Part shown: one piece after another, positions 1 to 64,000 of the stretch
Layout: each line of letters starts with the position of its first letter
How positions within the stretch are numbered: position 1 is the stretch's first letter
NCBI GenBank assembly: GCA_937625935.1
Contig: OW569358.1
Location: 434,001 to 498,000 of the forward strand
Reading direction: 5' to 3'
DNA from: Tetramitus jugosus
Lineage: Eukaryota; Protista; Heterolobosea
DNA: 64,000 nt
Made by a program: the position numbers and the translations under genes
The notes under the pieces: generated by a model
Seen by the model: the letters and a program-made list of their open reading frames with translations, nothing else
What the model was told of the DNA's origin: nothing
Databases searched by the model: none

Positions 1-58
1 ATATGAAGGTAGATTACCGAGTGGCCTAACTCAAAATAAAAAGAAATTTAAAAGCTAT

Positions 59-130
59 TGAGGAGTGAGCGAATTGAACGCCCGACCTGCTGATCTGGAG
101 TCAGATGCTCTACCGCTGAGCTAACCCCCC
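59..130 (-). tRNA. tRNA-Trp (anticodon CCA), intronless, 4-bp anticodon stem
   Basis: Reverse complement folds as a cloverleaf: GGGGGGT TA GCTC AGCGGTA GAGC A TCTGA CTCCAGA TCAGC AGGTC GGGCG TTCAATT CGCTC ACTCCTC A. T-runs follow downstream on the minus strand (Pol III terminator). Confidence 0.95.
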
Positions 131-330
131 ATTCCATGATATTTAGGATTCGGAAATCGGCCCGATTTTTTTAGATACGATCCGGTCTTGCAAAAGAGAA
201 TGAACGTGCAATCGCATCCCTGATCTGAAACTCATGAAGGATTACCATAACAACGTTGTTAAGTGATGTTGCGGTTTACAAACTATTTTAACTGTTCTTT
301 GTTGTCGCGAAATTCTTCTTCGAACAAGAA

Positions 331-2065
331 ATGGATTCAATTAACCCTGAAACGATCAATGAAGTTTTAACCAGGACTTTGCTGAGAGCGAAGAAGGATC
401 TCAAAGAGCTTGCTCGTCTCAAGAAGAAAGAACTCGGACCCAAGTCAGCTCTCTACACTCAGACATTTCTCGATGATGTCAAACAGGTGATGTAAGTAGA
501 CTACTCTCTCAGAATGAAAATCATATTGAAACCAACAAATCTTTGGTTAACTTTCTGTAATTGTTAGTCAGGAGGTAGGTGACGAAGAAAAGAATGAATC
601 GGAAGAGAGAATCAGTTTCATCAAGAAGAGAGGTCACTCCGGAGATCTGTCGAACATTCAATTCTCGGATAATCAAGCAATTAATCAGCTCACGGTAAGA
701 ATTCACTTTGGTCATTGTTGTTATCACCTCACAGTCACTCTTATCAACACTCCTCTCCACAACAAAATTCAATACAGGAACAATTGTTAGAGAAGGAAAA
801 TGAGTTGAAGAGAAAAACACTAACTGCTCTCAATTTGAAAGAAATATTTGCTCGGTCTCGTAATCTGTATGAACATGTTCCCTGTTTTCACTACTTCTAT
901 TCTTGAACTGTGACTCACATCTATATTTCTCTCTTTTAACTCAAGTATTGAGCATTTATGGACCGAGATGCATATTCCACCAAATGAAGCTGCTGAATTT
1001 GCCAAAAAGTACTTTTATCCAGAAACAATCATGAACTATGTGATCATGTTCCAAGAGATTTCCAAGCTATCAAAAGTTAGAGGTATCCAGCATCAAGTAT
1101 TAACCTTGATCGAACAACGAGAAGCATACATTCTGAGACTGCGACAGATCTCACAGCAACTACTTACCAACAAGCGAAGTTCTAACTCATTCTACGAAAC
1201 GACACTGATATCGAACGAAGTACCTGATATCATTCAAAACATAAGAGAAATTACCATACAGATTATTTTGGCAATAATGAGGTGGAGAGATAAGTTGACG
1301 AGGAGGCAGCCATTTACTTACAACTCTCAAAACTATATCATCAAGATGAGAAACGACTTGGATTTCTTGAAGATGACACCATTAGGACCGCATATGGAGA
1401 AAACATTCCCTTTGGAGAGCAATCCACTATTACTGCCAATGATTCATATCAATGAACGATTCACTTCATCTCTAAGTGTAAGTACTGGCAACCAGCAAAG
1501 CAAATTTTCTAAACCCTTAATGAATACCTCCACAAAATCCTTGAAACAGAGTGTGAATACATCGATCGTTGTCAATTCGAGCATTGTTCTCTTTGAACCC
1601 AATCATAGTAAGAATGTCATCCCGAATAATAGCAACATCATCCAAACAAAGAACTCTCAACTCTTGAAGTCATTAGAAGATCGAGGGGAGAAGTTCATCG
1701 AAGATTGTATTAGGGTGGATCGAGTAATCTTTGTAGGTGAGGACAAATTTCTAAATGAAATGATGGAACTGGAGATTAAAGAGCAAGCAGCAACTAAGAT
1801 TCAATGCTTTGTTCGTTTGTACATGGCAAAGAAGATTGCTCGACAATTGAGAAGAGAGAAGAACATCAGATATCGGAAGATTCAGGAGGTAGTTCAACCC
1901 ATCTCTGCGAGACAAACTGTTTCCGATGATCAATTGCAAGATGAAGAGGAAGACGCCATGATGACTCGATTGGAATCTCGATCAAATGGTGACATGGTAG
2001 GCTGTGAAGGAAGATTTAACAGGAAAATCTTCAATCGAAGAGAAGACCACGTTCAACTCGCGTAA
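331..2065 (+). CDS. IQ-motif/coiled-coil protein, probably ciliary; 4 exons (331-491, 568-694, 778-866, 946-2065)
   Basis: Phase-consistent GT..AG introns join the ATG at 331 to the 365-aa ORF; IQ motif AATKIQCFVRLYMAKK. Confidence 0.7.
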
Positions 2066-2093
2066 GTGTTAAAAAGACATCTATTCTACAAGT

Positions 2094-3650
2094 TTATTCA
2101 GTGATCAATTTAACTGAAGGAATCAATGATTCCCATGAATGACAGACTGTGCTGCTATATTCAATTTGTAGAGCAATAAAAGCATCGAGCATGTAGGCAA
2201 AATCAACCTTGCGCTCCACTGAAAATCTCTTAATATCATCCGCAAATCTCTCCTCGGCAACCTTTAGTGACTGAGCCAAGGTTTGCTCTCTCAAAGATGC
2301 CTCCTCCAGTGATTGACTCAATTGTTGTACACGGTCTTCCTTGCCTGGCATCTTTGCAAACTTTTCAATGTTTGTACCAAGAGTCTTTGCAGCCGTGGAT
2401 GCATCCTCCTGATCCGCACGCATACCCTCCAACATTTTTGCAATCGACTTTATCGATTCACACATGCCCAAGTAGTAAGTCAACGTTTCAATCACTTGCA
2501 TCGTCTCCTTCTCTGCCTGAGACAGCGCACCCTTGGACAAAATATCACTCTTATCACCAATGTCAATCAACGACTGTCCCAATTGACTCTTTGCATCATA
2601 ATTCTTCTCTGCTTCGCCCACGTTTCTAAACGCCTTTCCAAACTCTACAATCGACGCACTCATCTCCTTCCTCTTTGTAATCATGTTTTGCAATTTTGTT
2701 TTCAGGTTCTTGAGCGAATTGTCCAAATCATTGACAAACTTTTTCTCTTCCATGATCCATTCTGGTTCCTTGATGGTCGGTGCCTTCTTGAACCACGATG
2801 ATCCACCACTGCTGCTGCCACTGCCACTGCTTCCACCTCCTCCCGACGCACCAGACGACTTTCCTGGCTTGGGTTGTGATTTGACCATGGTACGGAACGC
2901 TGCTTCATCCATCTCCAAAAATTGTTGCAGTGTGGTCGATGTGTGCAACACGGGGTGCTCTCCCACGCGAGTCAAAAACTTTGTGAGTGCTCTCTGACGG
3001 TACTCGAGCAGTGATTTGGTGTCTACGGCACTCGAAATAAACTTTTCCACAGTGCCCAGCATTGTTTTCTCCGGTAGCGGAGGAACAATTACTCCGGGGT
3101 ATTCTCTGACGAGAGAGTCACGGAGCCACATAAAATCATTGTACCTTCTGTGGCAAATGTTGGTCTTTTCCTTGTATTGTTCTAGTCTTGTCTGTATGTT
3201 GTGTCGATGATGATGATGAGGATGAGGATGAGGATTGAAAAAAAAAATGTGTTTTTTTTTTGTGTGTCGAGAGAGACAGAAAAAAGCAAATGGTAAGAGT
3301 CAGTCTCATGTGAACAGTCGAGAGAGAGAGAACTATTCACTTGCTCCTCAAAAAAAAAATCAAAAATGCAATGATGCATAGCACAAAATCAATACACATA
3401 CGTTGGAAGTGATTCGATAGGACCAATAGGACAATCCAAGCTTACCACCTTCATTCTTTTGTTCGGGTTCAGACACGGCAAACAAGAATGTAGGTGCTTC
3501 TGATTGATCAATGGAAGGCACTTGAATTTCACCATCGTGATGATTGTTGTGATTGTAGTATTCTTGTTGTTCTTCGTGGTTGTTGTTGTTGTTGTGATGA
3601 TGATGATTGGATTGTTGTTGGTTGTGTTGATATTCAAAATCGTCCATCAT
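2094..3650 (-). CDS. Sorting nexin, PX-BAR (SNX1/2, Vps5-like); intron 3192-3401
   Basis: Splicing restores YRITSN|TRLEQ...RRYNDFMWLR; PX motifs VPPLPEK, RQRALTKFL, HPVL; C-terminal helical BAR region. Confidence 0.9.
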
Positions 3651-4127
3651 TGTTTCTGTTTTGTTTGGTGTTGATGATGATAAATTATAATGGGTCGATG
3701 ATGATTTTGATTTTTTTTTTCTGTTTGCTAATTGGAAGAGTCGGTGATGCGTGTTGGGGAATTTTGGAGAGCGGGAAGAGGAGATATTTGATTGGATGTT
3801 TTGGAGCTGTGTTGGAGAAATATTTTTCTTTTTTCAGAACGGGTGGATCAGATTGTAAAGGTTCAAATCTCATGATACAATCTTCTTCTTTCTCTTTTGA
3901 AGTCAGTTTCTTTACAATTTCTGTGCCATTTCAACCAGGTATTCTCGAGTTCAAGGAATGAGTGGAATCGACAGCTCCCTTCGAATTGGAACTATTGGAT
4001 GGAAAATGTGGCAAGTAGATACCTGTGATCAACTGAACCCACCAAGTTCACCTGTGCACACTCCATATACGGGGCACTTATTGGTCTCCCTCGTTGTGCT
4101 TTTCCTTCATTTCTCGGACATCTACAG

Positions 4128-4565
4128 TTAAATGTATAGAGTTCTCCGTGGATGTCCCGGGAAAAGTCTGTGTTGGTGTGAATCCTCGAATACAACAACT
4201 TCTTTTACACTGTTTGGTATCTTTCTGGTGGTTCTCACATACTTCTCTTCGTGCGTGTACATGGATAACCACTTGGGAAGCATTGGAAGCACACCATAAA
4301 ACTTCGGACATTCCGAAAATGGTCCTTCCAGGGGAAACTCTTGCTTCAGCTGAGACAAGAGTAGCTTCGCATAGAGGTTTCTATTCTTTTTCCAGGTTGG
4401 CTCTTGAGGCAGAGGCTCCTTCAATCTCTCCAACCACTTTCGAACTCTAATGCACTCAGTTTTGTTTCTCCGCAATCGATTGGTGACTTCTGTGCTATGG
4501 TTGATATCAGACACCAGAGCTTCAAACTCTTGATCCAATAGGTCTATGATCTTCTGTTTGTCCAT
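4128..4565 (-). CDS. DUF4485 (CEP112 N-terminal-like) domain protein
   Basis: Motif WLERL..PTWKKNRNLYAKLLL..LEGPF...P..GVLP matches DUF4485 as I recall it; the 3' end may involve further splicing. Confidence 0.65.
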   Translation of the reverse strand: MDKQKIIDLLDQEFEALVSDINHSTEVTNRLRRNKTECIRVRKWLERLKEPLPQEPTWKKNRNLYAKLLLSQLKQEFPLEGPFSECPKFYGVLPMLPKWLSMYTHEEKYVRTTRKIPNSVKEVVVFEDSHQHRLFPGHPRRTLYI

Positions 4566-4606
4566 ATTTTATTACTCGCAATTTACGAAAATAATAACGG
4601 TCACAT

Positions 4607-6649
4607 TTATCGTCTTTGTCTTTGTCTTGGTGGTGATTCTCCGGGACTTCTTCGAGACTCTTGGCGTCTGTCAACACGATCGTGTCGATATTCTTGGCGA
4701 TGTCTTGGATAGTCTCTGTCATATCTCTCATAATTATACCTGTCGTTCCGACGGTCATGATGGTGGTGAGAGTATTCTCTTCCTTCAGAGCGCTCATCTC
4801 TTCTGTAGTCGCTTCTCTCATCTCTGCGATAATCTCTTCGATGAGAATAATCCCTACTTGTGTGATAGTCAGCTCTCGGACTATTGTTATTATGGCTGAA
4901 TTCTTCTTGGCCTCTCTCGTAATCATCCCTAGCTCTTCTTCCTATGTGTACTCGTGTATGATCTCTATTGTTGTTATCATAGCTTCCTCTAGAGTTTCCA
5001 CGACCTCTTCCACCTCTTCCACCTCGACCTCGACCTCTACCTCTGTATTCGCCATGGCGCGATGATCTCCTAACTGAATTTGCTGGTGGAAGATTCCACT
5101 CATTGAGACAGCTGTCTAATAAAGCTCTCTTGGTGTCAACATGGATTTCCAGATATGGATCCTCCACAAACTTTTTCATATAGGTCAGGGTATCAATCTG
5201 CTGATTCATAATCTCTATGCCCGACTGGCGCAGATAATTGATAAATGTTTCGTCTTTTTCGATAATACTAGGATGAACGATGGCTGCTACATCTTCGTTG
5301 TTATTGAGCTTACGATTAACATCAATTAGGAATTGAAGTAGGGCAGCGGGCTTTCTTGTTTTCAATCCCTTACAAACGACATATCTCTCCGAATTTGCTG
5401 GTCGACTTTGCAGAGGCTTCAACAAACCAAACGACTCAAAGTTCAGATACAGCATGTAGAGAATGCTGACTGAAAAATGAGAATAAACATCAAACAACTT
5501 GCAAACAAAGATACCACCGGGCCTCAAAACAGTCATACACGTAAGGAACTCGCCAAACACAATTCCTCTCATCAGAAATTCTTGGTTGTTATAGTCGCCT
5601 TCAACACTATCTCCTCCATCGGCCAACAACAATGCCACACCTCTATTGTTCGTTCCAGCATCAATATGATTCGACAAATCAGCTATATTATCGCTATTTT
5701 TCACATTGCCCGTTCCATCGACACCATAACAGAGTTCAAAGTTGTCATGAGGTGCATCATCATTGAACTTTTCCAAATTCCAATCGTTTGAGCCTTCTTT
5801 CAGCGTGAATCCCCATCCCTTTGCTCTCTCCGTCTTCAACCTCCAATAAATGTACTCTGTAAATCCACCGGGACCTGCACAAATATCTGCAAAATATAAG
5901 ACATTGTTCTCTTCGGGTAATAGACTCATATTCGTCAATCCAATCACCTTGTCTAAATTTGCAGTCTTAATAGCAGCTCGATTCTGAAAAATATATCCTC
6001 GTCCAATCAATTCATACGGATTGGCTTTGAACCTAACACTTAGAAACTTTTGACTGTCCAATGAATCAAACACACTCTTTGCGCTATTCAACTTTTCAAG
6101 CAATTCCAGATCGCATGTCGCCTTGGATATCTTACCATCGACTTCATCACTACAATACACTCGATACAGTCCGTCAACCAGTTGTGCATCAGAGCAGCTA
6201 CTCTCAGACCCAGTAGACACTGTCATTGACGGCGACGATGCAGAATGAATGTATTGAATCGATTGTTGATAGGGAAAATCTCTCACGTGACCCTTATCAT
6301 CATGTTTCTGCTCCACGAACACACCATCCGTTTGCTTCTCTGCTTCATGACCCAATCCTCCTCTCCCCAACTTGGCTTGTGCTTCAATCGGAGAAACAAT
6401 ACCTTGGTTTTTGGCACCGAGACCTTTGCCTTCGACGTAACCAGAGCCGTACAAGATTCGTTTGGCCCATGCTGATTTTTCATCATGCTGCACATCATCT
6501 CCATCATTGTTTTGTTCGTAACGATGTACTGTTTCTTGTTCGTGTGGTTGGTCATCGTGATGACCATTGTTGTTGTTGGTCTCTGTTGTTGCTTGTTGTT
6601 GCTCAGTGTTGTGCTTGCAAATTTCTTGTTCTTGTTGTTCTCCCTCCAT
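4607..6649 (-). CDS. CMTR1: Cap-specific mRNA (nucleoside-2'-O)-methyltransferase 1
   Basis: G-patch (GYVEGKGLG..NQGI..PI..GRGGLG); FtsJ-type MTase motifs NRAAIK, FADICAGPGGF, LADGG, CKLFD, SRPANSERY; RGG/RD-rich tail. First ATG is at 6649 (the ORF track starts at a GTG). Confidence 0.93.
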   Translation of the reverse strand: MEGEQQEQEICKHNTEQQQATTETNNNNGHHDDQPHEQETVHRYEQNNDGDDVQHDEKSAWAKRILYGSGYVEGKGLGAKNQGIVSPIEAQAKLGRGGLGHEAEKQTDGVFVEQKHDDKGHVRDFPYQQSIQYIHSASSPSMTVSTGSESSCSDAQLVDGLYRVYCSDEVDGKISKATCDLELLEKLNSAKSVFDSLDSQKFLSVRFKANPYELIGRGYIFQNRAAIKTANLDKVIGLTNMSLLPEENNVLYFADICAGPGGFTEYIYWRLKTERAKGWGFTLKEGSNDWNLEKFNDDAPHDNFELCYGVDGTGNVKNSDNIADLSNHIDAGTNNRGVALLLADGGDSVEGDYNNQEFLMRGIVFGEFLTCMTVLRPGGIFVCKLFDVYSHFSVSILYMLYLNFESFGLLKPLQSRPANSERYVVCKGLKTRKPAALLQFLIDVNRKLNNNEDVAAIVHPSIIEKDETFINYLRQSGIEIMNQQIDTLTYMKKFVEDPYLEIHVDTKRALLDSCLNEWNLPPANSVRRSSRHGEYRGRGRGRGGRGGRGRGNSRGSYDNNNRDHTRVHIGRRARDDYERGQEEFSHNNNSPRADYHTSRDYSHRRDYRRDERSDYRRDERSEGREYSHHHHDRRNDRYNYERYDRDYPRHRQEYRHDRVDRRQESRRSPGESPPRQRQRR

Positions 6650-6972
6650 TGTCTCTGGTCTCTCTGTGTTTCGTGTTTGCTTTTTTTCTTCCTGCCGAAG
6701 AATCACTGCGTGCTTACTTGATCATGCATTGTGCTTCAATCAATGTGAAGAACCTCAGAACATGTCACATTCAGGCCAGAGGAGTTTCAATTTCAGGCAA
6801 GTGTTGCTTGTCAGTCAACATACCATACGCAAATACAACGCGAGAAGTGCGGGATGGCGTTTTTCGGAATATTAGTTGTTCTGGAAGCTTTGGAAGAAAA
6901 CTGCTTCGTCACCCAACTCACCAAACAAACAAGAAAACACCAAGCAAACACAACACACATTCATTGAACACC

Positions 6973-7821
6973 ATGAGCGCACCACTTGAGAAATTCCAAG
7001 AGAGATCCATCGAAGGCAAAGTCATCATTGTCACCGGAGCCAGCAGAGGCCTAGGAAAGCACCTTGCTCTTCGCCTAGCTGAAAGAAAGGCCACTCTGGT
7101 GCTTACTGGTAGAGATCAATCCTCACTGGACACTGCTGTTCAAGAGCTAAAGAACACTACGGGTCACGATCAAATTTTTGGCTACGTTTGTGATCAGGGC
7201 AACATTCAATCCATTGATGCCTTCTTCTCTGCTCTCACCAAGCAATTCTCCCACGTGGATGTGTTGGTGAACAATGCTTCTATTATGCCTGGTTACGGTG
7301 TAGAGAGTATTGATGATCAGTTGGATATTGATACGTTGAGAATCAATGTCGAAGGAGCTTTGCTCGTGACCAAGAGGGCACTTCCATTGCTGTTTGCTTC
7401 ACCAAACAAGGACTTTGAGAGAACCATTGTGTTTGTTTCGAGCTCTGCTGGTTATTTGACTGAGCCTGAAGAGGGATATGGTATGATCAGTTACAGGGCT
7501 AGCAAGGCTGCTGAGAATGGTATCATGGTTGGACTTCATCAACTGTATGTCGATGACAATGCCATGGGCAAGAATTTGAGAGGTGATCGCTTTTTGAACA
7601 GAGTCGTTTCTGTTCATCCTGGTTTCGTTGCTACTGGATTGGGCAGAGAAACATGGAGCGACAAGTCTCACGACGACAGCACCATTGCCAACATCAAGGG
7701 CTCATGGGGCGCCATTCCAATCGAGAATGGAATTGATACCATTCTGTGGTTGGTTGCAGCTGATTCTGGTGTTGTGCAGAGCGGCAAGACCTACTTTGAA
7801 AGAAAGGTTCACTCCTTCTAA
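6973..7821 (+). CDS. Classical short-chain dehydrogenase/reductase (carbonyl-reductase-like)
   Basis: TGASRGLG, NNAS, VSS, catalytic YRASK, VHPGFVAT; ATG at 6973 after a CA-rich leader. Confidence 0.92.
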   Translation: MSAPLEKFQERSIEGKVIIVTGASRGLGKHLALRLAERKATLVLTGRDQSSLDTAVQELKNTTGHDQIFGYVCDQGNIQSIDAFFSALTKQFSHVDVLVNNASIMPGYGVESIDDQLDIDTLRINVEGALLVTKRALPLLFASPNKDFERTIVFVSSSAGYLTEPEEGYGMISYRASKAAENGIMVGLHQLYVDDNAMGKNLRGDRFLNRVVSVHPGFVATGLGRETWSDKSHDDSTIANIKGSWGAIPIENGIDTILWLVAADSGVVQSGKTYFERKVHSF

Positions 7822-8106
7822 ATTTCTATAGATTCATATGAATAAACGATTATTCTGTCATGACACTCTGTGAAAACCACTCAAAAGCTCACAACTCATC
7901 CATCATATACAAGTGCATTTGTAGTTCCTAAGCTCTCACTGTGGAACTTGATATCTGTGTTCATGATCCATTTCTCTCACTCAGACTCGCTCACTGTGGA
8001 ATTTCACACTGAAAGATTCCCCTTTGAAACAAAAAGCTCACAAACACACTTCGCACAAAAAAACAACAAACAAACAAATCAACAACAACAACAATCATAT
8101 AGAATC

Positions 8107-9681
8107 ATGATCAAAGAATACTCTCCATTGCATGAAGCCATCTACACTGGTAACATTGACAAAATGCATCAACTCTTATCATCCACTGATGCATCATCAT
8201 CATCACCATTGATTCACGTGTGCACAGAACGAAATGAAAGCGTATTGCACTATGCCATGTGTCACAACAGAAAAGACATGATTCGACCATTGATTCAACA
8301 ATATGGTGCCAATGTGAACAAGATTACCAATCAGAGTATATCTGTGCCTGCCATGAGCATACTCGTGGGCGCTCATGTCGACTGTTTGGAAGAATTTTTG
8401 ATTGTGTGCAAGGAACAAGCTGAAAAAAATACGAGTGGTGGTGATGAACATGAAGAAGAAGAAGAAGCGCAAGTGAAAAAAAGAAAATATGGCTTGTACG
8501 ATATCAACAAGAAGAACATGTTTGGTGAAACAGTGTTGCATGTGGCTGCCAAGGAACATTCGGCAAAAGCTTGTGAGCTATTGTTGCGTTTTGGAGCAAG
8601 TGTCAATGAAGTGACGAATGAAGGCTATACTGCTCTGGATTTTGCCATGGAAGAGGTGCAAGATGATCATCATCATCATCACCATCATCATCACGATCAC
8701 GATCATGAACATGGAGATGATTGTTGTCATCATGATCATGGCCATGATCATGACGATGATGATGAACAAGCGGCACAAGAGAGAAAACAACAAAGAGAAG
8801 CACTGGAAACGAAGCGACAAGAGTGTATCGAAGTGATCAAGACCTATGGTGGTGTCGAAGGCGACAACAAGAAGAGTATGGATGATGAGAAGGTGATGTC
8901 ACCAAGCGAAGCACCACAGTTTGTCAAATTTGGATTCTCCAATGATTCGAGCATGATGATGCACGAGACGAGATTTGGTGGTGCATTGTGGGCAGATGCG
9001 TTGCAAGTGTTCTACAGTGGTAAGAAGCCAAAGGTTGGTTATGCGTGCGAAGTGAAATTGATTATTGTGAATGATAATGGTAAGGGTCCAAAGGGCCATC
9101 CAATGATTGCCATCATTTATAGCGTATCAGATGATTTCAAGACAATTAAGGCTACGGGTGTTGTACCGCCACAAATGAAGGACGATATAAAGGAGTTGAG
9201 TGGTGAGTGGGATATCACTCTTGAATTTTCGTCCTCGCCCAAGATTCCCTATGTGCTCAAGAGTTTGGTGCCTCAAACGGATGCAACCAAGACTTATGAA
9301 ACATTGTTGAAGGCTGCTCATGAAGCAGAGTCGAAGAACGGAAGAAAGATTAAGAACAAGTTAACCAGTAGCCAAAAGCAATGCACCATCCTCAAGGGTA
9401 GTGAGGGAAGCGACGATCCAAACGCCAAAGTAATTGTTGGCATTAATCTGATTCAATCGAGTAGACTTGTTTATGAATACGAAGATGGAACCCAAGAGGT
9501 TGTTCAGGGACCTACCTTGCCATATGTGTTCCAGAGCATTGTCGAACAAAATTTGGAGCTAGAAGCTCAGGGAAAGCCTGGCATTAGCATCAAGGTCAAT
9601 GGACAAGCCGTTGTCTTCGATCTCGTAGATGACGATGATGAAGATGTCGCTGAATTGGAAGATTTTGACGATGAGGAATAA
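8107..9681 (+). CDS. Ankyrin-repeat protein with His/Asp/Cys-rich tract and an unrecognised C-terminal domain
   Basis: SPLHEA, SVLHYA, GETVLHVAA, GYTALDFA ankyrin motifs; ATG at 8107. Confidence 0.85.
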   Translation: MIKEYSPLHEAIYTGNIDKMHQLLSSTDASSSSPLIHVCTERNESVLHYAMCHNRKDMIRPLIQQYGANVNKITNQSISVPAMSILVGAHVDCLEEFLIVCKEQAEKNTSGGDEHEEEEEAQVKKRKYGLYDINKKNMFGETVLHVAAKEHSAKACELLLRFGASVNEVTNEGYTALDFAMEEVQDDHHHHHHHHHDHDHEHGDDCCHHDHGHDHDDDDEQAAQERKQQREALETKRQECIEVIKTYGGVEGDNKKSMDDEKVMSPSEAPQFVKFGFSNDSSMMMHETRFGGALWADALQVFYSGKKPKVGYACEVKLIIVNDNGKGPKGHPMIAIIYSVSDDFKTIKATGVVPPQMKDDIKELSGEWDITLEFSSSPKIPYVLKSLVPQTDATKTYETLLKAAHEAESKNGRKIKNKLTSSQKQCTILKGSEGSDDPNAKVIVGINLIQSSRLVYEYEDGTQEVVQGPTLPYVFQSIVEQNLELEAQGKPGISIKVNGQAVVFDLVDDDDEDVAELEDFDDEE

Positions 9682-9693
9682 AAAATCTCTTGT

Positions 9694-11946
9694 TTACTGT
9701 TGTTCAGCTGGTTCCTGAATTCGGGCTGCTACTTGCACAAATTCGCCTGCTTTGTCGACAAAGGATGGTACTTGTTCTTGAGCGTCAGCCAGAGGATTTT
9801 GTCTGCTTCTGAAACGTCGTAAATTCTCTATTTCAGATGGAGACATATCCAAACAGCGTTGGTGCCTTTTATAGGCAAAATCATCAAGTGTGGTGTTGAT
9901 GGTTAAAGATCCACGAGAGTAAAGAGCCAAGAGCGGATCACAGTTGTTGGGTCCGTTTTTGCGGATATAATCAGCCGCACTGCGTGCAAAAGTCCTCGCA
10001 TCTACTTTGGTTGCCTCGCTCTTAAAAGTAAATGGCTTTCTCTCTGCGCTTGTTAGATTTAACGTCTTGAGGGTTTGGGTTTTATGACAAAAGATTGGGC
10101 ACTTTCTTGTCAAATGACCGGCAAAAAGAGTCTCAATTGTTTTGAACACAAAATCCATGTGGTTACTGGGGTTGAAATGTGCTATTGCGAAATACAGTAC
10201 AGAGTCTTTGCTTGTTGGATGCTTTCCTACCTTGAGCACTTTAATTGACTCTTTCTCTTTCTCACTTAGCTTAATGACATCAAACCTACTCTCCACAAAA
10301 TGATAATCCTTATAATGGTGCTCTGGAGTTATCTCTTTAGATTTCATACCTTTTAATACATTAGCAACATCTTTCTTTTCAACTTGTAAATCTCTTGCTA
10401 TTTTCTTAGCGAGTTTATCAATTGTTGTGCAAATTCCAATATAATTTGGATTATTCGATTTCCTTGTGATTTTCAGACACAAATCCCTTCTATCTTGTGC
10501 GCAGTGCAACATATGAGACACAATCTGAGCCTCAGTTAGATCAATGAATTGGATGTTTTCCTCATCGATGTTGACAGTTTGATTATCTTGTGTTTTGATT
10601 ACGAATTTGTTTGTCACCCAGGTGTCAATACCAATCACAAACTTTCTGATGTATGCAATGATTACCAGATCTATGCGATTGAACATGTCTGGTGGAACAA
10701 GAGAAAATGCAAAGATGCAGTCTTCCAGTGTTACAACCAATTTTGTTTCGATCGACCTCATCAGTGTTGAATCCACATGTCCCTTTCGAAATGCCAGTTG
10801 GAATCTCTCTTCTCTCGAAGTCAACTCGTCCACAGCATCGATCAATACTCTGACCTTGCATACAGCGCTTGCATATGCCATAAAGCGAAACATATTTTCA
10901 GCAAATAAGTCCTGAGCGCGCGCATCAGTTAATACTTTTGTCAGAGTGGAATAAAAGATAGTAGCAACAACATTGTCGCATTCTGAACCCACAACTCGAG
11001 ACCAATCACAATTTTTAAAAATACTGACAGCAGTGCTTAGGAATTGAATGATCCTGACACGTTCTTTGTCCTTTGGTGAACTGTCAAATTGGTCTGATTC
11101 AGGTCTAACAGCGTTCAGAGATGGCATTACAACAACACTCTTACTTGGACTTTCTTTGTCCATCATAATATCCAAAAGCGAAGTGATCGACAACCTTTCG
11201 TTTTGCAAATTCTGATACTTTACAGTCTCTCCAGATTTGGTTTCGGAAATCTCCAGGACATACCTGTGAGTCTTAGGTAAGGCTTCAGAACTCGATTGTA
11301 CATGCACCAAATTTGGTATGCTCATTTCGCTAAACAATTTTGCAGAACGAGCTTTATCCTTGCTGATATGACAGAGTGGGCGATTCAGTTGTGTGGTCTG
11401 CAAAAAAAGGATCAGCATGTCACCCAGTGTAGTCCTCGAGCTTGCACCAGATGAGAGAATTTGACACATGTATTGAATGGCATTCAACTTCGATTCATTA
11501 CCGTGAGTTACTGATGGGGCAGTTGCGTGTATTTCAAGGAAGCCTTTCATGCCACCCTTCGGGAAAAATTTGTGCAGTTTGTTACACTGAAGCATTGCAT
11601 CGAAGAGACGATCCGACGTTTCAAAGAATTTCTTGAGTTCTTCTTTTCTCTGTTCAAAGTTTAAACGGTCAAATGAGTTCTTCCTCTCTATGCTGTTTTT
11701 CTGACAAGCATCGAATAAGTTGTATGTGTCTCCAAGTGCTTTTTTTTGCAGGATCTGTTGGGAAAAAAAACGAAATTGTTCATCTGGGGAGCTTTCACTC
11801 TCTGTTGGTAGTGATTGTACGGCTTCAATATGACTGGATCCGCTGTCTGTGTTGGAGATTTTGTTTGTTCGAGGTCTCTTTTTCTCTCGAGCATCATTCT
11901 TGGACGAAGACTTGCCCTTCTTGTCTGAAGCCTTTCTTTTGGTCAT
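9694..11946 (-). CDS. Hypothetical protein (750 aa) with basic NLS-like N-terminus
   Basis: Long uninterrupted ORF from ATG to TAA; no family recognised. Confidence 0.7.
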   Translation of the reverse strand: MTKRKASDKKGKSSSKNDAREKKRPRTNKISNTDSGSSHIEAVQSLPTESESSPDEQFRFFSQQILQKKALGDTYNLFDACQKNSIERKNSFDRLNFEQRKEELKKFFETSDRLFDAMLQCNKLHKFFPKGGMKGFLEIHATAPSVTHGNESKLNAIQYMCQILSSGASSRTTLGDMLILFLQTTQLNRPLCHISKDKARSAKLFSEMSIPNLVHVQSSSEALPKTHRYVLEISETKSGETVKYQNLQNERLSITSLLDIMMDKESPSKSVVVMPSLNAVRPESDQFDSSPKDKERVRIIQFLSTAVSIFKNCDWSRVVGSECDNVVATIFYSTLTKVLTDARAQDLFAENMFRFMAYASAVCKVRVLIDAVDELTSREERFQLAFRKGHVDSTLMRSIETKLVVTLEDCIFAFSLVPPDMFNRIDLVIIAYIRKFVIGIDTWVTNKFVIKTQDNQTVNIDEENIQFIDLTEAQIVSHMLHCAQDRRDLCLKITRKSNNPNYIGICTTIDKLAKKIARDLQVEKKDVANVLKGMKSKEITPEHHYKDYHFVESRFDVIKLSEKEKESIKVLKVGKHPTSKDSVLYFAIAHFNPSNHMDFVFKTIETLFAGHLTRKCPIFCHKTQTLKTLNLTSAERKPFTFKSEATKVDARTFARSAADYIRKNGPNNCDPLLALYSRGSLTINTTLDDFAYKRHQRCLDMSPSEIENLRRFRSRQNPLADAQEQVPSFVDKAGEFVQVAARIQEPAEQQ

Positions 11947-12288
11947 AACTTAAGTAGAGGTGGATTTGTTTTTTGAAGAGTTTGCTTTTTTGGCGTTTAC
12001 CGTTACGAATTTCCTTTCACCAAGGACCAACTCAGATTTCTCCGTTGGTTTCCACAACGAAGCGGAGAAGCATTCGGTGACGTCACGAAGCAAACAACAA
12101 AGTAAAGCGCAATTGGTTGTATTAAAAAAGCGTTGAACGAAGGAATTGGTGCACAAAGTTTTAGAATGGGTTGCATCACTCAAACTTCTTCCAAAGTCAT
12201 TGTGATCTTCGTGGTTGTATTGATTTTCAACTGGATGCTTTTTGGGCTACTTTTAGACCAAGGAATTGACCAGAATCCACAGATATCG

Positions 12289-12295
12289 TATAAAA
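12289..12295 (+). promoter_or_regulatory. Putative TATA box (TATAAAA) upstream of scramblase
   Basis: Exact TATAAAA ~80 nt before the ATG at 12370. Confidence 0.4.
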
Positions 12296-12369
12296 CCAGG
12301 CTCTCCCCTGCCATTGTTTCAAGTCAATACAACATAAGTACAAGTACTATCCAATACAAAGTTTTCAAT

Positions 12370-13203
12370 ATGAATGTGCCATACCCCTTAGATCCTGTAA
12401 CTAGTTCAACTCTCCCATTCCCTGAAAGGTCTGCCACTGCAGGGAAGAAGGTCAATTTACCACCGCCTCCTGTTAGGTGCACAACAACCACAGTGACTAC
12501 TCATGTTGTGAGAAGGTCTGAGAGCTCATCTCAACTCATCGATGGTTCTGGGGGTGATAGCACTCGAGACATCGTTGATACAATATTCAACTCCAATTCC
12601 AAGTGTTTGATCAAACAAAAGGTCGAAAACTTGGAACTTCTTACTGGATGGGAAACCAAAAATGCATACCAACTTCACTTTGGGAATGGCTTCCGAGGTT
12701 TTGCTAAAGAAGAAAGTAGAACTGTGTCTAGACAATTATTAGGAGCATCCAGACCATTCGAAATGAAAGTTTATGTCAATGATCCTAGTAGCAACAAGGT
12801 TACTCCACTTCTCGTTGTCAACAGACCGTTCAAGTTTATTGGTGGTGAACTGGAGGTCAGAGATCACAACAAGACTCTTCTAGGTCATGTGAAGAAGCGA
12901 TTTTCAGTGACGAGTCGAAAGTTTGTTGTTACAGACCACTCTGGCCGAGAATGTTACTCGATGAGTGGGCACCATGTCATTGGGAAGTGTTTCAGTATTT
13001 ATGACTCTAAAATGGCAAGAAAGGGCGAAGTCGGTCGCATCCAGAAACAATGGTCTGGATTGCTGAAAGAAATGTTTACTGACGCTGACAACTTCGGTGT
13101 AGAGTTCCCTCAATCTGCCACTTCCCAAGAGAAGGCTCTACTACTGGCAGCCACTTTCATCATCGATTACTTGTTTTTTGAGAATAACCATCTGGTGTTC
13201 TAG
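12370..13203 (+). CDS. Phospholipid scramblase (PLSCR/LOR family)
   Basis: IKQKVENLELLTGWETKNAY, RPF, IQKQWSG..KEMFTDADNFGVEFP, KALLLAATFIID. Confidence 0.92.
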   Translation: MNVPYPLDPVTSSTLPFPERSATAGKKVNLPPPPVRCTTTTVTTHVVRRSESSSQLIDGSGGDSTRDIVDTIFNSNSKCLIKQKVENLELLTGWETKNAYQLHFGNGFRGFAKEESRTVSRQLLGASRPFEMKVYVNDPSSNKVTPLLVVNRPFKFIGGELEVRDHNKTLLGHVKKRFSVTSRKFVVTDHSGRECYSMSGHHVIGKCFSIYDSKMARKGEVGRIQKQWSGLLKEMFTDADNFGVEFPQSATSQEKALLLAATFIIDYLFFENNHLVF

Positions 13204-13259
13204 ACCCAACGCGTAATAAATTCTTACCTATTCTCTTGAGATTTCGATTCTTGTTATTG

Positions 13260-15023
13260 TTAGTACTGTGTGTCTTTATATTGATCACACCAGGAAACGA
13301 TACTTGAAATTTCATCTACTGGTTCCTTCAGATTCTTGTAGTAGTTGGTGTCATACCAGACGAGCAATCTGGGAACAGTGGTACGTGAACCCATGCTCTC
13401 GCCATATTGTACTTCCCATGACGCTAAATCATTCCGTCCGATATACTGCACGACAAGAGCATACTCAGGGGTTTTACGACACTCGCCCGACCTTGCTCTT
13501 ATATGAGAAAAGAAGTTTGATGAGTTCCTTCTGGGAGTTGAAAGTGTCGCGAAGAGATCACTAACATATTGTGGATAGACAAGAAGTAGCTTGTTCAAGT
13601 ATTTCTCTGGTTCATTGGTGTTTCGAGTTGCTAGGATCTCTGTGTTGTTGATTCAAAACAATGCATTGTGTAAGTGAGAGATGAACCAATTTGCACAACA
13701 ATACTGAAGATACGAACTTTCATACTCGTCTTCAAAGCTTTTATCCACAGACAGGAAGGCGTAGAGCTTTGCTTTACTTCCAAATATATCATCACTGTAA
13801 GGTACTGTCGTTGGGCTTAAGAAAACCCGGTTCGATAACACTAACCATAGTATCTGATTGATCTGAACAGAAAATACACAATATAGTTAAGTAAATTATG
13901 ATTGCGACACATGAAATGGTGGTGCTGTACATACACTTTCGTCGGACAGTGTACGGACTCTGCCTGTCTGAAGAAAACGATCATTCAATAGCTCTTTGAG
14001 ACGATTAATCTTTGGAATATCACGTAATGTGCCATGAGAGAGTTCTCTATAGTTCCATGTCGACCAATGCACCTGCTCATCATGATAGAGACAGGGGAAC
14101 GGTACAATACAGCCATCTCTGGTATTGTGAACATTTGAAATCATGTAACTCAATAGAGGTTCCTCATATTTGAGATAATGTCTCAACAATGAGTATCCAA
14201 AACCAGACGTTCTTGCATGGTTCAAACTCTCCATTGCGTTGATGAATCCGGGCCTATAACCCACAGCAATCGTCCTGCCAGATACCAAACACTTTGAATT
14301 GGATGTCTGTATCTCCGATCTTACCAACTGCACGACTCGAGAAAGAACACCTGAGCTCGAACTCTCATCGAACATGGCATAGAAATGAGAGTATCTCTTG
14401 AAGATTCCCATAATTGCAGTTTGGAGCAACATGGACAAACCAAAATCATTTCTGTTCTGGTTCATTCGCATTGCTTCTTTCAAAAGAGCCATGGAATTAC
14501 CTGCATCAAGCTCTAATATCTTCGTGTCTGTTTGTTGTTCCTTTGTCGTATCCTTTTTCATGGGCCCAATATTCTTTGGAGAGTCGTCATTGAGCCTCGA
14601 CGGTTGAAACACCTGTACATGCACAGAATTATTGTCAATCTTCTTGAGATACACACTGGACGCTCCCAGATTCAATCTCAAATACACCACAATCTCACTG
14701 TCCTTATCCATGAACCTCGCGCCAAAAAAATTGTCCGAAGCTTTGGGAAACAATTGTAAAGTGTTCAACGCCAACAAAATATGAACAACGTGTTCCTTGT
14801 CATCGTCAGAGTGAACGCTACTGCTTTGGTCGTTCATCATGTGATGCTGCTCCACTTCTTGTTGGGTCATGACAAGACAATCGCGCACTCCCTGTATCAA
14901 CAACAATGACTTGATTTCATTTCGTAAGCTTTCAACAATGGCTTGATTGGAAGTAATGTTGGACACATGGACAAGAAATGGTTCACATTCACAGAGAACT
15001 TTCTCCAGGCACACAGAGGACAT
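13260..15023 (-). CDS. Hypothetical protein, probably 3 exons (introns 13863-13934 and probably 13640-13717)
   Basis: Three consecutive minus-strand ORFs joinable by phase-consistent GTATGT..CAG and GTTCGT..CAG introns. Confidence 0.6.
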
Positions 15024-15185
15024 TTTGTCTTTTTTTTCTTGGGGGAATTTGTTTGTGTTTTAGGTAAAGGAGAACACAACACAAAGAACTTCTTTTCACT
15101 TGACAGACGGAATGTTTCATGTCACAGATGATTGACGAACGGGATACTTGACAGACGAACTGTAAGAAAGTGTGAAGGGCTGGCG

Positions 15186-15192
15186 TATAAAA
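15186..15192 (+). promoter_or_regulatory. Putative TATA box upstream of cofilin
   Basis: TATAAAA ~95 nt before the ATG at 15281. Confidence 0.4.
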
Positions 15193-15280
15193 GGCCAGAT
15201 GTCTGGTGCAAAACAACAACCAAGCAAATATACAACAATACTCATCAGTAACTAATAAGCTACCGTAAATACATCTAAAG

Positions 15281-15717
15281 ATGGAGGAAGCAGTCTCTGA
15301 ATGTGGTAATGGCGTTGTCATGGGTTGGAATTCCAGTTTGAGTTCCTCAAGGGTGAACATAAATTTGTTGCTTTCCTTATTAGAGATGGTTCTATTCAAG
15401 TGGAGCGAACTGGTTCTTCTCTGGAGGAGTTGGTCCAAGGTTTACCAAGCAATGAATGCAGATACGCAGTGTATAGAGCTAGCTACACTGTGCCTTCTGA
15501 AATTCAAGGAATGGCTGACAGTCAAAGAAGCAAAAGTGTCATGATACTATGGGCTCCATCGACTGCCAACATCAGAAACAAATTTGTTTACTCTGCTACT
15601 CGGATTCCATTCGGAAATCGCATCAACTTCTCTGGATTGGGTATTCAAACCAGCGATGTCAATCAACTCTCTGAAGAAGAGATCTTGGGTAAGTGCAAAG
15701 CTTTCTTCAAGCATTGA
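15281..15717 (+). CDS. ADF/cofilin family actin-depolymerising factor (5' structure uncertain)
   Basis: LPSNECRYAVY, ILWAPSTANIRNKFVYSAT, IQTSDVNQL; the N-terminus requires a splice or frameshift. Confidence 0.8.
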
Positions 15718-16034
15718 TAACCAAGGAGTGAATAACTTTCCTCAATCATGTACATAGCATCTTCCTCCGTCAGAACTTCTTTCATCTTGGTTGTAACATG
15801 TCATTGTTATCCTGGAGTTCTCTGAACGGAGTTGTTGGTCACCGTTAATTTGGTCGAGAAGTGTCCATGTCTCTGCATAATTTTCACCTCGGATCATCGG
15901 GAAATAAAATCAACCAAAAAATTTTCGCGATAAACTTTGCTCTGTTGTTTGAAAAAAAAAAGCAAACCACAACACAACAAGCTGTTAAAAAGAACGTCGA
16001 TTGTTGAAATTCGTTCAATTCGATCCTTACATCA

Positions 16035-19000
16035 ATGTCATCAACATCCACGACGATCATCAATGGAGGTGGTGCTACAACAGCCATATCATCCAATCTA
16101 TGGATTCCTCTGCGTGGCTCCAAAGAAGTCCTTCAAATACCGACAAGTGAACTTTTGAGCATTGATTCATCATCCATGATTGGCATACTCAAGGACGAAT
16201 CAGCTCCACTCGACATTTGGTTAAACACTGCCCTAGAGTACCTCAAACTGGGAAAAGACGCTGATTTTGAAACGATTCTTCAGAGAGCAACCAGTGATGG
16301 TGATTCTTCTTCTGCTAGTGGTGGTATTGGTGGTGGTGCAAGTGACTCAGCTCACTATCAACAACAACAACAACAACAGCCAGAAGGACGCATCAAACTG
16401 TTGAATGCACTCGCTGGTTACTATATTGAGAAGGCACGATCGAATCGATCAGACAATGAACAAAAAGAAGAGTTTTATTCAAGGGCCAATCAATTGATAA
16501 AGACTGCAGAGATGATTGATCATTTGCATACGACGACTTTTGCTTCCAAAGGTGTCATGTACCTCAATCAGAATGAACATCAGAGAGCGATGGGACCGTT
16601 TGGTGTGGCTCTCACATCAGATCCTCACAATGTTCCTGCCATGCTCGGAAAAGCATGTATTCTGTACAATCAGAAGAACTACAAGGAGGCACTAGAGTTG
16701 TATCAAGAGGTTCTGAAAACGGTTGGATCATCTTGTCCTGCTGCTGTTCGACTTGGCATTGGTCTCTGTCACTACAATCTGGGCAATTTGAAGATGGCTC
16801 GATATGCGTTTGAGCGTGTGCTACAATTGGAAGACAATGCCAATGCACTGGTTGCTCTGGCCATCTTGGATTTGAATTCACCAGTGGATCAGACGACTGA
16901 TTCTTCGTCGTCATCAAGTCACATTGAGAGAGCCATGAAGAGATTCACAAAGGCATTCTCTCTCGATCCATCCAATCCCATGGTACTCAATCACTTGGCC
17001 AATCACTTTTTCTACAACAATCAGATGGAGAAGGCACAGACACTGGCATCGAACGCGTACAAGAACTCTCAAGTCGATGAAGTAAGAGCAGAGAGTTGTT
17101 ACCACATGGCTCGCTCCTATCATGCCACCGGAAACTATGAAGCTGCATTCTCTCACTACTATAGAATTGTGATGCACTTGTGGCCAGATTTTGTTCTAGG
17201 TCGATTTGGTCTCGGTCAAATGTACCTCCAGAGAAATGATATCGATAAGGCCATGGGTGAGTTCCAGCGTGTACTCAAGATGGAACCTGACAATTTTGAA
17301 ACGAACAAAATCTTGGGTGCTCTCTCAGCCGAGAAGGGCAAGTTTGATCAAGCACTGTCCTACTATCAAAAGGCACATTCGATCAATCAGAACGATGAGC
17401 AAGTGTTGGTCGAAATTTCCAAATTTGAGCATCATAGTCCACAAGTCGCACTCGACGCACTGCTCAAGGCAAAACACATTATGGAGATGAAGAATCAATC
17501 GCTGTCACACGAGTTGTATATTAATTTGGCATGTTTGTACCATAGATTAGGAGATATTAAGGAAGCCCACAAGTATGCTATCAAGTCACTGGACACTGCG
17601 GGCATAACGCTGAATGAGGCCATCGAAATGGACGTGTCATCGCACAATCTGTCCTTCTTGTTCAATGTGGCTCGCATCTTGCAGGATGCACGACGGACTC
17701 AACATGCAAAGAAACTCTTCTTGAACATTCTGAAGCACCATATTGGGTACTATGATTGCTATTTGGCATTGGCTATGATTCATCATGAAGATGGTGATGA
17801 TACCCAGGCATTGGCCTATCTGAAGACAGCCACCAAGCTCTTCCCAAAGAACCCTGTCACTTTCTGTGCCATGGGTTACATTTATATGAACCAAACGACA
17901 CCAAACTACAATTTGGCTCAAAAGCAGTTTGAACACGTGAATCAAAACATTGATGCAAAGGACGGAACAGCTCTCGTTGGCCTTGGAACCATCTACTTCC
18001 ATTCTGCTACCAGTTCAAAGACCATGGAAATGGACAAGTCTGAAAAGTATTTGCAGTATGCATCAGACTATTTTGAGAGAGCTCTGAGATATGATCCTCA
18101 CAACATGTATGCAGCACTATCCCTCGGTGCTGTTCTCGCTCAGAGAGGATACTTGAGTGATGCAAGAGAAATATTCACCAATGTGCAGGAGAGCAGTGCA
18201 TTGAGTCTAAAAGCCAAATCGTGCATCTCTACCACTTGGCTCAATTTGGCTCACGTGTTCATGTGTCAAAAACAGTTCACAAACGCTGCCTTGCTGTACC
18301 AAAAGGTGCTGAAGAAGCTCTACGACAATACGCACGTTCCTACATTGCATTGCTTGGCTGCATCATATTATGACGATCGCAAACTCAAGGAGTGCAAATC
18401 GATCCTACAACAAGCTCTTGTGATTGCTCCCAATGATATTAACCTGTGGTATGATCTAGCTGCTGCACACCATGAAAACTGTGTTGCTATCATGAAGTCT
18501 GATAAACCAACAGTCAGTCAAGCGCAAGAGGCACTGAATGAAATCGAACGAGCAAATGCTCTGTTCGTCTATGTGTCACAATTTGATAACTCCAAGATTT
18601 CTCATAAGGCCAAGGGATACGTCGAACACTGTGCAAAGACCCAAAAGAAGGCCGAAGAGGTCTTGGAAGTTGCCAAGGAAAAAGAAAGACAGTTGCAAGA
18701 GACTGAGAAGCAACGAACTGAAGCCCTTGATAGACTCAAGAGAGAACAACAACTCAAGAAGGAGCAAGAAGATCTCAAGAAGAAGGAAGAAGAGGATCTC
18801 AAGAAAAAGAGAGCAGAAGAATTGTTGGAGAAGACGAGAGAGCTACGAGAGAAGTACAGCACCAAGAGCCAAAGATCCATGGATGTCGACGAAGATGAAG
18901 AAGGTGGTGGCAAGAAGAGAAAACGAAAGTCAAAGAAGAAGAGAGATGAGGAGGAAGAGGAAGAGGAAGCACCTAGAAGCGACTCTGATGATGGCGGCGA

Positions 19001-19232
19001 GAAGAAGAAAAAGAAGGGCGGAAGGCTGAAGAAGGGCAAAGATGCCAAGAAACCAAAGAAAAAGAAGAGAAAGCAATCTTCCGACGATGAAGAAGAACCT
19101 GAAACTGGTGGCGATGACACTGCCATGAAGGACGAAGCTGACACTGAAACCAAAGTAGAAGATGAGACAAAGAAAGAAGAAGCATCTTCCAAGGTCAACC
19201 CAGAAGGCGAAGAAGAATTCCAGTTCGAATAA
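16035..19232 (+). CDS. CTR9: PAF1 complex subunit CTR9 (TPR protein)
   Basis: N-terminal IPL..S.E..ILKDESAPLDIW..ALEY, many TPRs, LNHLANHFF, NMYAA..G.VLA, K/E/D-rich C-terminal tail. Confidence 0.93.
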   Translation: MSSTSTTIINGGGATTAISSNLWIPLRGSKEVLQIPTSELLSIDSSSMIGILKDESAPLDIWLNTALEYLKLGKDADFETILQRATSDGDSSSASGGIGGGASDSAHYQQQQQQQPEGRIKLLNALAGYYIEKARSNRSDNEQKEEFYSRANQLIKTAEMIDHLHTTTFASKGVMYLNQNEHQRAMGPFGVALTSDPHNVPAMLGKACILYNQKNYKEALELYQEVLKTVGSSCPAAVRLGIGLCHYNLGNLKMARYAFERVLQLEDNANALVALAILDLNSPVDQTTDSSSSSSHIERAMKRFTKAFSLDPSNPMVLNHLANHFFYNNQMEKAQTLASNAYKNSQVDEVRAESCYHMARSYHATGNYEAAFSHYYRIVMHLWPDFVLGRFGLGQMYLQRNDIDKAMGEFQRVLKMEPDNFETNKILGALSAEKGKFDQALSYYQKAHSINQNDEQVLVEISKFEHHSPQVALDALLKAKHIMEMKNQSLSHELYINLACLYHRLGDIKEAHKYAIKSLDTAGITLNEAIEMDVSSHNLSFLFNVARILQDARRTQHAKKLFLNILKHHIGYYDCYLALAMIHHEDGDDTQALAYLKTATKLFPKNPVTFCAMGYIYMNQTTPNYNLAQKQFEHVNQNIDAKDGTALVGLGTIYFHSATSSKTMEMDKSEKYLQYASDYFERALRYDPHNMYAALSLGAVLAQRGYLSDAREIFTNVQESSALSLKAKSCISTTWLNLAHVFMCQKQFTNAALLYQKVLKKLYDNTHVPTLHCLAASYYDDRKLKECKSILQQALVIAPNDINLWYDLAAAHHENCVAIMKSDKPTVSQAQEALNEIERANALFVYVSQFDNSKISHKAKGYVEHCAKTQKKAEEVLEVAKEKERQLQETEKQRTEALDRLKREQQLKKEQEDLKKKEEEDLKKKRAEELLEKTRELREKYSTKSQRSMDVDEDEEGGGKKRKRKSKKKRDEEEEEEEAPRSDSDDGGEKKKKKGGRLKKGKDAKKPKKKKRKQSSDDEEEPETGGDDTAMKDEADTETKVEDETKKEEASSKVNPEGEEEFQFE

Positions 19233-19286
19233 ATGACAAAATAAAATTAACTTATGCTAGTCGCTCGTTGTTACAATCGATCCTCT

Positions 19287-20513
19287 TTATAAAATGACAG
19301 CACCCAATGCAATGAGTATGGAAACCAAGACAACTCCCATCAATAGCATTCGTGCACGCTTCATCCGATTCCGTGTCTGATTCGTAAACACATTAAATAT
19401 TTTCGCTTGATTTTCTCGACTCACCCGACTCAATTCTTCATCTTGATTACACACTCGATTGATCCACTCATCCAATGCCACTCTGAAATTGACCCACTCT
19501 TGAATCAACTGTTGCATCTCTGTAAATTGACCTTTGCGCTCCAAAATTTGCAACTGAGCCGCAAAAATAATTGGTCTCACAGCTCTCAACATTGCTTCGG
19601 CATTCATTGTGGTACCTGCATTCGATTCACTTGCTTTCTGTATCATTGACCTCATCTCATCCGATTCCATCAACTCCAATGACTCAACATACAAGTCTCT
19701 CAGTTCTTGATCCGAGTAGAACTGTGAGGCAACACTACTGCTGCTGCTGCTCTCACTATTCTCACTATTCTCCTCCTCACTCTTGGAAGACAACCGAGGC
19801 ACACGATTCACAACCACTCCTTCAAAACACTTTTCAATAACATACGAATTAATCTCATTGACCAACAGTGTCAACTCAGAAACAGATGATTCAGTATCAT
19901 CTGAATGACTCAATTTACCAACATGACTCCTGAACATGGCAACACACATGCGATCAGCAAGCTCTTGATACTGTTGCTGTTGATATGGCTTTCTTTGTTG
20001 TTGGTGTCTACCACCTAGTTGTATGAGACATTCTTGCTTGAGTGTATCAGGCAATCCGTTTGTGTAACCGAATTGATGAATGAGATCATGAGCACAAGTC
20101 CATTTGAGCAACGTCTCCTTCTGTAAATCCAATTTTGCCACCTTTTCCATCTGGATTTGGGCCTCTTCGGAATTTTTTAGGCGCGAAAGGATACCCCGAA
20201 GGATGTCGGAGATCTCTTGGTGGGAAAACGTCGAGAGAATTCGTTCGACAGTGTCTTGTGCACCCTGAATGACTTTGTTTCCACCAGATGATGATGATAG
20301 GATAGGTGATGACTTTGTGTTCATGTTATTATTGGTTGATTGTGATGATGTTCGTGTTACTGTTGTTGTTGAATAGAAGCGATGATGATGATGGTTGTTG
20401 ATGCTATGACATGAAAGTTTGGGAAGAGTAGCGTAGTGGACCGTACGGGACGTAGTGGTCATTGTTCTTCGAACGGATCCGAACACACCAATACATAGTT
20501 TGCTCTTGATCAT
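19287..20513 (-). CDS. Hypothetical mitochondrial-targeted protein with C-terminal transmembrane helix
   Basis: R/S/T-rich presequence ending RFYST; terminal hydrophobic LLMGVVLVSILIALGAVIL. Confidence 0.65.
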   Translation of the reverse strand: MIKSKLCIGVFGSVRRTMTTTSRTVHYATLPKLSCHSINNHHHHRFYSTTTVTRTSSQSTNNNMNTKSSPILSSSSGGNKVIQGAQDTVERILSTFSHQEISDILRGILSRLKNSEEAQIQMEKVAKLDLQKETLLKWTCAHDLIHQFGYTNGLPDTLKQECLIQLGGRHQQQRKPYQQQQYQELADRMCVAMFRSHVGKLSHSDDTESSVSELTLLVNEINSYVIEKCFEGVVVNRVPRLSSKSEEENSENSESSSSSSVASQFYSDQELRDLYVESLELMESDEMRSMIQKASESNAGTTMNAEAMLRAVRPIIFAAQLQILERKGQFTEMQQLIQEWVNFRVALDEWINRVCNQDEELSRVSRENQAKIFNVFTNQTRNRMKRARMLLMGVVLVSILIALGAVIL

Positions 20514-20801
20514 TTTCTGATGTTGTTTTTGGGAGTCACGGGGAAATAATTGACCGGATAATCTCAATTTATCAATTTTATCCGAATTCAACGAGTTTTT
20601 GAGCATTCCACCACTTAGATGAACATTCAACGAAAGTGTGTATTCAAAAAATTCACACACCCCCAGCGGCTGGGAATCTGAGATGTGAAAGCAAAAAGAC
20701 TCGAAACGCGCTCTCGCAAACACACCACCACTCGCACCTAGTTTCCCCCACAAAAACAAAAAACACACCATCACCAACCAAACAACAACAACATCAACAA
20801 A

Positions 20802-21191
20802 ATGACTGAAGAAGTGAACCCAAAAGCATACCCACTCGCTGACGAACAATTGTCCGTGACCATTTTGGATTTGATCCAACAAGCAGCAAATTACAAACAA
20901 GTGAAGCGAGGAGCTAACGAAGTTACAAAGGCATTAAATAGAGGACAATCTGCTTTCGTCATTTTGGCTGCTGATGCTGAACCAATTGAAATTTTGATGC
21001 ATTTACCATTATTATGTGAAGATAAGAACGTTCCATACTGCTTTGTGCGAAGTAAGACTGCTTTGGGAAGATCTTGCGGTATTTCTCGTGTTGTCATCTC
21101 CTGCACAGTCATTGTCAATGAAACAACAAATGCTGCTTTGAAGAAGCAAATCGAATCACTCAAGGATGCAATTGACCGTATCATTGTATAA
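20802..21191 (+). CDS. SNU13: Snu13/NHP2L1 (15.5K) U4 snRNP and box C/D snoRNP protein
   Basis: [45 protein letters not shown]. Confidence 0.97.
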
Positions 21192-21387
21192 ACCAACAGT
21201 GCATTTTTATATACTCTTTCGTTGTTATTGTTTTATCGTTGTGTGTAGATGAAACTTTCTTGTCGTTGTTCAACTTTTTTTTTTATGATGAATAGTATCT
21301 TATTTGTCCCTCTATTTGAAAGTAGCACACAGAGCACATATGCCTCTAGTTCACTCAAACGTTTCATAGCTATGAAAGAGGAAGAGA

Positions 21388-22953
21388 TTAATGGTGAGAC
21401 CATTCAATCTTGGAAACATCCACTCCTTCTTGGAACATTTCAAACAGTGGACTCAACTCCAACAACCGTTGCACTTCCTTGGCAGTCTTATCGACCACAT
21501 AGTCCACTTCTTCCTCTGTGGTGAACCTTCCGAGACCAAATCGAAGAGAAGTGTGAGCCATGTCTTCTTCCACACCCAGTGCACGCAACACATAACTAGG
21601 TTCCAATGATTCACTCGTGCATGCACTGCCAGAGCTCAGAGCAACAGTGTTCAACGCCATCAACAAACTCTCACCTTCGATAAACTTGAATGAAATGTTG
21701 ACGTTACCGGGGTATCTGTGCGTTGGGTCACCATTCAATTGAATGTGCTCGCATCTGGCCTTGATTCCATTGTACAATCTCTCTGATAGTGCTTGTACGT
21801 GATGATAGTCACGTTCCATCTCTTCTCTGGCAATATCGGCAGCCTTTCCCAGTCCGACACACAATGGAGCAGCCAACGTTCCACTTCTCTTGCCAAATTC
21901 TTGACCACCGCCATTGATGATTGGATGGAGCTTGACACGGGGCTTTCTCTTACGAATGTACAGAGCACCCACGCCCTTTGGTCCATAAATCTTGTGTCCA
22001 CTGATACTCATCATATCAATGCCCATGTCTTCCACGTCCAATGGAATCTTACCAAAAGCTTGAGCAGCGTCCGTATGGAAAAAGACGCCCTTCTTCTTAC
22101 ACAGTTGACCAATTTGCTTCAATGGTTGAACTGTTCCAATCTCATTGTTGACTGCCATGACAGATACGAGCACAGTCTTGTCCGTGATGGCCTCCTCTAG
22201 CTGAGCAAGATCAATGAGACCATTGGTCTGAACAGGCAAATAGGTGACTCTGAAGCCTTCGTCCTCCAAATGACGACAAGAATCCAAAATACACTTGTGT
22301 TCCGTCTGGACCGTAATAATGTGATTCTTTTCCTTCTTGTAAAAATTGGCGACACCCTTGATTGCCAAATTATTGGACTCTGTTGCTCCGCTCGTAAACA
22401 CAATTTCCTTGGCACTGGCACCAATCAATTGACCAATGCTTGCACGTGCATCTTCAACCATTTGAGATGCGTTCCATCCGTACATGTGTGTCTTTGAGTG
22501 TGGATTTCCATAGTTTTCAGTCATGAGTGGCATCATTGAATCGAGTACTCTTGGATCAGTGGGTGATGTGGCACCAGTGTCCATATAAACACCCTTGATC
22601 TCTTCACCAATGGATTGACTGATTCTGTCTTGCAGTGTTTTGGCTTCTGATGATGCTGCTGCTGCTTGATACTTTTGTTGTTGTTCGGCAATGGTTTTCT
22701 TGTATTGGGACAAAATGTTGGATTTCATGTCAAAAGAGTTGAATTGCAACTTTTCACCAATCTCAATATTATTGTTGCCATTGTTGTTGTTGTTTTTGGT
22801 GGTGGTGGTAGTGCTAAAGTGTTGAAGCTTTTGTGGTTGCAATTTGTTGTTGTTGTTGTTGGAGAAACGTTGGGAAGCAACACGTTGGTGCTTGTTGGGC
22901 ATCCTGGATGAGGATTTGGTGGTGTTTATCACCACTCGTTTCATGTTCATCAT
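21388..22953 (-). CDS. NFS1: Mitochondrial cysteine desulfurase (IscS/NFS1)
   Basis: [25 protein letters not shown]-lysine [10 protein letters not shown], catalytic SSGSACTS; N-terminal presequence. Confidence 0.97.
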
Positions 22954-23280
22954 GATGGTTCTTGTGTTGTTGTTGTTGGTTGTGAGTACTTTTTTCTTCT
23001 TTTCTCTGGAGGGAGAAAGCGGAAATCCAATGATGCGGAAAAACAAAGCGCTAGTGCGGGATAAAAAAGGTTCGAAGATGAGATACAAGGAATAAGGATC
23101 GTTATGGCGATTGGAATGAAGGATTACTCACTAGACTGTTGATGATCTCGATTTGAGAGGTCAACTTAATCTGGTACCGAATTCATCCAGGACAACGCTT
23201 TGAATTATCGGAATAATGGGATTTGGCGCCAATTTAACCCGCAAAAACAGTACTGTTTGTCATAGGTGAGTGCAACAATA

Positions 23281-26200
23281 ATGACCACCCAACAGAGTAA
23301 GTACTTCTCTCACACTTAAGTGAATAATTTGGTGTTAAATTTAGAGCTAACCAAGATAAAGTATGGCAAAAACCGTATGTCAATGTGCTAAAGATCCATC
23401 AGGGTAAACCCTTCAAGCTCAAAATTCAGGGTGATGTCAAACTTGTTCTAGACAGTTCAATTGGAAAGCAAGTGTATCAATTGAGTGGTGCCATTCCAGC
23501 TGCAAACTATCTTTCATTACCTGATCTGATTGGAAGAGGCTCGACAGATCAACAATTGGCACTAACAGGGCATTTTCTCTATATACAATTACGGGTCGAT
23601 CCAAACGAATTCTTTGTTTTTCACATTGATATATTGACAAAGGACGATCAACCAATTCGAGTATCATTTAGCAATATTTACAAGGATTTTAAGGTACGTT
23701 TAAGCTTCAATTGAAAACATATTGTGCTTTATCAGGACAATTGAAACTTAAGGCGTTTATCTATAGAAAACACAAAAAGCTTTATTCTTTACGGCTCCTT
23801 TTCTGGAGAGTCGGTGGACTGTTCTTGCTGTTGATTTGAAAGCAATTATATCAGATCACTTTAACAAGATCTTCAAGAGTGTCAGAGGATTCGTGTTTTG
23901 TGCCAATATGCTATTTCGGAATGTTTACACGTCGAGCAACATTTATCACCCATACAATTTGGCAAGAGACATGTACTTACCTTGTCCAAAAGACGTTTCT
24001 TGGGAGGAGTTGTATGACTGGCATTGGTTCCCTTCTGCACCAGAAAAGTATGACTTAGCTCATATCATTGCTCCTGAAACACTTCCTAAACCTTATGATA
24101 GTAAGTACACACTACGTTTAAAATTTTTTTACTATATTGATCTAACACGTATTCTCGAGTAGCCAGCGTTTTATCATCAGCACGACCATTTCGAAAAGGG
24201 AAGCCGTACGATCTTGACTCCTTCATCTCAAACAAAGGAGGGGAAGTAAAATCTAATGAACTATATCCAAATCCGATAATGAAATGCAAACATATGTTGG
24301 GATATTCAGGCAAATATAATTCGAATATTGTCTGGTCTTCAAACGGAAAGCATATTTTCTACTCTTGCGACTCTACGATAGTACAACTTAATGTCGAATC
24401 AGGGGAACAAACTCTATTCTTTGGTCACACGGATGAAGTGAGTTGTATCTGTATAGATTCTAAGTGTAAATATTTGGCTAGTGCTCAAGCTGGAAAGTTA
24501 TGTTTAATAAGAATTTGGCACATCGAGTCTGCACAGTGCTTTGCTGTGTTTAAAGCGCATGATCAAGATGTCACTTCTCTGGCGATGTCAGACAACAGAA
24601 ATGTGTTAGTTGGCGTAGGAAGAGATAAGTATAAGAAACATTTAATCGTCTTATGGGATCTAACAAAGGCTGAGTCTGGTCAAATTCCCATAGTTACAAA
24701 ATACACAAGTGAATACAGCATCAACTCAATTAAGTTTGTGCCTCTACAGGAATCAAAACTGGTATCTTGCGGAGATGGATCGATACGATTCTGGAGAATT
24801 AAATCTGGACAATTGAGGGGCTGCTCCTTAGCGAATGAGAATGCTGATTTAATTCGCCAGAATTTTCTGAGTCTCTCCTTCGAGAAATCATTCGTTGGAT
24901 TCAATGCACAGTATGAGAATCGAATGTTTATTAGTACTCACTCAGGAGCTGTTTATGAAGTTAACTACGAGCAGAGATTGGTGGAATGTGTTTATCAACT
25001 TCATAGCGGACCAATTAACTCCATTTTTGTAAACGAGGGAATGTGTGTCACAGGATCGGATGACAAATTCATTCGGGTCTGGCCTCTAGACTTCTCAGAC
25101 TATTTCCTAGAGGCGGAACATGATAGTAGTGTGAATAGTGTAGCGATATCTCATGATGGACTCCAAATAGCAATAGGAACTGAGAGTGGTTCGATTGGTG
25201 TGCTTAATCTCACCTCTCAGAATTACCAAACTCTGATTCGGTCTCATACCAAGAATATTTTGGCTGTAGCCTCAGATCCACATAGGCCAGAGTTCACAAC
25301 GATATCAGACGATGAAACAGTTCGAGTATGGGATTTATTAACATCAAAACAACTATTTCAGTTCGATACTGCGGGCGATAAGCCCAGTTGCCTCGTGTAC
25401 CATCCATCTGATTATGTTGTCGCTTGTGGATTCAATTCTGGTGTCATTCGCTTGTTTGACATTGCTCCTACTTCTGTTATAGAAGAGTACAGGGCCCATG
25501 CAGACCGAATTCAGAACATGTGCTATTCACGTGATGCTCGTTGGTTGATATCGATCTCTCTAGAGAATATATGTATTTCTGATGCCTATCACAGGTACCA
25601 ACCAATCAAAATCATCTCTTTTACTCATCCATGCTCTGTGGGTAGGCTCTCTTGTAGTGCCGATGGAAAACTCATCGCTTCTATTGGTCCGTCGGGCAAT
25701 ATGATTCACTTATTTAGCACTGCAAGCTTTGATGAAACACATGTTTTTGATGGTGCTTCGTCAGATACCTTTTGTGCCCTTGAGTTCACACCAGACTGCA
25801 AGGAGATTGTGGCAATCACATCAGATATCCGTTTAGTCAAGTTTAATGTTCTTACAGGTCGAATAAGTTCTGAAGTTCCACGTATTCACAATTCAGCTGC
25901 TTCGGCCCTTGGGATATCCAAGAACGGACGATACATCGTGACAGGGGCAAGTGATAAAATAATGAAGGTGTGGGATAATGCAATGTCCGATGCCCAGGCT
26001 TTTATTGGTCATTCGAAGAAAGTTAACTCTGTTGCTTTTTCGAACGATATGAAGCATCTGGTCAGTGTCAGTGACGATTGTATAGTATCATGGAACTTTT
26101 ATGGAGATGCCTCACCCGATCTCTCATTCCTCATTGATGACCATATAGACAAAATGATGGAAGGAGATGAGTCGTCTGATTCAATCGACATTGAGACCGG

Positions 26201-26315
26201 TCATCATGGTCCGTTCGAGAAAATGATATCCAGAGCAATCTTTCCAGAATACAATGAAACAATACCGAAGGAGGCACCAACCGAGGAACCAACTTCTCAA
26301 GAGAACCTCGAATAA
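23281..26315 (+). CDS. WDR90: WDR90/POC16-like centriolar protein (CFAP20/DUF667 domain + WD40 repeats); introns ~23297-23346, 23694-23766, 24101-24162
   Basis: VWQKPYVNV..., GAIPAANYLSLP, LTGHFLYIQ, RWTVLAVDL, then WD40s with TGSDDKFIRVWPLDFSDYFLEAEH; introns are phase-consistent. Confidence 0.85.
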
Positions 26316-26342
26316 ATTAGAATATTTACGAGAAGATGCTCA

Positions 26343-29300
26343 TCATGTTGGGTTTCGTGCGCCCAATTGTTCCATCATGGCTCTAAACCACTCCTGTATC
26401 TGGGAAGCTGGAGTGCCCGCCATAGTTGCTTGCTGAATCATATGGTTCAAGAAACGATTTGCCAAGCCTGGTACAGCAGTTGCTTGTGGGGCTCGAGCAA
26501 CTTTATGAACAATGAGAGTTCTTGAACGACCCTGTCCTTCACTCATATGGCGCAAGATTGGGCTTTGACCAATGACGACATGCACATGTTGACGTCTTCT
26601 CTTCGAGATTCTAAGGCGAAGTTCTGATGCCGAGCCATCCTGCAAGAATGTTCTCAGCTGATGACAGTCAACACAGTTGCAATGCATGTGTTGCACTAAG
26701 GCAGCATAATCAGAGGCAGGCGCTGTGGCAGACGTAGTAGCTGTAGAGGGAGTAGAAGTTGTGGCAGGAATAGAGGGAGCAAGTATTGGAGTAGGAGGAA
26801 TATTGGGAGTGACAAGACTTGGTTGTGGCGTGCTACTTGGAGCAGGTGAGCTGGATGGTGTGGCTGCTGATGCTGATTGCGTAGTAGACACACCCGGTGT
26901 TCGGCGCGGCTGAGACTGCAGTGCAGCTTGAAGGTTCCGTTGTTCTTCTCGCACAACACCTCTCTGTTGATATTCCACATCGCCCAACATCTTCTCCTGG
27001 TCCGAAATTTTTTCTTCCAAGTCATCAATATACAAACTCTCGTGATGGTAAACAGCCACAATCTTTCGTTTGACATCTAACTCACCGATTCTATTTTCTT
27101 CTTCTTGCAGCCTTCTTTCTGCTTGTTCACTAGCTTCAATATAAGTATTGCTGTTAGATACACGAGTGACAACTGGTGCAGTGGATGGTGACGCATCGGT
27201 TTGTGTTGCATCAAGTTGTGTTGCGTCAACAGTAATGTCCACTGGAGCAAGACGATGAGTTCCATCCGGTACATGCCCCAAACCAAGGGCAGACGCCAAC
27301 ATGAGGTCATCCTTGTAAATTTCAGAGTTTATGAGCTTAGTCTCTGCGAACTCATCCAAATTGGAATCAAATAAATCTAGATCTGTTTCTTCCAGGATTC
27401 TCTTTGGCGCATCATTATCGACCACTCTCTTGAACAACCATGTCTTTAGTACACATCGATTGAACACTCGATTCTCAATGGTGCCGGCTGATACGAAACG
27501 ATAGATAAACACTGGTTTGGTTTGACCATAACGATATGCACGGAAAATGGCTTGTTGTGATGTAGCAGGCACCCAGGGCACATCAAACAAGACGACTCTT
27601 GTGGCAGATGTCAGATTAATACCCAACGAGCCAGCAAGGATAGATATCAGGAACACTCTTTGCTTTCCTTCGGGCCGGTTAAAGTCATCAATCATTCGCT
27701 GTCTGTCATTCATAGAGACACTACCGTCGAGACGATAGTAGTCAAGATCCCTGTTCAGTGATCTTTTCTCATTCTCACTCACTTGGAATTGACATCGGTA
27801 ACCTAGGACATTTTCGATTAGGGTGAGTGTTTCGGTGAACATTGAGAAGACTAGGATCTTTTCATCTGTAAAATAACACTTTTCGATCAGTCTGACCAAA
27901 AATTCCATCTTTGGACTACGAGTGATCAAGTCTCTGACGTAATCTGGTCGGAGAACAGGTTCAAGCCAATCCCATGACAGTGTTTTCTTTTGTTTCCTGA
28001 TATCTTTGCGAACAATCCGCTCATCTTCAGCGTACATGTCCAGCAAGTCATCATCGAGCATGTCATCATTATTACTCGATGAATTGCCCTCTCCACTTCT
28101 TCGATTTCTGCGAGATCGAGATGGCTTCTTTGATGATCTAGCATCTCTTTTTCTCTTGTTATTCGTGTGACTCGTTTGTAGGATATCATCCTCAGTGTTG
28201 TCGACAGGTAGTGGGGAGCGATTTTCTGGTTTGATTTCTTGTTTTGGTGGAGTAGCTGGTTTTGGTGTTTCTCGCCTTACAGAATTCTTGACAGTATTGA
28301 TCAGATCCAAACTCAGAATATCATCTTCATCATCATCATCAATCTCGATTGAAGATTGTTCTTCTATTGTTACACTGCTCGAACTTGCAGTACTTGTCAC
28401 TTCGCTCACAACTTCAATCTTTTCATTCGATACAGTTTCAATAATCGATACTTCATCATCACTATCACTGTCAATGTCAATCGTTGTTGAAACCACTTCT
28501 CTTTTCACAATTGTCGATTCAGTCATATTCTCACTTTCAATCTTTGGCTTCTTCTGTTCAGGTTCATACTGATCATCATCATTGTCATCATCGTTGTCAT
28601 CATCTTCATCATCACTATCCACCAAATTGTTATCATTATTCTTTGTTTTCTCTTTAAGTTTGTCGGCTAGTCCCTTTCTCTCAGCATACATGATCAATAA
28701 GTCAGGATGATTCACAATCTTGCTCAAGATGGCAAATCTATACAGAAGGGCCATTGGTGATCTCTTTCCTTCATTCTCCTTCAAGAATGCTTTGTACAAG
28801 AGCTCCTGAAACTCGTTAATTTTAAATAGAATGACAAACTCCGTTTTCTTCGGTAGAGAGTCTCTGAGAATTCGTTGATCTCTTCTGTCAATAAACGGCT
28901 TGACTTCATCTGCCAACTTGTAAGCTCTACGTTTCATGATTGACACACATGATTCACTAGCGTCTACCTTGAAGCCCTCCTGTATCGGTCTCGCAAAGAA
29001 CACTTCAAACTCATCGCGTGTCCAATAACCAGGCCTCACAAAATCAATCATTGTAAAGTATTCCATCAAGTGATTCTGGAGAGGTGTGCCAGTGAGAACA
29101 ATACGATCTCTTGTTTGCACCTTGGTGATGACTTTTGATAGCTTTGTCTCAGGATTCTTAATCTTGTGACCTTCATCACAAATGATGAGCTCTGTTTTTT
29201 GGAAGAGAGCGTTTTGGAACTTTCTACGGTACTTGTGCCACTCAGCCGTTTTAGGTTTCCTCGTCTTGGGAGACTTGTTTGGTGAAGAAATGACAAAGGA

Positions 29301-30959
29301 ACCATATGAATCACCCGACGTGTCCAATGGAGCGCCACTATCATCATCCCATCCATCTTCGTCTTCGTCATCATTCATCTCTTCACGCTTCTCATTTTTT
29401 GCACTCTTCTCATCAGACTGCTCAGAGTCATCTACAAGACTCCTAAACATCTCATAACTCAGAAACAGTACGCCTCCATCGAGCCATTGCTTAATCTTCA
29501 TCCATCTCTGTTTTCTCGATCTTTCATAATCTTCAATGAGATAGGTGGGGATCGAAACGTTACGATCATAGTACTTTACCCATTTTTCATTGAATTCGAA
29601 CTGCCAATTCAACAATGTGCTCTTGGGTGCCAAAACGAGCACACGACGTCCCTTTTTCCTAATGAGATACAAGTACACAAACGATATCATTTGCAACGTT
29701 TTTCCTAGACCCATCGAATGAGCCAATATACAGCCTCTACTCTTTTTTTCTGGACGCACAACAGTATTCCAACAGAATCGAACACCATCCAATTGATGCG
29801 GTCTCAAAATACTGGCCAATCCATGTGGCAACAAAACGTCTTTGCCTTCCTCTTGATTCACCCAACGTTTCATGGTTGGTACCCGAACATCGACATGGTC
29901 GTCTTCTTCGTCACTTTCGCCCTCTTCTTCTTCTTCTTCTTTCTTCTCGATGGATTCCTCTTCTTTTTTCTCTTCGTTCTTGGTCGTCGCAAGTACTTGT
30001 TCGGCTGCTGAGGTGGTTAAATCAACTATTCTACTGTTTTGCTCTGTTTTGACGCATAGTATTGTTTCTTCCTGTTCTTCTTCCGTCTTTGTTTGATGAT
30101 TTTCATCATTGGTAATGGTCGTTGTTGTGATTGATGTTGTTGTTGTTGTGACATTTGATTCCAAATTGTCCTTTTGATCAACAACAGCAACAATTGTCGG
30201 TGCACGAGCTTCTTGAACCACTATTGCACTATTATTTTTCGTGATATGGCCATCATCATCGGGTACAACTGTCGTCGTAGTAGTAGTAGTAGTATTATTA
30301 TTATTTGCGTGATTCATCACTGAAGAAGCACTACTGCGACCATGATCATGGTCCTCTTCCTGTGTCATTAACTCATCACCCATTGATCTCAACTCTTCCA
30401 ATCTCCTATCGGCCTCTGCTGCATACTCTTGTTGCAATCGTTCGGCTCTTTGTCTCGTTGCATGTGTCCTATCACTAATCAACACACCACTTGCATCCTG
30501 TACTTGTTGTGGATTGACTCTGGGCCTACTACGTTTCTTTTTTGTGCTTGTTGTTGTTGTTGTTGATGTATCGTCAATGTCTAATAATTGAACTGTTCTT
30601 CTTCTTGTATGGTTGTTAAAGTCGTGTTGATTGCGTGAGCTTCTTCTTGTATTGTACCTAGGTTGTTGTGGTGGTTGTTGTTGATCATTGTTTGAAGAAG
30701 AAGAAGAGCGTAATGATGATGACTGATGGTTGTTGTTGTTGTTTTTGCGATATTTGCTTGGAATGAATTCTCCGTCATTGTCATCATCAATCTTTTCTCC
30801 ATCGTCCATTTCTTCATCTTCATCAATGATATCGTTTGGAACATTGTATTCTTGATTGTTGTCGTCATAAGAGTCATTATTGTTGTTGGTTGAACGATTA
30901 TCATTGTCAACGCGACGACGTTGGTTGTTTTTATTGTGGTTGGTTGAACGAAGTTTCAT
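26343..30959 (-). CDS. SNF2-family ATPase, ATRX/ARIP4-like, with C-terminal CxCxxC + R3H-like module
   Basis: LRPHQLDGVRF, GCILAHSMGLGKT, ICDEGH, LTGTPLQN, YYRLDGS, GSLGINL, QAIFRAYRYGQTKPV. Confidence 0.92.
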   Translation of the reverse strand: MKLRSTNHNKNNQRRRVDNDNRSTNNNNDSYDDNNQEYNVPNDIIDEDEEMDDGEKIDDDNDGEFIPSKYRKNNNNNHQSSSLRSSSSSNNDQQQPPQQPRYNTRRSSRNQHDFNNHTRRRTVQLLDIDDTSTTTTTSTKKKRSRPRVNPQQVQDASGVLISDRTHATRQRAERLQQEYAAEADRRLEELRSMGDELMTQEEDHDHGRSSASSVMNHANNNNTTTTTTTTVVPDDDGHITKNNSAIVVQEARAPTIVAVVDQKDNLESNVTTTTTSITTTTITNDENHQTKTEEEQEETILCVKTEQNSRIVDLTTSAAEQVLATTKNEEKKEEESIEKKEEEEEEGESDEEDDHVDVRVPTMKRWVNQEEGKDVLLPHGLASILRPHQLDGVRFCWNTVVRPEKKSRGCILAHSMGLGKTLQMISFVYLYLIRKKGRRVLVLAPKSTLLNWQFEFNEKWVKYYDRNVSIPTYLIEDYERSRKQRWMKIKQWLDGGVLFLSYEMFRSLVDDSEQSDEKSAKNEKREEMNDDEDEDGWDDDSGAPLDTSGDSYGSFVISSPNKSPKTRKPKTAEWHKYRRKFQNALFQKTELIICDEGHKIKNPETKLSKVITKVQTRDRIVLTGTPLQNHLMEYFTMIDFVRPGYWTRDEFEVFFARPIQEGFKVDASESCVSIMKRRAYKLADEVKPFIDRRDQRILRDSLPKKTEFVILFKINEFQELLYKAFLKENEGKRSPMALLYRFAILSKIVNHPDLLIMYAERKGLADKLKEKTKNNDNNLVDSDDEDDDNDDDNDDDQYEPEQKKPKIESENMTESTIVKREVVSTTIDIDSDSDDEVSIIETVSNEKIEVVSEVTSTASSSSVTIEEQSSIEIDDDDEDDILSLDLINTVKNSVRRETPKPATPPKQEIKPENRSPLPVDNTEDDILQTSHTNNKRKRDARSSKKPSRSRRNRRSGEGNSSSNNDDMLDDDLLDMYAEDERIVRKDIRKQKKTLSWDWLEPVLRPDYVRDLITRSPKMEFLVRLIEKCYFTDEKILVFSMFTETLTLIENVLGYRCQFQVSENEKRSLNRDLDYYRLDGSVSMNDRQRMIDDFNRPEGKQRVFLISILAGSLGINLTSATRVVLFDVPWVPATSQQAIFRAYRYGQTKPVFIYRFVSAGTIENRVFNRCVLKTWLFKRVVDNDAPKRILEETDLDLFDSNLDEFAETKLINSEIYKDDLMLASALGLGHVPDGTHRLAPVDITVDATQLDATQTDASPSTAPVVTRVSNSNTYIEASEQAERRLQEEENRIGELDVKRKIVAVYHHESLYIDDLEEKISDQEKMLGDVEYQQRGVVREEQRNLQAALQSQPRRTPGVSTTQSASAATPSSSPAPSSTPQPSLVTPNIPPTPILAPSIPATTSTPSTATTSATAPASDYAALVQHMHCNCVDCHQLRTFLQDGSASELRLRISKRRRQHVHVVIGQSPILRHMSEGQGRSRTLIVHKVARAPQATAVPGLANRFLNHMIQQATMAGTPASQIQEWFRAMMEQLGARNPT

Positions 30960-31292
30960 GGTGGTTCTCCTCCACTAATTGTATTTTTTTTTTTGTTCTT
31001 TGTTTGGTGTTTTTGTGTTGATTTGTTGTGTCAGTGTTTTTTGTATTTTTGTCGATCGTAAACATTCCGGCACTCCTTCGCAATGTGCTCATGCATTGCT
31101 CCACCTTCCATGTAATATTTGGATAGTACGCTTTCAAGAGGTGATTAAAAAGAAATGGGAGCACTAGAAAGAGACTGCTTTCGTTGTGACAGTAAATGTC
31201 CCCTCATTCGAAGTGAACCAAAGAACATTAATTCTCCGCAAAAAAGAAACATATGACGTGACCTGACAAAACTCAAAAAACAAAAACGCGAA

Positions 31293-32972
31293 ATGATAAT
31301 GGAACAAGTGGTATCATTCGATCTCAAACAGATTTCCCAGGTGCTATTGCCCCTCGTCATCATTATTCTGTCCATTCTCATCAAGAAATATGTCTACAAT
31401 AAGTCACAAGCAGACATTACCAGTGTCCCACTTGACAAAAAAGAAAAAGTAGTTCATTGGAAAGTTGTGCGTGAAGAACAAGACAAAATCGATGCCACAT
31501 TTTCATCTTGTTTTTCTCCCGACAAGCAACCACATCATAGTGCTTCTTGTTGTTTCATATTGGACCTGGGAAGCAATATGATGAAAGCTGGTTGTTCAAG
31601 AAGACTAAAGAAGCAGAAGCACAATAGTAGTAGTAGTAGTAGTGAGGATGCTGGTGTGGTGGATGCTGTTTCTTTGAATGATGAAGATGATGCAGTTACA
31701 GCATCTGTCACAGAAGAAGATGAAGGTGAAGGTGAAGGTGAAGGTGATGAGGAACAAAATGTTAGGACAGCAGTCTGGGAGCCAAGTGTGAAAGAACCGA
31801 GTGTAATTGGAACGATTCGATCTACAATGGAAGGTTATTTAAACAGGCAGAAAATGATGGGCGCAGACAGTAGAAGAGAACGATTTGGTTCGGATGCCAT
31901 GGAAGAGAGACATTTGTTCAATGTTCATTATCCGATTGAAGACAAGTGCTTGAATAAGAAGGTGGAAAAGTTTGATGCGAGAATTAAGGAATTGATTGGA
32001 CATGCTTGTCATCGAGTGTCGATGAATAGTGATCGTACATTGATGACCAAATCCGACACTGCAATTATTAGTTTATTTGATTCGTGTGAGCCAGATTTGT
32101 GTTCAAAGATTTGTCAGGAAGTGTTCGAAGCCAATGATCGATTGAGTCACATTGACCGAATTATTTTTGCTTCACAACACTCGTTGGCACTGTTTAGTGT
32201 TGGTCTTACAAGTGGTCTTTCCTTGAATGTTGGCTCATTGGACTCTTCCATTGTTCCCATCTATGAGTGTTACAAGATGAATCATTTGAAGAAGTCAATT
32301 CCGATTGGTGGAACACAATTGAATGATATTTTGGGTCGATTGATCTCTGCAGAGAGTAACAGCTCAGTTCACTTGCAACCAACATCCACAGGACTTGAAC
32401 TATTGAAACAAATGAAAGAGAAGTTGTGCTTTGTTTCCAAATCAGCTGTCACTTCAGCCACAGTCAACTCGAGTAACAATAACAACGCCAAGAATCAAAG
32501 GATGGAGAGTTTTGTGCTTCCAGATGGCGTTGAAGTGAAATTGACATTCGAACGTTACTCTTGTCCAGAGTTCCTGTTCAATCCACAGTTCGAATCAAGA
32601 ATGTTCTCCATGAAAGCAGAGGAAACGACAAAGATTGGACTCTGCGAATTGACAATGAATGCCATAACAGAGTTGAAAGAACAGTATGGAAAGGAATTGG
32701 AATCAGTGTATTCTAATCTCGTCGTGTTCGGAGGTACAACGAGATTTCTTGGTTTCTCGAATCGATTCTGCAAGGATTTGAACACTTTGTTGTTGCCAAG
32801 CCAACAGGAAGTCAACGTGTACATGAGAAAGGAGGGACAAGACATGCCGTATCTCGGTGCTCATACATTGTTCCAGCTGTCAGACCGTGTTTTGAATGGC
32901 ATGGCCATTTCAAGGAATGATTTCAATGACATGGGTCCAAGTGTAGTTCAGAGAAAACTTTTGCTGTTGTAA
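31293..32972 (+). CDS. Divergent actin-related protein with N-terminal hydrophobic anchor
   Basis: LDLGSNMMKAG, LNVG..SSIVPIYE, IGG.QL, KEKLCFV, FVLPDG, CPEFLFNP, VVFGGTT.F.GF..RF, GPSVVQRK. Confidence 0.88.
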   Translation: MIMEQVVSFDLKQISQVLLPLVIIILSILIKKYVYNKSQADITSVPLDKKEKVVHWKVVREEQDKIDATFSSCFSPDKQPHHSASCCFILDLGSNMMKAGCSRRLKKQKHNSSSSSSEDAGVVDAVSLNDEDDAVTASVTEEDEGEGEGEGDEEQNVRTAVWEPSVKEPSVIGTIRSTMEGYLNRQKMMGADSRRERFGSDAMEERHLFNVHYPIEDKCLNKKVEKFDARIKELIGHACHRVSMNSDRTLMTKSDTAIISLFDSCEPDLCSKICQEVFEANDRLSHIDRIIFASQHSLALFSVGLTSGLSLNVGSLDSSIVPIYECYKMNHLKKSIPIGGTQLNDILGRLISAESNSSVHLQPTSTGLELLKQMKEKLCFVSKSAVTSATVNSSNNNNAKNQRMESFVLPDGVEVKLTFERYSCPEFLFNPQFESRMFSMKAEETTKIGLCELTMNAITELKEQYGKELESVYSNLVVFGGTTRFLGFSNRFCKDLNTLLLPSQQEVNVYMRKEGQDMPYLGAHTLFQLSDRVLNGMAISRNDFNDMGPSVVQRKLLLL

Positions 32973-33142
32973 GTTTATAAGATTATAAAATGAAATTTTG
33001 AATTTATTGCTATGGCTCTTATGCCTTGGCAATTTTGAGGAACAATTTGTCTTTAGAGATCGTTCCAAGCTCTGTAACATCCATACGACAGTAATAAAAG
33101 TAATGTGCGTTCCAATTGACAAATTGAGTGTCAATTAAAAAC

Positions 33143-33941
33143 TTAAATCGAATCAAGGAATCGAATTGCCTTTGGAGATGCTTGAGGCACATGACCAGAA
33201 ATAACGCTACCACCAGGAGTCGTAGCATTGGTTCTTCTCTTCTTTTGTGGTGTCAACTCTACATTCTCCGTATTGTAACACCTTCTACAGACAGCAATAT
33301 ACTTGTCTGAGCCTCCAATGACCTCTGTTTGCTCTTCATTGGTAATACGTCTGCTGTAGGCAGCATCTCTCTGACAAACCATGCAAACAGCTTTTAGCTT
33401 TACCACGTGCTCACACAGTGGAATCAAATCGCAAACAGAACCAAACGGCTTTCTCAAAAAATCACCGTCGAGCGCGCTTACAATGACCACTTTTCCTTCA
33501 TTGGCAGCAAACTCTGCAAATGGGAGTAAATCAGGGAAGAATTGACCTTCATCAATACCCAGGATATCAATCTCTGGCAACAAGTGCTTAATCTTGTTCA
33601 GTTCATCTGTAGCTACAGTTTTCACATCATTTTTAACGACGCGATCATGTGTAGCTATACAGTGCTCATCGTACCTAGTGTCACGAATGTACTTGATCAA
33701 TAGGCAGTTCTTCTTTGCTATTTGATATCTGGAGACTCGACGTATGAGCTCGGATGATTTTCCTGTAAATGTGTGTGCAAAGAAAGCGCGCGATCGCAGT
33801 CAGAAATCAAAATGCATTGTGAAAAAAAATTACACAGAAACTGTGTGAAATCATGATGAGAAAAAGCTTACCTGCGAACATGGGTCCCAAGATCAATTGA
33901 ATGTTGCCAGTGAATCGTTCGTCTGCGTAGCAAGTGGACAT
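33143..33941 (-). CDS. TK1: Thymidine kinase (TK1 type); intron 33763-33871
   Basis: Splicing restores the P-loop GPMFAG|KSSEL; GIDEGQFF, ALDGDF, Zn cysteines CMVC/CRRC. Confidence 0.95.
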
Positions 33942-34316
33942 TTTTGTTGTTGTTGTGTGATTGGCACCTGATTAGCTCAAGTTGTCTTTGTTGTGTTTTT
34001 TTTGTATCTGAACAACCTGACCATCAAACTGCAGAAGTTCCAGAGAATGATCGCACAGAAAAGCGTAACGGAAAAACAACAAAAGAAATTTTCTTGTTGT
34101 CGCGGAAACTGCCAGACAGTTGGCGTTACGTCTGGAGGTGGATTGTGGGTTGATGCGTTGGTGCATTTACGGAATTGTTGATCGAATACTTTGCCGAGTA
34201 TTTGATCCTTGACATGAACAACAAATGTCAACAAACTGTGACCTTGCGAGTGTTGACTTGTTCGTCTCCTTGATATATTCCTCTGTCCCGTGAGAAGAAC
34301 ACTCAGAATACTGCAG

Positions 34317-36203
34317 TTAGTCATTCTGGGCTGGTGATGGACTGTGCGGTGGACTGCACGGGACATATGAAGGATAGTCTGTCACAGGTTCATACGCTGG
34401 TGTCTCATGTTGAGGTGACCCAGGAGCGGGCACCATTTGATTGAATAACTTGGCAAAGTCAGAATAGTCCACTGGATGGCCTTCGTCACCTGTGGCATAT
34501 GGATGATATCTACCGCCTCTTCCACGTCCTCTGCCCCGGCCTCTCACCATGCCTCCTCTTCCTCTGGCTGATCCACGGGAGCCTCCTCTGCCTCTACCTC
34601 TAGTGTTAGCGAATTGCATATCGGTTGAATTGTTGTGAGAAACCTTTTGTCTCTTTCTCTTGTTCGATTTTGCCTCGTCCTCGTCATCAGAGAATTCTAC
34701 ATCCAATTCCATATCCTTCTCTCCTGTGCCGTCAGATCCCTTGATTGTGGAATCAATCACATTCGATACGTTCAAGATGGAGGAATGTTGAATAACAAAA
34801 TACAAGGTATTTCCTGTCAAGTTTGCCAATGGCTCCACAACTGCTTCCTCCTTTGATGGAATTGGTTGTTCCTCTGATTTCTGTTCTTCCTCCGCTTGTT
34901 CTGATTCCAGAACAATATCCAAGTCTTGTTCAACTTCATCCTCTTGCATATCCATGGGTTGATCCACAGACGGTTTCTCCTGTTGTTCCGTCGTAATTGC
35001 TTCCTTTACAGACTCGAGAGGTTGCTCCTTATCGACAGAATTCTCGTTCATTTGAGTTTGTTGTTCCTCCACTATTGACTGCTCTTGTTGAATTGTTTCA
35101 GCAACTACATGATCAACTGGTGCTGCAGTAGACTCCTCTGTCGACACCGTTTCTAGTGCTGGTGCAGGCTGAACAATTGCCAAGCGATAGAATGGTTGAT
35201 GAACAGGACCAAAAATATCCACAATCTTACCAACTGGTTTTCTGTTCTCATCAAACACAACTGTTCCCTCACCAACTCTCAACAACAATGTGTTTCTCCA
35301 TTCTTCCTCTTGTCTCTTGAACTCTGCACTCTGACTCATCATCTTCTCTCTCTGTTTCTGGAGCATTCTCCTGTTGACTAGTTCATTCATCGCATCCGAA
35401 TTTGGAGTAATGACAACTGTTGTTGTCGTTGTTGGCTGAAACACTTGTGGTGCCACCGTTCTCATCAGAGACTCTGCATTCTCAACCTTGCTATCATCAT
35501 TTTCATCTTCTTCATCATACTGACCACCAATATGAATATCGTTATCGTCACTTGGGTTCACTAGAACTGCATCAGCAGAAGTAACACCCGTCTTCTTGTT
35601 CTTTTGCTGTTCATCCCAAACTCTTTGACCAGTAGTGTACTCGTTGTCAGCACGAATCACAACAGTGTTCATAATATGAGATGTGACTTGTCCCAATGCA
35701 ATCAACTCAACATGCTCTGGTAATTGAATATTTCGAATCCAATCTTCGACTTGTTCCTTTGAAATCATCATCATATTTGATGAAGCACTCGCAGCATCCT
35801 TTGATTCTTCCTCTCGTTTTCTCTTTAAATCATTTGCTGTGCTTTGTTTTTGCGATAGTTGTTGAATGTCTGTTGTTGTTGTTGTTGGTCGCTTGAAATC
35901 AGAGTGAGCAGTTTTCTTTGTGAAACCGTACATTTTTTCCATCAACTCCGACTCCGAATCGGAGTCACTATCGGCGGAGACAGCGGCAGCAGAGTCACTG
36001 TCATCGTCCGATGATGATGATGAAGAGGAAGAAGAAGAGTCTGATTCATCATCACTCGAGTCGTCTGATGATGATGTCTTCTTCGATTCGTCATTGCTTG
36101 TTTTCGTTAGAATTGAATTTTGTTGTTCATCGTTGATGATTGGGTTACTTTGTTGGTTGGCAACAGCTTCATCATCAGCAGGTTTGGAGAATAAACTACC
36201 CAT
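34317..36203 (-). CDS. NAF1: H/ACA snoRNP assembly factor NAF1 (Gar1/Naf1 domain)
   Basis: VGKIVDIFGPVHQPFY, KGSD....D.E...EFSDDEDE, Ser/Asp-rich N-terminus, RGG and Pro-rich C-terminus. Confidence 0.82.
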   Translation of the reverse strand: MGSLFSKPADDEAVANQQSNPIINDEQQNSILTKTSNDESKKTSSSDDSSDDESDSSSSSSSSSSDDDSDSAAAVSADSDSDSESELMEKMYGFTKKTAHSDFKRPTTTTTDIQQLSQKQSTANDLKRKREEESKDAASASSNMMMISKEQVEDWIRNIQLPEHVELIALGQVTSHIMNTVVIRADNEYTTGQRVWDEQQKNKKTGVTSADAVLVNPSDDNDIHIGGQYDEEDENDDSKVENAESLMRTVAPQVFQPTTTTTVVITPNSDAMNELVNRRMLQKQREKMMSQSAEFKRQEEEWRNTLLLRVGEGTVVFDENRKPVGKIVDIFGPVHQPFYRLAIVQPAPALETVSTEESTAAPVDHVVAETIQQEQSIVEEQQTQMNENSVDKEQPLESVKEAITTEQQEKPSVDQPMDMQEDEVEQDLDIVLESEQAEEEQKSEEQPIPSKEEAVVEPLANLTGNTLYFVIQHSSILNVSNVIDSTIKGSDGTGEKDMELDVEFSDDEDEAKSNKRKRQKVSHNNSTDMQFANTRGRGRGGSRGSARGRGGMVRGRGRGRGRGGRYHPYATGDEGHPVDYSDFAKLFNQMVPAPGSPQHETPAYEPVTDYPSYVPCSPPHSPSPAQND

Positions 36204-36398
36204 GATGATTTGTATTGTTGTTGTTGTGTTTTTGTTAGCAGTGTGAAAACAGGAACCTTCAATGATTTTTTGTTAAAACAACTCCTCCCCGACACTGTAA
36301 AAAAAAATTCCAACAAATTGTTGAAGAAGAGCATCCCGCAAAACTCACATAACAAAATCGTCACAACACCTCCTTCCCGCAAAAACCTTCACTCTTTG

Positions 36399-38216
36399 AT
36401 GGCCTCAACCACGAACAAGCAACCATTGGCAAACAAAAAGAAAAAATCAAAGAAGTCATCTTCATCATCATCATCTTCGTCATCATCATTTCCAACCATG
36501 ACGACACCAATTGTTGGCTCCTCTTCTGCTTCTTCTAGCAAATCACAAAAAAAATCAAAATCGCAACAACCAAGAGCTCAACATGCAAGCACAACAACAA
36601 CAACAACTCCAGCGACAATCTCAACCAGCTCGATCAGTGACTCTGAAGATGAATCAACCACACCTTCCACAACAACATCATCATCATCATCAGTACCATT
36701 CTCAACATCCACAGCAGCAGTCAACAAACTCAAGACCATGTTTGCAAACAAGACAAATCGATCATTGATCAGAATTTTACCATCATCATCATCACGCATG
36801 GATCAAAATCCTTCAACTCAACAATCACAACAAAAAGTATCATCATCATCATCATCCGCTTCTACTACCAACAAGAAGAAGAAGAAGAATGGTCATCCAG
36901 CAACCACTTCTTCTTCTACTGCGAAAAAGACGACCAAGAAAACCAACACAAGTGAAGCTTATGATAGTGAAGAAGAAGAGTATGATTACAACGATGAAGA
37001 AGAAGAAGAAGAAGAAGAGTATGATAATGGAAATGAAGAAGAAGAAGATGATGAAAATAATGATGATGATGATGATGATGATGATAGTGAGAATGAGGAA
37101 GATAATATCACATCTGCGACGAGTACTGCTCCTGCTGCATCATCATCAACTACTGTTATTAACACTGCTAGTAATACTAGTGATACTATGATCGATAGTG
37201 CGAATGGTAATAGTAGTGGTGTTGGAAGTAGCAGTAGTCATAGTGCTGATAAGAGTCAACTTGTCATGATGCGTTGTGCGTGCTGTGGACAACAGGTTAG
37301 CCTTGAATCTGCACCTTTTCATGTTGGTAATGAAGTGTTGAAAGAGTGGTACTTGAAAGTGTTTCCTCATGTAGCAGCAAAAAGGGATGACCGTGCCTGT
37401 AACAAGTGCTATCGTAAAGTATCCCGCATGAGAAGGGCTGATCCAGAAGCCGCAGAGGCTTCTGCTGCTGCAACTGCAGCTGCTTCTGTCCCTTCAACTG
37501 CTCCTGCTTCTAATTCTGCTCCTTCGACTGTTGATTCACAGGCTGCTTCTGCGGGTAACACTGTGAAAGCAACACCACCGAAATCAAAGAAATCATCCAG
37601 TCAGAGCACCAGCAATAGTGGAAGTAAGAGACCGAGGGACTCTCCCGGAATTGATACTTTCTTCCCAAAGAAGCCCAAGGTGACAACCGTACAGGAGTCT
37701 CCCGTACCAGCAGCTCGCAGTTCTGTACCATCGCACGCACAAGCAACAACAATAGAGACAGCCGTGTTGATACCTGATTCTGATGAGGTGATGGAGTGTC
37801 CTCAGACCCCTGGCGAGCCAACAGAGGTTGAAGTCGTCTCTGATACAACAAACGATTCTAGTGTGATTACTACCAACGCGATCACCGTAGCACCTGACAG
37901 GTTGATTCGTACCGATATTCTCTTGGAATTCAGAAGGCAAGCCGCTCCAACGAACGATTATGTGCACATGGTGCCTATTTTCAATGCAAGCCCCAGCCTG
38001 CCCGATTTTATTAATGTGATCCAGGAGGCTTGGCGTGGCCTACCAAAAAGAGCCGGCGATACTGAGAACTTCTCTTTCATAAGGTTGCAAAGAGCAGTGA
38101 AAGACTTTTCAGGAGAGATAGCGTACGTAGACATGCTGAACTCCAATGTGTTCGAGATTTATCCAATTAGACAATTAGAAAAATTTGTTGTGCTTCAACC
38201 TGCTCTTGAATCATAA
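36399..38216 (+). CDS. Low-complexity nuclear-type protein with CxxC...CxxC zinc-finger-like motif
   Basis: Poly-S/K/E/D tracts; CACCG-x~35-CNKCY; ATG at 36399. Confidence 0.7.
   Translation: MASTTNKQPLANKKKKSKKSSSSSSSSSSSFPTMTTPIVGSSSASSSKSQKKSKSQQPRAQHASTTTTTTPATISTSSISDSEDESTTPSTTTSSSSSVPFSTSTAAVNKLKTMFANKTNRSLIRILPSSSSRMDQNPSTQQSQQKVSSSSSSASTTNKKKKKNGHPATTSSSTAKKTTKKTNTSEAYDSEEEEYDYNDEEEEEEEEYDNGNEEEEDDENNDDDDDDDDSENEEDNITSATSTAPAASSSTTVINTASNTSDTMIDSANGNSSGVGSSSSHSADKSQLVMMRCACCGQQVSLESAPFHVGNEVLKEWYLKVFPHVAAKRDDRACNKCYRKVSRMRRADPEAAEASAAATAAASVPSTAPASNSAPSTVDSQAASAGNTVKATPPKSKKSSSQSTSNSGSKRPRDSPGIDTFFPKKPKVTTVQESPVPAARSSVPSHAQATTIETAVLIPDSDEVMECPQTPGEPTEVEVVSDTTNDSSVITTNAITVAPDRLIRTDILLEFRRQAAPTNDYVHMVPIFNASPSLPDFINVIQEAWRGLPKRAGDTENFSFIRLQRAVKDFSGEIAYVDMLNSNVFEIYPIRQLEKFVVLQPALES
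36960..37100 (+). repeat. GAA/GAT trinucleotide low-complexity tract (poly-E/D) within CDS
   Basis: Runs of gaagaagaa and gatgatgat directly visible. Confidence 0.8.
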
Positions 38217-38273
38217 ATTAATTGATTTTACACACGATCCGATAAGAGTTGCAATCGATCTTGAAGATTAGTT

Positions 38274-39935
38274 TTACACATTTCGATTGTTTTGTTTTCT
38301 GGGAAGAGGGTGGATCATGTCTTCTGGCTTCACATACTTGTCGAATTCCTCGCCAGTCAACAAGCCCAGTTCAACCACAACTTGTTTCAAACTCTTATTC
38401 TCTGCGTACGCCTTCTTGGCTACTTTTGCTGCATTATCATATCCAATGTGTGGGTTCAATGCCGTGACCAGCATCAAACTTCTTTCCAGATGACCCTTGA
38501 TAACATCTTCATCAGGAATAATTCCTCTGACACAGTGCTCCTCAAAACTAATGACAGCATCAGCCAACAAGCGACCCGATCTCAAAACATTGGAGATGAC
38601 AAGCGGGGCGAATACATTGAGTTGGAAGTGACCATTGCTAGCACCAATTGTCACTGCAACATGATTTCCTTGAACTTGTGCACAAACCATTGTTAATGCC
38701 TCACATTGAGTTGGATTCACCTTTCCTGGCATGATTGAACTGCCTGGCTCATTGCTTGGCAATCTCAATTCCTGAAGGCCACTTCTAGGACCAGAGCCCA
38801 AGAATCGAACATCGTTTGCAATCTTGAACAACGATGCAGAGACTGTGTTCAATGCAGCACTCAATTGAAGCAGAGCATCTTGAGTGCTCAGCGCTTCAAA
38901 CTTGTTGGGTGCACTCACAAATGGCAATCCTGTCATGCGACTCAACTCCTGAGCTACATCTTCTCCAAATCCTTCAACAGCGTTCAATCCAGTTCCCACA
39001 GCTGTACCACCGAGCGCAAGCTCAAACACACCATCGTTCAGTGCACTCTTGATACGCTTGATTCCGTTTTCGACCATTTGAGCCCATGCACTCACTTCTT
39101 GGCCCAGTGTCAATGGAGTAGCATCCATCGTATGTGTTCTACCAATCTTGATAATGTGAGACCATCTCTTTTCACAATCTCTCAATGTAGAAGCCAGTGT
39201 TTGCAAAGCAGGAATCCAATGATTGTGAGCTTGCATCGCAGCAGCAATGTGCATTGCTGTTGGGAACGTGTCGTTGCTTGATTGACCACGATTGACATGA
39301 TCGTTCGGATGAATGAGCTTGCTGCCTAGTTGGCCACCCAGGAGCTCGATGCATCGATTAGAGATGACTTCATTAATGTTCATGTTGGTTTGAGTTCCTG
39401 ATCCCGTTTGCCAAATGACCAATGGAAAATGATCCATTAGCTTTTCATCAGCGAGCTCTTGAGACACTCGCTGAATGAGTTCAGAGTGTTCCTTGCTGAG
39501 ACCGTTGGCCACATTGACCTTTGCACAAGCTTTTTTGAGCAAGCCGTAAGCTTGTATCAATTCGGAGGGCATGCGTTCGCGCTCATTTTGTCCTATTTTA
39601 AAATTTTGTAAGCTTCGCTGAGTTTGAGCGCCCCAGTACTTGTCGCTTGGCACTTGGATGGGTCCGATAGAGTCTGTTTCTGTGCGGTAGTTGGTGCTAT
39701 TGCCGATGGATGATGATGACATCTTGTTGGATCTTGTTGTTGTTGTTGTTGTGATCGTTCGGAAGTGACTCTGTTGTTGAGAGGAAGATTTTTGTTGAGA
39801 TCGGGTGATGGGATTGTCTTGTTGGATCGATCGGGAAATATTGTTGGTGGTGGGCAAGACACGACAGGTCAGGTGGTAGTAGTATTCAGTGTGGGTTGAG
39901 CTTCTGATCGTGGATCTAACTGCTTTGGATAGCAT
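38274..39935 (-). CDS. fumC: Fumarate hydratase class II (FumC type), mitochondrial presequence
   Basis: [33 protein letters not shown], signature [15 protein letters not shown]. Confidence 0.98.
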
Positions 39936-40112
39936 AATGTGACAAAATGTTTGATAGTGAGGTGTTTCAATTGGTTTGGTTTCTGGTCTTTATTGTGCGA
40001 GACAATTCTGATGATCTGGTGAGCCAAGCAAGCAATACAAACCAAAAATATCACCGGATGTCAGAAAATGGACTTTACAGATTTGTTGTTGTGCGTCGTG
40101 TAAACTTTCAAT

Positions 40113-41861
40113 TTACTTTCCCAAGAATTCTTGGAAGAAATCATTGCCCTTGTCGTCAACCACGATGAAAGCTGGGAAGTCTTCGACTTCAATTCTCCAT
40201 ATGGCTTCCATACCTAGCTCAGGATACTCGACAACTTCAACCTTCTTAATATTTGTTTGAGCAAGGATGGCAGCTGGACCACCGATAGATCCCAAATAGA
40301 ATCCGCCATTATCCTTGCAAGCTCTTGTTACATCCTTGCTTCTGTTACCCTTGGCAAGTGAAATCATACTACCACCATTCTTTTGCAATAGATCGACATA
40401 GGAGTCCATTCTACCAGCAGTGGTTGGACCAAAGGAACCAGAAGCATAACCATCAGGTGTCTTGGCTGGACCTGCGTAGTAAATGATGTGGTTCTTGATG
40501 TGATCTGGCAAGCCCTCTCCTCTGTCCAATCTTTCCTTGAGCTTGGCGTGGGCAATATCACGAGCAACGATCAATGGACCAGAGAGCGACAATCTGGTCT
40601 TGATTGGATACTTGCTCAATGTCTTCAAAATGTCTTGCATTGGTTGATTCAAGTCAATCTTGACGACTTCACTACCCAAATCCGTCTCAGTTACCTCTGG
40701 GAGATACTTGGCTGGATCAGCTTCCAACTGTTCCAAGAAGATACCATCCTTGGTAATCTTACCCATGGCTTGTCTATCAGCAGAGCATGAAACACCGAGA
40801 CCAACAGGACAGGAAGCACCGTGACGAGGCAATCTGATCACTCTAATATCGTGACAGAAGTACTTGCCACCGAATTGAGCACCAATACCAATCTTTTGAG
40901 TCATTTCTAGAATTTGCTTCTCCAACTCCAAATCTCTGAACGCTCTTCCAGATGCATTGCCACTAGTTGGCAAATCATCATAATATCTGGCACTGGCGAG
41001 CTTGACAGTCTTGAGATTCATCTCAGCACTCAATCCACCAATGACAATAGCCAAATGGTATGGTGGACAAGCAGATGTTCCAATATGCTTAATCTCCTTC
41101 TCCAAAAACTTGAGCAACGACTCTGGGTTCAACAGAGCTTTTGTCTGTTGGAACAAGAAGGTCTTGTTTGCGCTACCACCTCCCTTGGCCATAAACAAAA
41201 ACTTGTACTCGTCACCATCAATCGCATACAACTCAATCTGAGCAGGCAAATTAGTTCCAGTGTTCTTCTCCTCGTACATGGTCAGAGGAGCCACTTGAGA
41301 ATATCTCAAATATTGCTCAGTGTACGTCTTTGATACACCCTTGCTAATGGATGCCTCATCGTTGCCATTGGTCCAAACATCTGAACCTCTCTTACCAATC
41401 ACAATCGCTGTTCCAGTGTCTTGACAACCAGGCAATTTTCTGCCTGATGCAATCACTGCATTCTTGAGCAGAGTACCAGCGACAAACTTGTCATTCTTTG
41501 AGGCTTCAGGGTCCTTCAAAATGTTGGATAATTGTTGCAAGTGACCTGGACGCAACATGTACTGAATATCACTCATGGCAGCCTCAGTAAGCTTTTGAAT
41601 ACCCTCTGGATCGACTTTTAGCACTTGTCTTGTCTCACCAGTGCTCTCATCCTTTAATGTCACAGTTTTTACGTGATCCTTGGTGACCAATCTGTATGGT
41701 GTTGGATTTGGACTGTTCTTGTGATTCAATTGGAACAATTCTTCATAGCTATTGGTGTTACTGCTAGTGGTGCTGCCATGTCTGAGCTGATGACGTTGTT
41801 GTTGTTGTTGCAACAATTGGAACACAGTGTTGCTTCTTCTTTGGACAGTGTGTCTGAACAT
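40113..41861 (-). CDS. fumA: Fumarate hydratase class I ([4Fe-4S], FumA/B type), mitochondrial presequence
   Basis: [50 protein letters not shown]. Confidence 0.97.
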
Positions 41862-42057
41862 TGTTCAACGATGCCTAAATCAATTCACAGAAATTGTTGT
41901 TGTTGGTTGTTGGTTGTTGTTTTGATTTTTCCCTGTGAGTGGTTTATTATCCGACGATTGAAAAATTCCCGCGAACTTGCGGGCGGGTTTTGGTATCCTG
42001 CGAATTTACAATGCCAGTGGTGCATTCGCTCGCAGCAGCACACGCACACAAATAGCC

Positions 42058-44643
42058 ATGACGTTCCATGCTGGTTTTCATAGCATGTACGCTCAACACT
42101 CAATGAATATTGAGAAGAGGTTGAAGGCTGCCATTGAGGACGATGAACTTGATGTTCTGTTCGGACAGAAGAAGGGAAACAGTGGTGCGAGTGCAGAATT
42201 ACCAAAGAGAAGTCAATCTTCTTTGGGTCCTTCTGTTCGAAGGCCTCTCTCTGCTTCTTCGATTGGTCGACTCCGGTATGACAACATTCGGGACCGATAC
42301 AGGCGCTCGGTTCAGTCTAATTCTTCCTCCGACTTGAATCTGACGAATAGGAAGAGCACGGAAGAGAATATGAAGAAACTTAATCTTAATCAGCTAAGTA
42401 GCAGAGAAAATAGTGTTCCTAATACGGTGAGAAAGAGTGTTGATTCTTCTGTTGGTGTTCCAAAGAGTGACCGACCTCGGAGGGAGACCAAAATTAGAGA
42501 TAACACTGATAAGGTTCACACTGACAACACACAGAATGGTAGTTCAGAAGAAGGTGATAAGACACAAAGATCAACTGTGAGATCAATATTTCAAAGCGAT
42601 ACGAGGGTAAATGTTGTCCCAGAAACCACCATAACTACCGACACAATGTTGGAGTTTGATATATCCATACCTCGGAATGAGAATGAAATTCAGCTGAATC
42701 TTAAACTTCCTTTTGCCAAAGAGAAAAAGAATATTTCAGCCCCTAGTTCTACAGATATCAGCGGGTTCGCTCGATCGGTGAATCTTGTTGTTAGTAATTG
42801 GACCAACGTACTAGAAACCGGAACCGTACCAGTGGAATACTTGCAACAAGTAGACATGAGACAACTTCAATCATCTGTTGAGAATTATCAACGAAACTCT
42901 AACTTAAAGTTATCTAAGTATCTTTCATCCGTACAAAGTTCTATGACTCTACTCCAAAACTCTACAAACCACTTGCATGCTACAAACGCCCTCAAAGCTC
43001 AGAATAGTACCTATAATTTAATTTCTGATACACTTGGGAAGTTTAGGACTTTGTATCGGGAGAGTAAAGAAGATCTTAGTGTTGGATCTCGATCATCCCC
43101 TGATTTCATGAAGAGTGGGGATATGGCAAAGCGATCCTACGACAGCAATAAGAAACTATCCGAATTCCTACCAAGAACAGAGAACGATTTTCGAACAAAA
43201 TTTGAAGAGATGAGAGTCTCCTCGTGGAAACAAAAGGAATTCGAGGATAAAATTCAAAGTTACAAGGATGAAGAGCGCAATCAAAAGAATGTGAATACAA
43301 GTCGTAAGTGTATCATAAAGAAGTATGTCGAGGATGTTTCGCGAGAGAGTTACACGTCTGAATATCTATTAAATATACGGGAGAAGAAGAAGGAAATTCG
43401 AGCCTCTCACCATAACCTTGCTCTCGAAAGAAAGAAGTTAATCGATGCCGAAGATGAAATCAAAGGACAACAACTTCTTCTCTTGAAACAAATGAAGATT
43501 GAAAGAGCGGAAAGAGAAAGAGAGTTTCTACCAAAGAAGAAGAAGTTGCAAAAACAACAGACGGTTTTCCTCCCGGTCCTATTGTTAACGCAATTTCTTT
43601 CTTCTCTCGAGGATATTTGGATTGGGTCCTTACAGCAACGAATTCAGGAAGAGAAAGAAATCAACGCAAAGACAATTTTACAAACCAAGTTATATCCTCT
43701 GTTGGTTAAGAAACGAGAGGAACGTTTAATGAAAGCTCGATCAGTTATCAACCGCCAGTTGATGAGATGGATTATTAATCATCGAATTAGACGGAAGAGG
43801 AGAGCAATTTCATTGTTGAAGCAGTTTTTCCAGGATGCGGCTGTTGCTTCATCAATTCCTCGCACCGTTTCAATGTTCTTCAACAGTCTAAGAATGATCC
43901 AGCACCGAACTAGATTGTACTTGATTCAGCGACGGTGCCAATTGGTTTCGCTTTCGCATCAATGGAGCAACTTAGAGAGTAAGATGGCGATGGAATGTTT
44001 GGAATCTGATTTGGCCCTAATACGAACAAAATTAATTGAGAAACTGCAGAACTTAGCTGAGAAAGTGAAAGCCAATGCTCCAAAATCCAATCAACAAATT
44101 ATTAGAGGTACTAAAGCGAGTCATATGCAAAAGCAATCAGCCAAAGGATTACTCGAATCAAAGAGATCTCTAAGGAGTCTAAGAGAATGCGTGATAACAG
44201 GCCTAGCCAAGATCAACTTATCCATTCCTGGGCAGAGAAAAAGCAAGACAATCGAAACTTCGAAACTAATCTCAATACTCAAAGATCCATCGTATTCGAA
44301 CTTCCAATTGAAAGATATTTTGCTCCAGTCGTCCAAGTTACTCAGACTTGCACTTCCTGCAAGAGTAGAAAGAACGGATGAACATATCCAGTTGGCTATC
44401 ATCAAAGAAGATCTGTTAGCTCGTATCCATCGACACTATCAAGTAGCTTTCAAAGATTGGACACCTCACCGAGGCCAAAGCGACTCCACAGAACCCTCTG
44501 GAAGAGAACATGATCTAGTCCACAAATTCATTCGACTTCAGGTTCCCCGATATCGATTCCTCAATTCAGAGTCAAATCTGAGAACCCTTGTCCTGCGAGG
44601 ACAGAAAGAAACACTCAAGTTGACAAATCCAAACATACAATAA
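42058..44643 (+). CDS. Hypothetical coiled-coil protein with IQ-like repeats (possibly ciliary)
   Basis: ~860-aa ORF; K/E/R-rich coiled coil; IQ-like segments (MIQHRTRLYL); start codon uncertain (42058 or 42085). Confidence 0.65.
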   Translation: MTFHAGFHSMYAQHSMNIEKRLKAAIEDDELDVLFGQKKGNSGASAELPKRSQSSLGPSVRRPLSASSIGRLRYDNIRDRYRRSVQSNSSSDLNLTNRKSTEENMKKLNLNQLSSRENSVPNTVRKSVDSSVGVPKSDRPRRETKIRDNTDKVHTDNTQNGSSEEGDKTQRSTVRSIFQSDTRVNVVPETTITTDTMLEFDISIPRNENEIQLNLKLPFAKEKKNISAPSSTDISGFARSVNLVVSNWTNVLETGTVPVEYLQQVDMRQLQSSVENYQRNSNLKLSKYLSSVQSSMTLLQNSTNHLHATNALKAQNSTYNLISDTLGKFRTLYRESKEDLSVGSRSSPDFMKSGDMAKRSYDSNKKLSEFLPRTENDFRTKFEEMRVSSWKQKEFEDKIQSYKDEERNQKNVNTSRKCIIKKYVEDVSRESYTSEYLLNIREKKKEIRASHHNLALERKKLIDAEDEIKGQQLLLLKQMKIERAEREREFLPKKKKLQKQQTVFLPVLLLTQFLSSLEDIWIGSLQQRIQEEKEINAKTILQTKLYPLLVKKREERLMKARSVINRQLMRWIINHRIRRKRRAISLLKQFFQDAAVASSIPRTVSMFFNSLRMIQHRTRLYLIQRRCQLVSLSHQWSNLESKMAMECLESDLALIRTKLIEKLQNLAEKVKANAPKSNQQIIRGTKASHMQKQSAKGLLESKRSLRSLRECVITGLAKINLSIPGQRKSKTIETSKLISILKDPSYSNFQLKDILLQSSKLLRLALPARVERTDEHIQLAIIKEDLLARIHRHYQVAFKDWTPHRGQSDSTEPSGREHDLVHKFIRLQVPRYRFLNSESNLRTLVLRGQKETLKLTNPNIQ

Positions 44644-44688
44644 TTTATTTACAATACAAGTAGTTTTTACCCGGTGGTACTACTAGTG

Positions 44689-45777
44689 TTAGAGCGCATA
44701 AACAAGAGCTCCAGACATTACTTCATAAGTTGACAACTTTTCTCCATCGGCCATCTCCCTTTGATTGAACACTAGTCTCACATCGGTCAGACCTGTTCTT
44801 CTCATCACAACATGTTTGATATCTCTGATCAACGTGTTGTGTGAAATGTTGTCGCTCATCGTTATCGTTGTCTTTCCACCTCTCATTTGTCTAATGTGAA
44901 TCACCATGGGCTTCACAACCATAAACATTGTAATGTGATGATTCACGTTTTCAACATCATCCTCATCATTCTTCTTATCCATCATATCGAACAAATCAAT
45001 CAAGTGCTGATCCGTCTTTAGTGACTGTCCATTCTTGACCAGTGTAATATCGTCCACATGGCATCCACCCAACTTTTTTGACAACCACTTTTTCACACTC
45101 TTGACCTTGCGTCTTTCAGGGTTCTCTGTGATGAACAAATATTCATCATTGAGGGCAGAAGTGCTGTTTTTGGAGGTGGAGTTTAGTGTTTGAGAAGAGG
45201 ACATCATTTCTTGAACACTCTTGATGTGAACATGAAAGTGGTGCTGCTGAGCTTGCTTCTCATGTTGCTCTTCAGTCGTCGTGGCAGACGTTGACTCCAA
45301 AATCTTGTCTTGTTGCTGTTCATTTTTGTGTAATGAATGAAGGCTCTCTAGTTGGGCAACTTGTTTTGTTTCTGCTGCCGTAGTTGTTGCTGTTGTGGGC
45401 ACCACCACTCTTGGTTGAACAACAACAAGGGATTGAGTGAGATCATCCAACAACGAGGGATTGACACATGAGGCGTCATTTGTACAAGAAAGATCATGAT
45501 AAGGATGTGTGTAATTCAAAAAAGCTTCATTGGAGTGAGCAAGAAACAGCACATCGTCTTGTAACAACTCTCGCAGCTCTTCTAATCGACCGCCGCGGCT
45601 CGTGTAGGCCGTCAATTCCTCAAAAGACGAGAATTGTAATTTTTTGGCGCAGGCGATTAAAAAGGCGCCAAAATCCAGTTGGAAGGAAGAAGTGTTGTCG
45701 GATCGTTCAAGGAGGATCACTCGGCCTCTTTGACGTCTGGTATCACCATTTTTGAAGATATTAATGCGAAGTAACAT
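44689..45777 (-). CDS. Doublecortin/KHA-like N-terminal domain plus C-terminal ubiquitin-like domain(s)
   Basis: RINIFKNGD...G......L..C.KKL....YT.RGG.L.....L..DDVLFLA..E.F; C-terminal IRDIK..V...TG....RLVFN.REM.D...LS.Y. Confidence 0.6.
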   Translation of the reverse strand: MLLRINIFKNGDTRRQRGRVILLERSDNTSSFQLDFGAFLIACAKKLQFSSFEELTAYTSRGGRLEELRELLQDDVLFLAHSNEAFLNYTHPYHDLSCTNDASCVNPSLLDDLTQSLVVVQPRVVVPTTATTTAAETKQVAQLESLHSLHKNEQQQDKILESTSATTTEEQHEKQAQQHHFHVHIKSVQEMMSSSQTLNSTSKNSTSALNDEYLFITENPERRKVKSVKKWLSKKLGGCHVDDITLVKNGQSLKTDQHLIDLFDMMDKKNDEDDVENVNHHITMFMVVKPMVIHIRQMRGGKTTITMSDNISHNTLIRDIKHVVMRRTGLTDVRLVFNQREMADGEKLSTYEVMSGALVYAL

Positions 45778-45909
45778 GATTTTCGAGTTTTTTTCAAGTC
45801 TTGCTCTCGTTTCTATGAGCCGACAAAAACTCTTTTGTTGTTCGGTTCCTGGATTTGAACTTTCAAAGGAATCGCGAACACGGAATATTTTAATAGTCCT
45901 ATCTCTAAC

Positions 45910-46785
45910 CTACGACAGATCATCTCTTTGTTGTTTCTTCCGCTCCCAAGGCTTGAGCTTTGACTTTGCTGTTTTGGTGGAGGTCCTAGTTGTTGTGGTA
46001 GGTGTGTTGTTGCTCTGTCTCGTGCTTGGAACACGTGCTGTTGCTTCAGTTGAGGTTGACTCCTGAACAGCAACAGAGGGTCGAGCTTGTTTCGAAACCA
46101 AGTCTTGCTCGCTCTTCTTGGGACTGGAATCCAACATATCCAAGAACGAATCTGATAGGTATTGCTTCCGTCGTTCTTTAAGCTTGGAGAGCATTTCAGA
46201 CGGAGACGAAGAAGATGACAGCTCTGGTACTGGTTCTTCGTTTTGCACAGTATGTGATCCCAGCTCTTCATCTTGTTGTTGACTTGAGCTAAACCTCGGA
46301 GCTTTCTCTTCTGGTGGAGATATCGCAGCCTCTGTAAGAGCATGATCTTTGGCATCTGGATGAGAATTGGAGGACGTTTTAATCTCCAGTTGCTTCATGC
46401 TGTCTCCAGTCAGCTGCAGCTTCCAACCCCACTTGGAGAAGAGGTTGTTCGTAGCACTCAACCATGACCTCACTTGTTGCCAGATGGACATGGAACGAAT
46501 GGATCTTGCAATGGGATGACCGGATCGAACAGTAATAGAACACACAGATATAAGAAGACCAACAAAAGAGGCAATGGTCAACCACTTGCTCACTGCATCA
46601 CCAAATGTTTTTGTTTTTCTCCTTTTTGCCGTTCTTGTTGTTGATCCTGTTGTATTCTTATATTGAAGAGGGAAAGTGTGCAACAGTGATCGTTGCATCA
46701 TGTGATACAATTCCTGATCATCACCGTAGAGAAGAGCCAGTGTCGTTGGATGATTGTTTGCATTGTAGCTGCCAAAATACTCCAT
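45910..46785 (-). CDS. Hypothetical membrane protein
   Basis: 291-aa ORF; one hydrophobic helix WLTIASFVGLLISVCSITV. Confidence 0.55.
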   Translation of the reverse strand: MEYFGSYNANNHPTTLALLYGDDQELYHMMQRSLLHTFPLQYKNTTGSTTRTAKRRKTKTFGDAVSKWLTIASFVGLLISVCSITVRSGHPIARSIRSMSIWQQVRSWLSATNNLFSKWGWKLQLTGDSMKQLEIKTSSNSHPDAKDHALTEAAISPPEEKAPRFSSSQQQDEELGSHTVQNEEPVPELSSSSSPSEMLSKLKERRKQYLSDSFLDMLDSSPKKSEQDLVSKQARPSVAVQESTSTEATARVPSTRQSNNTPTTTTRTSTKTAKSKLKPWERKKQQRDDLS

Positions 46786-46891
46786 TTTGCGCGGGAACTT
46801 TCTTTTTTTTCAGTCTTGTGTGGTGGGATTGCGTGAGAGCTGTTTTGATCAGCATGCTGTGGTTGAGTTTGACAACACTTTTTTTATTCTG

Positions 46892-47312
46892 TTACGATGG
46901 TCTTGTTCCGTTCTGAATCTGTCCTAGGTCTTCAGTCAGACTTTGTAGATAAGCAGCCATGAGATAATGCTCCATCGTAGCTTCATCATCATCACCCTGT
47001 GACTTCACACTCACAGCATACTGCAGCGTTTCCATGTTGGCCCACATTGTTGTCACACTCTGATCTTGATTGGTCTTGTTGACCTGTAGTACCAAAATGC
47101 TGCATTGAAGATCACTTGTATATTGTGGTTGTTGCTGTTGTTGAGAGTACAATTGTTGTTGGTTCATACTGTTGTTGTTGCGGTGGTGGTCTTCACTGGT
47201 TGCTGGTTAAGGTGTTGTTGGATCAAGTGTCTCTCGAGATATTTGGTCAGGTTCAAAGCTTACTTTGAAGAGTTAGTTGCGGTAGTGGTGTTTTGTTGGT
47301 GTTGGATATCAT
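46892..47312 (-). CDS. Small Q/N-rich hypothetical protein; intron 47203-47263
   Basis: ATG at 47312; a phase-1 GTAAGC..CCTTAACCAG intron joins it to the 91-aa ORF. Confidence 0.5.
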
Positions 47313-47477
47313 GATGTTGCGCGTCGTGACAGCAACATTTGAAAGGCGTCATTCACGACGGTACCACGGTACTGATCATGAAGGTATTTTGTTTTTGGTT
47401 TCTGTTGGTATCCCAGATATTATTGGGACTACGAATTTGGCGGGAAATTTAGTGTGAATTTATTGGGAACTGTTCCT

Positions 47478-48701
47478 CTACTTTCGCACGAGTGACATCA
47501 TCTTCGTTCTTCCCTTTTGTGTCAGTTTTTCACCAGCTTCTCTACCGCTCAACTTGATCACCTTATGGTTACCTATGACTCCATCATATGGTCCCATTGT
47601 CAATGAATAGGATGACCTTACTGAATCGAAGGTCCTTTCTACTAGTAACTCATGGTTGTCGACACCTTCGGAGAGCAATACAATGTTTTTGGCTGCAATT
47701 TTTCCTTCTTCACTTCCGCCGCTCGCTAGTTTCTCGCAGGGTACACTGTTCGCATCCCCAACTGAGAATATACTGCTGTGGTTGATGGATTGTAGATGGG
47801 TGTTGACTTTGACAAGGCCAGATTCATCAAGAGCAACCCCACTGTCTTTCAACCACTCTGTAGCTGGTTTCATACCTCCACACCACAAGATCATGCTCAC
47901 ATTGTCGATAGATGCGCTATCCTTGTCCAGTGAGTACCCAGATGGTGTAAGTAAGACAGTTTTCTTCACTTGGCAGTTCATCTCATCTAAGGAGCATCCA
48001 CTTTGTTCAACTCTGGCTCTTCTTCCGAGATGAACTTCAACACCATTCTCTCTCATGAAATTCATCAGATATCCACGAAGAAGTTCTGTCTGGACCTTAT
48101 CCTTCAATGACGATCTGCTATGCACAAGAGTAATCTTAAATGGTTGTTCTCTTGACTTGTTCATTTCGACGAGTTCACCCACCATTTCAATGCCCAAGCT
48201 TCCTCCACCTACAATGACGACATGATTGTTATCTGGAGAGTTCAACTGCTGCTGGAATTTCTCAAAATCTTTCTTTCGCATGTCTGGATTCACAAACTCA
48301 TTAAGATTGGGTTTGATGTAAGGAGTAGCATAGTAGCAACCGTTGGCCAGAACTAGGAAATCATATGGCAGTTCCTCATGTTCCTGCTGATCTCTTTTTC
48401 GGATAGTAATATGCTTCAATGAAGCGTTCAATGACACAGCTTCAGAATGAGTAAGCATGTTCACAGTGTGCCCATTTCTCTCGTATATTGGTTTCAAATC
48501 TTTCAGTAACACGTGAGTTCCGGAGTTGAACTCTGATGGTTGGGCTAAAAATCTGAGCGAATAGATGGATGATTCTACGAAGTCCTTCTTTTCGATGACA
48601 GAAATGTTAAATGGTACAGCCGACTGGCTGGTGAGTCTAGATGCACATGTTAAGCCGGAAATTCCAGCTCCTACGATCACAATGTTCTTCTTTGGAGTCA
48701 T
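47478..48701 (-). CDS. FAD/NAD(P)H oxidoreductase, AIFM2/FSP1 (AMID)-like
   Basis: IVIVGAGISG, YDFLVLANG, VVIVGGGSLGIEMVGEL, VKVNTHLQ, IFSVGD. Confidence 0.88.
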   Translation of the reverse strand: MTPKKNIVIVGAGISGLTCASRLTSQSAVPFNISVIEKKDFVESSIYSLRFLAQPSEFNSGTHVLLKDLKPIYERNGHTVNMLTHSEAVSLNASLKHITIRKRDQQEHEELPYDFLVLANGCYYATPYIKPNLNEFVNPDMRKKDFEKFQQQLNSPDNNHVVIVGGGSLGIEMVGELVEMNKSREQPFKITLVHSRSSLKDKVQTELLRGYLMNFMRENGVEVHLGRRARVEQSGCSLDEMNCQVKKTVLLTPSGYSLDKDSASIDNVSMILWCGGMKPATEWLKDSGVALDESGLVKVNTHLQSINHSSIFSVGDANSVPCEKLASGGSEEGKIAAKNIVLLSEGVDNHELLVERTFDSVRSSYSLTMGPYDGVIGNHKVIKLSGREAGEKLTQKGRTKMMSLVRK

Positions 48702-49091
48702 ATCTTGGTTGTGTTCCTTGTTGCATTTTCATCTCAAGGACAATAAACCTTTTAAATGGACGATACCACGAATATTGAAGGAATAGTGGGATTTCTAATG
48801 TTTACCCGTCGAAGGTTTTATTCCAAAAGCTCTGCGATTTTGGAAGGAGACAGGAGAAGTTCTTATTATGAGTAAGAGAAAGCCCAAATATGCTAACTAT
48901 TACTTTTTGTCCTCCCGGAAGTCCGAAGGTCATAAAGTGCGAAAAGGAATTGGAATTCGGCATTGGCGCAAATCGCTCGGATACAGTGTATTTCTTTATC
49001 TCATATGTTACTCCCATACAATGACCTGGGTTGTTCGATGATAGGGCAGTTTGTAAACAGGAAAATTTTACTTCCTTTCATCAAACTTTGT

Positions 49092-50294
49092 TTATTTGAA
49101 AACGGACTTCCAGGGATCTTCAACGACTTGAACCTTCTTTAGTGCATTCTTTTGATTGACAATTGTGGTGTGTAGGTCACCTTTGAGATCAGCTGCAATG
49201 TTCTTGGCACTGTTCAACATCTTTGTTGGTGCAAGTTTCTTTGCAAACTTACTGACTCCTCCGAAAGACTTCTTTTCTGTGGTTTCCTCTTGATCTTCTA
49301 CAAATTGTTGCTCCACCTCTTCCTCCTCCTCTTGTTGAATATGAGTATTGGTGTCCACTTGTTGAGCAGAATGAATAATTGCATCTCTATGCTTCTCATA
49401 CACATCCTTTGACCATTCATTCTCTGCATAGTAACTCTTGAGCTCATGAATTTGATCGACTTGTTCCTCAGACAACTCCAAAGAACTGAGATATTCATTG
49501 TCATACTCCAAATCATCAGCAGCATCATCAGCTGAGCTCTCTTGCTTGGTCACCACCACCTCTTCTTCCTCTTCATCATATTCTTCTTCTTCTTCTACTT
49601 GGAGATTCAAATCATCTTGTTCAATTACAACCTCTTGTTGTTCCGGTTCTTCTTCAACGACATTCGTGGAAATTACACTTAGCAAGTCCAATTTCATTTG
49701 TTGATACAATTCGATTGAAATTTCACCCTTGTTCACTTGTTCTACATATTGCAACAATAGAGTCAATTCTTCTAAACCAATGTCCAACTCTGCAATCTCT
49801 TCATCCATGAACAATGTTGCTACCGGTGCGGTTTTGGAAGTTTGTTCTTCTTCATTCAACAATTGTTCGCTCACCACCACCGCCACCTCTTCTTCTTCTT
49901 TTTCTTCTTGGTTTTTATCTTCTTCTTCTTCTACAATTACACGAGAGTGTTCTTCTTCTTTTTGTTCAACACTACTCGGAACAACATGTGGTACAGCTTC
50001 AACTTGAACTTGTTTCGCTTGTTGTTCCACAACAAGTGTGACAAATTGTGAATCCTCCTGTTGAGATTGTTGTTTGGTTGTGACAATTTTTGTTGTCTCA
50101 TCATCATCATTATTGTTATGTACTACTACTACAGTGGAATGTTCTTGTTGTTGTTGTGGTGTCACAACCTTCTCATCATGATGATCTGGTTGTTCTTGCG
50201 TTGGAGAAGCAGAAGAAGAACCGAGTGAATTTTTAATGAAGGCACCCACGAGGACAATACCAACGATAAGTCCAGATATTACAGCAAATGACAT
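49092..50294 (-). CDS. Highly acidic (E/Q-rich) protein with N-terminal signal anchor
   Basis: MSFAVISGLIVGIVLVGAFI then an E/Q/V-rich body and basic C-terminus. Confidence 0.7.
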   Translation of the reverse strand: MSFAVISGLIVGIVLVGAFIKNSLGSSSASPTQEQPDHHDEKVVTPQQQQEHSTVVVVHNNNDDDETTKIVTTKQQSQQEDSQFVTLVVEQQAKQVQVEAVPHVVPSSVEQKEEEHSRVIVEEEEDKNQEEKEEEEVAVVVSEQLLNEEEQTSKTAPVATLFMDEEIAELDIGLEELTLLLQYVEQVNKGEISIELYQQMKLDLLSVISTNVVEEEPEQQEVVIEQDDLNLQVEEEEEYDEEEEEVVVTKQESSADDAADDLEYDNEYLSSLELSEEQVDQIHELKSYYAENEWSKDVYEKHRDAIIHSAQQVDTNTHIQQEEEEEVEQQFVEDQEETTEKKSFGGVSKFAKKLAPTKMLNSAKNIAADLKGDLHTTIVNQKNALKKVQVVEDPWKSVFK

Positions 50295-50512
50295 TTCTTG
50301 AGGATTGCAAGTTACTTATTGAATAGGGACGGACGTCTGGTGGTGTGCTTTCGGTTTTGTTGGTGTCAAACGTTGGGTCAATAGCCGTGAAGGGTTTTTG
50401 GTGCGAATCATGCACAGGTGACTTTGACATGAGACTTCACCTGCCAAATTTTTTAAAACTCCGCGTACCCTATCTTCCGATTGTGATGTGAAACGAAAGC
50501 AAATCGTGTGTG

Positions 50513-51898
50513 ATGACCATTGAGACAACTTCGGTGGAAGATTTGTTGAAGATCGAATGTGATCCAAGCTCTAGAGCCACAACCTTCACTCGTGACTATC
50601 TCACACCTTTCCTGTTGAGCAAAGAGAGAGATGACTTGTGTTTGATACGAAATATACCCTTGTCAAGGTCAAGTCCCATTCAATTGTCTGCCATTCAATT
50701 AAAATCTGAACTATCTCAGGCCACTTCTGGCACGGATAAGGATAAAAATGCTGTTTGTAAACTGTTGCCGCTCGTGGTCAACCGGCAACCAAAATTCTGG
50801 ATTGACAAGAATTTGGCTTACACGGTTTCTCCTTTCAATCATTTCATTACTTATGGATTGGACGAGTTGCACATGTACCCTATATTTTGGGTTGTTCAAT
50901 GGTTACTAACAGGTTTATTGTGGGTGATGGCTCTCGTGCTTCAATTAGTCAAGATTGACCGTATTGTTATGCCTTGTAATTACATGTTGTCCACGAGTTT
51001 ACACTCTGGAATGAATGGCAAGGAAATTGAGTCTATCACTCATTATTTGAAAGAAAAGTACTCTGACAGTGCAATTATGATACGAGGTGTCAACGACGCC
51101 ATCACCGCTGATTTGAAAACTAGATTGGAGAAGCAAGGCTATAAAATGCTGATTAGTCGAGTCATTTATTGGTCTGATCCATCAAAACCTGAAACATGGA
51201 AAATGAGATCGTTGAATCAAGACCTCAAATTATTTTACGATATTGTGGAACCTTTTGAACCATACCTCAAACTCCAACTGCCCAGGAAATCGAATCTGGT
51301 TCCCCACCAGCACCGCTACAAACTACTGGACAACGAGTTGTTATCAACAAAATTACAGAATTCAAATCCGATAGAGAGACAGGAGATTCTTTTGCGATGC
51401 GAACAAATCTATAACATGTTGTATCTGGGCAAGTACTCGAAGTGCAACATACAATTTACCTGGCAATTATTGGACCAATTTTTGAAAAAGGACACATGGC
51501 AATTCAGAGCTCTTGAAAATATAGAAACTGGAGTCATTGATGGAATTATTGGCTTTTATCTTCTGGACTATGTGGGCTATGATACTGAGGGAATGCCATC
51601 CACTCAACAACGAATAATGACCGTTCCACTTTTAGGATATGACACATCAAAACAAGATGGATATCTCTATAGACTTTTATCTTGTGTCATTGCTATAGAA
51701 GGCAAACGAAACGGTGCCATTCTCAATCAATCTAGCGGGGCTTCAAAATTTAAGATGTTTCGAGGTTGTTCCAAAGCGTTTGAGTACTTTGCTATATATG
51801 ATAAGCACTTGCCGTGGTACAGAAAATGCATTTGGTCCCTAATGTATTACTTGCTGGAATTCTGTGCAAAACCAGTTGTTCTAAAATATGAACTCTAG
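50513..51898 (+). CDS. Bacterial-type GNAT/FemAB-fold-like hypothetical protein
   Basis: YTVSPFNHFITYG.DEL, NYMLSTSL, AIMIRGVN, SRVIY, LY.GKYS..N.QFT, TVPLLGYDTS...LYRLLS, NQSSGASKFKMFRG. Confidence 0.65.
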   Translation: MTIETTSVEDLLKIECDPSSRATTFTRDYLTPFLLSKERDDLCLIRNIPLSRSSPIQLSAIQLKSELSQATSGTDKDKNAVCKLLPLVVNRQPKFWIDKNLAYTVSPFNHFITYGLDELHMYPIFWVVQWLLTGLLWVMALVLQLVKIDRIVMPCNYMLSTSLHSGMNGKEIESITHYLKEKYSDSAIMIRGVNDAITADLKTRLEKQGYKMLISRVIYWSDPSKPETWKMRSLNQDLKLFYDIVEPFEPYLKLQLPRKSNLVPHQHRYKLLDNELLSTKLQNSNPIERQEILLRCEQIYNMLYLGKYSKCNIQFTWQLLDQFLKKDTWQFRALENIETGVIDGIIGFYLLDYVGYDTEGMPSTQQRIMTVPLLGYDTSKQDGYLYRLLSCVIAIEGKRNGAILNQSSGASKFKMFRGCSKAFEYFAIYDKHLPWYRKCIWSLMYYLLEFCAKPVVLKYEL

Positions 51899-51925
51899 TA
51901 TTTTAGCTACCCACTGGGTTTATTA

Positions 51926-54316
51926 TCAAATTAACTTATAGAGGCGAGTAACAAGTTTGTAGCCATACTTTTCCACTTGAAAGCGAGCTGAACTGATGGA
52001 GTCACTTTCCGAGAAAATGTGATAGAAGTTGATGAAATCCGGAGAGAAAGAGACTGAATTCTTATCTCCAGCGTAATAGTTTGCACTAGACCAATCATAC
52101 AGTGTGATAGTGAAGTCTCTGGACCATTTTTCTTTGTGTAATGGTTGCCAAACAATGCTGGATAATTGACCAGGATAGTCCCACATCACTCCAATTTTGT
52201 CCTTTGACTTGGAAAGAATGTGCCAACACCTTCCAGTGGGTGTTCGGGTGTTTGGATTCTGAGAAACTGCAATGTCAAAACCAGATTGTATCACTCTTGT
52301 CAACAGATGATCGAAGTTTTCCGAGATATCAATGTGCCTCAAGATGCTTTCACCAACGCAATCGTCATACTGCTTGAAGTTCAAAAATCTATGTTTCGAA
52401 ACAGATCCATCTATCGTCATAATCCACCCTGGCTTGTCTTCTAAAAGAGCGACCAAGTTAGGTCCCGAGTAGATGTCAAATGATCGATAAGGTCGCCGAT
52501 GAATCGCTCTCATTTCCACTGAGACAACACTGTCCTCGGAGGACAACAATCCAGACGAAACTGATTTGCTCTTTCGATTTGATGGGTCGGAAGATCTAAC
52601 CATGTTCACCAAATGATCGATGGGATGAGCCTCGGGCTTATAATTCAGAATAAGCCATAGTATGCATCGAACAAACCCAATAAAGCTAATTTTTGTCTCA
52701 GTTCTGTCTGTCACAGAATAATTGAAAAACTCTTGATATCTGTTATCGACAACTCCCTTGAAATACTCTTCCCTAAATAACTTCAAACAAGACAGGTGAG
52801 GTCAGCAGTTCATTAACATAAACTTAACATTTACACCTACCTTGTACTTCTCTAGTGTTAATAAGGTGGGATTGTATGGATTGTTGATCTTGCAGTATCG
52901 TGTAAAAATTGGATCCAGTCCAACCACAATCTCAGGCCCAATCTCAAACTTGGGAACATAATCCACATAGCTAAAAGACAATTTTTCTTTGGAGTACTTC
53001 GTAGCCTTGTCCACACAGTTTGTGGCATACACTCCCACAGAAACCACTCGACAAATCTCAACTTCAAGTGTCTGTTGATGTTCTGTTGGTATCACATCAA
53101 CGTTCACTGAGTTTTGTTGCTCTGTTATTCCCACTTCTTCACTCTTTGGAGTGATAAAGTTGATTTCAGATGAGGTATGACTATTTACTGGCACTAATTT
53201 TCCACCAAACTGGACCCATACTCCTCCTAAACGATCATCGAAATCTTGTCCTGAAATTGTGACAACGCTTCCTCCATCGTGAGATCCTTTATCTGGATAC
53301 AAGGATTTCAAGGAAGGTACCCGAACAGAATTCAGATCAAACATATCATTTTGCAAGGAAACACCGAAATATCGATCGTACGGCTCAGACCACGACTCTA
53401 TGAACGCTATGATCTTTTCATGGTTGGTGGTGTAGAGTTTCGTGTATTGAGGTTTCGAGTAAATATAGAGAGCAATTCGAAGTACACAATCAGCAAACTG
53501 CTTAAGATCCAAGTACATTGAGTCCATGTCGCGTTCATTCTGCTCAAATAGTCTGAAGAATCGAACGACGTCCATAGGAGATATCTGACTCGGATAAAAC
53601 TGAAACTTCTTAGCCCAAGTGTTGAATGATTCTATCGACATTACATATCTCTTCTCGTTGTTTGTAATTTCGTCAGTATTATCATCAATATTCTCTGAGT
53701 ATGTCTCAAATATCTTCGTCATGAATTAGCATTATTCGAACTCTTGTAGAATCGAGGCTGATAGTTTCTCTACTTACTCTCTCAAAACACTTTTCATAAG
53801 TATAATAGAGCTTCATATACGAATAATCATCACTGAATGAAATAGTGGGCGTCGCATTGAGGTACATTGGCAGAATACTATCATTCGAAAAAATATCACT
53901 GAGCATTTTCTCAAACGCCTCTATTCTTTTCTCGCTCTTCTGTTTCAGCTTACTTCTTAGGCAAGCAACCTCATATAGAGCAATGATAAAGTTCTCAAAT
54001 CTCATATCATGATTGTTTCCTGATGTCGCTACATAAATCAAATCAATATCCTTTTGACTAATACTTGAATCAATGAAGCCAAAGGTATCCAGGAATGCTC
54101 GAAACTTGGCAGAAGAAAGAAATTGAGGGAATGTTCTGCCTCCTCCATGAACGCAGGCACCTTTGAAAATCTCCCTTAATTTTGCTGCAATCAACAATGT
54201 CAGAACGGCGGCCTTCACATCCAGAGTACTAGGTTTTACATACCCTGAATTGCAGCATTTTCTCTGCTCCTGATAAAAGATAGGGCATCATGCATGTGAT
54301 CATTGCTGCTCGGCAT
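51926..54316 (-). CDS. Multi-exon protein with EF-hand-like helical repeats and an IPT/TIG domain; introns 52781-52840, 53714-53777 and one near 54187-54243
   Basis: Phase-0 GTAGGT/GTAAGT introns join three ORFs; TIG motif LKSLYPDKGSHDGGSVVTISGQDF...V.FGG....EINFITP; first exon uncertain. Confidence 0.7.
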
Positions 54317-54448
54317 GTTTCCTTTGAATGTTTGCTGCGTTGTTATGTCTGTCAATCACGTGTCAAAAAAATTTTGTCCTTGATCTTCTAATCAATTGTT
54401 CTTTACATTGGTTTATCAAAAATTAAGTGTACAGGCCAAACTAGTAAC

Positions 54449-55958
54449 TTACTCATTAATAGCTTCTTGGTTCTTGTCAGTTTGAACGATAGAGTTCACA
54501 CCAGTTGGATTGTTTGTCAAAGCAGGATCTGTGATAATTTGAGGCTTGTAATCGTGCTTCACATAAGCGGACAACTTTTCAGCATACATGCTATATCTAG
54601 CAGTAGTGTGGAACATCCAACCATCACGAACTTGACGAATCATGTTCAAATCAACATCCGTGATCAAGAGTCCATCTCTCACACGACTCAACTCTGGAGT
54701 TCTGGAAGCATCTGGACCAGCGACATAACTAGAGCCATAGAAGTGACCAAAGTCCTTATGAGCCTTCTGTCCATTGCCAGATGTAAACTCATTAGGGAAG
54801 ACTTCTGTTCCGATTCTGTTAATACCAACACTGTAGTAACCATTGGCAATTGCAGCATTTCTGGCTTCAATGCCCCACATTGGCTCAGACAGAGCACCGA
54901 CAGTAGCAGATGGGTTGAACACAATCTCTGCACCGTTCAATCCGTACATCATCCAGTTCAGAGGGTGATGTCTGCCATAGCAAATGTTCACAGCAATCTT
55001 ACCAAAAGCAGTTTGGAACACTGGATGACCAGTGTTACCCTCCAAGTAGTAAGTAGATTCATTAAAATCACCAACACGAGGAATGTGGTTCTTTCTTGAC
55101 TTGCCAATATAGTTACCATTGTTTCCAATGATCACAGCAGTGTTCCAAATGGTTTCAGCATGCGTAGAGTCTCTCTCCAAGATGGAAGACACGATCACCA
55201 TGTTGTATCTCTTTGCAATCTTCTTGAGATATTGTGTGGATGGACCTGTCTCGGCATCCTCAGCAAACTCCAACCACGGGTGCTTTTCTCTTGTCGCGAA
55301 GCTACGATTGAAAAACAAACAGACAAAAAAGAGAGTTAGTATCATTGGCGCCAAAAAAAAGTATCGTAAACTAGTGTGTCCGTGCATCAAAAAAGCCTAG
55401 CAAGAACCAAACAAAAAAATGAGCAAATGACTCAACAACATACGCAAATGGCATTGTCCAAGCTTCTTGCATGGCCAACACATTGACTCCCATCTCTCCT
55501 GCAACCTTTGCAATCTCACCAATTCTGTCTCTCAGTGCAATAAATTGTTCCTCCACTGGTCTATCCGTTGGAAGAACAATTTGATTCTGAATGACACCGA
55601 TACGCACAAGTCTTCTTGTTCTTCTGCTCTCTTCCAACGAGTTCTTGACCATTGAGTAGTGCTTAATCTCAAAGTTGAGTGCATCAGCCTTGGATTGCAC
55701 ATCACTTGGTACCTTTATTTCTTCAATGCTCTTTCCATAGAGAATTCTTCTCACTTGTTCAAATTCTTCTTGAGGCAAGTGAGTCTTCAACACATCGTAC
55801 ACACTGTGAATCGATGTGAATGGGTCATTCTTGTTTACGCCTGGATGGACAGGCTTCTTTTGTGTTTCAGCAGTGGTAGCTACCACACTGAAGATGAAGC
55901 ACAGTGCACAAAGTAAGAGTGCACAAACGAGTGTGCGTGATGAGGAATGCATCATCAT
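54449..55958 (-). CDS. UPB1: Beta-ureidopropionase (beta-alanine synthase, nitrilase superfamily) with N-terminal signal peptide; intron 55302-55443
   Basis: Catalytic [30 protein letters not shown]; splicing gives MPFA|FATREK. Confidence 0.95.
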
Positions 55959-56207
55959 GATTGATATATGTTACAAATAATGTGGAATCTTTTTTTTCAG
56001 TGGTGTTATCTCGTTGTGATCTAAAAAAAGTTTGCCTTTACAACCACCACGCACATTCAGAACCTGCGAACGAGTTTTTTTGACATGTTCAGAAGAAAAC
56101 TCCGGAATCCGTTGTAAGGCTACAGCACTTTGTGGTCTTCTCACCAGTTACAGTGGTAAAACAGGAGATATTGGTGCAGTTTCTATTCTTTCTGGCACTA
56201 CATTTAT

Positions 56208-58772
56208 TCAACATTGCGCTCTTTCCACTATTAGTAAATCAGATCGCAAGAGCTCAAGATCTTTATCGTTCTCTATCTCACAGTCCTCATTGTCTCGGAT
56301 AACGATTTTGTCTTCCGCTTTCCAATCCATTATTTCAAGTATTTGATGCTTCAGATCTTCGAAACAATGATACTTTATCCTCTTTTTCTTGTTGGCTATC
56401 TGAACACTAACAATGGGAAAGTTGAATCTTAGTTCCAGTTTTGTTGTCCTGATCAAATTTTCATTGTTACGTTGGGGATTCTTGTTTAGGACAATACTGG
56501 ATGTTTCAGGAGATATCATGCCAACACTCTCTAACACTTCACATACTATGGGGAACAAAGACTGTTGAATTGTACAGTGCTCAGCTATGTCTTTTAAGAG
56601 AGAAGTTGCTTGCTCTCCAAAGAATTGTTCAAAAGCGCTCTCACCCAAGATAATTACTTCCATGCCTCTTGGAATGGCAATTGTACCTGGACGATAATCT
56701 ATCCGAGATCTTAATCTTTCTTTCATTTCTGTAAATTGAACATGAGTTGTATTTGCTTCATCCTTCTCAAATGTTGTGTTCCATACGAATCGTCCAGATC
56801 CCATTCTGAAAGTATCTTCCAAAGTAAACAGACTTCCCAATACATCATGAGATCTACACAAAACAAATAAAGTGAATTTCTGAATGGGTGTACCGTTCAT
56901 TGACAACGCTGCTTTGTCAATTTCATTTTGAAGCATCTTCACACTGAAGCTCGATCTTTGTCCATTTTTGATGGCAAATCCCACCATCGTATCATTGGTA
57001 GCTAAAAAGTACAAATCACAAGACATCGACATTGGCTTCGGCTTATGGAAATGCTTCACTTTGCACATATTTGTGATTACCCATTTCCAATCATTAACTG
57101 ATACGTCGTGACTCCAGGAGAGCGTTTTCAGCTCCTCCTTCTCATCCTTAGTTAATTTTTGACTTTTCTTGCACGTAAATTTGGGAAGAAACACTATCTC
57201 TGACAGATTGACATCAACCAACAAATGGCCTATATTCTCAGAGTATGAAAAGCAGGGTGAAAGTTGGTTCCAAGTGATATCTCCTTTCACTCTTCTCATC
57301 ATTTGAATACGAAGAACAAGAATGTTAGAAGTTAGATACTCTAGCAATTCACCAGCGTTTAACATGGCAGAGTATTGTTGCAGTCCCTTAAGAAGGCCAC
57401 CATGTGAGGGATCTGGAAAAGGGATGTTAACCTTTAAGCACTCTGGGAAAATCATACGATAAACCAAGTACTTGGGATTGTCTTTGTCTTCGATATCCTC
57501 GATGTATAGTGGTAGGGCGTGGAGTAACTCTGTCATTGTCTGGTAACTTTCAATGGGAGTGTCATCCGGAAAAGTTACACCCAAAGCACTCAAAGAATAG
57601 ATGAACGATAGTACTTGACTCAATGGTCCATCTATCGATGATAATAAGTGTATCTCTGCCGAATTTTGGAGTGTGAAAAACAAGTGTGTGTTGTGCAAAA
57701 ACAGATTGTCAATATCTCTCACGCCACTGAGCCTTATGGTAGTCTTGTTGAAAATACTCCAACAAACCCGATAGACGAATCGAGGAATTCCTCCCGTGTA
57801 AATGTACAACCTCTGACAAAAGTATGAAACATCTTCGTCCCGTAATCCACGTTGAGAATACAATTGGAGTAGACTTTGATCTCCAACAATCGTTTTGGTA
57901 ACACTCTCCTCAATATGATGACTCGAAAGAGCTCGGAGAACAATATGGCGCGAAGGACTTGGTGCTGGAGGAAGATATCGTAATTCTGGGGCCCTCTTTT
58001 CTCTTCCCAGCAGCACTGGAGTTTGTGTTTTGCCAACAAAGACGAAAAGGGTCTTTCGTTTCTTTGATGCAACCAAAGATCCTATCAGAACATCCCATAG
58101 ATTCAATAGATTCTGTGCAGAGCCTACTGTATCATTCTTCCACTCTAGTGTCTGGATCTCATCTAGGCAAACCAGCAACGAAGGCAATATGTCATTTGAA
58201 TTATACAGTTTTAAAAACAATCCCAAATCTCCTCTACTGTCATTTATCACTCCTTGTAAAACATCCATGACCTGATCCATTTTATGGTTCATGAAAGTTA
58301 ACCGTATTTCCTGATAAAAGGTCTTCAAAATATAATTCTTGTCCTTGGGGTTGGAAGACCCATCTAAGTGGATGTGAACTAGTATAGCTTTGTCGACGAC
58401 ACCGTATCTTACAAGAGAAGTATTCTTTCTCAATATTCTTCTGAAGTTTCTCACCAGAGTGGTTTTTCCAGATCCATATAATTGTGATACTAATGGCATA
58501 AAAGATTTTGGATCCCTAAGTTGAGCTACAAGGGACTCGTACAATTCCATTGATTCTTTCAGTCTGTTTACAAAGTGCATCTCAGATAAACCATTAGGGT
58601 TGTTGTACCTCGGAGATAGTTTCGAGTTTTCGAGCTCGTCAGAAACTAATTTGTGTGCCACCTTTTCTTCCACCTGTGATAGCGTTGATTTCATTGTCAT
58701 TTTCAATGAAAAGGTCTCGCCAGAGGAACCAGATATCAGTTTGTTGCGAGTGCCTTGTGTGAATTCTTTCAT
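56208..58772 (-). CDS. P-loop NTPase + PD-(D/E)xK-like nuclease-fold + C-terminal ubiquitin/PB1-like protein (Crinkler/RHS-type); upstream exons possible to ~59167
   Basis: Walker A YGSGKTT, Walker B LVCLDEIQ, YTGGIPR, GELLE, CDLYF...VGFAIKN. Confidence 0.7.
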   Translation of the reverse strand: MKEFTQGTRNKLISGSSGETFSLKMTMKSTLSQVEEKVAHKLVSDELENSKLSPRYNNPNGLSEMHFVNRLKESMELYESLVAQLRDPKSFMPLVSQLYGSGKTTLVRNFRRILRKNTSLVRYGVVDKAILVHIHLDGSSNPKDKNYILKTFYQEIRLTFMNHKMDQVMDVLQGVINDSRGDLGLFLKLYNSNDILPSLLVCLDEIQTLEWKNDTVGSAQNLLNLWDVLIGSLVASKKRKTLFVFVGKTQTPVLLGREKRAPELRYLPPAPSPSRHIVLRALSSHHIEESVTKTIVGDQSLLQLYSQRGLRDEDVSYFCQRLYIYTGGIPRFVYRVCWSIFNKTTIRLSGVRDIDNLFLHNTHLFFTLQNSAEIHLLSSIDGPLSQVLSFIYSLSALGVTFPDDTPIESYQTMTELLHALPLYIEDIEDKDNPKYLVYRMIFPECLKVNIPFPDPSHGGLLKGLQQYSAMLNAGELLEYLTSNILVLRIQMMRRVKGDITWNQLSPCFSYSENIGHLLVDVNLSEIVFLPKFTCKKSQKLTKDEKEELKTLSWSHDVSVNDWKWVITNMCKVKHFHKPKPMSMSCDLYFLATNDTMVGFAIKNGQRSSFSVKMLQNEIDKAALSMNGTPIQKFTLFVLCRSHDVLGSLFTLEDTFRMGSGRFVWNTTFEKDEANTTHVQFTEMKERLRSRIDYRPGTIAIPRGMEVIILGESAFEQFFGEQATSLLKDIAEHCTIQQSLFPIVCEVLESVGMISPETSSIVLNKNPQRNNENLIRTTKLELRFNFPIVSVQIANKKKRIKYHCFEDLKHQILEIMDWKAEDKIVIRDNEDCEIENDKDLELLRSDLLIVERAQC

Positions 58773-59271
58773 TTTAGTCCGACTCTTAGAGACCGTTTCA
58801 CTCCTCTGCGCGACAGAGTTAATTTATCTTGAATAGTCCTTGATTCACGTCGACTTCTTGACTGACCCACCTTATCTCTTTCTCTGCTTCACTTCTCTTC
58901 TTACCGGAGAACTTCATTTCGTCTAGGAGTACCTTCTTGAAGTTCCCTTTCTTTCCCATCAGTCCCTCCAGCATAACGACAGGAAGCGAACATTTCGTGG
59001 TTGTATCTTTCCACTTACGTACAAGACATCCTCGAATCAAATATGGACCTTGATAGAGTCTGGCAGACTAAATTTGCCTGTTGCTTCTCCTTCAGCTCTT
59101 CAACCAACTTGCTTCTTGCTACCCTTCTAGAAGTGCACTCTAAAATTTGTTTTTTTAATACAACCATTTCGGTTGCACTCTACAAAACAGAAATGTCTAC
59201 TTTGTGATGCATTCCTGGAGAAAAGCGCCCGCAACGCGGGGCGTTTTGTAAGCATGAATTGTTGTCAACAA

Positions 59272-59342
59272 GCATCTGTAGTGTAGGGGTATCATGCAGC
59301 GTTGCCATCGCTGCGACCCGGGTTCGAATCCCGGCAGATGCA
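59272..59342 (+). tRNA. tRNA-Gly (anticodon GCC)
   Basis: GCATCTG...GCAGCG TTGCCAT CGCTGC...CCGGGTTCGAATCCCGG CAGATGC A, followed by a TTTTT terminator. Confidence 0.96.
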
Positions 59343-59492
59343 TTTTTGGCATAGAGAGACAAAAGAAGTGACGCAACGCACAGCAAAGCGAAAACACGCG
59401 TCTCTTGTTAGAGTGTCCGTGTCCTCTTCTTATGCGCAACACCAAAAACAAACAAGAGAAATCAAGATCAGAGGAACAACAGCCATACGATC

Positions 59493-60851
59493 ATGATGGC
59501 CTTCATTCAACACGACAGCAATAACATTGCCTACTGCATGGGTGAATTCACTCACTCTCAATTCGGTGATCATTGGCTTCCACAATCCGATCTGCCAGAT
59601 GAAAACACTCAAGTTCCCCTCCAGACGAACTTGCCAGACCATGGTGCTGATCATTCACCTACTGCGCAACAATTGTTGCGTCCCTTCCAGATGAACAACA
59701 TTGGCACACAACCGGCAACAAGTACAAGCCATTCGATTCATACAACAACAACAACAACGACGAGCTCACGTCGCTTGATCCAATGCTCCTGCACTTCATT
59801 CGGTACTCTATATCTCACATCGGATCACAACATTTTTGCCACTGGTCTCATTTTCAATCCACGTGTGCGTCGTCAATTTCATGACTATGGCCGTACGAAT
59901 CCAACACTGAGAAACAATGTTCGTACGGTTGCATCCGGTTCGAATCACGCTTGTCTCATCACATTGAACAATCAGGTGTACACGGTGGGAGATGGTTACT
60001 TTGGTCAGTTGGGATTGGTTGATATGAACTTTGTGGCATCGTTCAGAAGGGTTGACTGTGGTGCGGATGCTGTGTGGAACGGACTGCAGTTTTCTCAAGT
60101 GAGTTGTGGTCATACGCACACACTGTTGTTGACAGAGTGTGGACAAGTGTTTGGATTTGGTAGTTCCAAGAATGGTCAGTTGTCTGTGGAGAAGAACAAG
60201 GTGACTACGCCAGTGTTGGTGTCCAACAGAGACGAACACTATAGAATTCGTTTCATTGGAGCAGGCTACAACTATACAGTGATGATTGATGAGTCAAATA
60301 CAGCGTATTTGATGGGTACGAGCATGGTGCCTGATGTGGGAACTCCCACCATGAGCAACGCACTGTTGCGCAAGATTGATGCACTGGAGAATCGCGTAAA
60401 GGAAGTGTCGTGTGGCTATTCGACACTGGCATTCACTACGACTGACAATGAGATATACACTGTGGGAAAGGACTGTTCGAGCTCGACTCTCCTCCGTGAT
60501 GTCTCATCAGACATTGGTACACTCCAAAAAATCGATCCAATGTCTTGTGGCATACCAGCCAACGTAACTCGAGTACTGTACAGTAATTTTGCTCTGAGTT
60601 GTGTGTGTGTCACAGACAGAAACGAGATCTACTATTGTTCGGGAAAGGCAGGTGATACCTCATTCGTACTGTTGGATGGATGTCGATTCTCTGATGCTTC
60701 TTCGATTGAAGTAGCTTCTGGCGCTCGACATCTTATGATTTATCCCAAAGAGAAGGCAAAGAAGAATTCAATAACTGTATTCCATCATAACATGAGATCC
60801 TGTTTGAAGAACTCTCACTACTCGGATCTCATCATCCAAACCCTCCAATAA
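59493..60851 (+). CDS. RCC1-repeat protein
   Basis: VASGSNHA, VYTVGDGYFGQLG, VSCGHTHTLLLT..GQVFGFG..KNGQL, VSCGY; ends YSDLII (BTB-start-like stub). Confidence 0.88.
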   Translation: MMAFIQHDSNNIAYCMGEFTHSQFGDHWLPQSDLPDENTQVPLQTNLPDHGADHSPTAQQLLRPFQMNNIGTQPATSTSHSIHTTTTTTTSSRRLIQCSCTSFGTLYLTSDHNIFATGLIFNPRVRRQFHDYGRTNPTLRNNVRTVASGSNHACLITLNNQVYTVGDGYFGQLGLVDMNFVASFRRVDCGADAVWNGLQFSQVSCGHTHTLLLTECGQVFGFGSSKNGQLSVEKNKVTTPVLVSNRDEHYRIRFIGAGYNYTVMIDESNTAYLMGTSMVPDVGTPTMSNALLRKIDALENRVKEVSCGYSTLAFTTTDNEIYTVGKDCSSSTLLRDVSSDIGTLQKIDPMSCGIPANVTRVLYSNFALSCVCVTDRNEIYYCSGKAGDTSFVLLDGCRFSDASSIEVASGARHLMIYPKEKAKKNSITVFHHNMRSCLKNSHYSDLIIQTLQ

Positions 60852-61230
60852 AATCTCTCTATTGCTGAACCATATTTTTTTTGTGCCACGGCATTGATCA
60901 ATTTTTGAAATGTTTCCTTCTCGCACGAACAATTCTATGAGATGATTATAATTCAATTTACACACATGATGGTCTCTGTGATTACAAAACAATTGAACAA
61001 AACATGCATGGCTTTATGATCCAAACTATTTTGCATAAAATATCGATGTCCCTCCTGTGTGCAACATCCTTGTGAATCCAAGAGATCCTTGAAAGGAAGA
61101 CTCAAGAAAAAATATCCTGTCTTGTTGTCAAAAATAGGTGAACGACAGATCTTTTCATCTCATCACAACTGGAAAACTTATGTGAAGAAAAATACAACCA
61201 AGTGAAAAACATACAATACCAATCATCAAG

Positions 61231-61797
61231 ATGCCTACTCTAAGAGTCAGAGTTATTAGCGCAAACAATTTGCCTCGCATGGACACCTTCTCTCAAAGTG
61301 ACGCCTACTGTCAATTGAGATGCGGAGGTCAATTCTTCCAGACACAAGTCTTCAAAAGAAGTAACAACCCCCAGTGGAATGCAGAGTTCTCCTTTAATCT
61401 GATGAATCCAATGGCAGAAAGTCTTCAGGTCTCTGTTTGGGACAAGGACAGATTCTCGAGAGACGACCAGATAGGATATGCCATGTTTCCTCTGGGTCAG
61501 CTCTACGTTGGCAGGCCCACCCCTCAGACCATGCCTCTCCAAGGAGGAAAAGGAGGCACTGTGACAGTCGAGTTGACTGCTTTGGATTTTGGAATCGGTA
61601 TGCCAGGAATGCAGCAACCTTATGGTGCTCCTGTTCCTCCCATGATGGGTCCATCATACTATCCTCCAAATCCATATCAACAACCCAATCCATACCATCA
61701 ACCTCCAATGATGCCACCTCCAAATCCTTATCAACAACCTTATGGCTACCCACAGGCCTATCCTGGAACTGGCTATCACCCTCCTGGATATTACTGA
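61231..61797 (+). CDS. C2-domain protein with Pro/Tyr/Gln-rich tail
   Basis: LRVRVISANNL..MD....SDAY, NPQWNAEF, VWDKD.FS.DD.IG; YPP-type repeats. Confidence 0.92.
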   Translation: MPTLRVRVISANNLPRMDTFSQSDAYCQLRCGGQFFQTQVFKRSNNPQWNAEFSFNLMNPMAESLQVSVWDKDRFSRDDQIGYAMFPLGQLYVGRPTPQTMPLQGGKGGTVTVELTALDFGIGMPGMQQPYGAPVPPMMGPSYYPPNPYQQPNPYHQPPMMPPPNPYQQPYGYPQAYPGTGYHPPGYY

Positions 61798-61996
61798 TTG
61801 ATAGATCCATTCAGATTAAACCAATAAAATTGTAATGTTGTGAACTAACTTTAAATGTAACGATCAACCGAAACACCCTAAAAATAACTGACATCGTTAT
61901 GATGGTTATTGTTGTGACGAACCCAGGCCATTCAGTCAGTGATAAATCAACCATCTCCTAACATATCCATAACCCTTTACACTACAATTCACTCAA

Positions 61997-63433
61997 ATGA
62001 AACTCGATCAACCCTTGAAGAGAAACGTGAAGGAATTGTTCAGTGAGACCGATTCAAAACAATCACATCAAAAAGTGACCAACTCTAGCAAGAGCTGGTT
62101 TGAAACAATGATGCGACAATTCAATCAATTCTTGAAACCATCACTATCCGACAAGCAGATAAACAAACTCAAGAACCATACGATGACCGAAGTATCGAGC
62201 AAGTCAATCATTGACAAGAAATTGATAATGCCCTATGTGTACGAACCTCTCTCCAAGCATGCTCCTCATTGGATGCTCTCCACAAAGCTCCTTCCTCTGG
62301 TCAGTTTCAGTTGTATTTGCATCTCTGCTTTGTTGTGTTATTGGTTTGCTTTGAAGTCAGAAACACCAGAACAAACTCTACCAATTGGTCAAAACAATGT
62401 GCCTCGTATTGTGTTTTTCATCACAGGACTGCTCATGCTTTGTTATCGAGTATTAGACGGTCTTGGATCCATGATGAAATTGAAAGAGAATGCTTTCTTC
62501 CGATTAACCGATCCTGGAATCAAAGCTCTGGGGTATTCACTAGTTATGATACCTTGGCTGATACAGTGTGGAAATGGTGTAGGTTCAACTGGAATGTTCT
62601 TCGTTTTCTTATCAGGTTGGTTGAGCTTCTTGTTTGATTCATTGAAGCAGGATGAAACAACAGATGAGAAAAACATAGTGGCAGGCTGGTGGTCTGAAGG
62701 ATTGTGGCTCTATTCTCTCGGGTTTGTTATCTCCGGTTTGATTGACGGTAATTTGTGGAATAGACCATTGAAAAACTTCTCAGCAAAGCTCACTACTTTC
62801 TACTTGCCGTTTTTGGCCAACACGAGGATGAGTACCGTGTTGAATGTGGCTGTGGTGTTGGCTGGAGTCGTTGCTTCGTTTCACAGCATCGTTCATGTCA
62901 TTCAAGCAATGAGAGATCACTCCAGGAGAATTGAAAAGGATCATCCGAATAGAGGCTGGTTGTCCAGTCCAACATCAAAAGCATTGAACATCATAATTCT
63001 CATGTCCTTGATATCGACCTGGGTTGTTGCGTCTAGTGAGGAGTTATTCTCCCAACATCCTTACTTGATGATTGTGACTCTCGGGCTTCAAATGGGTTAT
63101 TTGTTGTCGAATCACTCCCTGAGCTCTATCTTTGAGGATAATGATTTCTCCGTGGTGTCATTGATTAGCTGCATAGCCCCCGTTAGTTTATGCTTGCTCA
63201 ATTGCTTCGCCTGGAGAATCATTGGAATTGGAATCATAACAGAGAGTACCAGTCTGATCTTTCTCTCTATCTTCTCGTTGCTCAACTGTGGCCGGTTTGT
63301 GATAAGCCTGAGTCCAACACTGACAGAATCGTACAAGGATACCTCTTCCACAGCTATCCACGCAACAAGCAAGGATCACGGAAGTCTGGACAACCAGACT
63401 TACGACGAGCATTTGACGACAAGCATACCATAA
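61997..63433 (+). CDS. Choline/ethanolamine phosphotransferase (CDP-alcohol phosphotransferase)-like polytopic membrane protein with degenerate active-site motif
   Basis: LSDKQINKLKNH..., P.WM, multiple TM helices, YRVLDGL; canonical DGxxAR..GxxxDxxxD is not intact. Confidence 0.65.
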   Translation: MKLDQPLKRNVKELFSETDSKQSHQKVTNSSKSWFETMMRQFNQFLKPSLSDKQINKLKNHTMTEVSSKSIIDKKLIMPYVYEPLSKHAPHWMLSTKLLPLVSFSCICISALLCYWFALKSETPEQTLPIGQNNVPRIVFFITGLLMLCYRVLDGLGSMMKLKENAFFRLTDPGIKALGYSLVMIPWLIQCGNGVGSTGMFFVFLSGWLSFLFDSLKQDETTDEKNIVAGWWSEGLWLYSLGFVISGLIDGNLWNRPLKNFSAKLTTFYLPFLANTRMSTVLNVAVVLAGVVASFHSIVHVIQAMRDHSRRIEKDHPNRGWLSSPTSKALNIIILMSLISTWVVASSEELFSQHPYLMIVTLGLQMGYLLSNHSLSSIFEDNDFSVVSLISCIAPVSLCLLNCFAWRIIGIGIITESTSLIFLSIFSLLNCGRFVISLSPTLTESYKDTSSTAIHATSKDHGSLDNQTYDEHLTTSIP

Positions 63434-63944
63434 TTATTCCCCGCGGACTTACGAATCCTTCGTTCAGCAGCGAATCATAAAAATAGCATGTCAAGTGTCA
63501 AAATTTAACCAATATTCCTTTGAAAAATGATGCAGACGGGACGAATCAGATACGAAAGCATGGTATCCTGCCCAGATGGAGGGTACACACTCCAGCATGG
63601 ATGATTGTGTGTCCTCTGTGCATTCCTTTTTTTAAGTCATTGCCTACTGTACCATCCTCTCAGAAACAGAGAAACAACCCAACAAAACAGAATATTCCTT
63701 GCGAATCCCAAAAACACTCACCCACCACCAAATTTTGTCCCATCTGGCTGTGTGAGCAAACAACACTTCTCTTACTCGTTGTACACTTCCTTTCTTTTTA
63801 CCACAACCTAAAAATTCAGTTCACCAGCAGCTCGAAGAAAAACCATTGAAGAAACAACCAATAATAATAACAACAAAATAAATAGACAACACTTACCAGT
63901 GAACAACACAATAACTACCACTATAACTAACAACATTAATAACC

Positions 63945-64000
63945 ATGGGAAGAAAGAGTCGCAGCAGCAGTCGCAAATCATCCAAATCCGCAGCAAGTCC
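63945..64000 (+). CDS. Probable 5' end of a gene running off the window (MGRKSRSSSRKSSKSAAS...)
   Basis: ATG after a CAA/TAA-rich leader like other genes here; frame open to the window end. Confidence 0.45.
   Translation, partial: MGRKSRSSSRKSSKSAAS

What the first reader, a model, noticed from the sequence alone, without database searches (positions are those of the whole stretch)
59..130. tRNA-Trp(CCA) with an unpinned 4-bp anticodon stem: candidate natural UGA-readthrough tRNA
Seen in sequence: the anticodon arm is TCTGA-CTCCAGA-TCAGC, so the top pair is U27:C43 (a mismatch) and only 4 pairs remain. The usual eukaryotic tRNA-Trp has TCTGA...TCAGA (U27-A43). All other arms pair normally, so this does not look like general decay. 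Established: a 4-bp anticodon-stem tRNA-Trp(CCA) helps Blastocrithidia nonstop and Condylostoma decode UGA as Trp, and unpinning that pair raises UGA readthrough in other eukaryotes. Inference: this protist may have leaky or context-dependent UGA decoding, an early stage of stop-codon reassignment, or may import this tRNA to read mitochondrial UGA. Conserved ORFs here use TGG for Trp and have no in-frame TGA, so wholesale reassignment is not supported.
Basis: partly seen in the sequence, partly recalled or inferred. Interest (0 to 1): 0.8.

Follow-up and report, generated by a model that had tools for sequence, protein, structure and literature searches.

The report
Amoeba's only tryptophan tRNA, short stem

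Summary
Window 59-130 (minus strand) is a tRNA-Trp(CCA) gene with anticodon arm UCUGA-CUCCAGA-UCAGC, so U27:C43 is unpaired and 4 pairs remain. It is not a lone or decayed copy: all 7 nuclear tRNA-Trp genes are 100% identical, each has a T-run terminator, and a tRNA-Trp covariance model finds no other copy. The base appears unchanged in independent sequencing runs. A distant relative (WGS JAESGV01) has the same U27:C43 plus a second A27:U43 (5-bp) gene.

- **UGA still terminates:** it ends about 21% of 109 long ORFs, including eRF1's own gene at its conserved C-terminus.
- **No sense TGA found:** the in-frame TGA examined in the window lies in a 60-nt intron. One more, in an HSP70-like match, could not be fetched.
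- **eRF1 is canonical,** including Ser70.
- **A tRNA-Sec(UCA) exists.**
- **Mitochondrial import is refuted:** the mitochondrion has its own tRNA-Trp(CCA) and no UGA in its large genes.

Most likely this is the normal UGG decoder of a heterolobosean-like lineage with a standard code, and at most mildly raised UGA misreading. The scan had noted the same tRNA on two other pieces of this genome. Actual readthrough is untested.

The parts
59..130 (-). tRNA-Trp(CCA) gene, 72 nt, one of 7 identical nuclear copies
   Evidence: ARAGORN; Rfam RF00005 at 61.1 bits; 7 copies at 100% identity; Trp covariance model at 89.6 bits
89..89 (-). C43, the 3' partner of the unpaired top position of the anticodon stem (reads G on the + strand)
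   Evidence: Sequence; cmscan marks the pair as non-standard; no other letter in runs X3, X11, X14, X16
105..105 (-). U27, the 5' partner of the unpaired top position
   Evidence: Sequence; no other letter in the four runs
96..98 (-). Anticodon CCA (positions 34-36)
   Evidence: ARAGORN; sequence
38..53 (-). Downstream T-runs (UUUU at 50-53, UUUUU at 38-42), read as an RNA polymerase III terminator
   Evidence: Sequence; all seven copies have T-runs within about 20 nt of the 3' end. That these act as terminators is inferred from general knowledge of Pol III.
131..190 (-). Upstream flank with a block shared by copies L001, L004 and L006. A second block is shared by L002, L003 and L005. Function unknown (promoter element or retroelement scar).
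   Evidence: Flank comparison; not followed up

Best explanation
This is the sole cytosolic tryptophan tRNA of a heterolobosean-like soil amoeba. The best named protein matches are Acrasis kona and Willaertia magna. Its anticodon stem has a fixed U27:C43 mismatch inherited from an ancestor shared with at least one distant relative. It decodes UGG. The nuclear code remains standard: UGA terminates, and it also encodes selenocysteine through a dedicated tRNA-Sec. By analogy with experiments on 4-bp versions of yeast, Trypanosoma brucei and E. coli tRNA-Trp, the loosened stem probably makes this tRNA somewhat better at misreading UGA. A fully canonical eRF1 keeps that at a tolerated background level. 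**Shown:** gene structure, copy number, identity of copies, conservation, canonical eRF1, TGA use as a stop, tRNA-Sec, mitochondrial self-sufficiency. **Inferred:** expression level, the size of any UGA misreading, and that eRF1 outcompetes the tRNA.
For: - **Only tRNA-Trp type:** 7 of 7 nuclear genes are identical with C43 and no other Trp-like gene exists.
- **Terminators present** on all copies.
- **Independent data:** C43 is in contigs of four runs, including a soil metatranscriptome. An own-species run has about 100-fold more depth over the tRNA than over its flanks.
- **Conservation:** relative JAESGV01 has the same U27:C43 arm on a diverged acceptor stem, while its best-matching proteins are 45-70% identical to ours.
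- **Stop use:** TAA 71, TGA 23, TAG 15 among 109 ORFs of at least 200 aa in 250 kb.
- **eRF1's own stop:** the gene ends in TGA exactly at the C-terminus conserved with human eRF1.
- **Introns explain in-frame stops:** the in-frame TGA and TAG of the window lie in 60-nt GTAGGT...AG introns.
- **Conserved families:** 34 HSP70 and tubulin matches contain 1 TGA, 2 TAG and 3 TAA, so there is no TGA excess.
- **eRF1 motifs:** GTS, E55, TASNIKS, Ser70 and YxCxxxF are all canonical, and Ser70 is invariant in relatives.
- **tRNA-Sec(UCA)** is present.
- **Literature:** 6.5% of standard-code bacteria have only 4-bp tRNA-Trp (PMC13092985), and Paramecium biaurelia has a 4-bp copy without UGA=Trp (bioRxiv 10.1101/2023.10.09.561518). 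A short stem alone therefore does not imply reassignment.
Against: - Shortening the stem raised UGA readthrough about 7-fold in yeast (bioRxiv 10.1101/2023.06.19.543857, citing Kachale 2023). A non-trivial effect here is plausible and was not measured.
- In the papers I could read, every eukaryote named as carrying mainly or only 4-bp tRNA-Trp does translate UGA.
- An in-frame stop immediately follows TGA in 4 of 19 ORFs, against 4 of 61 after TAA. The numbers are too small to settle whether this hints at back-up stops.
- The stop statistics rest on only 250 kb and on ORFs, not gene models.
- An earlier unchecked note reports a 92-codon open extension behind a TGA stop elsewhere in this genome.
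Confidence: 0.65

Rival explanations
1. Functional, selected UGA readthrough. The unpinned tRNA-Trp makes UGA a leaky or context-dependent stop that the lineage has lived with for a long time. This would be a stable ambiguous intermediate, producing C-terminally extended proteins or regulating genes such as eRF1 through their own UGA stops.
For: - It is the only tRNA-Trp type and is conserved across a deep split.
- C28:G42 fits the pyrimidine28:purine42 arrangement reported to favour readthrough-inducing tRNAs (bioRxiv 10.1101/2023.06.19.543857).
- 4-bp stems raise UGA readthrough in three tested systems (PMC13092985; bioRxiv 10.1101/2023.06.19.543857).
- The eRF1 gene ends in UGA followed by a 62-codon open frame.
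- There is a weak excess of immediate back-up stops after TGA.
Against: - eRF1 is canonical, including Ser70.
- TGA is used at an ordinary frequency.
- No TGA excess occurs inside conserved genes.
- The specific U:C mismatch has not been tested. Simulations suggest that mismatch identity matters, and the C:C variant is predicted to be incompetent (PMC13092985).
- The relative keeps a 5-bp isodecoder as well.
Confidence: 0.2
2. Structurally silent mismatch. U27:C43 forms a non-Watson-Crick (water-mediated or protonated) pair, or is stabilised by a modification such as pseudouridine 27 and by stacking under A26. The stem would then behave as 5 bp and decoding would be unchanged.
For: - Nearest-neighbour energies put the loss at only about 2 kcal/mol for the cloverleaf.
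- Simulations of unpinned E. coli variants show that residual hydrogen bonds often persist at the mutated pair (PMC13092985).
- The organism shows no signs of code change.
Against: - No direct evidence exists for such a pair or modification here.
- Pyrimidine-pyrimidine C:U variants are among the readthrough-competent and flexible ones in bacteria (PMC13092985).
- cmscan and the energy models treat U:C as unpaired.
Confidence: 0.12
3. The nuclear tRNA-Trp is imported into mitochondria to read UGA there.
For: The only support is analogy with trypanosomatids, where imported tRNA-Trp is edited to read mitochondrial UGA (as described in bioRxiv 10.1101/2023.10.09.561518).
Against: - The mitochondrial genome (contig C54, 49,460 bp) encodes its own tRNA-Trp(CCA).
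- Its large ORFs contain 0 TGA and use TGG; for example, one 647-codon ORF has 17 TGG.
Confidence: 0.01
4. Assembly or sequencing error, or an unexpressed pseudogene copy.
For: None found.
Against: - Seven identical copies sit at seven loci with different flanks.
- The same letter is present in four public runs from different studies and in a relative.
- Arms and terminators are intact.
- No alternative tRNA-Trp exists.
Confidence: 0.01

Closest known systems
[quoted passage not shown]
   Same: CCA anticodon, normal overall length, top 27:43 position unpaired, no cognate tRNA-Trp(UCA), and it is the only or dominant tRNA-Trp type. Both lineages are protists, and Blastocrithidia also belongs to Discoba.
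   Different: Those organisms have in-frame UGA as Trp, and Blastocrithidia also carries eRF1 Ser70Gly. Here UGA terminates about a fifth of ORFs, eRF1 is canonical, tRNA-Sec is present and no sense UGA was found. The mismatch here is U:C. I could not read the original Nature paper to compare mismatch identity.
Paramecium biaurelia 4-bp tRNA-Trp copy (Swart et al., bioRxiv 10.1101/2023.10.09.561518)
   Same: A 4-bp tRNA-Trp(CCA) in a eukaryote not known to translate UGA.
   Different: There it is at least one gene among eight. Here it is all seven genes, and it is conserved in a distant relative.
Standard-code bacteria that encode only 4-bp tRNA-Trp(CCA) (6.5% of genomes; PMC13092985)
   Same: Exclusive 4-bp tRNA-Trp coexisting with UGA as a stop, which shows the variant is sufficient for UGG decoding and does not by itself reassign UGA.
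   Different: Bacterial release factors (RF2) and ribosomes differ, and the usual mismatches there are C:A, C:U and G:A on a C27:G43 background.
E. coli tRNA-Trp suppressor mutations: Hirsh G24A, A9C and the Schultz-Yarus 27:43 mutants
   Same: A change outside the anticodon, next to the D/anticodon-stem hinge, that can relax decoding.
   Different: Positions 9 and 24 are wild-type here (A9; C11-G24 pair). This is a natural, fixed eukaryotic gene, not a laboratory mutant.

Membership tests
Eukaryotic cytosolic tRNA-Trp | Cloverleaf tRNA with anticodon CCA | tested here: met
   ARAGORN; Rfam RF00005 at 61.1 bits; aligns with 10 other eukaryote-like tRNA-Trp genes
Eukaryotic cytosolic tRNA-Trp | G1:C72 and discriminator A73 (identity elements for eukaryotic TrpRS, from general knowledge) | tested here: met
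   The sequence has G1, C72 and A73. That these are identity elements comes from memory and was not tested.
Eukaryotic cytosolic tRNA-Trp | Canonical 5-bp anticodon stem (U27-A43) | tested here: not met
   U27:C43. Of 15 environmental matches to the same arm pattern, 13 have A43.
UGA-decoding 4-bp-stem tRNA-Trp(CCA) system (Blastocrithidia/ciliate type) | Top anticodon-stem pair 27:43 unpaired in the main tRNA-Trp | tested here: met
   7 of 7 genes
UGA-decoding 4-bp-stem tRNA-Trp(CCA) system (Blastocrithidia/ciliate type) | In-frame UGA at Trp positions in nuclear genes; UGA rare or absent as a terminator | tested here: not met
   TGA ends 23 of 109 ORFs. eRF1 ends at TGA at its conserved C-terminus. 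The window's in-frame TGA is intronic. There is no TGA excess in HSP70 or tubulin matches. The sample is limited to about 250 kb plus two families.
UGA-decoding 4-bp-stem tRNA-Trp(CCA) system (Blastocrithidia/ciliate type) | eRF1 Ser70 (human numbering; yeast Ser67) changed to Gly or Ala. Swart et al. dispute that this is necessary. | tested here: not met
   The motif TASNIKSRVNRLSV is identical to human, and Ser is invariant in relatives
UGA-decoding 4-bp-stem tRNA-Trp(CCA) system (Blastocrithidia/ciliate type) | Measured UGA-to-Trp decoding | not testable with these tools
   Needs reporters, ribosome profiling or proteomics
Hirsh-type tRNA-Trp suppressors | G24A or A9C | tested here: not met
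   The D stem GCUC/GAGC pairs C11-G24, and position 9 is A

The most novel reading that the evidence does not exclude
A free-living heterolobosean lineage has lived for a long evolutionary time with only an unpinned tRNA-Trp and a wild-type eRF1. It would be a stable ambiguous intermediate in which UGA is measurably read as Trp in some contexts. That would yield conserved C-terminal extensions, or feedback on eRF1 through its own UGA stop. It would be the first eukaryote in which the tRNA change clearly preceded any eRF1 change or codon reassignment.
Probability: 0.2. Interest if true: 0.8.

Novelty: new member of a known kind. Interest (0 to 1): 0.55.

Why it matters
There is an open debate about how UGA becomes a tryptophan codon in eukaryotes. 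Kachale et al. argue that a 4-bp tRNA-Trp stem acts together with an eRF1 Ser70 change. Swart et al. argue that the eRF1 change is neither necessary nor sufficient, and they call for tests of 4-bp tRNAs in organisms that keep UGA as a stop.

This amoeba supplies that case. Every tRNA-Trp gene is 4-bp, eRF1 is wild-type, UGA still terminates, and a relative carries both 4-bp and 5-bp versions.

- If readthrough is low, stem shortening alone is not enough in a eukaryote.
- If it is high, this is a living ambiguous intermediate.

Either result bears on the tRNA-first versus release-factor-first question. It also bears on the design of readthrough-inducing tRNAs.

Tried and rejected
- **Search for a 5-bp copy.** I looked for a tRNA-Trp with a 5-bp stem or any other sequence in the genome.
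  - BLAST at E up to 10 found only the 7 copies.
  - An anticodon-arm pattern with up to 3 mismatches gave no tRNA-Trp among the 23 non-Trp hits whose loci were fetched and scanned. The 117 further 3-mismatch hits were not scanned one by one.
  - A loose anticodon-plus-T-loop pattern was too unspecific to use.
  - The Rfam tRNA model lists only the best 63 hits.
  - The custom Trp model settled it: 7 hits, then a 27-bit gap.
- **Dictyostelid guess.** I first took the organism for a dictyostelid, because all mitochondrial genes lie on one strand. Protein searches point instead to Heterolobosea (Willaertia magna 48% on a sorting nexin, Acrasis kona 78% on eRF1).
- **Candidate sense stops.** Two apparent in-frame stops between same-frame ORFs (TGA at window 52802-52804, TAG at 45910-45912) looked like sense stops. 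Both lie in 60-nt introns.
- **More sequence.** I did not try to obtain those letters another way.
- **Synteny route.** A contig of a relative's orthologue of the neighbouring sorting-nexin gene ends before the expected tRNA position.
- **Papers.** The Kachale 2023 Nature paper is not held, so its details are cited through later papers. No paper mentions JAESGV.
- **P0028.** This 504-aa JGI gene call reads eRF1's TGA as W. I take it as a gene-caller genetic-code artefact, not as evidence.

Full report
**1. The observation**

The window carries a tRNA-Trp(CCA) gene at 59-130 on the minus strand.
- ARAGORN calls it at 58-131.
- Rfam RF00005 matches at 61.1 bits, E 5.4e-13.
- On the RNA strand the anticodon arm is UCUGA-CUCCAGA-UCAGC.

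C28-G42, U29-A41, G30-C40 and A31-U39 pair. U27 (window 105) faces C43 (window 89). cmscan flags only this pair as non-standard. The acceptor, D and T stems all pair, and the discriminator is A73. T-runs follow the gene at window 50-53 and 38-42.

**2. Not a lone copy and not an error**

The window is contig C15 of a 26.35-Mb, 56-contig assembly. BLAST of the 72 nt finds seven copies on seven contigs, all 100% identical. Their flanks differ, and all are followed by T-runs.

I looked for any other tRNA-Trp in several ways:
- A search for the canonical arm with up to 3 mismatches gave no tRNA-Trp among the hits whose loci were scanned.
- I built a tRNA-Trp covariance model from this gene and ten other eukaryote-like tRNA-Trp genes.
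- That model scores the seven copies at 89.6 bits. Everything else is at 62 bits or less; the 62.3-bit group is tRNA-Phe.

The 5-bp isodecoder of the relative described below was one of the eleven sequences the model was built from, so the model would have recognised such a gene here.

Contigs of four public runs were laid on window 1-500. No other letter appears at 89 or 105.
- **Own species (X3):** coded "organism A" by the tool. Summed depth over the tRNA is roughly 100 times that of the flanks. This suggests RNA-derived data and strong expression, but the library type is not on record.
- **Second organism (X11):** coded "organism B". An identical tRNA sits in different flanks.
- **Rhizosphere run (X14):** it holds the same locus at about 95% identity.
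- **Soil metatranscriptome (X16):** it holds the tRNA.

These are contigs, so rare variants and editing below the contig level cannot be excluded.

**3. What the organism is**

The best named protein matches are heteroloboseans. Willaertia magna matches a sorting nexin at 48%. Acrasis kona matches eRF1 at 78%. Unnamed environmental relatives reach 68-89%. Introns are short (about 60 nt), of the form GTAGGT...CTGAC...AG.

**4. Conservation**

I scanned JGI metagenome contigs for the same anticodon arm, with positions 26 and 43 left free. The scan gave 15 pattern matches in 14 loci.
- Thirteen matches have A43. A few of these are not intact tRNA genes by ARAGORN.
- The two with C43 are on two contigs of one WGS project, JAESGV01.

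That organism's tRNA-Trp shares our D arm, variable loop and T stem. Its acceptor stem has compensatory differences (GGGGCUU/AAGCCUC) and its T loop differs. Its best-matching proteins are only 45-70% identical to ours, although orthology is not shown.

It carries three tRNA-Trp elements:
- a full U27:C43 gene (L081 3059-3130);
- a copy truncated after nucleotide 46 that also has C43 (L088 3222-3269);
- a second full gene with A27:U43 and C44, which is a 5-bp stem (L088 7283-7354).

The unpaired state is therefore old and retained, not a recent slip. The relative keeps or has regained a paired version that our genome lacks.

**5. Is UGA reassigned or leaky?**

*Stop-codon use.* Over the 250 kb of nuclear DNA I could read, 109 non-overlapping ORFs of at least 200 aa end in TAA 71, TGA 23 and TAG 15.

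*eRF1's own stop.* The gene ends in TGA at the position where human eRF1 also ends.

*In-frame stops.* Two same-frame ORF pairs in the window are separated by one stop. The TGA at 52802-52804 and the TAG at 45910-45912 both sit in 60-nt introns. The TGA is part of the CTGAC branch site. Across 34 HSP70 and tubulin domain matches genome-wide, the in-frame stops are 1 TGA, 2 TAG and 3 TAA. That is what short introns would give, and it shows no TGA excess.

*Release factor.* eRF1 (C32, 442 aa) is very similar to human eRF1 over its whole length (702 bits). It has GTS, E55, TASNIKS, Ser70 and YxCxxxF intact. Ser70 is invariant in the nearest relatives.

*Other UGA readers.* One tRNA-Sec(UCA) is present at 78.2 bits, so UGA also serves selenocysteine.

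*Back-up stops.* An in-frame stop directly follows TGA in 4 of 19 ORFs, against 4 of 61 after TAA. This is suggestive at best.

**6. Mitochondria**

Contig C54 (identical in layout to C56) is a 49,460-bp, 23% GC mitochondrial genome. It has its own tRNA-Trp(CCA). Its large ORFs have no TGA and use TGG. The import idea is refuted.

**7. Mechanism**

Published work supports a real effect of the short stem.
- In yeast, shortening the tRNA-Trp anticodon stem from 5 to 4 bp raised UGA readthrough about 7-fold. Similar effects were seen in T. brucei (bioRxiv 10.1101/2023.06.19.543857).
- A C27A version works in E. coli in vivo (PMC13092985).
- The 27:43 position adjoins the D/anticodon hinge. Simulations link unpinning to greater stem flexibility or to easier adoption of the bent A/T state needed for acceptance (PMC13092985).

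Our tRNA keeps C28:G42, the pyrimidine:purine arrangement reported to favour such tRNAs. Nearest-neighbour energies put the cost of the mismatch at about 2 kcal/mol.

Other findings argue against a large effect.
- Mismatch identity matters in those simulations, and U:C has not been tested.
- 6.5% of standard-code bacteria have only 4-bp tRNA-Trp (PMC13092985).
- Paramecium biaurelia has such a copy without UGA=Trp (bioRxiv 10.1101/2023.10.09.561518).

I therefore rate as most likely (0.65) that this is the normal UGG decoder in a standard-code organism. Wild-type eRF1 would hold any extra UGA misreading to background. Functional, selected readthrough remains possible (0.2). So does a structurally silent U:C pair (0.12).

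**8. Comparison and novelty**

The tRNA belongs to the known kind "4-bp-stem tRNA-Trp(CCA)". The organism fails the defining tests of the UGA=Trp system: there are no sense UGA codons, UGA is a common terminator, and eRF1 is unchanged.

In the literature I could search, eukaryotes named as carrying mainly or only 4-bp tRNA-Trp all translate UGA. The single counter-example is one gene of eight in P. biaurelia. I found no description of such a tRNA in Heterolobosea.

It is a new member of a known kind, in an informative genetic background. The scan had already noted the same tRNA on two other pieces of this genome (s1-548031, s1-553428).

**9. Limits**

- The original Nature paper could not be read.
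- Organism names in the run table are coded.
- Stop-codon statistics come from ORFs in 250 kb.
- No measurement of readthrough, modification or charging is possible with these tools.

Noticed in passing
G000:C32:182407-183732 (L069 601-1929, minus strand): The canonical eRF1 gene ends in TGA-T and the frame stays open for 62 more codons. A JGI gene call from a near-identical strain (P0028, 504 aa) reads that TGA as W, most likely because the gene caller chose another genetic code.
   Followed up: partly
G000:C43:337335-338760 (L094, L095): A second, divergent eRF1 paralogue (40-48% identity) has SANRIKS in place of TASNIKS. An in-frame TAA plus a frame change lies right after the residue matching V66. 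Ser70 is kept. This is the subject of earlier finding s1-532671.
   Followed up: partly
G000:C34:157514-157599 (L089 1501-1587): A single tRNA-Sec(UCA) gene (Rfam 78.2 bits), so the amoeba probably makes selenoproteins.
   Followed up: partly
G000:C54 and C56 (L070-L074): Two contigs show the same layout for a 49,460-bp, 23% GC mitochondrial genome. All long ORFs and all 19 tRNAs are on one strand, the code looks standard, and it has its own tRNA-Trp(CCA).
   Followed up: partly
window 131-190 and the same flank of L001-L007: The 20-50 nt upstream of the tRNA-Trp genes fall into two conserved families (L001/L004/L006 and L002/L003/L005). This is either a promoter element or a scar of the tRNA-targeting retroelement noted earlier (s1-537724).
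   Followed up: no
window 52781-52840 and about 45855-45915 (minus strand): Introns of about 60 nt with 5' GTAGGT, a CTGAC branch site and 3' AG. When their length is a multiple of three, they mimic in-frame stop codons between two ORFs.
   Followed up: yes
L088 3222-3269 and 7283-7354; L081 3059-3130 and 6327-6433: Relative JAESGV01 has a 4-bp tRNA-Trp, a 5-bp tRNA-Trp (A27:U43, C44), and a copy cut off after nucleotide 46 by unrelated sequence. It also has a tRNA-Tyr with a 34-nt intron.
   Followed up: partly
run X16 laid on window 58-130: A 110-nt soil metatranscriptome contig joins the 3' part of the tRNA, 7 other letters, and the 5' part. This is either tandem tRNA-Trp genes in a relative or an assembly-graph loop.
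   Followed up: no
G000:C9:59869-60822: An HSP70-like match with one in-frame TGA. An intron is the likely cause.
   Followed up: no
window 59272-59342: A tRNA-Gly(GCC) gene with a normal 5-bp anticodon stem.
   Followed up: yes
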